DNA from: Sphyrna mokarran
Taxonomy: Eukaryota
Length of the DNA: 64,000 bases
NCBI GenBank assembly: GCA_024679065.1
Contig: JAGIQG010000010.1
Location: forward strand, 37,882,001-37,946,000
Direction of reading: 5' to 3'
Position numbers and translations under genes: made by a program. Below the pieces are notes generated by a model that did not search any database, was not told where the DNA came from, and saw nothing but the letters and a program-made list of their open reading frames with translations. This document shows positions 1 to 64,000 of this stretch, in pieces (the stretch's first letter is position 1; each line of letters begins with the position of its first letter).

Positions 1-420
1 AGTCCAATAAAGGTAACAGAACAGATAAAGTGGTCAAGAAGGCAAAATGGACATTTACCTTTATTTCCTGAAGCATAGTAGTGAGTTGATGAAGGAACTA
101 TGTTAAACAGCTAATGTACATGCTACAGTTCTGGTCTTTGCATTACAGAAAGGATACATTCATACCAGAAGACATTTACAATCATGTTGCTTCCAGGAAT
201 TAAGAATTTCAGTTACACAGAAAGATTCAATAGGCTAATATTGTTTTCTTTGGAACAACATAGGCTATGAATTCAATTGAATTATTTCATCTATGAAGGG
301 CCTAGATAGGAAGGACCCATTTCCATTAACAGAAAGTTCAGTTGCTAGTGGGCATAGATTTAAAGTAATTGGCAGAAGGAATAAAGGGAATTTGGGGAAA
401 TGTATTTTTACCCAGGCATT
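1..420 (+). mobile_element. Degenerate CR1 LINE ORF2 3' fragment
   Basis: Decayed CR1 C-terminal motifs (DKVVKKA, QFWS-HYRKD, GHRFKVIG-like) with stops and frameshifts. Confidence 0.75.
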
Positions 421-2000
421 GGGTAAAATTCCCCCTGATCATGAATGAAATCTATCTGCTTTCTCTTACAGACACCAGCAAGTCCAGGCACACCTATAAA
501 TCCAACATGAGCCCAAGAAAGATAACAAAGCTCTGGACCAATTTGCAGAAAACCCATCACTATGTTTACCTGCCCCCTCCATCAGCGCAGAGAAACACAG
601 CCCAGTGAGTCACATTTACAGAGTAGGCTCAGGGTCACATATGGAAACACCTCACTGACAGGTCCTCATAACAAGAGGCAATGACAGCCCAGGTCTCTAG
701 CATTCAGGGAACCTCTGGGGATCAGAAGCTAATCCTGAGTCTGATGAGCCTCCAAGAAAGGCCAAATTTTATATGCTGGAGTTGCAACGACAGATGATAA
801 AATATTAGTGTGTTGCGAAAGGCAGCCAACAGATTACAGTCAAGGATGGAGGAGTCTGTCTGTGTTTTGTCTGAGATTGTAACTTCAATATGAGAACACT
901 TCAAAGTCTTCATGAAAAGCGTGGTGACAACCTTATGGATCTTGGTCCAGCAGATCATGCTGGATTTGCACTTGGATATGCAGTCCATTGCCATCATTGG
1001 TCCATCTGTGGCTAGGCAAGGGTGTGAGGTGAGAAGCTAGATCTCTCTCCAGGTGCCGCTTCTCTTCAGGGCATCAGGCACGGTTGCTGGGATAGCCAGA
1101 GGGAACAGGACGCACAGCTGGAGACCAGGAACCATCTGTTTAGGTGAGTGAGAGCCTGTCCAACTGATCCCAATCCCCTGTGCCAGTCATCCCCAACACC
1201 ACCTCTGGCTGTACAGGCCATGGAGGGTGCAGCTGAACCACAACAAAACACACAAAGCATGACAGGGCTCGATTCTCTACAGGATGCCCAGCAAAACCAT
1301 CAAAAACAACAGGGCATTGCAGTCAGAAGGCCAACTCCACCTTTTCTGCCGATGTCGGGCTACACCTAGACATAGTGGTAGAGTTGGAATAATTAAGCTT
1401 TGAGTTCTGTGTCACAGATGTTCAATTACTATTAATATAAAGCACTTTTGAAAATACATTCCTGTTCATGAGCATGGTCTCATCATTTGAAAATGTTGTG
1501 CACATGCATCTATGTGCCCTTGTATGAGTAAGAGTGAGCCATGCTCCCAATCAATGTTCACCTCATTTTGTGAACCTCATAGGTCATATGCAGCTGATGC
1601 ATGATTATTATAATAACCTTGTGTTATAACAGGGAGGTGTGTTAAATTCTTCATTGAAATATCTGAAAAAAACTATTATCATAAATTTGGCCACCACTGC
1701 ATCAAGTCTTTTGATGCAACTTTGCACTGTGATGGCGACTATCATTTCCTAAAGTGCAGTGATGGAGGTTTTGCTGCTGACCTTTGCGATGAATAGGGCC
1801 TGGTGAATCATGAGGCTTGAAGGTATGAGCTAAATTCTGCAATTGTTCTTAATGTCACTGATGTAAAGGCCTTTCATTCCATTGGCATAGTGCAAAGGGA
1901 TGAAGGAATATGGCTATGTTCTATTACATATACCTTGATCATCCAGAATCCTCATATGTTTTGAGTATAAGCACTTTGAGGGATTCCAAGAAACAGGTCC
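420..2000. mobile_element. Probable decayed PIF/Harbinger transposon remnant
   Basis: Segment cctccatcagcgcagagaaacaca resembles recalled shark Harbinger accessory-ORF repeats; weak minus-strand KPHDSPGPIHRKG similarity to the Harbinger transposase near 1780-1825. Confidence 0.35.
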
Positions 2001-2909
2001 CAAAGTGCAGCCCTGGGATCCTCCCATACTGAATATTGCCCCACCTCCTTTCTCATTTTTGATTCGACACTGCGCCACTTTTTTGTGGAGAAGTGATTTT
2101 TTTTAATTTTGAGACCAGTTCCCATCCTCCCAATCTGAGTGTTTATGTCCCTCCAATCTTCCTAGACCCATACATATAGAGATCCATTCTGTTCAACAGC
2201 ACCCCACCACTATTCCCACCTCCACTCCCCACCATCTTTACTAATCCTGAATCCACTATAATTGTATTAACATTCTATCTCTTCTACTTGAACCCATCAC
2301 TATTAATGTTCACATGCCCCATGAGAACGTCACTACTACTCATCTGAAAGCTGTGTGCACAGTTACATAGAGAGCAGGCCATCCCCCGACACCCCAGTGA
2401 GACAAGTTTTCAGTACCTCCTCCTCATTTCCACTATACAGGCTGCCTCTCTTAACCCTCACCGTCCCATTTGCAGCCCAGTATAAGCAGGACAAAACAGT
2501 AAGATCATAATATATTCTGGAAATGCTATGCGTTCCTTCCAATGCATCTAGTTTTGTTGGCAACAAAATGTATGCATTCTTGTTTTTCATGTTGGGCTCC
2601 ATCCTCCACAGCCGCAGTCTCCCCTCTGCCTACCATCATCCCTCACCACTTCCAACTGTACCCTTACCTGTTGTCTCCCATGTGTCCTTTCTTTCCACCC
2701 TCCCACCAACCCTACATTTGTCCGTTGTCTCCCATGTCTTCTTCCTTACTCTCCACTTCCAAGCTCACCATAGCACATTGTCCCCATGTCTCCTCTCCTT
2801 TTGCCCATCGCCACTCCCCACTCTGGCCTCAATGTTGAACTCTGTCACATTTGCAGACCTGCCTGAGCCCTTAGGAAGGCATCCTCCTGAAGATCAGAGT
2901 CAGCCAAAG

Positions 2910-2953
2910 AGCAGACCAACTCTACACTTCTACCAGTGTAGAGTTGGTCTGCT
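2910..2953. repeat. Perfect 19-bp inverted repeat with 6-nt loop
   Basis: agcagaccaactctacact-tctacc-agtgtagagttggtctgct. Confidence 0.95.
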
Positions 2954-3539
2954 GTTGATGAGGACCCTGAGCAGCAATGTTTCAAGCAACTTTGAGTGTT
3001 ACATGCATCATAAAGTCAGGAGTGAAGTGAGGGCTGGCTGCAGTATGTCACTAATTGCATACATATTTCAGAGTAATGTAACTTCCCATTACCCTGGCAC
3101 TAGTTTGTTATTCTGGCTAATAGTATTCCTAATGAGCACATTAATAAATTGCATCCCTACCATGGATCAGCAGGAAACCTGATCTGCCATCAGCCATCAT
3201 GAGAATGCTAAGGAAAAAATTTCAAATTGTTTTCCCACTGATTTTGGACTCTTTCCAAATTATCCAGTCCCTCTCATCACAGAATCCATTATGGATAGGA
3301 AGGGAATATTCTGTCCCACAATTCACATGTTCTACTCGCAGCATGTTTGCTGAAGGTAGCAACCACTGATCTATATAACAAAGAAATCTTAAGGAATCAA
3401 AGTTTAGTCTGTGTGTTATAAATACAACATGCTATATATACCTTGTGTGAGTGATAAATAGCTATCTCACTTTTATTTCATTTCAATAAACATCTGTCTT
3501 ATTCATTAGAATCGTTTCATTCAATTATATATCATATTA

Positions 3540-3832
3540 TAGGATGGCACTGTGGTTAGCACTGCTGTCTCACAGCCCAAGGGACCTGGCTTGGATTTCC
3601 GGCTTGGGTCACTGTTTGTGCAGAGTCTGCACATTCTCCCCATGTCTGTGTGGGTTTCCTCCAAATTCTCTGATTTCCTTCCAGAATTTGAAAGATGTGC
3701 TGGTTAGGTGCATCGGCTATGCTATACTCTGTCTGTGTACAGGGACTGGAGTATATCAACTCTGAGATTTTCACAGTAACTTCATTGCAGTGTTAATGTA
3801 AGTGTACTTGTGGCTAATAAATAAACTTTATA
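3540..3832 (+). mobile_element. tRNA-derived V-SINE (HE1-like head, non-CR1 tail)
   Basis: A-box head ggcactgtggttagcactgctg, V-domain tctgcacattctccccatgtctgtgtgggtttcc, tail cagtaacttcattgcagtgttaatgtaag...aataaataaactt shared with copies at 17207 and 56165. Confidence 0.85.
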
Positions 3833-3929
3833 TTCCATTAAACATTGAATACCTCCTTTGTATTTTCTAGCCTTTCTAGTTTTGCTTCACTTCCTTCTGA
3901 ATCTACATTCAGGTTCCTACTTGGTGGAC

Positions 3930-4830
3930 AAGCTATTTAAATCCTCCCCACCAATCCTCATAAACCTTCACACCAAGGTATTGATCTCAGCACTGTTGAA
4001 GTAATTTGATCATCTTCTACAAGTCCCTATGTCCTCAGCACCACAAAGTCCAAAGCTTTTTTTGGACCATCTCTTCAACCACATATTTAACTGTACTGCC
4101 CTACTGTTTCTACGCTGACAAGCACACTGGAAATAGTCTGAGATTACTACTTTAGAGGTCTAACTTCTTGATTTCTTTGTGGCTCTGCAAAATTTGCCTG
4201 CAGGATCTGATCCCTCCTTCTTCCTATGTCTACTTACCAATATAAACCATGACCACTGGCTATTCAACCCCCCTTCCATCAGAATGTTCTGCAGCTGCTC
4301 AGTGATATTTCATTGACCCTGGCATCAGCTACGCAACCTAGCTTGGAGTCAAATCTGACCCTGAAAAATGCCTGTCTATGTGTACCCTGTCGTTATTGCT
4401 TTCAAACTTCCTTCCTTCATTCCTGTATAGCTGGGCCACCTATGATGTTATGGTCTCAGCACTAGCTGAATTCCTCAGAGAAAGCACCACCTAACAGAAT
4501 GCAAAACCAAATACTGGTTAGGGATGATGATCTACTCAGGTACTTATACTACCTGCCTGGTTTTCCTTGACTGTATGATAGCGGACTGTTCCCTTTCAGC
4601 CTGCACATTCCTAAGCTGTGGGTTGACCACCTCCTAGAATAAACGACCATGTAGTTCTCAGTTTCACCAATGCACTGCAGTGAAGACAACTGCTACTGAG
4701 GCTCTAACTTAAGCTCTGGAACTTAAGCTCCTCCAAATGACAGCACTTCCTCCACATGTAGTTGTTCAGGAAATGAGAAACATTTTGGTGTTCCCACATA
4801 ACACATGATGTGCATTCAGTAGGACTGATC
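3930..4830 (-). mobile_element. CR1 LINE ORF1 remnant (zinc finger plus esterase region)
   Basis: ORF 4704..4886 contains CTSCVMWE...YMWRKC, matching the CR1 ORF1 Cx2C zinc finger; downstream decayed esterase-like sequence. Confidence 0.7.
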
Positions 4831-5092
4831 TTTAATGCTTGATGGTGGCTAAGAGTTGCAGTTACTTTGTGAGAGACACATAGCATGTTTCAATGAGCCT
4901 AATGGCTCCTAATAATCCATTATATTAAAGATAAATTCTTGAAATATGCATTCTGTTTATTTCTGAACATGCCTCTAGAATTAGGTACCTGAAGTTGGGA
5001 GACAGATATATCTCTTTCTCGTAAGTTCATAGAAACAGAACAGCTCAATGCTTTGTTTAGAGAATCGAAAACCAAAAATCACAACCCAAATT

Positions 5093-5433
5093 TGTAGAAT
5101 TCCAACAGTGCAGAAGGTCATTCAGACTATTGAGTCAGCACTGACTCCCTGAAAGAGCATCTTACCACACCCACCCCTCCCCGCCCTATCCCCATAACCC
5201 CATATATATACCATTACTAATCACTGGACACTAAAGGATAATTTAGTATGGCCAATCCACCTCATCTGCCCATTTTTGGACTGTGACAGGAAACCTGAGC
5301 ACCCAGAAAAAACCCACAGAGACACATGGAAAGCATGCAAACTCCACACAAATAATCACCCAAGGCTGGAAGCAAATCCAAGTTTCTGGCACTGTAAAGC
5401 AACACTGCTAACCACTGTGCCACCATGCCATCC
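5093..5433 (-). mobile_element. HE1 SINE
   Basis: Reverse complement of tRNA head (gctaaccactgtgccaccatgcc), V-domain and CR1-derived tail. Confidence 0.9.
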
Positions 5434-6864
5434 TTGTTTTGTAATTAATTATGTGATTTTATTTCCTTTGAGGGACAATTAAAATACAATCTTGCAGGTG
5501 TATTTCAGAATCTTTCTTATTGTAATGTGAATGACTCTACATTTTTTTTCATAGAATGTCTTTGATGGGAAAACAAAAATTGTAGTGAAATGTTCAGATG
5601 GAAGTAAAGAAGAAAAGTAAAGTGGTAAATCCAAAAGTTGGAGATTTCCTATTCATATGGAAAGAAGAAAACAGGATTATTGTTAGGTTGTCATGATGCA
5701 TATGATAGAATCAGTGCACACAACTGACATCACAAATGTTTCAAAAATTACTGTCAGTCACCCCCAAAAGATCATCACCTGGAGCCAAGGATATTATTAA
5801 TATAAGTTATTTTCAAAAATGTGAGGATCTAGAATTGAAGGTAAACTTGTGAGTTGGCTATCAACTAGGAGATACAAGCTGGAGAGAAAGGGAATGTACT
5901 CTGATTAGTGATTATGAGGAGGAAGATTAATGACATAGATGAAGGAGCAGTGAGTTCTATGTCCAGGTTTACAGCTTATTTCAACGCAATTTTTCTTCTG
6001 TGGGGAATTGATTTAACTTTAATTTCACCAAACAAACTGTCCTTCAGGCTAAACAAAGATCATGAACATGCATATTGAAGAAAACAAAGAGATCTCTATA
6101 GGTCTGTTTGAAGTCTCACTGATCATTTTGTTAAAAGTTTTTCAAGTATTTACATATGCTTCAGCTCGTCTGATTGATTCATTGGACTCCTTGTGTGGTG
6201 TAAAATTACAGTGAAATATGTAACTTGGCTGCAGGAGTAGGGCTCCTAAGTTAAAGGGCTACCTTTTGTTTCACCCTTCCTAATGTTACTTATCTGTAAA
6301 AAAAAAATGTTTTCCAGCAGAATAGCAACAAATGCTCCCAAAATCATTGCTACGTTTTTGCAAATTTGGCAATACCAAGTGATGCAAACGTTTGATTCTT
6401 ACATTTGATGAAGTTGAGACTCACAAAACCTGGTCCTGATGTTACCTGATTCACTAAATGCAGACATGTGCAATGTGTTGAAAAACTGATAACAAGCTCT
6501 CTGACAGAAATGTCAATTTACGGATTAGACACATATGCAATTCATTAAATGTTACTGAGCTGAAAATTAGCACTTGAGGGACTAATTAGTTAAAGGAGAT
6601 TTCAGGTTCTAACATTTCCTTATGCGCTGTTGGCCTGTGCCTTGTGGAAGCTGTTTTACAAAGGTAATTTTAATGTCGCTATCCTGAATGGATTTGCACT
6701 AATATTCCAAGGAGAGATGTGTGTTAAATTACAAGCTACCTTGCTGAATCAGATAGGCATTCAGTTGGTGCATGACAGTAATTAAATTTCAGGTTGCCTC
6801 CTATGGCTTAGAGGTATAGGTTATTGAACTGGTAAACCACAAACCTAAGTCGATGCACTCAAGC

Positions 6865-7075
6865 TCCTTACCTCAGAGAGTTGTAGGGGCAGAGTCACTG
6901 TGTATACTTAAAGCTGAGATGGGTAGATTTTGATCAGTAAGGGAATCAAGAGTTATGGGGAAAGACAGGAAATTGGACATGATGGAAATTGGATCAACCA
7001 TAATCCTATTGAAGGGAGGAGCAGACTTGAAGAATAGAATTGTCTACTCCTGTTCCTATCTCTTACGGTCTTACC
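6865..7075 (+). mobile_element. CR1 3' end
   Basis: LPQRVV/LKAEMGRF-like C-terminus followed by 3' UTR ctactcctgttcctat. Confidence 0.75.
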
Positions 7076-7529
7076 ATTCCCACACCGACCAAGATGTAAT
7101 GTGACACATGAGTTGCACTGCCATTTCTCTATTTATGAGAATATATACTGCATTTCAAATAAATATACGCATAAAAGCACAAAGAAGAGGAGCAGGACAA
7201 TGCCCATGCTAAACAGGAAAATGAACAGGGCTGGTTTAAGAGTCTGAACTGAGGATTGTGTTACTACTAGGAAACATTTGATCCAGGCATATTTCATCTG
7301 AGAACATCTCAACTCAGATGCTCTGAAACTCACTTGTGCTGCATGTGTGAATGCATTTATTGAGGAAACAGTTTTAAATAAGTCCAATCTTACTGGCAAT
7401 GCATGATTCTCATCCGCTCAGCTATTTCAATATCCTCAATCAAAGACCATTGCTTTCCTTCACCAATTCATCCCTCTTTTTCAATCTTAACATTAGAGAA
7501 TGGAAATCCATGTCTGAGGTCTTGTTTCA

Positions 7530-8545
7530 ATGTTTACTGTGTTAGTAAAAATCACAAAGTTGCTGATTCAAATGATAGACAGTAAGATAAAGTAAAATAA
7601 ATACTGGCTATATAATGGGACTGAAGCTGACAAATCCACAAGACTTGATGACCTAAATCTAAATGTTTTAAAATAATAGCTGCAAAGATAATGGATCATT
7701 GGCTATGATCTTCTAGAATTCCTTAGATTCTATCATGGTCAGTGATTGGAAGATAGAAATAATTGCCCTGTTCAAAAAATGAGGGAGAGAAAAACGGGAA
7801 ACTTGGGCAGTAATAATGAAGGAATTGCTAGAATCTATTACTAAGTATGTGATAACAGGTCAATGGAAAATCATTTGACTAAGCAGAGTTTACATAGTTC
7901 AATATCAACTAAATGATGTTTGACTAATTTAAAATTTTGCAATGTAAATAGAAAAGGGAAAACCAATGCATGTAATATGTTTGAATTTTCAGAAGGCATT
8001 CAATAAGATGCCATTCAAAAATGTTGTTACACAAGATCAGGACTCTTGGGATCAAGGGGAATACATTTGCACGGATGAAGGATATTCTAACAAAGAATAT
8101 GGAGAGTAGAAATAAAGAGACAATTTTCAAGCTACTATTTGTAACTGATGGAGTGCCACATGGAAAAATGTTTGCACCTCAACTATCTACAATCTATGTC
8201 AATGACTTGAATGAGGTAACAGAATTAAATATATCCAACTTTGCTGACAATATAAATATAGTAGGAAAGTAAATGATGACAAGATCAGAAAAATATGTAG
8301 TGCATGTAGACAAGAAATGTGAATTGGCAAAAAGGTGGTAGTAAGAGCATAATATGGGAAGCATGAAATTTTACTTTGGTAGAAAATGGAAAAGCAGGAT
8401 ATTTGTTTAAGTAGTGAGAGACCAATTAATGTCAGTTTTTGGAGGGATTTGGTATCTCTTGTATGTGAATTGGAAAAAGTTAAAATGTAGGCACAGCCAA
8501 AGGAAGACTAATAGTACAGAAACAAATACCATTTAAGTGTTTTAA
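7530..8545 (+). mobile_element. Old CR1 ORF2 reverse transcriptase pseudogene
   Basis: ORF 8021..8272 contains GVPHG...IYVNDL...ISNFADN; upstream KLKADKS.DD-like motif. Confidence 0.85.
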
Positions 8546-8559
8546 TAAGTCCACACTAA

Positions 8560-9480
8560 AGAGAGAGGAGGTGGTGTGATGATATTTTCACTGAATTAGT
8601 AATCCAGAGACCCAGGATGATATTCTGGGGACCAGTGTTTGAATCTCATCATGGCAAATGGTGAAGTTTGAACTCAGTAAAAGCTTAGAAGAAAAAGTCT
8701 AATGATAAACATGACCATTATCAATTGTTGTAAAAACCCATGTCGTTCACCAATGTCCCTTGGGGAATGAAATGCCTTCTTAACTTGGTCTGGGCTATGT
8801 GTGACTCCAGACCCATAGCAATGCTGTTGCCTCTGAAATGGCCAAACAATTCGTAATAGGACCTTGGTGTGACCACATTTGGAATATTGTGCAGTTCTTG
8901 TGACCTCATTATAAGAGGATGTGGAAGCATTGGAGAGAGTGCAGAGGAGATTTACCAGGATGCTACCTGGTTTGGAGGATAAACCTTATGGGAAAAAGTT
9001 GAGGGAGCTAAGGCTTTTCTCTTTAGAGCAGGGGAGGATGAGAGGTGACTTAATAAAGGCTTATAAGATGATGAGGGGAATAGATAGAGTGACGTTCAGA
9101 GACTATTTCCTCGGGTGGATATAGCTGTTACTAGGGGGCATAACTATAAGGATTATGGTGAGACATATATGAGTGATGTCCAAGGCAGGTTCTTTACTCA
9201 GAGAGTGGTTGGGGTGTGGAGTGAACGACCTGCTGTGATAATGGAGTCAGACACTTTGACCACTTTCAAGCGGTTATTGGATAGGCACATTGAACACTCC
9301 AGAATAATAAGGAGTGGGATAGCTTGATCTTGGTTTCGGACAAATATCGGCACAACATTGAGGGCTGGAGGGTCTGTACTGTGCTATAATGTTCTATGAT
9401 CTATGTTCTAATCCACTCAAGGATAATTAGTGACAGGCCCAGCCAGCAATGCCCAGAGTCCATGAATGAACAAAAAGAAT
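8560..9480 (+). mobile_element. Second tRNA-derived SINE family, split by a CR1 insertion
   Basis: Head/body 8560-8846 (tagtaatccagagacccagg...ctctgaaatggcc) resumes at 9411-9480 (ccactcaaggataattag...atgaatgaac). Confidence 0.7.
8847..9410 (+). mobile_element. 5'-truncated CR1 inserted in SINE
   Basis: ALERVQRRFTRMLPG, FFTQRVV motifs and (tgttcta)n tail. Confidence 0.92.
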
Positions 9481-9562
9481 ACTATGAGTACTGCATGCAG
9501 TTTTAATCTCCTTTTCTAAGCAAATGATATGTTTGCCTTAGAGAAAATGCAATGATAAAGGA

Positions 9563-10620
9563 CAAAAACAAAGAAAATTACAGCACAGGAACAGGCCCTT
9601 CAGCCCTCCAAGTCTGCACCAACCATACTGCTGGGCTGTACTAAAACTCCCTACCCTTCTGGGGATCATATCCCTCTATTCTCATCCTATTCGTGTATTT
9701 ATCGAAAGCCCCTTAAAAGTCATTACCATATCTGCTTCCACTACCTCCCCTGGCAATGAGTTTCAGACACCCACTACTCTGTGTAAAAAAATCTGCCTCG
9801 TACAACTTTGCTCCTCATACCTTAATCCTGTGTCCCCTCGTAATTGATTCTTCCACCCTGGGAAACGCTTCTGACTATTCACTCTGTCCATGCCTCTCAT
9901 AATCTTGAACATTTCTGTCAGGTCACCCCTCAACCTCTGTTGTTCCAGTGAGAATAAACCAAGTTTCTCTAACCTTTCTTTATAGCTAATGCCTCCATAG
10001 CAGGCAACATCTTGGTAAATCTTTTCTGTACACACTCCAAAGCCTCCGCATCCTTCTAGTAGTGTGGCAACCAGAATTGAAAACCATATTCCAAGTACGG
10101 CTAACTAAGGTTCTATAAAGCTGCAACGTGACTTGCCAATTTTTAAACTCAATGCCCCAGCCAGTGAAGACAAGCATGCTGTATGCCTCCTTGACTACCT
10201 TCTCCACTCACATTGCCATTTTCACTGACCTGTGTACCTATACACCCAGATCCCTTTGTCTATCAATACTCTTAAGGGTTCTGCCGTCTACTGTATATTT
10301 TCTATGTATATATTTAGGCCTTCCAAAATGCATTATCTTATATTTGTCCAGATTCAGCTCCAACTGGCATCTCCCTGCCCAAATCTTCAACAGATCTATA
10401 TCCTGCTATGTCCTCTGATGGTCCTCATTGCTATCCGCAAATTCACCAACCTTTGTGTCATCCACAAACTTATTAATCAAACCAGTTATAATTTCCTCCA
10501 AATCATTTATATATATTACAAACAACAAAAGTCCCAGCACTGATCCCTGAGGAACACCACTTGTCACAGCTCTCCATTCAGAAATGCACCCTTCCACTGC
10601 TACCCTCTGTCTTCTTTGAC
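9563..10620 (-). mobile_element. 5'-truncated CR1 (RT C-terminal half)
   Basis: ORFs with [31 protein letters not shown]. Confidence 0.93.
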
Positions 10621-10639
10621 AATTTATAATGGAAACCAA

Positions 10640-11375
10640 CTGGTAGTACCTTACAAAGTAAATGCAATTTAGAAGCTTCTTGTCTTCAATGCAGCTTAAT
10701 CCCAGGTAACTGAAATACAAAAAGGAGAAAGTTATGCTTCAGTAGTATAAAGTTTTGATCAGATTCAATTTGGAGTTCTACCTTCAGTTTTGAGCATGGT
10801 ACCAGAAGAATGATTTATTGATCTTGAACCAGATGCAGTAGGCATTCATCTAAATGATCCTGGGGCTTAAGTTATGAGAATTACCTGTATAAACTTGCTT
10901 AATATTCCTTTATGTATTGAAGATTAAAGGATAATCAAATGAAGATATCTAAAATGATAGTGATTCATTGGATAGGTAAAGGGAATATATTTCCTCTGAT
11001 GAGAGAACTCAGAACAAGAAATCATTATAAAATTAGAACCAATCAATGCAGAGTGAATCAGAAAGGACTTATTCATGCAAACAGGGGTAGAAATTTAAAA
11101 TGCTTCACTCGAGAAGGCGGGGGATAACAGGGCCAACTGACAACTTGGGATTGATACATTTTGGCTGGAATTCATACTGACAGGATTTTCCCATCCTGCT
11201 ACATTGAATGGCGATTTGGCTGTCTGACAAATTCTCTGACTTTGCTCTAGTGGGTTAAGATTGCTCCCTTTGTTTTAGATGAAGATGTATCAACAATGGG
11301 AAAATTAGGTTGTGGTACAGTTCAGCCATAGTCTAACTGAATGGTATGAATTTGTTCAAGGGGCTGAATGGGGAA
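10640..11375 (+). mobile_element. Highly decayed CR1 3' region containing a small insertion (about 11160-11270)
   Basis: IFPLMRELRTRNH motif and 3' UTR caaggggctgaatgg. Confidence 0.65.
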
Positions 11376-12219
11376 ACATATTTCCCGAAGATCCAATGTC
11401 TTCAACAGGAAAAAAAAGTAGGCAGATATTCCACTTGAAGTACTCTTGGCCCTACAAATAATATTTTAAGAGTTTTCTGAACTGCTTTGTGACACTTAAT
11501 TGCATTATTGATTTTGCATCACATGGGAGTATGGTGTCTGCCACTGATGCTGAAGTGACAGGGCCTAAGTGCAAACAACATGATGTTTATGTACCTTCTG
11601 TCCTCCAGAACTGTCAGGATTGTCTGTGGTTGGCTCTAATTATTCATGGTGAGTTCTTGGCCCATGGCTGCAAGACAGCATAAATATGTTGCACAAACTC
11701 ACAAAGATGCCATTCAAGTCAATTTTTAAAATTATCTAACTTGATTCACACATTATCACTATTGACAGCTATTTCCTCCTGAATTTCATTAAGTTCCAAC
11801 TCTACTTCTTGGGCTGCAAAACTGTGAAAAGATGTGAATTTATTCTTTAGAATATGAATGGAAATGGCATAGGGAAAAGAACAGATGAACTTGTTGCCAC
11901 ATCATCCAAATAAACACTTCCTTGTTATTCAAAATACTGTTCAGATACCCAGCGTGGCAATATCTGAACTTCATGTGCTGTAATTGTCCAGGAAGTTTAA
12001 ATTTCAGTGGGTTGATTTGCTCTACCTAAAACATTACGTGAAAGTCTCTTACACTGATCTTAGTGTTGGAGACTTGGGCTAGATGCACAAGTTAAACTGA
12101 GTACTTTCCCCAGATATATTACACAGTTTAATCTCTGATGTAACTCAGTGATGAAGCAAAGTAGCTCAGCAAGGCACCCAAAACTGAAACTTCCCTTATC
12201 ACCTCCCCAAACTGACTCT

Positions 12220-12445
12220 CTCCTACAAAATCCCTCAATCTGACTACATCACAAACCGGTGAGACCGTCTCCCTGATCTAGCCAGACTATCCACTGACTT
12301 GACCCAACTATCTCCCCAACTCAAGCCGACTACCCTCATGACTTGACTAACTCCCATTCCAATTGTCCTTCCTTCAACCTGACCCTATACAATTACCCCC
12401 CTGACTTGACTCAACTACTGCACCAGCTCCCATCCCCCTCAAAGT
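12220..12445 (+). repeat. Degenerate C-rich tandem-like repeat (ctgact/ccaact units)
   Basis: Recurrent cctgact/gactac/ccaact units; compositional mirror of 51235-51590. Confidence 0.5.
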
Positions 12446-12459
12446 AGCCCATATGTCTG

Positions 12460-12700
12460 CCCTTCGCCTGTTGCAATATTCCAATGAAACTCAACACAAA
12501 CTGGAAGAACAGCATCTCATCTTCTAGACTTAATATTGAGTTCAACAAATTCTGCCTGTGAACTTTCTCCTCAATCTTGACACTTTTTTAATCCCAATTC
12601 TTCTCCCAACATCGCCTTACAGGGCCATTAGCCAGTTGTCCTTGTGTTTTGTTTTTACAGAGTGCTGATCTTTGTTCTGTTATCTTACCTTTATGTCAGT
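12460..12700 (+). mobile_element. Penelope-like element remnant (GIY-YIG C-terminus)
   Basis: Encodes SNETQHKLEEQHLIF...LNIEFN, typical of the vertebrate PLE ORF end. Confidence 0.75.
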
Positions 12701-12709
12701 ATCAGCACC

Positions 12710-13770
12710 ATGAGGCCATAAGATTCAGGAACAGAATTAGAACTTTTGACGCATTGAGTCTGCTCCACCATTTGATCACTGCTGATATTTTGCTGAACCC
12801 CTTTCTCCAACCTTTTCCCCTAAGTTTTGATTCCCTTACCAATCAGCAACCTATCTATTTCTATCTTAAATACATTCCATAGCCTTGTGTTGCAATGAAT
12901 TCCATTGACTGACACTCTCTGACCAAAGAAATTCCTCTTTCTCAGCTAATAGAATCATACAATCATAGAATACCTAGATACAGAAGGAGCCATTCGGCCC
13001 ATCACGTTTGTACTACCACAATCCTACCCTGACATTATTCTTGTAATTCTATGTATTTATCCTGCTAACCCCCTGACATTAGGGTCAATTTAGCATATCC
13101 AATCAAGCTAACCCACATATCTTTGAAAGGAAGGAAACCCATACAGACACAGGAAGAAAATGCAAACTCCACACAGACAGTAATTTGAAGCCAGAATTAA
13201 ACGTGGATCCCTAGCGCTGTGAGGCAGCAGTATCAACTACTGTGACTGTTCTAAAGGATTGTTCCTCTACTGTAAGGCTGTGCCTTCAAATCCTAGTTTC
13301 TCCTAATAATGGAAACATCTTCTCCACGTCCATCCTTTCCAGGCATTTCAGCATTTTGTAAGTTTCGATGAGATCTCCCCCCATCTTTCTAAACTCCATC
13401 AAGTACAGACCCAGAATCCTCAAACATTTCTCATACTTCAAGCTTTTCATTCCTGGGATCATTCTTGTGAAAATTCTCTGGACCCTCTTCAAGGTCAGCA
13501 CATCCTTCCTCAGATACAGGGGTCAAAATTGCTCACAATATCCCAAATGTGCTCTGACCAAAGGCTTATAAAGCCTCAGCAGTACATCCCTGCTTTTCTA
13601 TTCTAGTCATATTAAAATGAATGCTAACATTGTTTTGCTTTCCTGTCTACCAAGTTAACCTTAAGGGATCCTGAACTAAGACTTCCAAATTTTTTGAGCT
13701 TCTGATTTCTGAATTCTTCCCCATTTAGAAATTAGTCCACGTTCTATTCTTTCTATCAAAGTGTTTCTTA
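12710..13770 (-). mobile_element. CR1 3' fragment interrupted by an HE1 SINE
   Basis: ORF 13286..13501 contains RVQRIFTRMIPGM...GDLIETYKML. Confidence 0.88.
12950..13245 (-). mobile_element. HE1 SINE
   Basis: tgcaaactccacacagacag, gcgctgtgaggcagcagt and (atcatag)n tail. Confidence 0.88.
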
Positions 13771-15947
13771 TTGATTTACCATACCTCCTCTCATATGAGC
13801 CCCCAATATTTAGCATACCTTTTCTAACACCCTCGTTATATGACTCACCAGAATACTAATGCCAGCATAATTCAGCACAGGGGAAGGCCATTCCATTGGC
13901 ACAGCTCTTATTTTCTCCAGTACTGGCACCAGTGCTAAATAAATCAAAACCAATTTTTCTCACACCTGTAAGTAACCATTCTGTGCAGAATCTCCGACTC
14001 AGGTTAGAGTTGGAGACTTTTGCAGAGAGTTCTGGGGAGCAGGGGAATTGCCCACCAGAGTTCAAACTTCCCAGGCAATTCCCAGATTTTTACTATCTAC
14101 GCTGTTAAGAGTCCCAATGCACAATTTGGATCATATGTCCAATCTGTGATGATCTAAAGACCAGAGGATCTGGGCTATTGTGTCTCTTTTATCTGCAATT
14201 TTCTACATAGTCTTTCCTATCATACAGGGACTTGTTTACACCTTGTGGCAGCTGTTCTCACTTAGTTAAAAAGTCCACTTTACAGCACCAGCTGTCAGGA
14301 TCAAAGACCCAGTTACTATGCATTGATCTAATGCTGTCAAGACAGAGTCACTCAGCAGTGTTTTGTGTGCAATTGAACATCTGAGCAAAGACATGTATTT
14401 GGAGCCAAAAGCAGTTCATGACAGGTAGCAGTGACAGTTGCTTACAGTGTCTGCCTGCTTTCCCCAATGGGTCACAGCATCTGATGCCAGCAGGTGAGGA
14501 GAGTGCATCTGTTTCTTTTCACTTGAGATCAAGGCTGAACCAATTGGACTGCTCTGTTACTCCTGACAAATATGCTGCTCCATGGGGTGGTGATGGGGAA
14601 ATGGCTGGAAATAAGTTCAGAAGCCAGGATATTCATTGAAAACAAAATAACAATTATAGCTTCAAGTTTAAGCAGCATTTTTCATTAAACTTCAAACTAC
14701 TTAAATGCATGGTTTTGTGTGAAAAAACATGGAAACATACTGCATCTGTACAGAAAAACCTAGGATATAAATAGACACTTAAAATAGTTGCAAAACACAT
14801 CTGATCTAATCTAGACATGTGTATTCAAGAAACTTTTCATTCATATCACAGCATTACAATACCAAAATACTTCAGAATAGATAAATTACTTTTGAAATGC
14901 ACTTAAGCAACATTTTCCCATTAATCTCAAAATGTTAAATTATCACTGACAAATGAGAGGAAGGCTGATGTCTGGCTGTTACATTCTGATTTGACTTTAT
15001 ATTCTGAATATATGGTTAATTCCTTTCATATCATGTGAAAAGAATGAAAGCTGCGGAATAGAAAGTGAAATCAGAAACATGGATAGATGTGTTAAGATGT
15101 ACTTAAATTGTTAATGTTATTATTCATACATTCATTTTAATCTCTGGAATGTTTCCACTCATGTTTCACACATCCAGCCCAAAGGTGGTGCTGGAACAAA
15201 AGAACTTGAGGGATGATGTGATAAATGTATGTTCCCAGAGCAGAATTCACATAGCCAGATACTTCTTAGGAAATTCAGTGCAAAGGTCAGCTCAATGCAA
15301 AAACCCATGCCCATAAATGGAGGGAAATTATGTCACATTAGAGTGGGATGCACTGAGTTTTCCATTTAAACTTCCAAAAGTTTCTCCTTCTCACTTAGCT
15401 AACTTTTAACACTTAATGAGCAATAGGAATGGAATTACATGGACCATTGTGACTGTTATTGTAGAAAACTGTTGTAGAAACCACCCTTTGATCTTTAACA
15501 GTTAATCTACCCTGTTTCACTGTTATTAGAGTTCAGATCAGGTCACATGATCCTCATCCTTCAATTATCCTATGTTTTAAGCTGCAATCCCTCCCAAAAT
15601 ATAACTTCATAATTGTAACACTTCACTAATTTGACAGATCACAATTTGACAATCACCTCCCTGTCCCTCACTCAAACAACTGGGTCTCTGATGCTCATCA
15701 AATTTTATGGTCTCTTTTCTTGAAAAAAGAGAGAACAGAATGGTGCGATTGTTTGTAAAGCTCGTGAGGAGTGGAGGAAATGACACCATTTTTGGTGAGT
15801 TGCTGTGAGTCATGGGAGTGAGAGGGTAACAGGTAGGTGTGAGCATTTCCTGTTCAGATGGAGATTGAGTTACCTGGGGAGAGAAAAAAATTGAAAATCT
15901 GCAAGCTGTGTTGACCTGAGAAGTGTACAGGAATGACAGGCAAATCA

Positions 15948-16165
15948 GATACAGAAACATTGAAAATAAGAGCAGGAAGAGGCCAGTCAGCCCTTCAAGC
16001 CAACTCCACAATTCATTATGATCATGGCTGATCATCCAACTCAATAGCCTACTCCTGCCTCCCCCCTCCCCCCTTATCCACTTATCCACTGATCTCCTCT
16101 GCTTCAAGAGGTATATTAACTCTTTCACGAAAAAGTACAATGTTTTGGTCTCAACTGCTTTCTGT
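15948..16165 (-). mobile_element. CR1 3' UTR fragment
   Basis: aataagagcaggaagaggcc...gatcatggctgatcatccaactc tail. Confidence 0.75.
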
Positions 16166-17206
16166 TGATTTGATTTATTATTGTCACATGAATTAGTAAT
16201 ACTCTATTGTTTCTTGCGTACTATACTATTTGTTCTTAATGGTAACGGAAACAAATCTCTCCCAAAGCAATTCTAATTCCAATCAACATTTAAGTCCAGA
16301 GTTACTTCTCAGGTTACTGCATACGATAATTATTGATCTTAAACACACTCTGTGCTGGTTTCTTATTCAATTATTCAGTGGCCTGTTAGTTAGTCTAATG
16401 TTCATCAGTAGTTCTTTCCTATTTTAGTATGCAGAAAACCACATTAATTTTATCACTCACAACTATGATGCAACATTGCTAATTAATACTGATTTAATCT
16501 GGATTCCCCTAATTACATCTAACTAAAAAGAAAACTGCAGTTTCAATCTCCAGAACAAACTTTGCAAGATAATGGTTTAAAATATTTAGTATTTTTGAAC
16601 AATGAGAATGGAAATGAGCAAAGAAGAAATTCAGTAAAAAATAAGACTATTGATGGGGAGAAAAGAGAACTGATAAAGCAAAACAAATACGGAAACCAAA
16701 TATTGCTGTGGTTTGCTCAATGATGATGCATAACAAAATCACTGGAATTTTGGTGTGCCTTCATTAGCATATCACTGATTTCAGCCTGACTTTGTGAGCT
16801 GTAAATTTATAGAACCAGTCAGCTCAATAAGTCAAGGACTTCCCAGCAGCAGCTACTGCTTTCAGGGTTAATTGGATCATTGAGCAATAAATAGAGTCAT
16901 CTGTATCTCATTGATAGTGGCAACCAATTCAACAAAAAGTCAGTAATTTGTCTTCTGTTTATAACCACAATCTTTGTGAATTTAATCAACTGATAAACAA
17001 AAGCCTTATCCTGAATACACCAAGTTCATTGCAGCAAACAATAAGAGCATTCAAGAGCTGCACAAACAGGCAGCTGCGGTAATAAAAATCTGGAATGTAC
17101 CGTCGGCTGAACCTGAGCCATGAGAGAAGCAGATTTCCAATTACGAATGGGTCTCTGGTTTTTAAATGAGAGGCGGGATAGTGAGTTTTTCTCTAATCTA
17201 TTGTAG

Positions 17207-17478
17207 GGCAGCATGGTGGCATAGTGGTTAGCATTGCTGTCTCACAGTTCCAGGGACCTGGGCTCAATTTCCAGTTTGGGTCACTGTCTGTATGGACTTT
17301 GCACTTCTTCCCTGTGTCTGCATGGATTTCCTCCCCCAGTTTGGAAGATGTACTGGTTAGATGCATTAACCCAAACACATGCCAGAGTGTGCTAACTAGT
17401 GGGATTTCACAGTAATTTCATTGCATTGTTAATGTAAGCATTACTTGTGACTAATAAATAAACTTTATTTTTACTTTA
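17207..17478 (+). mobile_element. tRNA-derived V-SINE (same family as 3540)
   Basis: gggcagcatggtggcatagtggttagcattgctg head and shared tail. Confidence 0.88.
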
Positions 17479-17637
17479 GATGTGACAAAATGCTCTTTTA
17501 TTTCTGTTCAAAACTTTAATGTTTTGGAAAAACTGTGTGATAACAAGTATTTATGTTATTAGAACAATTTTACTATTTATTTTAAAGGAGGCAATACTCT
17601 ATAAGTGATTAAACAGCTCTGTTCAAGCTGTTGACCA

Positions 17638-17845
17638 TGATGTAGAGATGCCGATGTTGGACTGGGGTAAACACAATAAAAAGTCTCACAACTCGAGGTT
17701 AAAGTCCAACCAGTTTATTTGATAGTAAACCCCCAAGCTTTCAGAAATACTCCCTTCATCAGGTGTGTGGAAGATGTTTCCAAAAGCTTGTAGATTTACT
17801 ATCAAATAAACTGGTTGGACATTAACCTGGTATTGTAAGACCTTA
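17638..17845. mobile_element. Penelope-derived fold-back mini-element with hammerhead core on minus strand
   Basis: Inverted arms gtccaaccagtttatttgatagtaaa / tttactatcaaataaactggttggac; minus strand reads CTGATGAagggagtatttctGAAA. Confidence 0.75.
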
Positions 17846-19237
17846 AGCTGTTGGCACCAGGCATTTATAAGGGTTAACAAGACCTAACTGTCTATTGTGT
17901 CTTGATTTTTGTTAGGTGCTCAGCAAGGGAAATACAAATGAGGCTCACCTATTAAATTCAGCACAGTTTCAAGGTCACCCTCACCTCCAAGTATGCTACC
18001 ACATTGGAACTCACTCATACCCAATATGCTTGAAATCAGCATGAGGTAGGCAATGCTTGGCAGCAGCAGGGGCAGCAGATGGCTGGAATTGTCACATTTT
18101 TTCTGATTCCCACTCCGCTCTGAATGGCGCACACGAAATCTAAAAATTTACTGACTAATCAAGGGCTTTAATAGTAGTAAGATGAGTTTTTCCTGTCTGA
18201 GGTCCCACCTGTCCCACAGTGAAATTGCAGCTCTGTTGAGGAGGACAAGATCTTAGAGTGAATACCGTCCATGCAATTTTACTCATCTCACCAGCATTTG
18301 CAACAAATGCTCACTTTACGTAGGAGCTTATCTCCATATCTCGAAGTTTCCACAGGCATCCAATCTATTTATCTGCTTGTGTAACTCACACTTGTGCAGT
18401 GTTTCTCCATCATCAAACTGAGTTTTTGGGGTTGTGAATTTAGTTTGTCCATTTTGATGTTACCCAACATGTTTCTCATTATAAATATATAATTATATCA
18501 TGTTTGATACTCCTTTTTATTAAATACATTTACTTGAATGATTTAAGCTGGAAGTAATTTCTGAATGTTTTTTGCTGTATTTGTTGAGTTGCATTGAATC
18601 TACAAAACAGAAACAAGCTATTCCATCCAACAGGTCTATATCTATACTGACATTTTATGCTCCATGTAAGATTGTTTTCAGCACACCTTTCTTTGAACTC
18701 TCCTATGCTTATCTGAATTCTTAAATGTACTGATGCAGTTCGCTTTATTTACTCTTTGGGGTAGCATATTACACATTATAAACATTCTCTGGGAAAGAAA
18801 TTTCTCCTGAATTCCCCAAATTTGTGGTTATCTTAATTTTATGACTTTTATTTTTATTTTTCTATATCTCTCCCATCAAAACGCTTCACTATTTTTCAAG
18901 ATTCTTTCTTAGCTACTTTGCAGCCATCTCTTTTATAAAGAAAATAAGCTCTAGCTTGTTTAGCCTTTCCTGATCATTGTAACCTCTCGCTTCAAGCATC
19001 ACCCTTGTAAATTCTATGAATGTTTAAGTCCTGCAACCAAAAACCTGACTGGAAGATGTTGCATATTTATCCAGAACCTCTTATCAAAATTTTTCTTGGA
19101 ACTTCTGGTTTAAATGGGCATTCTTAAAGGTATGTGGAGTTGAGACTTCTCCATGAGATTGATCTCAGGTAAGAGAGCTAAAATATTCAAGACTAAGAAG
19201 AATAGAAAGGATCCAAAAACATAATGGATGTTTGTGA

Positions 19238-19398
19238 TTTATATAATCCAGTCAGCTAAGGCAGAAAACTGAATGCTAGAAAAAAAAACTTGCATTTGTG
19301 TAAAACCTGTCACGGTCTCCGTTTGTCCTCACCATTTGACAATAAATGGAGTATTCTGGGAGTGTATTCATTGTTGTAATGTAAGGTGTTGCAGCAAG
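19238..19398 (+). repeat. 161-bp direct repeat, copy 1 (unique flank plus DeuSINE tail fragment)
   Basis: Apparently identical to 19846-20006. Confidence 0.95.
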
Positions 19399-19845
19399 GA
19401 AAATGTGCACAGCGAAGCTCTAAAAATACTTATATTTTAGAGTACAACTTAATAACTATCTCAGTATTCCATATTTTTTATCCTCCCAAGTCCTATTTCA
19501 CCTTGAGTAGCCTTGCTATTATGGTCACATACTGCTTTAAAACGTTTGACTTTGAGCTTGCATCGTTGGAGAATCTACTGAAAGGTGTTAGTTTCAATTT
19601 CTGGCATTTACAACCATTTTGTTTTTCTTTTAAGTGACTGTTGAAGTTCATCCATTATCTACTGGTCAAATGCCCTTGTTAAAATCTCCAATAATAATTA
19701 ATACCTGAAGAAAATGAGATACCACCGAGTTATCTCTCTCTGCCAAAGTGATTGATTGAAAGTAGCTAATTTTGCTAATGGGTTGAAATGACAAAACATA
19801 AGCTCCTTTGCCAAATGTAGTTCATATTTAAAAGGATGCAACAAC

Positions 19846-20006
19846 TTTATATAATCCAGTCAGCTAAGGCAGAAAACTGAATGCTAGAAAAAAAAACTTG
19901 CATTTGTGTAAAACCTGTCACGGTCTCCGTTTGTCCTCACCATTTGACAATAAATGGAGTATTCTGGGAGTGTATTCATTGTTGTAATGTAAGGTGTTGC
20001 AGCAAG
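19846..20006 (+). repeat. 161-bp direct repeat, copy 2, fused to the 5' end of a CR1
   Basis: Apparently identical to 19238-19398 and abuts CR1 at about 20008. Confidence 0.95.
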
Positions 20007-20007
20007 C

Positions 20008-20789
20008 AAAAAGTGTGAGGTAATGCACTTTGGCAGGAACAATAAATGTGTAGAGTATAGGGCTAATGGTAGGGCTCTTAATAGTGTTGAGGAACAGAAG
20101 GATCTTGGTGTATGTGTCAATAGATCCCTGAAAGTAGGCAGTCAAGTGGATAAAGTTGTTAAGAAGGCATATGGAGTCTTAGCTTTTATTGGTAGGGGGA
20201 TTGAATTTAGGAGCCGCAGCATCATGTTGCAACTGTACAAAACTCTAGTGCGGCCGCACTTGGAGTATTGTGTGCAGTTCTGGTCGCCACATTATAAGAA
20301 AGATGTGGAGGCATTGGAGAGGGTACAGAGGAGGTTTACCAGGATGTTGCCTGGTATGGAGGGCAGGTCCTATGAAGAGAGGTTGAAGGATTTGAGGTTG
20401 TTTTCGTTAGAAAGGAGGCGGCTAAGAGGGGATCTTATTGAAGCATATAAGATGATTAGAGGTTTAGATAGGGTGGACAGTGATAGCCTTTTTCCTAGGA
20501 TGGAGAAAGCTAGCACGAGGGGACACAGCTTTAAATTAAGGGGTATGAGTTATAGGACGGATATCAGAGGTAGGTTCTTTACTCAAAGAGTGATTAGGGA
20601 GTGGAATGCCCTGCCTGCAGCTGTTGTAGATGCGCCAAGTTTGGTGGCGTTTAAGAGGTTAGTTGATAAGTATATGGATGAGAAGGGAATGGTTTAGTTA
20701 GGAGGGGCATTGCTTTTTATTTTGGTCGGCACAACATCGAAGGCCGAAGGGCCTGTTCTGTGCTGTATTGTTCTATGTTCTATGTTCTA
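20008..20789 (+). mobile_element. Young 5'-truncated CR1 LINE
   Basis: Uninterrupted 224-aa ORF2 C-terminus (RPHLEYCVQFWSP, RFTRMLPG), 3' stem-loop ggccgaagggcc, (tgttcta)n tail. Confidence 0.97.
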
Positions 20790-21659
20790 ACTTGCATCAT
20801 GCAAAATATATCAATGATGAAACAAGACATAGAATAATTCGGGAGCAGTACAACTCAGACAACTTTTGGATATTGACATATGAAAAAAAGATCTGCTCCT
20901 TGTTTCAAGTGGATGTACAGTTTACACATAAACAATGGCGAGCACCATTAACCTCACTATTATTTTAATAGCATCATACCTGATTTCTTACCATAACTTC
21001 GGCAGAGCTCATTGAGAAATACTGATGTTGGCCATTTCTCCTTGATTTCTATTGGTCTTCTCTTGAAGTTGAAGTTTGAGATCAGGATTACTGAGCATCT
21101 GTGTGCCTGTCATAAGTTACTGATTACATTATGTGTCTTAATAATGAGCAAAGGTGCTGTGAAAATTTTCCCATAGAACTCCATGATGTGCATTGGTAGA
21201 CCACGATTTTCAGTAAAGATTCAGTACATTTAAAATGAAAAAGTGGAAGTGCCCACAACCAAATTCTTAATGTGTGCCAATACCCAATGCTATAAAGAAC
21301 CAATTCATAGAATTCTCCCTTAAGTATAGTGTTTGCAAAATGATTGGTTGAGTCTGACAGATTGCCTAGAGGCAAAAAAAATCTTTCAAGGATATCAGCA
21401 GAAGATGAATTTCTCCACAACACAAAGAATTGTAATAATAACTCAACTTTCAAGAGCTTCCATATGGGAAAGTAAACTCTCACTGGGCATTGATTGAAAT
21501 TCCATTTATATTTAAATTCCTTGTCATATAATTTTGTAATACTATAAACTTTGATTAATTGACTTCCATTTTTTAATTTTCTACCAGTTATTACTGCATT
21601 GCTGAGCAAATAATCAATGTTAATCTCTCTCGTGATCAGTACTTCCTATATTGTGAACA

Positions 21660-23000
21660 GGAATGAGCTTTCATTTTTCCTTTTATTCATTCCCGGATGC
21701 TGGTAAATATAGCATTTGTTGCACATCACCTTTGAGGAGACGATGAATCTCTGCACTCGTATAATGAAGATATATCCACACTGCTGTACAGAAAGGAAGT
21801 TCCAAGATTTAGAGCTAGTTACAATGAAGGAAAGGTAATAAAAGGGTGGGATTTTCATCCACCCCTCTCCTCCGCAGCACGTCTTCCAGTGGCAGAGGTG
21901 ACTCACTATTGGACAGTGGTGAGAACTTCTGGTCCTGCTCATGTCAATAATATTTTGCATTGTTCGCCAGCCACACTGTCAGGGAACCCACCACGGGAGT
22001 CACCATCGCCATTGGCATCATATCGGAAGATGCTGCTGGTGGGGAGGGCCAGAAAGTTAAGCCCATATTTCCGATCAAGATAGTTTGTGATTCAGAGGGA
22101 AAAATTGCAAGTGGTAGAGTTGCAGTTTTTGTTTTCGTCTCTAGTTTCTCTAGGTGGTAGAGGCCCTGGTTATAGAAATATTGCAAAAGGAGTTTTGGGG
22201 AGTTGTGGCATTGGAACCTGTACCTAGCTGCCACTATCTACCAGTGGCAGAGGGAGTGAATGTCTATGGTAGTTGATGGCATGCTGATCAAGCAAAATGC
22301 AATTCCCTGGATGGTGTCGAGCTTCTTGAGTATTGTAGGCAATGCACTCATGCAGGTAAGTGAAGAGTGTTCAATCGCACTCCTGGCTTGTGCCTGTAGA
22401 TGGTGGACAGGCTTTGGCAGTCAGGAGGTGAATTACTCACCAGAATTCCATATCTCTGATGTGGCTGATCTTTAATGCCACTGGCATCTCTCAAGGCTTT
22501 CGTAGTGGGGGAATTCAGAGATGGTAATGTCATTAAACATCAAAAATAAATGGGAAGATAAATGGAGATGATCATTGCTTGACATTTGTGTGAATCAAGT
22601 GTAACTTTGCCAATATCAGCCCAAGTCTGAAGGTTTACCAGGACTTGTTGCACGTAAGGCACAAACTGTTTCAGGACCTAAGGAGTTCAAAACGGTACTG
22701 AACACTGTGCAATCATCAATAAACATCACCACTTCTAACTTTATAATGAAGGGAAGATCATTTATAAAACTGCTGATGACATTTGGCCATAGGACACTAG
22801 CTTGAACAACTCCTAAAAAGTGATATCCTGGGGCTGAGATAGTGGCCCTCCAACAAACAGCCATCTTTTCCTTTGTGCTCAGTATTATTCCAACTAGTGG
22901 AGCTTTCCCTTGCAATTTTTCAGGGGCACCTTGATGTCACACTACAGTCAAATACTTCCTTGATGCTAAGGGCATTTCCTCTCACCTCACTTCCAAATAT
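21660..23000 (-). mobile_element. Second non-LTR retrotransposon family (CR1/L2 group), decayed
   Basis: ORF 22616..22915 contains FINDLPFII...MFIDDCTVFS (RT FADD region). Confidence 0.75.
21844..22064. mobile_element. Harbinger-type MITE inserted in LINE
   Basis: Imperfect ends gggtgggattttc / gaaagttaagccc; host LINE sequence is continuous across it. Confidence 0.5.
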
Positions 23001-24429
23001 GTGAATGGGTTGTGTACCCAACTGACTATAAAAGGCTGGCAATTACATGTACAATACTGATTCTTTCATATCGCTACTGAAAAAAATCAGTATGTTAGAC
23101 ATCCATTCAACTGTTAGCAGAAATTTCTGACGAATGTGATTTTTGTCTCTCAGTTTTCCAGCATTTGTTTTTGCTATGTAATTTGATCTGTATTTTTTAG
23201 AAAATGTATTGTTGAGGCTGATACATATTTGGACTTGCTGGCTGGTTGCAATAATGACTAATACCCTTTGAAACACGAGTATCACTCAGCCATTGGATAA
23301 CATAAAACTTTGCACTGGCTCTTTTAATTCTCCATATAATCACCGTTCCCATTCCCTGTCCGTTACAGGTAACTGCTCCAGTTCACTGGAGTTAATGTTG
23401 GGTTAGGTGTTGCTTGTTTGATTTTCAAGCCACTGTATTTCAAGTTGGACAAACATACAAAATAACGAAAGTCACTTGACTGAATCTGATCAACTTTGGT
23501 TGAATGTTTGTGTGTTAGCCCAGTTTTTTGGACCATACTTAAAAATTAATTCTGGGGCAATAGATTTTATTGGCAAGGCTGGCATATATGACACATCTCT
23601 GATTACCCTCCATAAGATCATTCTTCAAGCAGTTCATAAGGTAAAGGTAATTTTATGAGGCTGGTAAATTGTAGTTTTATGATAATGGATGACTTGGAAG
23701 ACATTGGTGAATAATGTGAAGATAGTGCGCCTGTTGACCTTTTAATTTTTGTTAATGGAGGCCATGGATGTAGGATAATCAACTTGAAATTTAAAACATT
23801 CCATCAACAGTTTAGAATTCCTATTTTACATGATGTCATCACCTGACTAATACCCATCTAGTGTCAATACTAATTTCAAAAAAATGTTCTTTCAAAGATT
23901 CAGATTTTATTTATCAACATCCTGCTAACAAGTAAATCATGGTAACAAATTGACCATCATAGGCATTTGTTCAACATACTTTCCACCCTATCACCAACCT
24001 CTTGTTGATGAATGACCAATCCATTATGGGGTTTGCTTAGGTCAAAACTATCATTCACTCAAATTTCTACACAAATTACATACCAAATTCACCTGTGTCA
24101 AAGCACTTTTTAGGAAGAAGTCACTGCACAATATTGAACTATAACAATCAATATTAGCAGACCATTAATTATGTGTGCTATATGTAGCAAAGCATTTAAA
24201 CAGAAAATTTTGGGTCACTAGGATAACTGAAAATTTATAGATGTAATGGGCCAGATTTCTTGTCCCAATTAGGTTATGAAGTGCATTTTATGGGCATTAA
24301 AATTAGTTTTGTGGACTCAAATCTCGGACACACGAACTCATTCCCAGTTTCAGCAGCCTTGACAGCATGGTATAAGTGGATGGATCATGTAAAAATAAGG
24401 TTAGTTATTACTCAATACTGTATTCCATT

Positions 24430-24535
24430 AATCTCTGATGAAGGATCATCCAGACTTGAAACAGTAACTCTATTCTCTCTCCACACATGCTGTCAGACTG
24501 TTTCCAGTATTTTCTGTTTTTGTTTCTGTAGTCTG
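24430..24535 (+). mobile_element. Penelope terminal-repeat fragment with hammerhead core
   Basis: CTGATGAaggatcatccagacttGAAAc followed by tctctctccacacatgctgtcagac. Confidence 0.65.
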
Positions 24536-27019
24536 GACATGGCCCTAGATTACTGCATCTTTACCTGCATTGTTTAAGAATGACATTCTGTAATTGATTT
24601 TAAAAGTTATGTAGTATTTTGTCTTTGCCTCCAGACTGTCTTCAGTTTCAATTCCTAGAAATCACATGGTCTCTTCAGTACAATTTTGATTCCTGAAAAT
24701 CATATGGCGTCATCTGATTATAATTCTTGTGAAACATGTGACCCCCATCAAGTCTGGAGGACAAAGAGCAATCCCGCAAAAGTTGCGACTGCCCCTTTAA
24801 GGTGACCGCCACTTTAAGAAACAACTCAGATCATGCACTGTCTGATTGAATCAGGGTCTGGAAAGGTCACTAATCATAACTATGGGCAGTGCATCAGAAA
24901 GTGTTAGGACAGTCACTGTCAACAACACTGTGTGTAGGAGAGTTTGCATACATGGCTGTGAATAGTAAGATAAAGTGATTGCTAAATTCAAACTGACAGA
25001 GAGCGAAGACCCACATGTTTACCTACATCTGAGGCTAAATTAGGAGGCAAGATATTCATTGAGCCAGTAAAGTTGTGCCTAATTTTGTTAAATGTCATTT
25101 TTTTGTTACTTATTGAATGTAGCTTGATATTACAATACCAGAATGAATTTCTCTTATTGCCTTATGGTTATCTCATTAAACAAATTTAATATTAAATGGG
25201 TGAAAATTCTAATAGTTGGTTAGAAGGCAGAGAACTCTGAAGCGTGAAGTTTTGGTGTGGATTTGGCCTTCCACTATCTGGAGCATCAATGGGGACCTGA
25301 CAGGCTTCTGCTACTTCACACACTGGTTAACATTGATAGTAGTAGGTAGGACTCCCCTCTATTGGATGGAAGTCCTGTCTTGTAGAGCTGCTGGCCAATT
25401 CAATAGGCAAAAGCTTTCCAGCCCATTCAGACACATCATTGCAATAGTTGGACGAGGCACTGCAATAACATGTCTCGCCTAAGTATTGGGACATGAAAGC
25501 AAGTAAGTGGCAGATGTCCTGGGAAAGGCGGGGAACTCCTTGGGACACAAGGGAAGAACAAAAATTAGTGTTATCTCTGGATAGGCCTCCAGAGGAGGGA
25601 GGTTTGGAGGCATTTGCTCCTTGAGGTGAGGGTCTTCCCAAGTCAGAAGGAGATTCTCCATCTTCCTGCCTGAGGACAATGATTAGAAATTTCTCTAATC
25701 CTTGAATGGCAGGAAAAGGCTCTTAGTTGGCCATTTAATGGCTACTTAGTGCCTTAGTTAAGACAAGTGTGGATTTCCCATTTGAGGCCCTGCTGTCCCA
25801 CTGTAAAATCCTTTCCAAGTTGAGGCTCTTGGAGGGATCTCATATATACGATTTCACACATCCCCAATGACTTCAAAATCTGCAAAGGAAATATAACGAG
25901 TAGCCAGGAGGCAACATACTGCTGAACCAATATTGCCATCACCTTTGTGGAAATGGAAATTTCAGGCTTTGTGCAACTTTTATGGGGGTGTTTGGGTTTT
26001 ATGAATCATGTCAGAACAGAGCTGTCATGAAAGATCGGTGAACCATGTTTTAGAGGTGGGAATCAAAAAGGTAAATACAAAGCTCTTGCCTCCGTCACAT
26101 GTCATAATGAAAATGTAGCATAAGTTATATTTGTTTGTAATACAGTGATTGATCATAGCACCTTTAAATAAAATAGTAAGTGATCATTAAATAATTTGGT
26201 TGCCTTGTTATCACTTTTGACAACAGACAAACTGTCAATTAAAGGAACAGCATTGTGAAAGTAAAACATCTTAGAGCACATATCTACTGTATTTTTTGTG
26301 CATTATGGAGTATTGAAATCCAGATCTGATTTAGTGAGATGCTCCTACTGCTTTGAGTATTTACTTAAAGTTCAGCTCATCCATCTGTTTTGCTGTTTTA
26401 TAGCTTTTGCAGATAGCTGTGTTTCTGCTCATGTGGGTTTGCTGACACAGCTGTTCAGTGGAATGTCATTGTGAATGTTTTGTTTTCTTCCAATCAACTA
26501 ACAGATTCTGCTTAGCAAGAATTGTTGACACTGTTGTCAAGGGGAATGTGTCTTTGCTTATTTTGACAGACATATGAGCTTTCTAAAGACTTGAACATGT
26601 TATTTATCATAGGGCTTGTGAGGTATATTTATAACGAATACTTGGTGAATGATTTGAACGAGTATGGGAGTTGGGGGTATGGGGTATGCAGGGTGAAGGA
26701 ATGAAAGCATTATAATGATGAGGAGGTACAGGCTGATTGTTTAGGAGCCTTACACTCAGGTCCAGTACACAGTCACTGTCTCCACAAATGGAGAGAGAGA
26801 CTTTTTAACCTGGTGACCTTGTCATGAACATGCAGCTATCTGCAACAGCAGGCTGTCTGCCTCCACCAGATGAAAATGTACTTGATGAGCACTACCAGGT
26901 AAAAGGCAAAATCATGGCATTAGAAAGTCTTCTAACATCTGATTCCCACCTGAAAGCTGAAAATCCAACTCATTGAGTTTGCTTCTTAAAGAGTTGTTAT
27001 TCTTGCAATGTAGGCAAGC

Positions 27020-27290
27020 AGAGCAGGTAATCAGTGCAGAACCAGGCTAAACAAACTTCAAGTGTAACAGGTGAACAGTTAATTGGTTTTGGTAATATGA
27101 GTTAAAGGAGTTTTCTTTTAACAGTAACTTAGGATTTTTTATACCAGATTTCAAGAAGCGGATGGCTTTGGCCTACTATCTCATTTGAAAAATGGCACAT
27201 CTGATAATACAGCATTGCCTCAGTACTCCTTTAAAATTTCAATCTTGATTCTTTATTCAAGTCCTGAAGGAAATCCTCAACCTGTCGTAT
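27020..27290 (-). mobile_element. Ancient Deu-domain SINE (SacSINE1/AmnSINE1-like)
   Basis: tctcatttgaaaaatggcacatctgataatacagcattgcctcagtact matches the recalled Deu core. Confidence 0.65.
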
Positions 27291-27454
27291 TCGTTGTAAA
27301 TTATGTTCATGTGAATAAAGGAGAGAATTTTCATTCAGTGCCTTTTATATCCTTTAAATGTTTTAAGGCACTTTGGAGCTAGTTAAATACTTCAATCACT
27401 GTTGTAATTCAGGAAACACAGCAGCTTGTTCTAGCTAGGTTCCACAATTTATCA

Positions 27455-27648
27455 ATGATGTGAAGATGCTGGTGTTGGACTGGAATGGGCATTACAATTA
27501 TTCACATGACACCAGGTTATCATCCAACAGATTTATTAGAAATCACCAGTTTTTGGAACACTGCTCCTTTGTCAGATAAAGAAACCTGATGAAGGAGCAG
27601 CGCTCTGAAAGCTGGTGATTTCAAATAAACCTGTTGGACCATAATTTG
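27455..27648. mobile_element. Penelope-derived fold-back mini-element with hammerhead core
   Basis: Inverted arms ccaacagatttattagaaatcaccag / ctggtgatttcaaataaacctgttgg; CTGATGAaggagcagcgctctGAAA near 27586-27610. Confidence 0.8.
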
Positions 27649-27857
27649 AACAAAAAACAAAGAAGAACAAAGAACAAAACAGCACGGGAAACAGGCCCTT
27701 TGGCCCAACGGGCTCACACTGCCACCTCGATGTTCCCACTTATACCCGTGATCCCTGTCTATGTTTATAGATCTATGGATTGAAACCAAATTTGAGACAA
27801 TTTAGGGAGAATTTGTTCTGCCAATTAGCCAAACAGCACATCTTTGGGATGTGGGAG
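27649..27857 (-). mobile_element. Short 5'-truncated copy of the SINE-tailed CR1
   Basis: Shares the diagnostic tail (gatccctgtctatgtttatagatctatg, ttgagacaatttaggg) with 51648 and 61815. Confidence 0.85.
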
Positions 27858-27899
27858 GTGTCATGTGACCAATCATTAATGATATAATGGCTAGATAAA

Positions 27900-28160
27900 T
27901 GGTTATATTTATATTGTTTGAGAGGTTGGTATTATTCAGAACACCAGGAAAGCTAACTTGTTCTTTTTCAATATAATGCTATATGATCTTTTATCTGAGA
28001 AGGTAGACTTGGGAAAATCTAAAAGACAGCACTTCTGACAGTGTTGCATTCCATCAACCCTGCACTAAAATGCTAGCCTGGATTAAGTCAGGCTCAAATC
28101 TTTTGAGTGGGGTTTCATCCTATTAATTATTTGATAACAAGAGTGCTTCTACTGATCAGC
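27900..28160 (-). mobile_element. Ancient Deu-domain SINE
   Basis: aaagacagcacttctgacagtgttgcattccatc Deu core. Confidence 0.6.
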
Positions 28161-29299
28161 TTATAAGAAACTGATGGACAGCAAAGTACAACAAATCTTA
28201 ACAGAAGAATTCCACGCTATCTTGGCTAATATCATTATCATTACACTATGAATTAGTGCCTTAATTTCCTTGCACACTGTTGGACATTGCTGTGCATATA
28301 TTGCATGCCATTTAGCCTTATATTAAATTTCATAATATTGCTAATTTGCTAATTCTTTCGTTAAACAAAAGTAGCATTTTGGATTTTTTTTTCCCTGGAG
28401 ATTGGGTGAAATTTTAAAGATTGAGTCTTCCAGTACCTTTTTACTTAGCCAGTTAAAGTACAAATCCTGTGTATTAGTACCTATGGATTATAATGCAAAC
28501 CTGTCTAAAATAAGTTGCATGGCATCAACCTCATCCTATCTGTATATGCACAAACACAATACCTTTTATTTTAAGATTGAATACATTTTCTTATAAGTCA
28601 AATGAAGTTGTATTGCCACAAATTGACCTTTCTCCAATTTAGAACCAGCTGCATGACTTACAACACACTCCCACACATTCAGCAATCTAATATTTCCTTG
28701 AAGACTTATCACAGAACTGGCACACAGGACTCTGATGTACATTTAAATTCCTGGATCTGAGACCATCACTGCTATTTTTGCTTTTTCCACACCTTTTTAA
28801 CTTTCTTTTCTTGTACCCTGCTGAGATTCCTCTTGCTTGTCACCTTGCCTCTTTTCATTTCCATCCTCATAAGCACTCTGCCCTTCCAAATCCCTATCCC
28901 AAACACTTAGCATTCCTCGACATTTCTATTTGCCTATTATTGCTGCGGGTTTGATACTCTTAGATAAGTCCATAACTTCCCTTTGTACTTCTCTTATTAT
29001 TCTCCAACGGGTCCACCAGGCTATTTATTGCTGACTTCTTAAGAACAACAATCCCAGATGTCCCATCTTACTCTTACCATTCCTCCTCAATTTGCTTGCT
29101 GAGACCTAATCTTGCTCGACTTATTCCATCCTGTTTACCACTTACAGTGCTGATCCTGTGGATTCTATCAGAAGGTTGGTATTGCCCGCCTTCATCATTT
29201 TTTCTTCCAGAGTGTGTAAACACTTTTATAAGGGTCTGAACATTCATGGACTTATTGTGAATGATTGCATCAAAATCTATAACTTAACAAAACACAACT

Positions 29300-30180
29300 A
29301 TGATGTGAAGATAACTTTCTCCTAATTGAAACCATTCCACCTTGCTATACCCTCCACTTGCCTTGCCTAGACTATTGTAGATGGCAATAAAGCACTCAAC
29401 ACCAAATCACATCTAGGATTGAACCTGCAGTTACCTCCAGCACCTTTACTTAGTTTTTCTCCTATCTCTTCTCATGCCTACTCTGAGCATATTCTGATCA
29501 AAAGACCAGATCTCATGTTCTATCAACCTTAGTTACACTAAGTTATTGACCTCCCAATCATTTTGCCTGGTCCCATGTTAAAAAATATTGTTAACATTTC
29601 TCTCTCCTCTGATGCAGTCCCCTTTCAAATCTGCCATCTTAATCCCTCTCCTCAAAAACTAAGACTTGACCCATTCAGTCCTTGCAAATTGTTGCTCCAT
29701 TACCATCCTCCCTTTCTTTTCCGAAATATCAAATGATATCCTATGAGACTAACAAAACACGTTACCTAACTAACCCTCTAATCCTCCTTAAACTGTCTGC
29801 AGCCGTTGATGGTGTTGGACACACCATCCTCCTTCAGCACCTCCCCACTGATATCCAACGAGGTGGGACTGCACTTTCCTTATTCCATTCTTATCTGACC
29901 AATAAATTACCTGCAATCTCTTCTCTTCCTATTACTGCATCACTATCAATGATATCACCAAGGATCCATCCTTTCCCTTCTACTTCTGATTGACATATTT
30001 TTCCTTTGCAATGTTATCCAAAAGAACATTCAATTTTCAAAAGTTTACTGAGAACATCCAGCTCAATTTCATCTCTATCTTCTTAACCCCTCCACTATAA
30101 TGAAATTATCAGACTCTTCATCTGACATTCAATACTGGATGACAAGAAATTTCTTACTGAATACTGAAAAGAATATTATG
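29300..30180 (+). mobile_element. L2 LINE RT remnant
   Basis: ORF 29682..29993 contains LILLKLSAAVDGVGHTILLQHL and LFHSYL (L2 LLDLSAAFDTVDH). Confidence 0.8.
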
Positions 30181-30879
30181 GAATCAGGGTGAGTTGCCAG
30201 AAATTTGAAAATGATGGGTGGAACCTGATTCTGGGATTTCCCACTTTTGACAATTTCTACCAGAATGGATAGCCAGCCTGTATGCAGCACCTGTGCCCTT
30301 ATGAATGTATTGAGGGGGCAGTTATTTCAAGACCTCCCTCCAACCCACCACACAATCTTGATGGAATTTAGTCCAGTTTGTTTGTAGACATGGTTCACAT
30401 CATCTCAGATGAATTATAAACCATGGGGGATTCTGCATTTTATGGCAGGAACCGAAAAACAAGCCATTCAACATTGCCCCTCTTTTAAAATATTGCTCTC
30501 CTCTCAACATTCTCATGGAAGTATCAATTACTTACAGCTATTCATCACATCAGTAACAAAAAGACTATGATCTACTTGATAGCTCTTAATCTTGTAAAAA
30601 TAGTACACAGGTACTGAAAAATCTTCAAAGAAAAATCTCATTATTATAAAATAATAAAATTGTTAATCAAACAGACCTAGGACACTTTTGCAACATTCTC
30701 AACATCGATTGAATCCAGTAATAATTATGGAGCTCTATCAAACATTCATAATGAGGCCATCTGATAAAAGAACTGGTGTTTGGATATCTTTTCAAACTGT
30801 TTTTATTGCTTTGGTTGCTTAATCAAGCTCTATCAAGATTGTATTTTTTTTAAATCATTTGTGATGTTCCTCAAAGATT

Positions 30880-31470
30880 AATTTTTGACATCCCTCTACT
30901 TCTCATCTATGTGTTGTCCTTCAGCAATACTCTCTGAAATCACACTGCCAGTTTCCATAGCTATGTTGATGAGACCCAGCTCTACTCTATCACTAAGCCC
31001 CTTGACTCTTACACTGTTGTTGAATTAGCAGGCCACTTGTCAGGCATCCAGTACTGAATGAGCAGGAATTTCTTTCAATTAAACATTGGGAAATTGAAGA
31101 TGTTTTCTTTGGTCCCTACCACAAATTCCAGTCCTTTTATTCACTAGCTCCATCTCTCTCCCTAGCAACTGTCTGAGGCTAAACTAGACGGTTCAGAACC
31201 TGGTTGTCATATTTGACCTCAAAGTGAATTTCTGATCCCATCCCTCCACTATAATCACTTAATTCTACCTCTGTAACATTGCCCAAGCCCACTTCCCTTC
31301 AACTGACAATTTCTGAAACCCTCATTTGTATATTTATCACCTCTAGACCTGACAATTCCAGTACATTCCTGGCTAACCTCCTACACAATACTCTCCATAA
31401 ATTAGGGCCCCAAAACTGTTACCAATGTCTCAACTCCCATCAAGCGTTGAATTTACATCATTCTGGTAAT
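30880..31470 (+). mobile_element. L2 LINE remnant
   Basis: YVDETQLY motif, ETLICIFITSRPDNSS.LANL. Confidence 0.8.
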
Positions 31471-31979
31471 CTCAAATGAACATAAGCCAAAATTGGAAGT
31501 CTTCCTGTCTCTTTGAAAGAAACTGGAAACAATTACACTTTCAAAATTCCTCATAAATTTGTGATTTGGATTTTGTATTCATTTTCATTTCTTGTTTTAG
31601 TGCCATTGTTTTCTATTTTGCTGGAATATTCGACATAAATGGATAGCACAACAATATATTCCATATTAAGCAGATTCTTTTAATTTTTTATATGATACTT
31701 TGGTATTTTACTGCTCTGCTAGACTCTGTGCAATTTTACAAAGTTTGTTCTAGTATATTCAGTGGCAGTATAATAAATAATGTTTGCCTTGAGGAACAGT
31801 GTGACATCCCTCCATTTCCTTTGCTCTCTCTCTGACATAATAGTAGCAATATGGCTCTCAGCTGGTCATTAGCCATTTGAAATAAGGCCTCATACTATAG
31901 AACTAATAATCAAGTATGCCTGGCACTCACTCACTCGACATTTCTGGGCACAGGCTAGTGGGAATTGTGAAAAGCAGGA

Positions 31980-34445
31980 GTTTTTTTTGTCCATTTGTGG
32001 GAACTGGACTTTTCTGGCAAGGCTAACATTTGCCCGTTCTTAATTATCCTTGATGGCCGGTCCACTCCTTCAATCATTATAATCCACGTATTGAAGTTGC
32101 TCCCATTGTGCTATTAGAGTACATAAAGTACATAGAACATTACAGCACAGAACAGGCCCTTCGGCCTTTGATGTTGTGCCGACCAATTAAGAAAAAGCAA
32201 TGACCCTCTAACCTAAACCATTCCCTTTTCGTCCATAAACTTATCCACTAATCTCTTAAACGCCACCAAACTTGGCGCATCTACAACTGCAGCAGGCAGG
32301 GCATTCCATACCCTTACCACCCTCTGGGTAAAGAACCTACCTCTGATATCCGTCCTATAACTACCCCCCCTTAATTTAAAGCTATGTCCCCTCGTGCTAG
32401 CTTTCTCCATCCTAGGAAAAAGGCTATCACTGTCCACCCTATCTAAACCTCTAATCATCTTATATGTTTCGATTAGGTCCCCTCTTAGCCGCCTCCTTTC
32501 TAACGAAAATAACCTCAAATCCCTCAGCCTCTCTTCATAAGACCTGCCCTCCGTACCAGGCAACATCCTGGTAAACCTCCTCTGTACCCTCTCCAATGCC
32601 TCCACATCTTTCTTATAATGTGGGGACCAGAACTGTACACAATACTCCAAGTGCGGCCGCACTAGAGTTTTGTACAGTTGCAACATGACGTTACGGCTCC
32701 GAAATTCAATCCCCCTACCAATAAAAGCTAAGACTCCGTATGCCTTCTTAACAACCTTATCGACTTGATTGCCAACTTTCAGGGATCTATGCACATATAC
32801 ACCAAGATCCCTCTTCTTCAACACTATTAAGAGTCCTACCATTAGCCCTATACTCTACACATTTGTTATTCCTGCCAAAGTGAATTACCTCACACTTTTC
32901 CTCATTGAACTCCATTTGCCACCTCTCGGCCCAGCTCTGCAACTTGTCCAAGTCTCTCTGCAAACTATAACACCCCTCTTCACTATCTACCACTCCACCG
33001 ACTTTAGTGTCATCTGCAAATTTACTAATCCATCCTTCAATACCCTCATCCAGATCATTTATAAAAATTACAAACAGCAGGGGCCCCAAAACAGACCCCT
33101 GAGGTACACCACTTGTCACCGAACTCCACGATGAATATCTCCCATCAACCACCACCCTCTGTCTTCTATCTGCTAGCCAATTCCTAATCCAATTAGCTAA
33201 ATCACCCTCTATCCCATACATCTGCATTTTCTGCAGAAGCCTTCCATGGGCCACCTTATCGAACGCCTTACTAAAGTTCATATATACCACATTAACTGCC
33301 TTACCCCCATCCACCTCTTTGGTCACTTTTTCAAAAAACTCAATAGGGTTAGTAAGGCACGACCTACCCTTCATAAAACCATGCTGACTATCCCCAATCA
33401 ATTCATTTCTCTCTAAATGACTATAAATCCTATCCCTAATAATTCTTTCCAAAACTTTGCCCACAACAGAAGTAAGACTCACCGGTCTACAATTCCCAGG
33501 AAAGTCTCTATTCCCCTTCTTGAACAATGGGACCACATTCGCTATCCTCCAGTATTCCGGCACTATACCCGTAACCAACGACGACCTGAAGATCAGAGCC
33601 AGAGGCCCTGCAATCGCCTCTCTCGCCTCCCAGAGAATCCTAGGGTAAATCCTGTCTGGCCCAGGGGACTTATCTAACATCAAACCCTCAAGAATTTTAG
33701 GTAGTGAGTGACAGGATTTTGATCCAATGGCAATGAAAAAGCTGTGATATATTTCCAAGTCAAAATGGTGTTTAACTCAGTGGGAAATTTGCAGGTGTCT
33801 AGGCAATAGAGCTTTCAAAATGCTATTGACATGTTGTTGTAATGTGTCTTGTATTTGGTACAGGCTGTAAACACAGTGTACTGGTGTTATAAAATACTTA
33901 AGGCAGTAAATGGGATGAATGACTTATGATTTGTATGGTATCCAGCTTCTTGAGAGCTGTTGGAGCTTCACTCCAGCAGGCAAGTGGGGAGTATTCTGTC
34001 ACAATCTGGACTTGTGCCTGTAGGTGATAGAAAGACTTTGGGGAGTTAGTAGATGAGGCATGTACCACAGAATATCCTGTCTCTGATCTGCTTTTTAAAT
34101 AGGTTCAATTAGATTTCTGATGAATGGTGATCTACAGGACATTCAAGGTGGGGGATTTAGTGATGGTAACGCTTTTGAATATCAAAGTGAGATGGTTCAA
34201 TTCTCTCTCGCTGGATGGATATTTCCAGGCACTGGCACTGATCTGCCCAGCCCAAATATTGTCCAAGTCTTTTGCTACATTCAGACACTGAGTACTTCAG
34301 CATGTGAGGAGTTGTGACTGGTACTTAAAATGGTGCAGTCATCAGTGGTTATTCCCACTTCTGACTTTATGATCATGGGAAGATCATTGATGAAGTCAGT
34401 GAAGTTGTAGCATGCTGCCCTGAGGAATTGCTGCAGAAATGGCCT
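31980..34445 (-). mobile_element. Second non-LTR family element split by a young CR1
   Basis: 3' tail at 31980-32117 continues at 33699; ORF 34281..34469 contains FINDLPMIIKSEVG.TDDCTI. Confidence 0.72.
32118..33698 (-). mobile_element. Young CR1 LINE, full RT domain with one frameshift
   Basis: ORFs 32787..33758 and 32213..32842 contain [39 protein letters not shown]; near-identical to 20008-20789. Confidence 0.97.
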
Positions 34446-35039
34446 GGGGCTGAGATCATTAGTCTCCACCTATACAATGCAGCTTTTGTAAGTAGCAGGA
34501 ATGGGGGTTTGGGGGTGGGGGTGTGGGGGGTGGTGTTGCAGGAGCTCATTGTGGAGGACACAGTGTATTCTGATAGTGGGCACAGCAATTGCCCCTGGGG
34601 GAAATATGACCAATAAGGAGTGCTTCATTCCAATCACGTAAGGTGGACACCAGAATAAACTTGGAGGCTTTGTCAAATGGTTTATGGCCCTATTCCCCCT
34701 GCTTAGGGATGAGACCCTTAAGTGGATATTATTTGGCCAGCTAAAGGCTTCAACTGGTCTCCAGGAAGCAAGACAATCGTCAGCCTTCCTGCTCAAATTT
34801 AATTATCAGCCTTCCACCTTGTGCTTTTTCACCCAATTATAAGAGCCATCTGTTTCCCTGCCTGTTTCATGGGTGGAGGTTCGGGAAATGAGATGGAGGT
34901 GACTATGTTTCAATCATCATCTCCTGGACATTGCTTTGAACCTCAATTGTAAACAATATCAGATTCCATGGCCAAAATCTTCTGTCCCTGTTTACAGCTG
35001 GGATTTCCTGGTACCACTGACAGTGAATGGAGTTTTGGC

Positions 35040-35880
35040 TTTGCAGCAGGACCAGACCAGAGAATTCCATCTTTCATGTATATTGACAACACCCAGTTCT
35101 ATCTTACCATCACTTCTCCAAAATCATCTTCAGTCTCTAAATCATGAGGCTGCTTTTCTGACATCCAATACTAGATGAGTCAAAATTCCCTCCAATTAAG
35201 TATTGCAAAGACTAAAACCAGGTTTTCAGTCCCCATCACAAGGTCTGTTCCCTAGCTACTGACTCCATGGGCCCCATTTTACATTTTAATTCTCAGTGTT
35301 GGGTGGACTTGAAACTGGGAGTGTTTCAGATCCGACTTTTAGACCCGTTTTCAAGTACCCCCATATGCACTTTGCCTAAAAACAAAATCAGCAATTCTGA
35401 ATTGTGCTGCAAAGCCTGTGGGCAAGGCTTATCGCACCCAAAACCCTGCAGCTCAGATCAGTGCCTCCAACTGCACGTGCGCAGAGAAAAAAAGATAAAG
35501 GAACGTTCCCTTGTCACGTCACTCCTGGGTCGGATACTGCCTCCCTATGGTCCCCACAGACATTGCACATCCCCACAATATAATTGACCCCGTTATCCGC
35601 ATTTCCACCCTCCCCCCACCATCCAGACTGATCACAGGTTCCTCCTCTCCTTCCCTCCACCAATCACATACAGAATGGCAGTGGACCCCCCTTCTCCTCA
35701 CCAACCACATGCAGAGTGGCAGTGTACCCTTCTTTTCTCCCACAGATCACACACAGAGTGGCAATGGACCCCCCCTTCCCCACTGATTACACGCGGTGGC
35801 AATGGATGGTAAAATTGGGCCCCATATTTCCTCCATGGCAACTGCCTGGGAATAACCGGACTCTGCAAACATGGGGCCAG
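35040..35880 (+). mobile_element. L2 fragment split by a MITE
   Basis: ccctagctactgactccat resumes after the MITE at atttcctccatggcaactg; similar to the L2 near 31140. Confidence 0.6.
35269..35822. mobile_element. PIF/Harbinger-type MITE
   Basis: 14-bp TIR gggccccattttac / gtaaaattgggccc (13/14 match), 3-bp TSD CAT, internal ~45-bp repeats. Confidence 0.8.
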
Positions 35881-35979
35881 ATTTCTCCATGAAAATGAGA
35901 AATAGGAACAGGATGTGTTTTCAAGCCAGAAATCTACCTCTTATGGACATTGTGTAAAGTTCAGATTTTCATGCATTAG

Positions 35980-36520
35980 GCCCTTAACAACAGGAATAGC
36001 TCATTTGGCCCATCGAGCCTGCTCCACCATCATGGCCAATCTGCATATGGCCTTAAGTCTACTTTCTCCTGCCACCATAACTTTTGATACTTCTATAAAT
36101 CAAAAATCTGTCTCATTCCAATGTGAATATATTCAATGGCCAAACCTCCATTGCTCTCTGTTGAAGATATACACCGCTGAGGGACATAATTCCTTATCTA
36201 TCTTAAATGGGAGAACCCTCATTTTTAAACTGTGCACCTTAATTCTAAATTCTCCTACAAAAGGGAAGAATCCTCTCACCTACCCTGTAAAGCTCCCTCA
36301 GAATTATTTATGCTTCTATCAGAGCACCTCTCATTCTTCTAAGCTTCAATAAGTAGAGGCCAATTGCTTAACCTTTCCTTATAAGGCAACACGTTCATCC
36401 CAGGAATAAGCCCAATGAACCTCCCTTCAATGCAAGCATATTATTTCTTAAGTAAGGAGACCAAAACTGTGCACACTACCTCAGATGCAATTTCACCAAT
36501 ACCCTCTAAATTTGTAGAAA
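35980..36520 (-). mobile_element. Old CR1 3' fragment
   Basis: Reverse of QFWSP, IPG and GHSLKMRV-like motifs. Confidence 0.75.
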
Positions 36521-37135
36521 GCTTGAACTCTGTGTGGAGAGAGGATCAATCAAGACATTTGAGAAGGAATTGAATTGTTATCTGGAAAGGGAGAATGTGC
36601 TGGGCTATGGGGAAACAATGTAGAGATACCGGCGTTGGATTGGGGTAAACACAGTAAGAAGTTTGACAACACCAGGTTTAAATCCAATCGATTTATTTGA
36701 TAGTAAACTCCAAGCTTTTGACTCTATGGTCTTCGTCAGGTGAATAAGGTGTTCTGGTCTCCAGCAGCACGCATACCAGCACAAACTGTTTACAGATTAC
36801 TGATTAGAATGCGAATCTTTACACCTAACCTGCTATCCAAGTCTTAAAGTGGCTAACAATGTGAGTGCAAGAAGCACTGAGCACAGGTTAAAGAGATGTG
36901 TATTGTATATTGGAGACACCTCATTCACCTGACGAAGACCATAGAGTTGAAAGCTTGCGAGTTTACTATCAAATAAATCGGTTGGATTTAAACCTGGTGT
37001 TGTCACACTTCTTACTATGGGGAAACAACAGGGAAGTGACACTCAGTAAATTGCCTCTTCAGGAAGCCAACGCAGATATGAAGGACTGAATAGGTTCCTT
37101 CTGTGCTGTAAGTATTCTATGACATTCTATTTCCT
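36520..37135 (+). mobile_element. CR1 3' end interrupted by a Penelope mini-element
   Basis: FEKELNCYL motif, gggctatggggaaa and 3' tail ccttctgtgctgtaagtattctatga. Confidence 0.65.
36619..37014. mobile_element. Penelope-derived fold-back element with two opposed hammerhead-like cores
   Basis: About 100-bp inverted arms; 14-bp TSD ctatggggaaacaa (36605-36618 and 37015-37028); CTGACGAagaccatagagttGAAA on the plus strand and a mutated mirror copy on the minus strand. Confidence 0.88.
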
Positions 37136-39034
37136 TCCTAATTACACAGTGTACTGACATTTTGTAAGTCACGAATAAGGACATCTTAGTCATTCAGTTT
37201 TACAGCACACAAAGGGGCCCTTCAGCCCATCATGTCTATGCTGGCTATAAAACACTTATCTATTCTCATCTTATTTTCCAGCACTCAGTCCGCTGCCAAA
37301 TATGCTATTGCATTTCAAGTGTGGTAACCTTTGATGTGGCACCTTATCAAATGCCTTTGGAAAGTAAAATAGACTACAACTACTGATTCTTTTGTATCTA
37401 TCCTGCTTGTCAATTCTTCAAAGAATGGTAATACATTTATCAAACATTATTTTCCTTTCACAAAACTTTAGAAGTTTTTATTTTGCTAAAAGCACTATGT
37501 ACTTATTAGCTGCTGGCTTTTATCTTCTGTACATAATTTCAAATATCTGAATTATTATTAACCTTCCCTGTATATTATCTCTTTATTGAATTTTCCATCA
37601 AAAAATATCATCTGAGATAATTTTGCACTTCCTGTAAGAGATGCCATAATTGCGTGAGACTTTTGCATAATTGCATAGTTTAAAATAAGAATTGCGTAGT
37701 ACAAAAATGGGAAAAAATCCACAAGTTATTAAGCATAATTTGAAGCTTCAAGGTCCAAATAAAAATGCAAGGTATTTATAAATGAGGTCAATGAATCCTC
37801 TGCTGTCTTTTTAATAGCATAATCGACATCTCAAAGTAACTGCCGCAGTCTTGAAGAATTGTCTCAAGGTCCCAGATGACCTCAACCTTGGACTACGCTA
37901 ATATGATATTTGATTTATGCTCTCAAAATTCCTTTATGAGGATTATAGTTATTCATTTTCTCTTGGCATTGTCCAGTCCTATATGTTTGTTTTATATGAA
38001 GATATCTTTTTTATAGAAGAGGTGAAAGTTATCACTTTTATTCTTACGATTTAGCCATTGCATTTAAGAGCAATAGAGGTTGTGTGTGATGGTATATGTG
38101 CGATATTGATGAGTATAGACTGGAATCTTCAGCAAAATGGTATACTTTGACTGATGAGAGGAGGTGAATGATATGAAGAATTGCAGAACTGAGAAATGAT
38201 AGTGGCTACCCAAGACCTTAAGCATTTCTTTTTAAGTCAGAGCAACCCACTAATGGAAACAAGGTACATCAATCTGAGAAGAAATTAGACTACCTTGAGG
38301 TTATCATTAGCTATTTATGCCAGTTTATCTAGTGATACAATGTCAGGTTCTGTTAAAAGATAATGATCTCTGGGTTTCTACCTGTACTACACGAAAATTG
38401 GCAAAAGGTTAAGCAGATCAGAGAGTTGAATGAATGAGTCGAACAGTAATGTGGGAGGGAGAGGTTTCAAATCATGGCACACTAGCATTAGTACTTGGCA
38501 AATGGAATGGACTCCACTTAAACCCAGCTGGGACCAATATCCTGCCAAATCAAATAACTATAGTTGTGGATAGTGATTTCAACAGAAAAGGTGGGGCAAA
38601 GAGTCTAGGTGGGGAAAAATATATTACTTCATACAAAAGCTCATTGAGCAGAGTAACATTCTGGGTATAGATATGCAGAATGTGAAATGTAAAGATAAGT
38701 TTAACTGAAATAATGGAGCCATAATGCCAGATCAGATAATAATGGTAAAAATTACAGTAAAATATGATTTATCTCAACCCACAAAACATTCATAACAAAA
38801 TAAGTGAATGAATGGCGCAAACAGAGTTCAGTCAATTTCATCTATAACCGTTATAGGGATATTTACCAAACCTTCTACCTTCCCCTGTGGAATGTGGAGG
38901 CACATGGGCCTTTATCAGATGGGAGAAAGATGAGTGGGGAGCCTGATTCCTTTCTGCCTCTGCTTTAGTTAGATCTGTGGTAAAAAGGTCCATGGACAGC
39001 CTTCCTGCACTGCCACCAGTTGAGACCCTCTCAT

Positions 39035-39224
39035 AGGCAAGGGCCTCATCCTGCTGTCATTGGTATTAGCCGTATGGCAGTGGGACTCCACCATGTTGAG
39101 AAGGCAACCAGAAAACATATGCAAGATTACAATTTTGCGTAGGTTTTCTAGTAGTCTTCTCCACATGGTGGAGCCCCACCCCCATAGGGCTAATACCAAT
39201 GGCAGCAGAATGAGGCCCTTGCCT
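39035..39224. repeat. 190-bp palindrome (94-bp arms, 2-nt spacer)
   Basis: Arms align without gaps, about 13 mismatches by manual count. Confidence 0.95.
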
Positions 39225-39239
39225 TCCCACGTTCCTGGG

Positions 39240-39636
39240 AATTACTGCTTCAAATGCACACAGTGTGCAAGAGATTAGGCCGACAACCAATTTAAGATTC
39301 AGTACAGCTTGCAGTGTAATGCATTTGTGTGTACAGGAAGCTACATATATTAACAAAGACCTGGTCTTTCCAGATACAAGGAACACATTCACACATTACA
39401 CATGTTTCAGCTAAGTAAAATAAGTGACAACTATTTGCCAACTTATTCCACGGGACAATTCCTTGATTTCCTGATTTTAATTTTTAAATAGTATTTAGCA
39501 GTTAACTATCAGTCACCTGGTGCATTCTCCATCACAACACATCTCCAATCAGAGTCTACTTGCCACCCAATCAGCACTTGCTTCTCATACAGTGTAAATT
39601 GTTGTTTGCTCCTTATCTGTATTCTCACTGAGTGTC
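39240..39636 (+). mobile_element. Penelope-like remnant (GIY-YIG end plus terminal repeat), continuing at 41986-42050
   Basis: HLCVQEATYIN...KEHIHTLHMF; continuation CTGATGAgtgtaaggtGAAA. Confidence 0.7.
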
Positions 39637-41985
39637 ATAGAACAGAGAACAGTGCGGCGCAAACAGGCTCTTCAGCCCACAAGTTGCGTCAATCAGATCC
39701 ATACCTCCCAGGCCATAGAACTATCTGTAACTCCCAAACCCATTACATCCCATGTACTCATCCAGAAGTCTTTTAAAAGACTCCAGCAAGGTCGCCTCTA
39801 CCACCACCGACAGCCGATTCCACTCACTCACCATCCTCTGAGCGAAGGACTTACCCCTAATATTTCCTCTGTACTTGCTCCCAGCACATTAAACCTATGT
39901 CCCCTCATAGTGACCATTTCAGCCCTGGGAAATAGCCTCTGAGAATCCATCCTATTTATGCCTCTCAACATTTTGTAAACCCCTATCAGGTCACCTCTCA
40001 ACCTTCGTCTCTCCAGGGAGAAGAGACCTCGCTCCCTCAACCTATCTTCATAAGGCATTACTCCCAATGCAGGCAACATCCTTGTAAATCTCCTTTGCAT
40101 CCTCTCAATAGCTTCCACATCCTTCCTGTAGTGAGGCGACCAGAACTGCACACATTATTCCAAATGGGATCTGACAAGAGTTTTATAAATTTGCAGCATT
40201 ACCTCCCGAATCCTAAACTCAATCCCTCGATTAATGAAGGCCAGTACACCATATGCCTTCTTAACCACAACCTCCATTTGCGAGGCCGATTTAAGAGTCC
40301 TATGGACTCAGACCCCAAGTCCTTCTGCTCCTCAACACTGTTAAGACTCCTACCATAGATATTGTAGTCCTTCATCCCATTGGTCGTGCCAAAATGGACC
40401 ACTACACATTTATCCATGTTGAAGTCCATCTGCCACTTCTCCATCCAGTTTTGCATCCTATCTATGTCACACTGCAACTTCTGACAACCGTCCAGGCTTT
40501 CCACAATACCACCAATCATCGTATCATCAGCAAACTTACTAACCCATCCCTCCACTTCCTCATCCAAGTCATTTATGAAAATGACAAACAGCAAGTGTCC
40601 CTGGAGCACTCCACTGGTGACCAACCTCCATACAAAATAAGACCCATCCACAACCACTCTCTGCCTTCGACAGGCAAGCCAGTTCCGGATCCACAAGGCC
40701 AAAGCCCCTTGGATCCCATGCTGTGTCACCTTCTTAAGAAACCTTGAATGGGGGACCTTATCAAATGCCTTGCTGAAGTCCATGTAAACCACATCCACCA
40801 CTCTTTCTTTGTCAGTGTGTTCAGTCACATTTTCAAAGAACTAGGCTCGTAAGGCACGACCTGCCCTTAACAAAGCCATGTTGACTATTTCTGATCATAC
40901 TAAGCTTCTCTACATGCTCATAAATCCTGTCCCTCAGAATCCTCTCCTACAACTTACCAACCACTGAGGTCAAACTCACTGGTTGGTAATTTCCCAGGCT
41001 ATCCCTGTTCCCTTCCTTGAAAATAAGAACCACATCCACAATCCTCCAATCATCTGGAATCTCTACTGTCTCCATCGACGATGCAAAGATCATTGCCAGG
41101 GGTTCTGCAATCACTTCTTTCACCTCCGACAATAACCTAGGGTACATCCAATCCGGTCCTGGTAACTTATCTATCTTGATAGAATTTAAAAGTTCCAACA
41201 CATTGTCTTTCTTAACGTTCACATACTCAATCTTTTCAGTCCACCGCAAACCTGCAGTACAACCTCGCAGATCACTTTCCATCATGAATGTCGAGGCAAA
41301 CTACTCATTAAGCACCTCTGCCATTTCTTCCGGTTCCACACAGACTTTTCCCCCTTCACCTTTTGTAAGTCCTACCCCTTTACTTCTGATCCTTTTACTC
41401 TTCACATATTTGTAGAACACCTTGGGATTCTCCTTAATTTTACCCACCAAGGCCTTCTCATGATCCCTTCTGGCTCTCCTCATTTCCTTTTTAAGCTCCT
41501 TTCTACAAACCTTATACTTCCTTAAATCCTTATCACCTCGTAACTCTCTGCACCTTTTGTACATTTCTCTTTTCTTCCTGACTAAGTTCATTACGTCCTT
41601 CATGCACTACGGTTTCCATGACCTACCAAAACTTCCTTGTCTCATCGGAACGTTGCTGTGCAGAACTCCAGATAAACATTCCTTAAAAATCTGCCACCTT
41701 CAGTACTTTTCCCCAAGAATACCTCCTTCCAGTTTACTCGTCTAATTTTCTGCCTGATGTCCTTATATTTCCCCTTATTCCAGATAAACACATTCCTAGC
41801 CGGCCTGATCCTATCTCTTTCCAATACTATCGTGAAGGAGATAGAATTATGATTGCCATCCCTAGACGCTTTCCCACCGAGAGATCCGACACCTATCCTG
41901 GTTCATTAGCCAGCACCAGGTCAAGTACAGCCTCTCCTCTCGTAGGTTTATCCACATGTTGTGTCAGGAAACCCTCCTGAACACA
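39637..41985 (-). mobile_element. CR1 LINE (end of endonuclease through RT), about 2.35 kb
   Basis: ORFs with IKENPKVFYKYV, PGPD, YQPVSLTS, DFSKAFDKVPH, FADDT. Confidence 0.96.
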
Positions 41986-42159
41986 TCCTGATGAGTGTAA
42001 GGTGAAAAGCTTTGACTCATCTCTTTTCCAATACCAGGTTCAGTACAGCTAAACCTTAAAATAAGAGAATCTTGTAACAAATGCATATGATAGTTGTAAG
42101 AGACTTTTGTTGAAAACCTCTATCCATGATCACGGCTAGGATTCCCTGATGCCCCTGAA

Positions 42160-45100
42160 CAAGAAACAAAGAACAATACAGCACAGGAACAGCCTGCATT
42201 GATCATTTGTTCCTAACTAGACCATCTGTTTGTATCCCTCTATTCCCAGTCTTTTATGTGGTTATCTAGACAAGCCTTAAATGATCCTCGTGCATCTGCC
42301 TCAACTACTTGCTTGGCAGCACATTCCAGGCCACCACCATCCTCTGTGTAAAATATATCGCCCGCATATCTGTATTGAACATTGCTCCCCTTACCTTGAA
42401 CATGTGACCCCTTGTGTTTATCATTTCTCACCTGAGAGAAAGGGTGAACAATTGGAAGCTATCTATGCCCTTCATAATCTTTAAACCTATATTAGGTCAT
42501 CCCTCAACCTCTGTCTTTCCAGTAAAATCAACCCTAGTTTACTCAATCTCATCTCATAGTTAAGATCCTCCATACCAGGCAACATCCTAATAAACGTTTT
42601 TTTCACTTTGTCCAAAGCCTCCACGTCCTTCTGGTACTGTGGCAAACAGAACTGGATGCAGTATTCCTAATGTGGCCTAAACAATGTTCTATGTAACTGC
42701 AACACCATATGCCAACTTTTATACTCAAAGCCCTGTCCAATAAAGGCAACATGCCACATGCCTTCTTCATCACCTTTTCCACCTGTGTTGCCACCCAGAT
42801 CCCTCTATGTATCTATACACCTGATACTTCTGCCATTTATTATATAAGTCCCCCTGTATTAGCTCTACCACTTTGGATTTATCTAGATTAAATTTCATCT
42901 GCCATTTCTCCACCCAATGTTTCAGCATATCTATATCCTGCTGTATTCTCTGACAATGTTCATCACTATTCACAACTCCAGCAATCTTCATGTCATCCAC
43001 AAACTTATTAATCAGACCAGCTACATCTTCTTCCAAATCATTTATATATAATCACAAACGACATAGATCCCAGTACAGAGCCCTGCGGAACACCACTAGT
43101 CACAGATGTTCAATCAGAAAAAAGACCCTTCCACTGCTACCCTGTGTCTTCTATGGCCAAGCCAGTTCTGTTCCCATCTAGCCAGTTCACCTTTAATCCC
43201 ATGAGATTTAAACTTTTGTACCAACCTGCCATGAGGGATGTTGTCAAATGTTTTACTAAAATCCATGTAGATAACATCACAGCCTTTCCCTTGTCAACCA
43301 TATTTTGTCACCTTCTTAAAAAACTCGACCAAATTTGTGAGGTAACAACTCCCTCGTACAAAACCATGTTGTCTATCACTAATGAGACTATTCAGTTCTA
43401 AATGTGTATAGATCCTATCTCTAAGAATCTTCTGCAACAATTTCCTTACAATGGACATTTCATTTGTTGTTCATTTCAGTAAAGAGCAAGGAAATTTTCC
43501 CCAACTTATATTTTTCAACCAACATTACTACAACACAATTATCCCTTCATTTCTCTCATTGCTGTTTATGACACCACGGTGCACAACTTGCCTGTCCCAA
43601 TTTCTAATGTGACTATGTTGAAAAATATAATACATTGGGTTTGAAGTATGTTGAGACATCAAGCTCACTGGCCTATAATAACCTGGGTTATCCTTGCAAC
43701 CCTTCTTAAATAACAGGACCACATTTGCTATTCTCCAATCATCCAGGATCTCACCTGTGTCCAATGAAGAAATAAAAATTTCTGTTAGAGGCCCAACAAT
43801 TTCATTTCTTGTCTCTCTAAGTAATCTGGGACAGATGCCATCTGGCCCTGGGGATTTGTCTAATTTAATGCTTCCTAAACAACCTAACATTTCCTCCCTT
43901 GTAATTGTGATTTGTTCTATGGGTCTACTCTGAGACACTACCAATCAACATGTCCCTCTCATTTGTGAATACTGATGCAAAGTATTCATTTAGGATCTCA
44001 CCTACTTCCTTTGGTTCTAAGCATAATTCCCCTCCTTTTGCTCTTGAGAGGTCTGATTCTTTCTCTGACAATCTTCTTGTCCCTAATGTATGTATAAAAT
44101 GCCTTGGGATTCTCCTTAATCCTGTCTGCCAAGGACATTTCGTGATCTCTTTTTGCTCTTCTAACTCCTGTTTGAGTTCTTTTCTACTTTCTCTGTATTT
44201 CTCCAGTGCTTAATTTGTTTTTACCTGCCCGGGCTTTACATATGCCTCTCTTTTTTTTGATTAGACTCACAATTTCTCTGGTTGTCTATGGCTCTCGAAT
44301 TCTACCTTACCTGTCCTAACCTGCACTCTTATCAACTGCTCCTTAAAAGCCAGATGTGGACTTACCTTTGAACAGGCTTTCCCAATCAACAGCCACCAAA
44401 TCCTGCCTAGTTTGGCTGTAGTTAGCCTGCCCCCAGTTCAGCACCTTACTCATAGGACAACACTTATCCTTTTCCACGACTATTCGAAAATTTACAGAAT
44501 TGTGGTCACTGAAACTCTGATGACCTGACAAGGCTCATTTCCCAGTACTACGTCCAATGTAGCCCCCTAGTTGGATTTTAAACATATTGTTCCAAGGAAG
44601 CTTCCTGAACACATTTTATAAATTCCTCCTGGACCAGACCCCCAGCTCTAAGGGATTTCCAGTCTACATGAGGGAAATTAAAATCTCTTACTACAACAAC
44701 TCTGTTTTTCTACACATGTCCAGAATCTCTTTACATATCCATTCTCCAACTTCCCATGCGCTGGTGGGAGGGCTGGAGTATATCCCCAGCATAGTGACTG
44801 CGCCTTCCTGGTCCTGAGCTCTACCCACAGTGTCTCATTACATGATCCTTCCAAGTTGTCCACCTTCTGTGCAGCTGTAACATGCTCACTAACCAGTATT
44901 GCTACTCCCCCACCTCTTCTAGCCCCGCCTCTGTCTCGCCTAAAACACTCATATCCCAGAATATTCAGCTGCCAATCCTGTCCTTTTAATCAAGTCTCTG
45001 TCACTGCAACCACATCCAAGTTCCGTGGATGCATTAAGGCTCTAAGTTCATCTGTCTTGCCTGTTACACTCCTTGCATTTAAGCAGATGCAATCCAGACT

Positions 45101-45320
45101 GCCAGACCCACTAAGTTCATCCTCTCCCAGATTGCTCTTCCTCTTTGATAGCCTTGTCTTGGCCCTATGCTCGGCCCCAGTCTCTATGCTTGCTGACCTG
45201 TTGTTCTGATTCCCACCGCCCTGCTACATTAGTTTAAATCCATCCGAACTAGTAAACTTCCCAGTCAGGTTATTGGTGCCCCTCCAGTTCAGGTATGATC
45301 TGTCCTTTTTATACGTGTCC
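42160..45320 (-). mobile_element. CR1 LINE with near-complete degenerate ORF2 (APE plus RT)
   Basis: ETLWVEL, SDHNSV, KSPGPD, YRPVSL, FVDD motifs; extends into the ORF1 3' end. Confidence 0.93.
43459..43654 (+). repeat. Insert within CR1 that resembles 47467-47640
   Basis: Flanked by gacat/gacat; shares long runs with 47467-47640. Confidence 0.85.
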
Positions 45321-45439
45321 TATTCTCTGTTTGGGTTGGAATGCCAAATTCTCCATTGTCACTTGCAGCAGGAGAGCCACGGACAAGATCGAAGAATTCT
45401 ACCCTTAAGTCTTCCTATTGACCAGAACAAATAAATCAG

Positions 45440-46080
45440 TAAAAACAGTCTGCTTTCAATACAATTTTCTAAAGCAATGCATTGTGGAATCAGTCAGGGA
45501 AGAATATATTTTAGATCTCGTTTTGTGTAATGGAAGAGGGTTAATTAGTAATCTCATAGTAAGAGGACTTCTGGGAAAGAGTGAATGTAATACGGTAGAA
45601 TTCCTCATTGAATTTGAGAATGACATATACAAGCCTAAAACTAGAACATTGAATAAAAACTATTACCTAGATATGTGAGCAGATTGGCTAAGGTACATAG
45701 GGAAATTATACGACAGCAGATGAGCAATAGTGAACATTCAAAGAAAAATTTCATAATTCTCAACAAATCTACTTTACAACTAGAAATAAAAACTCCACAG
45801 GGAAAGTGGCCCATATATGGCTAACCAAAGAAGTTGAAAAGTATTTAATTAAAAAAAAAGAGCCTATAATATTGCTCAGAAAAATAGTAAGTCTGAAGAC
45901 AGGAAAACCTTTAGATACGATGCCTCAAACTAGCTGGAAATATAAAAACAATTGTGAGAGCTTCTACAGGATTGGAAAAAGTAAGAAAATAGCGAAAGCT
46001 AAACTCACATCCTCCCTTGGAGGATGAGTCAGGTGAAATTTTCATGAGCAACAAAGAAAGATCAGTTACATTAACGTACA
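45440..46080 (+). mobile_element. Old CR1 endonuclease-to-RT linker fragment
   Basis: ILDLVLCN...LGKSECNTVEF motif. Confidence 0.75.
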
Positions 46081-46920
46081 TTAATGTCCTAGGGTTCCAA
46101 GGAGGGGGGGGCAGAGATGGCAGATGGGCTGCAGACATGATTGAAACTTTAAGGGGTCTAAAATCAATGTTAAGGATTCCCAGGACACTCCCTCCTGACT
46201 ATAATCACTGTGCAATCACTTCTACCAGGCCTGTCTTGCTGGTGATACAAGGCATAGCAAGTGGATACAATGCATACCCAGGGATTGCAACAATGTTTGG
46301 GATATTGCCTAGACAGTATGATTCCTTGTGTATGACTATGTCGGGCTGTTTCTTGACTATTCTGTGTTACAGCTCTCCCAATTTTGGCACAATCCCTAGA
46401 TATTAGTGAGGAGCACTTTGCAGGGTCAGCCAGGCTGAATTTGTCATCGTCATTTCTGGAGCCTGGATTGAAGTCAGATGATCTGTTCAGTTTCATTCGT
46501 TTGAGACTTTCAACTGTTTGATACAATTGAGTGGCTTCAGAGGGCATTTAATAATTTGATTTCAAAGGGCATTTAAGAGTCAACATTGCTGTGAATCTGA
46601 AATCACGTGTAGGGCAGAGCAGGTAAGGATAACAGATTTCTTTCCCTAAAGGGGCACTGGTGAACCAGATGTTTTCTAATGACTCTGGTTTCATGGTCCC
46701 CACTAGACTTTTAATTACAGATAAGTTCCATCCTTTGCCTTGGAAAATATAGATACATCTTATTATTCCATTATTATTGATGGATTAAAATTGTTCAGTT
46801 CCCTAATCAGCCGTGCTTGGGAAATATCTTCACTAACTGCATTGCAACATTTCAAGAAGATGGTTCACTACCAACTGCTTCAGAGTAATTAGGCATAGAT
46901 AATAAATGCTGGTCAAAAAC
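46080..46920. mobile_element. Mosaic of second-family LINE and SINE fragments
   Basis: Minus-strand endonuclease-like 5' part, SINE body about 46560-46730, plus-strand tail aattaggcatagataataaatgctgg. Confidence 0.55.
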
Positions 46921-47339
46921 AAATGAAATACAATAGAAAGTAGAGAGTGGTTATTAGTGCTTTATTGCAGACAATCTATCTTGATAATCCTTCATTGTGA
47001 AATGGCGGACCGGTCAGAGATTTTGCTTGTTTGTTGATCCTTGTATTTTGGAATAAGCCTTGACAATAGCAGTTGTGCAATTCAACAGAAAAATGTTGGT
47101 TAGGTACGTCCATTCAAGGGAGACCCCTACCCATTATAATCTAATTTGGAACTACCTGAAAGCTTGCTACACTGTTGATGTGGCAAAAGGCAGAATGTTC
47201 CTCAGTTATTTTAAAAAGAAAAAAAATTCTTTAAAACAATGTAATATCTTTGTGCCTACACTGGCGCTATTCTTGCCTCTTCACAGGGTCCTGTAGCCAG
47301 TATTTTTCTTTCAATCAAAGGGATTTATCAACTATTTAA

Positions 47340-47660
47340 ACACAATTTCATGAATACCTTTTCAATGCAATGCTGAGTTAGTGTTTCAATGTTCGGGTGC
47401 TATCTTTCAACCTGATGTTAAACCAAATCATATTCCCCCTTGGTTGGTTGAAAACAATGCATTGTCCATTTCAGTAAAGAGCAAGGAAATTTTCCCCAAC
47501 TTAATATTTCTCAACCAACATTACTACAACACAATTATTCCTTCATTTCTCTCATTGCTGTTTGTGGCACCATACTGCACAACTTTCCTGCCCCCGTTTC
47601 TAATGTTGAAAAAAAATACATTGGGTGTGACACATGTTGGGCCAACTTGAGGTCTTGGAA
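47340..47660 (+). mobile_element. Ancient Deu-domain SINE
   Basis: gtgtttcaatgttcgggtgctatctttcaacctgatgttaaacc Deu core. Confidence 0.6.
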
Positions 47661-48289
47661 GTTCTTACATTCTGGGTTTCTGGCACTGATAGAACTCATT
47701 CATTTCTGACCTTTGCCTCAGTTTCAAATTTGCTCCTTTTTTTTACCTTCTGCACTCCAAAACCAACCATTTCTAGCCAAAAAATTTTGAGGAGAATCAT
47801 CTACAGTATTTGATTGTGTGGGAGCTGACATTAGAGCAGCTTGGAGGCATTTCAGTTGGCTAAAGTTACATACTGTTGCATTCTCAGCACGGAATACTTT
47901 TTCTCATGATAAAATACCTTCAGGATGGCCTGATGCATCAGGTTCCATTTAAAATCATTGGAGCTGCTCAAGGATGCTCACCAATTCCCCAAAACATCTC
48001 TCACAGTTGTGTTGAGGAACAGAAGCTGGTTTCCACTGTGCTGAAAATGAGATTACAGAGTTCAGAATTTCTTCTGATATGCAGCATTTTATGGAGAAAG
48101 TGCACAAGCCTGCCTTAAGGTGATAATAAATTATGTATCTCTAATACAAGTGTAGTTGGAATAATATTTTCCCTTGAACATGACAGAGAAAAATCTAATT
48201 GTATATACAATTGTTAGAACTGGCTGCAAATATTTTGTCATGCATTTAAATTGGCAGAAGTTGTCAGTTCATTTTGCAGATTCTTTTGA

Positions 48290-51130
48290 ACAGAGGCTAT
48301 AGTTAGTTTTGTAGATAATTCAGCTGCATTTTGCAATTGTATAAGGAGATTGTGAGTAGAAAGATTGCAGCATTATATTCTAGAAAATAAAGTAGTTCCT
48401 GCATTACTCAGCTCCACTGTCAATAAAACTTTTAATTTACTCCAGAGACTGATCAGCCGAAGAAACCCAGTAGCAAAATATACCAGGAATTAACCAAGGT
48501 CTTAGAAGACCCAAACCATTAATTATTGAGGGATGTTTTAAATTCCAAAAGAGAAATCAACTAGAAGGAGAAAATATAGCACAATTTGTAGCAATCCTGA
48601 AACATCTCATGGAACAGTGTGAATTTGGTCAATCTCCAGACAATATGATCAGAGACTGTCTGTCTGGTTTGTGAACCAAAGAATGAGGCTGTGTAGCAGA
48701 CAATGAGGGTAGAATTAAGTGCAACTAGCAGAGCTGCCATTTCATGAGTTTTCCAGCTCACTTTGACCATTCTTGGCGAGACAAGATAAAGTTGAGCTGA
48801 TGTATTATGAACATGTTAGTTGATTCTGAAATAGACCTATGAAACATCTTGAAGAAATACAGTAGTGCACTTGAAGAGACCCAAGGATCTTGGAAAGGAA
48901 TATATATGACACAAAATGGTCAGCCTAAGTGCCTCAAGGATGGAACAATGTCCTACACCATATGTCCAAAGGTTAAATCTGAATTAGTGAGACTTGTAGA
49001 TACAGGAGTTTTAGAAACCTTCACTACTAGTGACTGAGCAACAGCAATTGTGCCTGCAATGAAGCAGGATAGAATTCTATGTATTTGCAGAGATTTCAAA
49101 GCACAATCAACCCAGCTCTGAGTGCAGATCAACACAGACAACCTTTGATTGAGGATTTGTTTGCCAGCCCAGCACGAGAACAGAAATACAGCAAAATCAA
49201 TCTATTGCAGGCTTACCTGCAAAAAAACATTGCAGTTGAATCTCAATGTCGGTTCACCATCTGAACAAACAAAGGCCTATTCTGCCGTAAGAGATTACTG
49301 TTTGGGATAACTTCAGCACCAGTTTTATTCCATGGACCAAATCTTGAGTGGTCGAGAAGGGATACAATGTCACATAGACAACATATTGATCACTGGTACC
49401 AAAGAATAGGAACTTTCAATAACCTAGAAGCCACATTGAAATACCCTGAGATGCATGGTCTTCATGTCAGGAAAGGTAAGTGTCACTTCTTTCAACACCA
49501 TGCAATTTTTATGCCTTCTCGTTGATAGCAAGGATTTCCACAAGAGAACAAGGAAGATGAAGGTTATTTTGGAGGCCCCATGCCAAACAAGTGTAGCATA
49601 GCTAAGATCATATCTAAAATTAATTAGTGATGATGGCAAATTTGTTTCAAATTCAGCTACCCTACTTAAACCATTGGATGATTTGTTGTACGCAAAACAA
49701 GACACCATAGATTGAGAAATCATATCAACTGATTAAAGAAGCCTTGAAGAAGGGAGAAAAGTTGATATATTTCAACCCAATGTTACCACTGCAATTTGTC
49801 TGTGATGTATTGCCGTATGGAGTTGGAATGGTGTTATTGTTTGATGAAAGGCCAATAACTTTTACATTGCTCATCTTGTCAAGTCAAATCACTCCCAATT
49901 AGTGCATTGTCATGATTATCTTTGCTTACTGGTCAAGAATCACCCAGTAATGTTTCCAATATCTTCCTTTCTCCACAGATAGAACACATCCCAGTGACTG
50001 CTTCTCCAGGCCAATGAAAGGCCAGAAATGATCCTGGATTGGGGCAGGTAGTGGAAATGGTGATAAAAGGGAGGATAGCCATTTATTTCCAGAAAACTCA
50101 AAAGTTGACAGTACAGGACAGATACTTGTTGTGGTGGATGAGGGTCTTAGGTTCTCCAAGCTTGCTACCAAGAATATTGGAACAATTACATGAAGGATAT
50201 CCAGATATAATTTTAATAAATGAACTTGTGCTGAGTCACTTATGGTGGCATAGACTAGATGCCCAGATCAAGGGAAAAAGCAGGATTTTTGCCAGTTGTG
50301 TGCATGAATAGGAAATGCATCACTGTTGTCCCCATTACATCCTTGGAAATGGCCTAAAATACTTTAGCAATGTTAATACATCGAATTTGCAGGTCAATAT
50401 AAGGGGCATATGTTCATGGTTGTCATTGATGAAGTTGTCCTAATGAAATCAACAACTGTGAAACCAACCATCAAAAAAACTTGCTGAGATTTTTAGCAGA
50501 TTTGCGAAACCAGAACAAATCATGAGGTGATAATGAATCACAATTCATGGCTCATAGGGATATAAGAATTAGAAACAAGAGCAGGCAATTCAGCCCTTTG
50601 AGCCTGCTCTACCATTTTATGTGATTATGACTGATATCCATCTCCATTCTAACTCCATTTCCCTGCCTTTTCCCCATAGTCCTTTGTCCGCTTTTGATCA
50701 AATATTTACCTACTTTTCTTGAATCCGTTGATTGATTCTGTATCCACTGCATTCTGGGCACAAGAGTTTTGAAGATTATCTGAAAATGAGCAGTATCCAA
50801 CTCATAAAATCAGCACCTTACCACCATCAACAAATGGATTAGTTAACACTTTGTCCAGTTCTTAAAGAAATCACTAAAAAACTCTCAGAGTCAAGGTTCA
50901 TTAAATCGCCATCTAATGCAGCTACTTGGCAATGTATCACAGCACTATACATGTGGACAACTCAGAGTTCCCCAGCTTTGTTACCATTGAAGAGAAAGCT
51001 GAGAAACATCTGTGATCTACTCCTACTGCAGAAGACATCTGCACTGTCTGCAAAGTAATTTTTCTGACCATTATACCATATATGGGTGAAGCAGAAACGT
51101 GCAGTGCAGACAATCCAGACTAAATCCTAT
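48290..51130 (+). mobile_element. Decayed Gypsy LTR retrotransposon (gag-pol)
   Basis: RT motifs TAIVP, INPAL, PLIEDLFA, INLLQAYLQ, LFGITSAP, HIDNILITG; integrase LEQLHEGYP...WWHRLDAQI; possible LTR near 48290-48440. Confidence 0.85.
50560..50775 (-). mobile_element. CR1 3' fragment inserted in Gypsy integrase
   Basis: ataagaattagaaacaagagcaggcaattcagccc tail. Confidence 0.75.
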
Positions 51131-51234
51131 GAGACTCAGTGAAGGGAAGGAGATGACTGGAAATTAACTTCCACATTCGGGTAAGTTTTAATGGTCCGTT
51201 TCTTCTAATGAATGAACATTTGTGAGGTAGTGAG

Positions 51235-51590
51235 TGAAAGAATGGGTGGGTGGGGAAGTGGGTGAGATGGGTAGGTAGGTGAAGTGGGCAGATGGATGAA
51301 TGGGATAACTGTGTCTGATTGAGGGGATTAATTATGTGGCTGTTTGGGTTTGTGAGGTGATGGGGAAATTGATTTGGAGTGGTTGGATTGGGGAGAGAGA
51401 TGGAGGAAGGGTGGGGAGAGTAGTCTGTTCCAGGTAGAATTAGCCCAGACTACATGGTTGGTGTAGTAATCACGTTGGATCAGGGTAGTCAGGGGTCAGC
51501 AGATATAGTTGTGTAGTTGGGGGTTATTCAAATAGTTAAAATGGAGTGATGGAGTCAGAGGGTTGGTGGGGGCGATGGAAGGGATTGTTT
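51235..51590 (+). repeat. G-rich degenerate tandem-like tract
   Basis: Many GGG runs, e.g. gggtgggtggggaagtggg. Confidence 0.6.
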
Positions 51591-51647
51591 GTGAAGTTAC
51601 CCAGCTGTTAGACCAAGCATTGAACTGTCTAATACTCCCTGATTAAA

Positions 51648-52243
51648 TAAAGAACAAAGAACAAAACAGCACGGGAAACAGGCCCTTTGGCCCAACGAGC
51701 CCGTGCCGCCACCTCAATGTCGCCACTTCTACCGATGATCCCTGTCTATGTTTATAGATCTATGCATTGAAACCAAATTTGAAACAATTTAGGCAGAATT
51801 TGTTCTGCCAATCAGCCTAACAGCACATCTTTGGTATGTGAGAGGAAATCGAAGCACCCAGAGAAAACCCACGCAAGCATGGGGAGAATGTGCAAACTCC
51901 CACAGACACAGGCCCAAATCCATGTATCTGCACAGCACAGCGATAGTCACTGAGCTGTCGTGTTGCCCATCAACTGTTCCAGGTCAAGCGTACAGTAACA
52001 ACATGAAGCACTAGGATACTCTCAAAAAATCCAAGAGCAGCCCTCTCACGACCTATCGCGTGTATGCCTCTTGTTAGACAACAAGGCGGACCAAAGTACC
52101 TGTAGGATAAAACAAATACATCAATATCATCGACAGTTTACACACTTCCTACGGACTCCCAAGGCTCACGATCCCTATTTTAAATCAGTTTTCTATATCC
52201 CTCCATTCCCATTCTGTTCATGTGCCCATCTAAGTATCTCTTA
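51648..52243 (-). mobile_element. SINE-tailed CR1 copy (ORF2 end, spacer, decayed HE1, tail)
   Basis: YLDGHMNRMGMEGYRKLI-stop followed by a UTR colinear with 61815-62402. Confidence 0.9.
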
Positions 52244-53974
52244 ACTAGGTATATTCTGCAGATCTGGCCCATCTCTCTGTTGCTTCGCTCCCCCTCCCCC
52301 CACAGTGAAGGGTTGGAGACATTCTTAGAGGCCCTAGGCAGCATGGAATGAGCACATTCGAAATTTAAATTTTGAGACAACTCCATCATAGGCTAGTACA
52401 TCAGGACTTTGGCAGGACTCTGCACATCTCCCAAAGCACAACACATCTGTGAGATCTAGAGACCAGAAGACTGGGTCATTTATCACCTTCATTTAATCCA
52501 TATCAATCGTTTTCTGGTTCTACTCCTATGAAGCACTTTTGGATGTTTCCCTAAGTTAAAGATGCTATATAAATGCAAGTTATTTCCAGTAGTGATATAA
52601 AAGCATCAAGTGGTTGATGGGTGTTACCTTACACTATGCAAGATCACTTACTAACTACATTGTGGACTTCTCCATATCAAATTTGTTAAATTCAGTGTGT
52701 TCCTACATCTCTGTTCTGATTTGTTATTCATATTATTTTGCCAGCAAAGGTGTCAGAATGGCCTGTGGCAGAGATCTGACTTTGCATCAAAGCAGTTGAC
52801 CTGTAAGGAATATTGAACCACGTGTACCAGCAGCAATTTCCTTCATCGTTGATTGGGCAAAAGTTTATTGGAGTGGATCTCACCACAGTCATTCTGGAAC
52901 CCATGTGATATTGATCCCATTGAAATCAAAGCCAAAAATTTAATTTCTCCTTTTCTAGCTGTCTACTTTTTTTTAAAACCATTTTCATAACCCTTGTATC
53001 TGCACACACAAATCCTTCTGCCATGATTGGCATGAAGCCACAAGAATTCTGGGTGTTCAGATAGACATAGGCCTATCCTTCTAGGCCAGATCATTACTTA
53101 ACTTCCCAATAAGCAAAATGTTCATCTGCCCAAGGCTGAAAGTCAGCTTTTCACCAAGTTCCCCATTAGAGACAACTGTAAGTTTTGAAATTAAGTACAT
53201 ATGTAAGACATAAGAGTGCTGTGACTCATAATACAGAGACATGGATCAGAATTTTACGTTGTACCATTATTCCAAAACCAGTTTTGAGATGTGGGATGTA
53301 AGTGTAAAATAGCATGGATGGGACAACATCCAGGATTCCGCTCGTTATGACCAGACACCATTTCATTGTGGGATGAATAGGGTCGTGGATAGGAAGTCTG
53401 GCCATGCCACAGTTAGGCCCATAAATAAATATTCAATGGCCTTTTCCCACCCAGTCTCAATTTTTCAACTGACAAGCATTTAATGATTGTGGGGAACAGA
53501 AAATGTCTCCATGCTCAATCTCAGATGAGAAGAGTGAGGGGTATTCCTGCATCAGAAGGTCTCTTCAAACTGGAGTGTATGCTTTCATTACAACCCAGAG
53601 ATTTCCAGCATTCCTCCAGATCCTCAAACCCTACACTCCCCATCCCATGACTCCTGATACCTCCCAGAACTGCCATTCCTGGGACTTTGTCTCAGGCACA
53701 TCACTGCCGTACCTCTTCCACACACACTGCAGTGCTGTGTCTGGATGAGCTGGAGATCTGTGGGCCAACCTAATTTTTAGTATTAAAAAAAGTTAATTAT
53801 TCAATGAATTAAGAGAAAACAAAAACCTGGCAAAAACATTAATTTATTTATTTATCAATGATATATACAGGCTGGCAAAAAATTGCACCTATGGAATATT
53901 AAGGGACTAACTGATTTGTGATTTCATAATAGTTGGGGTTGAAAATGGCCCAAACAGATCTTTTACAAATGATA

Positions 53975-54210
53975 GAAGTCAGAGTCATAGAGGTTTATAG
54001 CAGGGAAACAGGCCCTTCAGCCCAACTTGTCCATGCCACCCTTTTTTCTTTTTAAACCCCTAAACTTATCCCAATTACCAGCATTTGGCCCATATCTCTC
54101 AATATCCATTTTATCCATGTAACTATCCAAATGCTTTTTAAAAGACAAAATTGTACTCACCTCTATTTCTACCTCTAGCAGCTTGTTCCAAACACTCACC
54201 ACTCTCTGTG
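53975..54210 (-). mobile_element. CR1 3' fragment
   Basis: QRVVSVWNKL...FKKHLDSYM. Confidence 0.85.
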
Positions 54211-54599
54211 AACTGTTCAAATGTAGGACAGAAGGGGGAAAATGCACCAAAAGCAAAAGCCCAGGAAAATGGAAGAAAAAATGAAAAAGTCACCTTGAAA
54301 TGTCTCGTTTTAACTCTCTCGAGGGGAGGGGGTAGTGTTCTATAACTGAGGGACGTTAGGACATTTTAAAACTGCTATTCCAAATACATATGAACTGCAA
54401 AATAAAAGAAACACCAAAGCCAAACCACATACAAGTAGTGTAAAAACCACAGAAAAAGCCAATAACTTTCCTCATAAGTATGCAAACAGTAAAATAAATA
54501 CTGGAGCATTTAATTAGAAGTGGACGATCACCTCAGAGTTTTAAATTTAACAAGATGCTGGTATTTCAATCTTATCACATGAAGTAAGTATTTTAATTG

Positions 54600-55170
54600 T
54601 ATTATATCATAACTTAGCCATTATCCATTCGCCATGATCCAGGTGGGACTACATTGAAAATCATGTGACAAGACTTGGCAAAATTAACATATGATGATGG
54701 AAAAGTACATCACACAGATCCAAGAAGCATTGTTATTAAGCAGGAAAACATGCTTCCATTTGAAGTTGATGATGTTGCTAGAGAGAAATACAGTAGCACA
54801 TTGGAGAATGAATTGCTTACATACTTGAAAACTGAATATCATGTTACCTAAGAACTGATGCTAAGTCAATTTACCTCTTTACACCAAAGGAGATCCCACA
54901 CCCACTCTTAGACAATATTAAGGATGAAACATTTGCTACAGTGATGGGGAGAAGGATGGAGTGCCAATTAGTTCATTTAGAACCTATGTAGCTTTGACTC
55001 AACTAAACAAATCAGTGGAACATGAGATCCGTCAAATGGTTTCAGTGGATGAAAATCTTGCCAAACTAATTAAAAGTAGCCTTAGATATCCAAAATTAAA
55101 TTTGGATATGGTAGTTGCCTCTGAACAAAGAATGCCGACGGCTGACCATCTATGTATTAATGGATACAGC
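54600..55170 (+). mobile_element. Gypsy element A, RT N-terminal part
   Basis: YVALTQLNKSVEHEIRQMVSVDENLAKL and PLNKECRRLT motifs. Confidence 0.7.
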
Positions 55171-55934
55171 CTGCAAGCTGAAACCTACCCATATTGGCCC
55201 ACCAAACATTTCTAAAATCATGCTGAATTTTTATATTAAAAATCCATTTAAATTAATAAATGGTGTGAATTTTATGGTCTGCAATTTTTTTCCAATCCCA
55301 GTATAAATCCACGGTTAATTCAGAAATACAGCTGTTTTCATTGATACGATACTGTAGTGAGGTTGGGCAGAGTTTGTGGTGGTGAGGCAGTACAACTAAC
55401 CTCACATATGCACACACAGCTTTGCTGCCATTTTAGCATAATGTGTTGTCAGCAGTAACTATTAGTTTCTCTTGGGCATGCAGTTTAGGCCTACATCACT
55501 TCTAACTAGAAGTCATTCATAAATGTATTTGTGCATACGTAGATATGTTGCAGAATTACTTGCAATATAAAAATATAGTTAACCATATCAATGAACAGAA
55601 AAGTAGATCAAGAATGCAATGCACTTAAACAAATGGCAACACATTTTTTTTACTGAAGCAAATGCAAAAGATTTATTCTTAATTTGTTTGCAAACAGTAT
55701 CTGTTGCCAAAGAAAACAACATTAAAAGTCACTATGAATCATGCCACATTGATATATGTGGCAAAAACACAGGCAAACTAAGAGAAGAAAAGTTGGCAGA
55801 ATTGGAACAGTCGTTAAAAAAGCAACAATGTGTGTTTAAAAATGTGTATAACATAAGTGACAACGTAGCAAAATCAAAATTCAAGTTGCTGTTGGAATTA
55901 CAGTTTTTTCAAAGCCATTTTCCGAGAGAGTACT

Positions 55935-58455
55935 AGGATTAGTCCCTTTAAAAGGTGTTGTCCGAGGGAAGAATTGTATCACTCACTAGTCCAAAGGTAT
56001 CAGGGACAGTGTTGGTCATTCATTAGGACATGTTGAGACTTGTCACAGCTGTGAAGAATTGCTCAAAAATTGAGAGGGCCTAGCTGTTATCCGTGCCTTC
56101 AAAAAATTCCATCAACATCTATATATGAGACATTTCATTTCAGTGATAGATGGGGGTTGTTCATATTTTATTTATTTTGTTTATTCAGTAATGTCACAAG
56201 TAGGCTTACATTGACACTGCAGTGAAGTTACTTTGAAATTCCTCTAGTCACCACACTCTGGCGCCTGTTTGGGTACACTGAGGAAGAATTTAGCATGGCC
56301 TATGCATCTAACTAGTATGTCTTTCGGATTCCAGAGGAAACCCATGCAGACATGGGGAGAATGTTCAAGCTTCAAACAGTGACTCAAGCCGGGAATCGAA
56401 CTGAAGTTTCTGGCACTGTGAAGCAATAGTGTCAAACAGGTGGTATCTCAACCATTAGACAAGAAGCTTTGGGTTTGAGTCCAAAGCCAGGACTTTGTTG
56501 GCCTTAGAAGAAGTATTCAACATGGTTCCATAGGCTGATGAAATCCTCCATTTCTTCAGTATTGCCCAGATGGTAAAAAAACAGTGAAGGTATAAGATGT
56601 GAAGATACACATAAGTGACAGACCACAAGCCATTTTGGGTTTACACTAGGAAGATAAGGTGATTCCAGTAATAGCTTCAGCCTCAAAATATCATTGGGTA
56701 TTGTTGTCATCAGCTTATGAGTATACCATTAACACTGCACGTGGACGCAAATAGCTAATGCAGATGCCCTGAATCATATTCCTTTGCCAGAGATGGTGTA
56801 TTCCTCTGCACTGCCAGGAAATATAAGAATGATGATGAATTTTATGGTCTCTTTGTCTTTTTCAGTTCAACAGATTAAGTACTGGACTAACAGAGACCCA
56901 TTGCTTTCAGAGATAAAACAGATGATATATGGGTGACAGAGAGACAGGTGCAGAGGAAATGAAGCCTTACCAGATCAGGAACAATGAGTTTCATTGTGAG
57001 GATATCATCCTCCAGGGATTGAGAGTGGTCATCTCCAGTCCAGGAAGAGTTATTACTGGAAGAGTTACACAGTTCTCATTTGAGTGTGTCTAAAATGAAG
57101 AAGATCACAAAAAGCTATGTGTAGTGGCCTGGCATTGGTACTGCAGTTGAAAGAATGGTAAAGCATTACCATCAGTGCCTGTTTCATCAGAAGCTATTTG
57201 CCACTGCTCCATTACATTCATGGGAATGACCAGGTCAACCATAAGTTAGGGTCCTTGTTGACCATGAGGGACTGTTTATGGGCACGATGTTTTTGTTATT
57301 GGTAGATGTCCAGTCAAAGTGGATGAAGGCATTTAAGATGAAAACCACAACTGCTATGCCACAGTTGAGAAGTTATGCTAGTGTTTTGCAATCGATGAGG
57401 TACCAGAAATCCTCAATTCAGACAATGGAATGGCTTTTACTGGTGCCGAATTTCAGAAGTTCATGACTTTTAATGTAATGAAACATCAGAATGGCACTGG
57501 ACCATCCTTCGTCGATAGACTGGCTGAGAGACTAGTTCGGATTTTCATTGTTGACTTGAAGGAGCAACAATTAGCATCTTTAAACACTGAGTTGCTGAGG
57601 TTCCTGCTACCGTATGGGATCACCTGCAGATGCCTACTAAAGGTTCTCTAGCTGAGCTGCTGAGGAGTCATCAGTTGAGGGCAAAGTTAAGCCTGGCAGC
57701 CCCAAACTTAGCAAGGAGGATGGAGACACACCAGAAAAGCCAGAAGAGGATCTACAATTCATCTAAAAGGGCAAGAGCACGTGAGATAGAAGATCCAGTA
57801 TTTGTGAAGAATTTCAGTAATGGAGCAAATTGGTTTGAAGAGCTGTTGTGACAAGAACAGGAACATTGTCCCATAGGGTTAAAGTACAGGACAAGATTTT
57901 AAAGAAATGTGTAACCTATTTGCATGGGCGAGAACTGTCCAAACAGCCAATGTTACTTCCTGATCCAAATGTGCCAGCAGGAATTATTGTGGGTTTCCTG
58001 ATGAGTGAATTGTCAGATCAGCCAGTAACAGGCTGATATTGCCCAGGAAACCGAGGAAGGTGAAACATCGGTACAAGAAGGGAATCTTTGTGAAATAAGG
58101 CCAACAGTAACTAACTCAATAGAAAAACCTCAGTCACTGGAGCTATATAATTCTATGAGAAAGACAAAGTCACCAGACAGACTGATTATTGATGGACTGA
58201 GTTAAAACTATTCATTTTCATTCATGTTTTGGAATTATAAATTTAATTATTCCACTGGAAAATAAGGGACTTAAAGGGGGAGGGATGTAATAGCTAACCA
58301 TTTTAAGGAGCAGTCTCTGAGGTTGGAGTCATGTGACCCAGCCACTCCGGGACAGAGCTGGAAAATCACTGGAACATGTTGGAACTCACCCCAGCAGTTG
58401 GATGCTGGAGCTGAGTATGAAAAAACTGTTTAAATCACTCTATAACTAGTTGTAA
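55935..58455 (+). mobile_element. Gypsy element B (RNase H, integrase, PPT, 3' LTR)
   Basis: EREGLAVI..KKFHQ, TDHKP, ADAL, MFLLLVDVQSKW; polypurine tract aaagggggaggga then LTR starting tgtaa at about 58286. Confidence 0.85.
56165..56435 (-). mobile_element. tRNA-derived V-SINE (same family as 3540)
   Basis: Reverse tail gtcacaagtaggcttacattgacactgcagtgaagttac. Confidence 0.85.
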
Positions 58456-58459
58456 TATT

Positions 58460-58600
58460 CCAAAGATGTGTAGATTAGGTGGATTAGCCATTATAAATGT
58501 GCAGAGTTAAGGGGATAAGTTGGGTGGGGAGTTCGTTTAGAGATTTCTAGACTGAATGATCTGGGTAGCTGCCTTCCGCGCTGTAGGTGTTCCATGGTAA
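58460..58600 (+). mobile_element. HE1 SINE 3' half
   Basis: tccaaagatgtgtagattaggtggattagcc. Confidence 0.7.
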
Positions 58601-59289
58601 TAAATTATCGTATTGTGTAAGTTAACTCGTGTAAGTTAAATTGAAGTTATTATGTGTATGTAAAAAAAAATGCAGGATGAAAGCTGCAAACATTGAATAC
58701 CCGGGAAAGCAGCAGCGTTTTCAAAATACTAGTGTTTTAAGAAACACGGTCGCTGACAGAATTTGTGAATGACCAGGAAATTTGACAAATCAATTCCAGG
58801 TTAAAGTGAAAACCTCGACAATCTTTTCAATAGTAATGACAAAAGCACAGAGCTTTGTGACATAGCACCTTTGGTTGTGTTTATTGGTAGTACTGATGAA
58901 AATATTATGACGGAAGAATTGGAGTTAATGCCAATGAAGAGTACTATCAAGGGGAAGGATTTTTTTAATAGTGTAGATATGACATTTGATAAATTAGGTG
59001 TGGATTGAGGTTGGGTAATGAGCATTGCAACAGGTGGAACACAGTCTATCGTGGGTAGAAAGGCAAGAATAGCTGCAAAAATTCTTAAAAATCTAGATAG
59101 TGAGTTCTGTGTATTTCATTGCATTTTGCACCAAAAAGTAAAAATCTAGATATGGAACATGTCATGAATATTCATATAAAAATAACTTATTTGACCTGCT
59201 GCCCTTGATTACTGAAAATTCAATTAGTTAATTCATGAAGCTACATAACTATGCTGAAATGTGATGGCTGAGTTGCGAGATGGAAAAAT

Positions 59290-60470
59290 ACTGCAATTGA
59301 AAAGGAAGCATTGGCAACAATTTAGGTGTGCAAAAGTTTCTTGGACTACATGATAGGATTGTCTTTTAAAGTTGAAACCAACCATAAGCTGTTGGTCACT
59401 CCTCCAAACATGGTGGAGATTACAAAGATACTACCTCGAATTCAATCCCTGAGACTGATATTAATGAGATATGGCACTGTTCATGTTCAAGGAAAATACC
59501 AGGTGATTGCAGATGCACTACCAAAAGTACAAGTTGAAGGAAGATTTGAATTCCATTGATGGCAGAGAATCATATACTTCATTCATTACCAAAAACTTAC
59601 TTGTCACTGAAAAGGATTCCAGAAGACTATATAAACATAAGAACAAGAGAAAAAATATATACAAATAATGGCAAAGTACAAGAAAGGATGGTGCTGTGTA
59701 TGGGGTGCAGCAGAACGAGTTACCTGATTTGAGGGATCAACGGAAACTGAAAGTGAATGATCACATCAGGTGTCTTCTCTCAGGCAGAATCATTAAGCAG
59801 CCATGTAAAGACTGGAGCTCTGATTTATGGCAGCCCAGGACTGGAACCCTCCTGTACCTAAGTTTTTCTTATTCAATAAGTATCTTCCTTGCTCCTAACA
59901 AAGTGTGAAACATCTCCTAACAATTCCAGAAGTGCCAGCAACACACCAAATATATAATAGATGGCTAGATTATTATTGTTATAATGCCAGTATTTCAAAT
60001 AGAGAAAGCATCTCACAATTATTGATAATTTCTTAGTTTTATAGCAGTCTATTCAAAATAGGAAAAAGATCTAGAGCCACTCAGGAATAGTACGCTCCGA
60101 CTGAATGAAGAGAAAGTACAGAAATTCCTTGACTTGAGAAAGAGATCAGGAGAATATCAGGGATATTAGCCAAGGCACATCAAAGGCTGACCCTCTGAAG
60201 TCTGAGACTTTGTGGGAGGATGTAAGAGGATGTATATAATCAGGATAAAGACTTGGAGGAGAAGTAGAGGAGGGTTAACATCAGAAGCATTTCATGCAAC
60301 TAAAATGTAATGACATATGACCAAGTAACAAGTCTCGTGATGAAAACAGTCCAGTTTTGAGCAGAATTTCGAAGATGTACATACAGCTGTAAGTAAATGA
60401 TAGTGGTTTTAACAAACTACAGTCTGGAGTAGCTTTCTTAGGGAAAATAGGTAAAACTCAAAGAACCTCA
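59290..60470 (+). mobile_element. Gypsy element A continuation (RNase H, probable 3' LTR)
   Basis: ORF 59326..59559 contains DYMIGLSFKVETNHK, PRIQ..RL.LMRY, IADAL; gggagga-tgta PPT/LTR-like junction near 60213. Confidence 0.7.
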
Positions 60471-61444
60471 TCTACATCCTGAACACAAACAAAACAGGAA
60501 GGCTTCAAATACTGAGGGCGAAATGTTCCTGTCCCATCCACCACAGAAATCTTAGTGGGCAGGACAGGACCATGCAAAGATCTCTCCCTGAAACTTAATA
60601 GCTGCAGGCATGCAAAAGTTAGAAACTTTTAAGCATGCACTTTCACTACTACATAGGAAATGTTCAACTTCTTGGAAATGTTAGGAACAGAGCAGAGATA
60701 TGGACTAATTGTTCATTGTTTTCCAGCTCTCGACTCACTGTAACAAGATGTATTTTTGAAAAAATGTAACCTCTTGAGATTTGTTACTTTCAAGCATAAG
60801 CATGAGACAGATTTCCTAAGTTTAAATCAAAAGAAAGAATTGATGTTTAACAACAGCCAAAAATATACACAACCAACACCACTCCTTACTCACACACACA
60901 CATTCATCGTCAGAGTGTGAAGTTTGGCATTAAAAGTATTATGCCACTCAACTCTCCTGCTTCCCTGAGGTCCTTGACCATTTTGAGGAACATGTTACAC
61001 AACAGTTTGCAGTTCCTGACCTGCTACCAACCTTCCCACGCATATACGTGTGTTTAGATAACATTTGGCCCACAATGTCAGTTTTACATTCCTGCAGTAA
61101 ATTGAAATTGATCCCTGCTGTGTTTTGGATTAGATCTTAAGCTAAGATCTCATCTGCCTGCTTAATTAGATGTCAAAAATTCTGTTGCACTATTCAAAAA
61201 ACAAGCAAGTTTGCCTGATAACTAAACAAATATTCCATCTTCAAATGGTAGTGTTTTTTTTTTGTTTTACTAGTGATTCTCCTGCTCATTTGCTTTCCAT
61301 GGTATATTGATGTATCCAGATTGTCATATTTATGTACAATTGCAATGTGTCTTTTACTTATTTTATTTATTACGGGCAATAAATGTCACTGTCACTGATT
61401 CTTGCAAGAATGGTCATGCAGCCAAGCTTCAATAGACCTTTATA

Positions 61445-61760
61445 CTTTATGGTCAGTATAGTGCTTAGCTCTGCTGGCTCACATGCCAGGAATCTGGGAT
61501 CAATTCTGGCCTTAGGTGACTGTCCCTTTATGGAGATTGCACACTCTCCCCGTGTCTGTGTGGGTTTCCTCCAGGTGCTTACCATTTCCTCCTGCAGTCC
61601 AAAGATGTGCAGGTTAAGTGGATTGGCTATGCTAAATTGACCATTAGTTTTAGGAGAAATAGCTGGGTTATGTATTGGGGATAGGGTCTGGGTGGGATTG
61701 TTGTCAATACAGATTTAATGGGCCACATGGCTTCCTTGTGCATTGAAAGGATTCTATGTG
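61445..61760 (+). mobile_element. HE1 SINE
   Basis: V-domain ttgcacactctccccgtgtctgtgtgggtttcctcc and CR1-type tail. Confidence 0.88.
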
Positions 61761-61814
61761 TTTATTTTCAACAAAACAAGATGAAGTTTAATCTTTAAAC
61801 ATTTATTTTTAATA

Positions 61815-62960
61815 CAAGAACAAAACAGCATGGGAAACAGGTCCTTCGGCTCAATGAGCCCACGCCGCCACCCTGATGTTCCCACCTCTACCCGTGATGC
61901 CTGTCTGTGTTTATAGATCTATGGATTAAAAACCGAATTTGAGACAATTTAGGGAGAATTTGTTTTGCCAATTAGCCTAAGAGCTCATCTTTGGGATGTG
62001 GGAGGAAACCAGAGCACCCGGAGAAAACCCATGCAAGCACGGGGAAAATGTGCAAACTCCCACAGGCACAGGCCCAAATCCATGTATCTGCACAGCACAG
62101 CGATAGTCACTGAGCTGTCGTGTTGCCCATCAAATGGTCCAGGTCAAGCGAACACTAACGACGTGAAGCACTAGATACTCTTGAAAAATCCAAGAGCAGC
62201 CCTCTCACGACCCATTGCATGTATGCCCCTTGTTAGACAACAAGGTGGATCGAAGCACCTGTGGGATAAAAACAAGTACATCAATATCATCATCTATTTA
62301 CACACTTCCCAGGGACTCCCAAGGCTCATGATCCCTATTTTAAATCAGTTTTCTATACCCCTCCATTCCCATTCTGTTCATGTGCCCATCTAAGTATTTC
62401 TTAAATAACTCCAGAGTACCTGCCTCCACCACTTTACTTGGCAGCGCATTCCATACCCCCACCACCTCTGTGTGAAAAAACTCCCTCTAGCATCCAAATT
62501 ATACCTTACCCCCCTCACCCTAAGCTCGTGACCCCTCGTGCTATTTGAGTCCATCCTAGGAAAAAGCTTAACCCTGTTTACTCTATCTATACCCCTCATA
62601 ATCTTGTACACCTCTATTAGATCTCCTCTAAGTCTACGTCTTTCTAAGGAAAACAGTCCCAATTTGCCTAATCTCTCCTCGTAACTCAGACCTTCCATAC
62701 CAGGCAGCATCCTGGTAAACCTCCTCTGCACTCTCTCCAGAGTCTCCACGTCTTTCCGGTAGTAAGGCGACCAGAACTGGACGCAGTATTCCAAATGAGG
62801 TCTAACCAACGTTTTATACAACTGCAACATTAAAGGCCAGCTCTTGTACTCTATACCCCTTCCTATAAAGGCTAGCATACTATATGCTTTCTTCACAACC
62901 TTCTCCACCTGCTCTGCCACCTTCAGAGACTTGTGCACCTGCACCCCCAGGTCTCTCTGC
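61815..62960 (-). mobile_element. SINE-tailed CR1 with ORF2 C-terminus
   Basis: ORF with RPHLEYCVQFWSP, RFTRMLPG contiguous with the same ~590-bp region as 51648-52243. Confidence 0.93.
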
Positions 62961-63190
62961 CTCTCAGCATCCATCTTGTCAAGTCCTCTCAGAACCTTAC
63001 ATGTTTCAATAAGATCACCTCTCATTCTTCTAAATTCCATGGAGTACAGGCTGAATTAGAAAACCTTTTGGTTAATAAGGGAGTGAAAGGCTATGAGGGG
63101 CTGGCTGGGAAGTGGAGTTAGATCAATAATGATATTATTGAATGGTAGAACAAGCTTGTTCTACCTGCCCCTAGTGTCAAGTTCTTATTT
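62960..63190. mobile_element. Two back-to-back older CR1 fragments (minus 62960-63055, plus 63055-63190)
   Basis: MEFRRMRGDLIET on the minus strand; KGVKGY and 3' UTR on the plus strand. Confidence 0.7.
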
Positions 63191-63669
63191 TTTTTGAATA
63201 TTAACAACTACAATACAACTGGTTCTAAGCAAATTTACAAACAAATCAATCTATATACATATGAATTCCATAATTTCATCAGGTAGCAAAAATGAGTATA
63301 ATGGGTGTCCACTACAAAAGCAGTGGTTTCATTTCTACTGCTGGGAAATCAATGAAATGTTGTTAGTGACGATCATTGGAAAAAGAACTTTAATTTCAAA
63401 TCACCAGGACATCTATCCCTTTTGATTGTGATGCTGAAAATATATTCTGTCAGCAGAAAAAAATCTTTCATAATCTTACTGTTTTGGAAAGTTGTTTACT
63501 TATTACATTATCCTATTTCAAAGGCCCATCTCAATTCAATAGTATTGAAACATAAGCAGGTACTTTAGTTCTTCGAGAAGCAATTTTCTATTAGCAATCC
63601 TGATAGAAAATAAATGCCAGAACTTCAGCAGAACACATACTGCTATAACTCATTGGAAAACAAGAACTT

Positions 63670-63885
63670 GTAGCATTTACATGTTCTCCCCATGTCTGCA
63701 TGTGTTTCCTCCATCTGCTCTGGTTTCCTCCTTACAATCCAAAGATATGCTGGTTAGATGTATTGGCCAATGGAAATGTGTGGGATTACAAGAATACAAA
63801 GATAGGGGTGTGAGCATGGGTAAGATGCCCCTTTGGAGACTTGGTGCAAACTCAATGGGTCTAATGGCTTCCAGCATAACATCTA
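63670..63885 (+). mobile_element. 5'-truncated HE1 SINE
   Basis: V-domain atgttctccccatgtctgcatgtgtttcctcc. Confidence 0.8.
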
Positions 63886-64000
63886 CTTTCCACTTTTAAG
63901 TTAATGCATTGCCTTGTTGCCACCTTTTCTACCTCCAACATTCAATTCTAACTGATAGATAGGAAGTTGCATCCTATTGTCTGCTAATGAAGATACTTTA

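What the first reader, a model, noticed from the sequence alone, without database searches (positions are those of the whole stretch)
61815..62960. CR1 LINE subfamily whose 3' end is a captured HE1 SINE (three insertions)
Seen: on the minus strand the CR1 ORF2 end (...YLDGHMNRMGMEGYRKLI-stop) is followed by about 200 nt of non-standard spacer and then an HE1-like SINE with a decayed head (gggcaacacgacagctcagtgactatc, no clear B box), the V-domain and a CR1-type stem-loop and microsatellite tail. The same LINE-spacer-SINE junctions occur at 51648-52243, and the tail alone at 27649-27857, each in unrelated flanks with a different 5' truncation. Known: HE1 SINEs carry a CR1 (HER1)-derived tail used for mobilisation. 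Inference: a LINE read through into a downstream SINE and adopted the SINE tail as its own RT recognition site, so the composite now retrotransposes as a unit, reversing the usual LINE-to-SINE tail donation.
Basis: partly seen in the sequence, partly recalled or inferred. Interest (0 to 1): 0.75.

Follow-up and report, generated by a model that had tools for sequence, protein, structure and literature searches.

The report
Shark CR1 carrying a dead SINE
A jumping gene of the CR1 type, apparently from a shark, copies itself with a broken piece of a smaller parasitic repeat built into its tail end; the composite is real, but whether the parasite supplied the copying signal is not shown.

Summary
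Three minus-strand copies (61816-62958, about 51650-52247, about 27650-27858) are 84-90% identical. They share one 3' end, have staggered 5' truncations and sit in unrelated flanks. They define a CR1 subfamily with a 525-nt 3' UTR: 211-nt spacer, weak tRNA-like head with a deletion, V-domain, 70 unassigned nt, then a stem-loop and (TGTTCTT)n. The inferred source UTR is not CpG-depleted (25 strict sites against 29 expected; window o/e 0.2), so the composite moved as one unit from an active source. The claim that the end is an HE1 tail is not shown. A profile of the window's LINE tails finds all 3 composite ends, a profile of its free SINE tails finds 0 of 3, and the closest ORF2 relatives carry this same tail type directly after their stop codon. 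Read-through has weak support: a possible relic of an older tail follows the stop (4-17 of 200 shuffles). A V-SINE family absent from this window could still have supplied the tail. The V-domain is much better kept than the head (95 of 111 against 21 of 39 columns). Verdict: new variant of a known kind; autonomy and database novelty were not testable.

The parts
62340..62958 (-). Copy A: 5'-truncated 3' end of CR1 ORF2 (164 open codons, one frameshift near 62466, 41 further codons, stop at 62340-62342)
   Evidence: 79% identical over 164 aa to P0168, which bears endonuclease and RT Pfam domains
62129..62339 (-). Copy A: 211-nt spacer of unknown origin, not CpG-depleted in the source; first 85 nt possibly a decayed older tail
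   Evidence: 11 strict CpG-type sites, 10.3 expected undepleted, 2.1 at window level; relic test, weak
62075..62128 (-). Copy A: degenerate tRNA-like SINE head with an 18-21 nt deletion where the B box would lie (box position recalled)
61950..62074 (-). Copy A: V-SINE central domain (name V recalled)
   Evidence: E 8e-16, 95 of 111 columns match the majority of free SINEs
61880..61949 (-). Copy A: 70-nt segment, not assignable to SINE or LINE
   Evidence: best 3 of 500 shuffles among 45 tests
61816..61879 (-). Copy A: terminal CR1-type double stem-loop and start of the TGTTCTT repeat; presumed ORF2 recognition site
   Evidence: function inferred from the stringent-LINE model (PMC3747384, passages)
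51650..52247 (-). Copy B: last 68 nt of ORF2 plus the complete 3' UTR
27650..27858 (-). Copy C: truncated inside the V-domain; 3' half of V, middle segment, stem-loop and longer repeat tail

Best explanation
This is a CR1 LINE subfamily whose RNA has an unusually long 3' UTR that carries a promoter-dead V-SINE as passenger. Copies arise by target-primed reverse transcription from the terminal stem-loop and TGTTCTT repeat and truncate at random 5' points (shown by anatomy; the enzymology is inferred). The terminal signal is of the type native to this ORF2 lineage (shown by similarity). Most likely origin (inferred): a source copy was transcribed past its own short tail into neighbouring DNA holding a V-SINE and a second tail of the same type. 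Reverse transcription began at the second tail, the first tail became redundant and decayed, and the extended element went on through many rounds. Whether the second tail belonged to the SINE (my estimate 0.35 overall) or to an adjacent CR1 stub (0.2) is open.
For: Unit mobility. Private differences in 183 three-way columns are A 15, B 12, C 6, and 24 of 61 A-B mismatches fall at CpG sites, as expected from independent decay after insertion. Source UTR not CpG-depleted: 25 strict sites (29 loose) against 29.3 expected. Tail type: LINE-tail profile built without the composite hits B 1e-9, C 6.5e-6, A 3e-5; 12-pair shared structure with 5 pairs changed on both sides; the read-through of relative P0003 is colinear with B's tail over 29 codons (E 1e-6). 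Short UTR is the normal state: 10 of 48 scorable protein hits show the stem-loop 16-29 codons after the anchor motif. Relic of a first tail: 5, 9, 17 and 4 of 200 shuffles with the two closest read-through relatives. Only one tail follows the V-domain, and head-to-tail length (313 nt plus the deletion) is like that of free SINEs.
Against: The relic is post hoc and weak: two more distant relatives gave 29-65 of 200, and the window profile and local tests were not significant. A spacer taken from ordinary methylated flank should start CpG-poor; its CpG content needs long residence in the mobile lineage or another source. None of 8 free SINEs has this tail. No full-length copy is in the window, so autonomy is unproven.
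Confidence: 0.55

Rival explanations
1. Insertion inside the UTR: a fragment (spacer, SINE head and V-domain) entered the short native UTR of a source CR1 by template switching or recombination, and the LINE kept its own terminal stem-loop. Nothing was donated by the SINE.
For: The tail is of the same type as that of the closest ORF2 relatives. A 7-nt direct repeat lies just after the stop and just before the tail in B (52176 and 51743). Precedent for a passenger V-SINE in another element: MER6 (PMC6887750).
Against: A plain SINE insertion would bring its own tail and no 211-nt leader. The 7-mer is one of 13 repeated 7-mers listed for B. The relic hint points to a full older tail upstream.
Confidence: 0.33
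2. First reader's version in full (a sub-case of the best explanation, not additive to it): the whole 313-nt segment is one V-SINE copy, of a family whose tail came from this LINE lineage, and the LINE now depends on that borrowed tail.
For: SINE-like length and a single tail. A different V-SINE family would explain a conserved V with a divergent head and middle. The middle segment is weakly similar to 3 of 8 free SINE middles (3-66 of 500 shuffles). The window shows two V-SINE tail types already, so tail exchange happened in this genome.
Against: SINE-tail profile finds 0 of 3 composite ends at E up to 5 (only 5 old training copies). The middle-segment signal does not survive 45 tests, and the profile test was null.
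Confidence: 0.35
3. The family is a non-autonomous derivative moved in trans, with only a 3' piece of ORF2.
For: The longest copy holds about 620 nt of ORF2; no intact ORF2 with this C-terminus was found.
Against: Copy A has no stop in 205 codons and one frameshift. Differences from the subfamily at 32.2 kb fall mostly on third positions (94 of 164 against 20 of 164 second positions), though this does not date selection to after the capture.
Confidence: 0.12
4. Segmental duplication or chance juxtaposition of separate insertions.
For: CR1 ends and V-SINEs are dense in the window.
Against: Flanks unrelated in 6 of 6 comparisons; identical junctions, spacer and deletion in A and B.
Confidence: 0.02

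Closest known systems
Elasmobranch CR1 LINEs (HER1-like; many shark CR1 consensuses in PMC13343379)
   Same: ORF2 C-terminus, 3' stem-loop with microsatellite, 5' truncation, no long target-site duplication.
   Different: 3' UTR of 525 nt against roughly 50-90 nt from ORF end to stem-loop in window LINEs and protein read-throughs; it contains a SINE. The published consensus 3' ends could not be seen (cells cut at 400 characters).
HE1 V-SINE of sharks and rays, partner LINE HER1 (PMC4824008 passage; PMC3747384 table)
   Same: tRNA-like head remnant, V-domain, CR1-type tail, similar length.
   Different: B-box region deleted, head about 54% like free copies, middle and tail unlike the free SINEs of the window, and it travels fused to ORF2. 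The HE1 sequence itself was not available.
MER6 MITE carrying a nearly full-length, head-less Ac1-like V-SINE (PMC6887750)
   Same: A promoter-dead V-SINE spread as passenger inside another mobile element.
   Different: MER6 is a non-autonomous DNA transposon; here the carrier is a LINE and the passenger lies next to the reverse-transcription signal.
Alu/LINE-1 chimeric insertions (bioRxiv 10.1101/2025.02.02.635956, passages)
   Same: SINE and LINE sequence joined in one retrotransposed product.
   Different: Those have the SINE 5' of a LINE 3' segment and, in the passages seen, are individual insertions; here the SINE is 3' of ORF2 and the fusion is a family.

Membership tests
CR1 clade LINE | ORF2 homologous to CR1 endonuclease-RT proteins | tested here: met
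   79% identity to P0168 (PF00078, PF14529, PF03372); 45-54% to bird and turtle CR1-type proteins. The fragment itself has no Pfam hit.
CR1 clade LINE | 3' stem-loop followed by a short tandem repeat | tested here: met
CR1 clade LINE | 5'-truncated dispersed copies with a common 3' end | tested here: met
   3 of 3 copies
CR1 clade LINE | Placement by RT-domain phylogeny; intact ORF1 and ORF2 (autonomy) | not testable with these tools
   No copy in the window reaches the RT core; no eukaryotic genome collection on hand.
V-SINE (HE1) | Central V-domain | tested here: met
   Match to a profile of the window's free SINEs, E 1e-16; that these carry the V-domain is recalled.
V-SINE (HE1) | tRNA-derived head with working A and B boxes | tested here: not met
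   Head remnant only; 18-21 nt deleted over the B-box region; box motifs recalled.
V-SINE (HE1) | HE1/HER1-type tail | tested here: inconclusive
   Unlike the free SINE tails of the window; the HE1 reference paper was not held.
V-SINE (HE1) | Independent retroposition as a short unit | tested here: not met
   2 of 3 copies are fused to ORF2; the third is truncated inside V; 0 copies begin at the head.

The most novel reading that the evidence does not exclude
An autonomous CR1 replaced its own recognition site with one borrowed from a V-SINE, and has since kept the V-domain under selection (about 86% like free SINEs) while the Pol III head (about 54%) and its first tail decayed. The V-domain would then act in cis on retrotransposition, and this LINE would be a natural reporter in which the unexplained conservation of SINE central domains can be tested by deletion.
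Probability: 0.2. Interest if true: 0.7.

Novelty: new variant of a known kind. Interest (0 to 1): 0.42.

Why it matters
Sequence usually flows from LINE to SINE tails. A LINE family that carries a SINE in its 3' UTR shows flow the other way and spreads V-domains without a Pol III promoter. Repeat annotation would count such copies as separate LINE and SINE insertions. Three copies in 64 kb suggest a high copy number if the window is typical (extrapolation only). If the V-domain proves to be selectively kept, the element gives a direct assay for the function of SINE central domains, which PMC4824008 (passage) and PMC6887750 treat as unresolved. If the tail is the LINE's own and V is a neutral passenger, it is a modest curiosity comparable to MER6.

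Tried and rejected
Spacer as coding sequence: a 55-codon open frame in B has no Pfam hit, no candidate among 30-97 aa proteins and no Atlas hit; A is frameshifted there. Splice-acceptor-like site in the spacer (62258-62271, 52099-52112): dropped, since the pattern has 72 matches in the window against 57 expected. Spacer in prokaryotic assemblies: 0 exact matches. Nine loci fetched by ORF2 similarity carry neither spacer nor V-domain; 1 of 9 (L007) has a related tail after a short UTR. Search for longer proteins with the 41-aa C-terminus: none (weak evidence). Rfam and tRNA scans: nothing meaningful. Middle 70 nt as a decayed second ORF2 end: not significant in 7 comparisons (best 28 of 500). 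Target-site duplications: none. A 67-column identical run between A and B over the head (P 0.011) is noted but post hoc. Published shark CR1 consensuses: only the first 400 characters are visible, so the empty motif search says nothing. The viral and metagenome contig collections were not searched, and no vertebrate genome, Dfam or Repbase was available, so copy number, autonomy and prior cataloguing remain unchecked.

Full report
Observation. All three places are as described. On the minus strand, copy A (61816-62958) has about 620 nt of CR1 ORF2, the stop at 62340-62342 and a 525-nt UTR. Copy B (about 51650-52247) starts 68 nt before the stop and copy C (about 27650-27858) starts inside the V-domain. 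A-B identity is 88.7% over 593 nt and A-C 88.4% over 190 nt. By segment, A-B identity is 65 of 68 (ORF2 end), 185 of 210 (spacer), 54 of 54 (head), 110 of 125 (V), 58 of 69 (middle) and 54 of 64 (tail). One-kb flanks share nothing in 6 of 6 comparisons and no target-site duplication beyond 4-5 nt was seen. That the host is a shark or ray is my inference from the repeat content.

The LINE part. The 164-codon frame has no stop and is followed by one frameshift and 41 more codons. It is 79% identical to P0168, a 966-aa protein with endonuclease and RT domains on a 3-kb contig of a bacterial assembly, presumably contamination. The short C-terminus looks native and not cut by the fusion: other CR1s of the window also stop a few codons after the same motif, and so do hits P0006 and P0008. 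In 10 of 48 scorable hits of the 41-aa search, the read-through reaches the stem-loop within 16-29 codons of the anchor motif; the other 38 end earlier or show no motif. A short UTR is therefore the normal state and the long one is derived.

The SINE part. A profile from 6 free SINEs of the window, built without the composite, matches A and B from the end of the head through the central domain (E 8e-16 and 1e-16). The head is recognisable in 3 of 6 pairwise tests but not by profile, and 18-21 nt are missing where free copies have the B-box region (box position recalled). A or B equals the majority of free copies in 95 of 111 V columns but 21 of 39 head columns (Fisher P 1e-4); free copies give 568 of 707 and 170 of 221. 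The comparison is rough: the majority is built from those copies, and taking A or B favours the composite. The asymmetry means either selection on V inside the LINE or capture of a different V-SINE family. The names HE1 and V come from PMC4824008 (passages) and PMC3747384 (table and passages); applying them to these sequences is recalled, since the Ogiwara papers were not seen.

Unit mobility. The UTR of the inferred source has 25 strict CpG-type sites (29 with loose counting) against 29.3 expected without depletion; the spacer alone has 11 against 10.3, where the window's level (o/e 0.2) predicts 2.1. A control pair of sibling ORF2 copies gave 14 against 24.1. Of 61 A-B mismatches, 24 fall at such sites. 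Three clear ancestral CpG columns of the V-domain keep CG in A or B, while free copies keep 1 of 21. This fits a CpG-rich active source whose copies decayed separately. With the common 3' end and staggered 5' ends it excludes segmental duplication and chance juxtaposition.

The tail. B's last 76 nt scored z 5.3-11.6 against 8 LINE ends and z -1.0 to 3.7 against 8 free SINE ends. A LINE-tail profile from 7 copies found B, C and A (E 1e-9, 6.5e-6, 3e-5); a SINE-tail profile from 5 copies found none of the three at E up to 5. The three composite tails and 6 LINE tails share a 12-pair structure, 5 pairs with changes on both sides; singly, only B folded better than all shuffles. The read-through of P0003, among the top three C-terminal hits, is colinear with B's tail over 29 codons and scores highest of 7 relatives tested. 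So the working end is the type native to this ORF2 lineage. This does not settle its route, because SINE tails are copied from partner LINEs (PMC5786205 and PMC5499810, passages). It does remove the window's own HE1-like SINEs as donors.

Origin. Two hints favour read-through. The first 85 nt after the stop align, anchored, to the tails of the two closest read-through relatives better than most shuffles (5, 9, 17, 4 of 200), but not to two more distant ones (65, 30, 39, 29 of 200); local and window-profile versions were not significant. Also, only one tail follows V, at a SINE-like distance. The middle 70 nt give weak scores against 3 of 8 SINE middles and little against 7 LINE ends, none surviving 45 tests. 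My estimates: read-through 0.55 (SINE's own tail 0.35, neighbouring CR1 stub 0.2), insertion inside the UTR 0.33, other 0.12. Separately, confidence that the composite is a retrotransposing family is about 0.95.

Comparison and novelty. The closest precedent seen is MER6, a MITE carrying a head-less V-SINE (PMC6887750: first part of the text, passages and an empty supplement search). Alu/L1 chimeras have the opposite order (bioRxiv 10.1101/2025.02.02.635956, passages). PMC13343379 (passages; supplement part 1 and searched rows) lists many shark CR1 consensuses, and its text has one mention each of UTR and SINE; the consensus 3' ends were cut from view and could contain this family. PMC1513397 and PMC8303610 (passages) added nothing specific. 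Ten literature searches showed no title or passage describing a CR1 with a V-SINE in its 3' UTR; the library lacks most subscription papers, Dfam and Repbase. That LINE lineages sometimes gain foreign 3' UTR sequence is recalled, not checked.

Verdict. A real composite CR1 subfamily and a new variant of a known kind. The reversed tail donation is possible but unproven. The best lead is the uneven preservation of the V-domain. Interest 0.42.

Noticed in passing
window 3545-3830 (+), 17207-17445 (+), 56150-56440 (-): Three free V-SINE-like copies share a tail without the CR1 stem-loop, ending in an A-rich repeat, unlike the other five free copies: two tail types on one head and V-domain.
   Followed up: partly
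window 20096-20781 (+) and 32127-33776 (-): Two 92% identical copies of another young CR1 subfamily with long open ORF2 frames; their C-terminus nearly equals protein P0216.
   Followed up: partly
window 62962-63170: Copy A's 5' end joins, in frame, an older CR1 piece on the same strand, which by eye abuts head-to-head an older CR1 3' piece on the plus strand ending in a 22-nt palindrome.
   Followed up: no
whole window: CR1-type 3' ends lie mostly on the minus strand, 13 of 16 among LINE-tail profile hits at E up to 0.015 with one SINE left out (P about 0.02 by my arithmetic), which might mean the window is an intron of a plus-strand gene.
   Followed up: no
window 27517-27644, 36650-37019, 39035-39224, 17672-17844: Palindromic or inverted-repeat elements, some of one family (D14); one begins directly after the 3' end of copy C.
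   Followed up: no
window 19238-19407 and 19846-20015: A 170-nt direct repeat, 99% identical and 608 nt apart, next to the 5' end of the CR1 at 20.0 kb.
   Followed up: no
L001-L007; protein P0168: Short contigs in named bacterial assemblies carry vertebrate-type CR1 ORF2, most likely contamination.
   Followed up: partly
window 62069-62135 and 51909-51975 (approximate): A 67-column run identical between copies A and B covers the degenerate head, though the rest differs at 11% (P 0.011, post hoc).
   Followed up: partly
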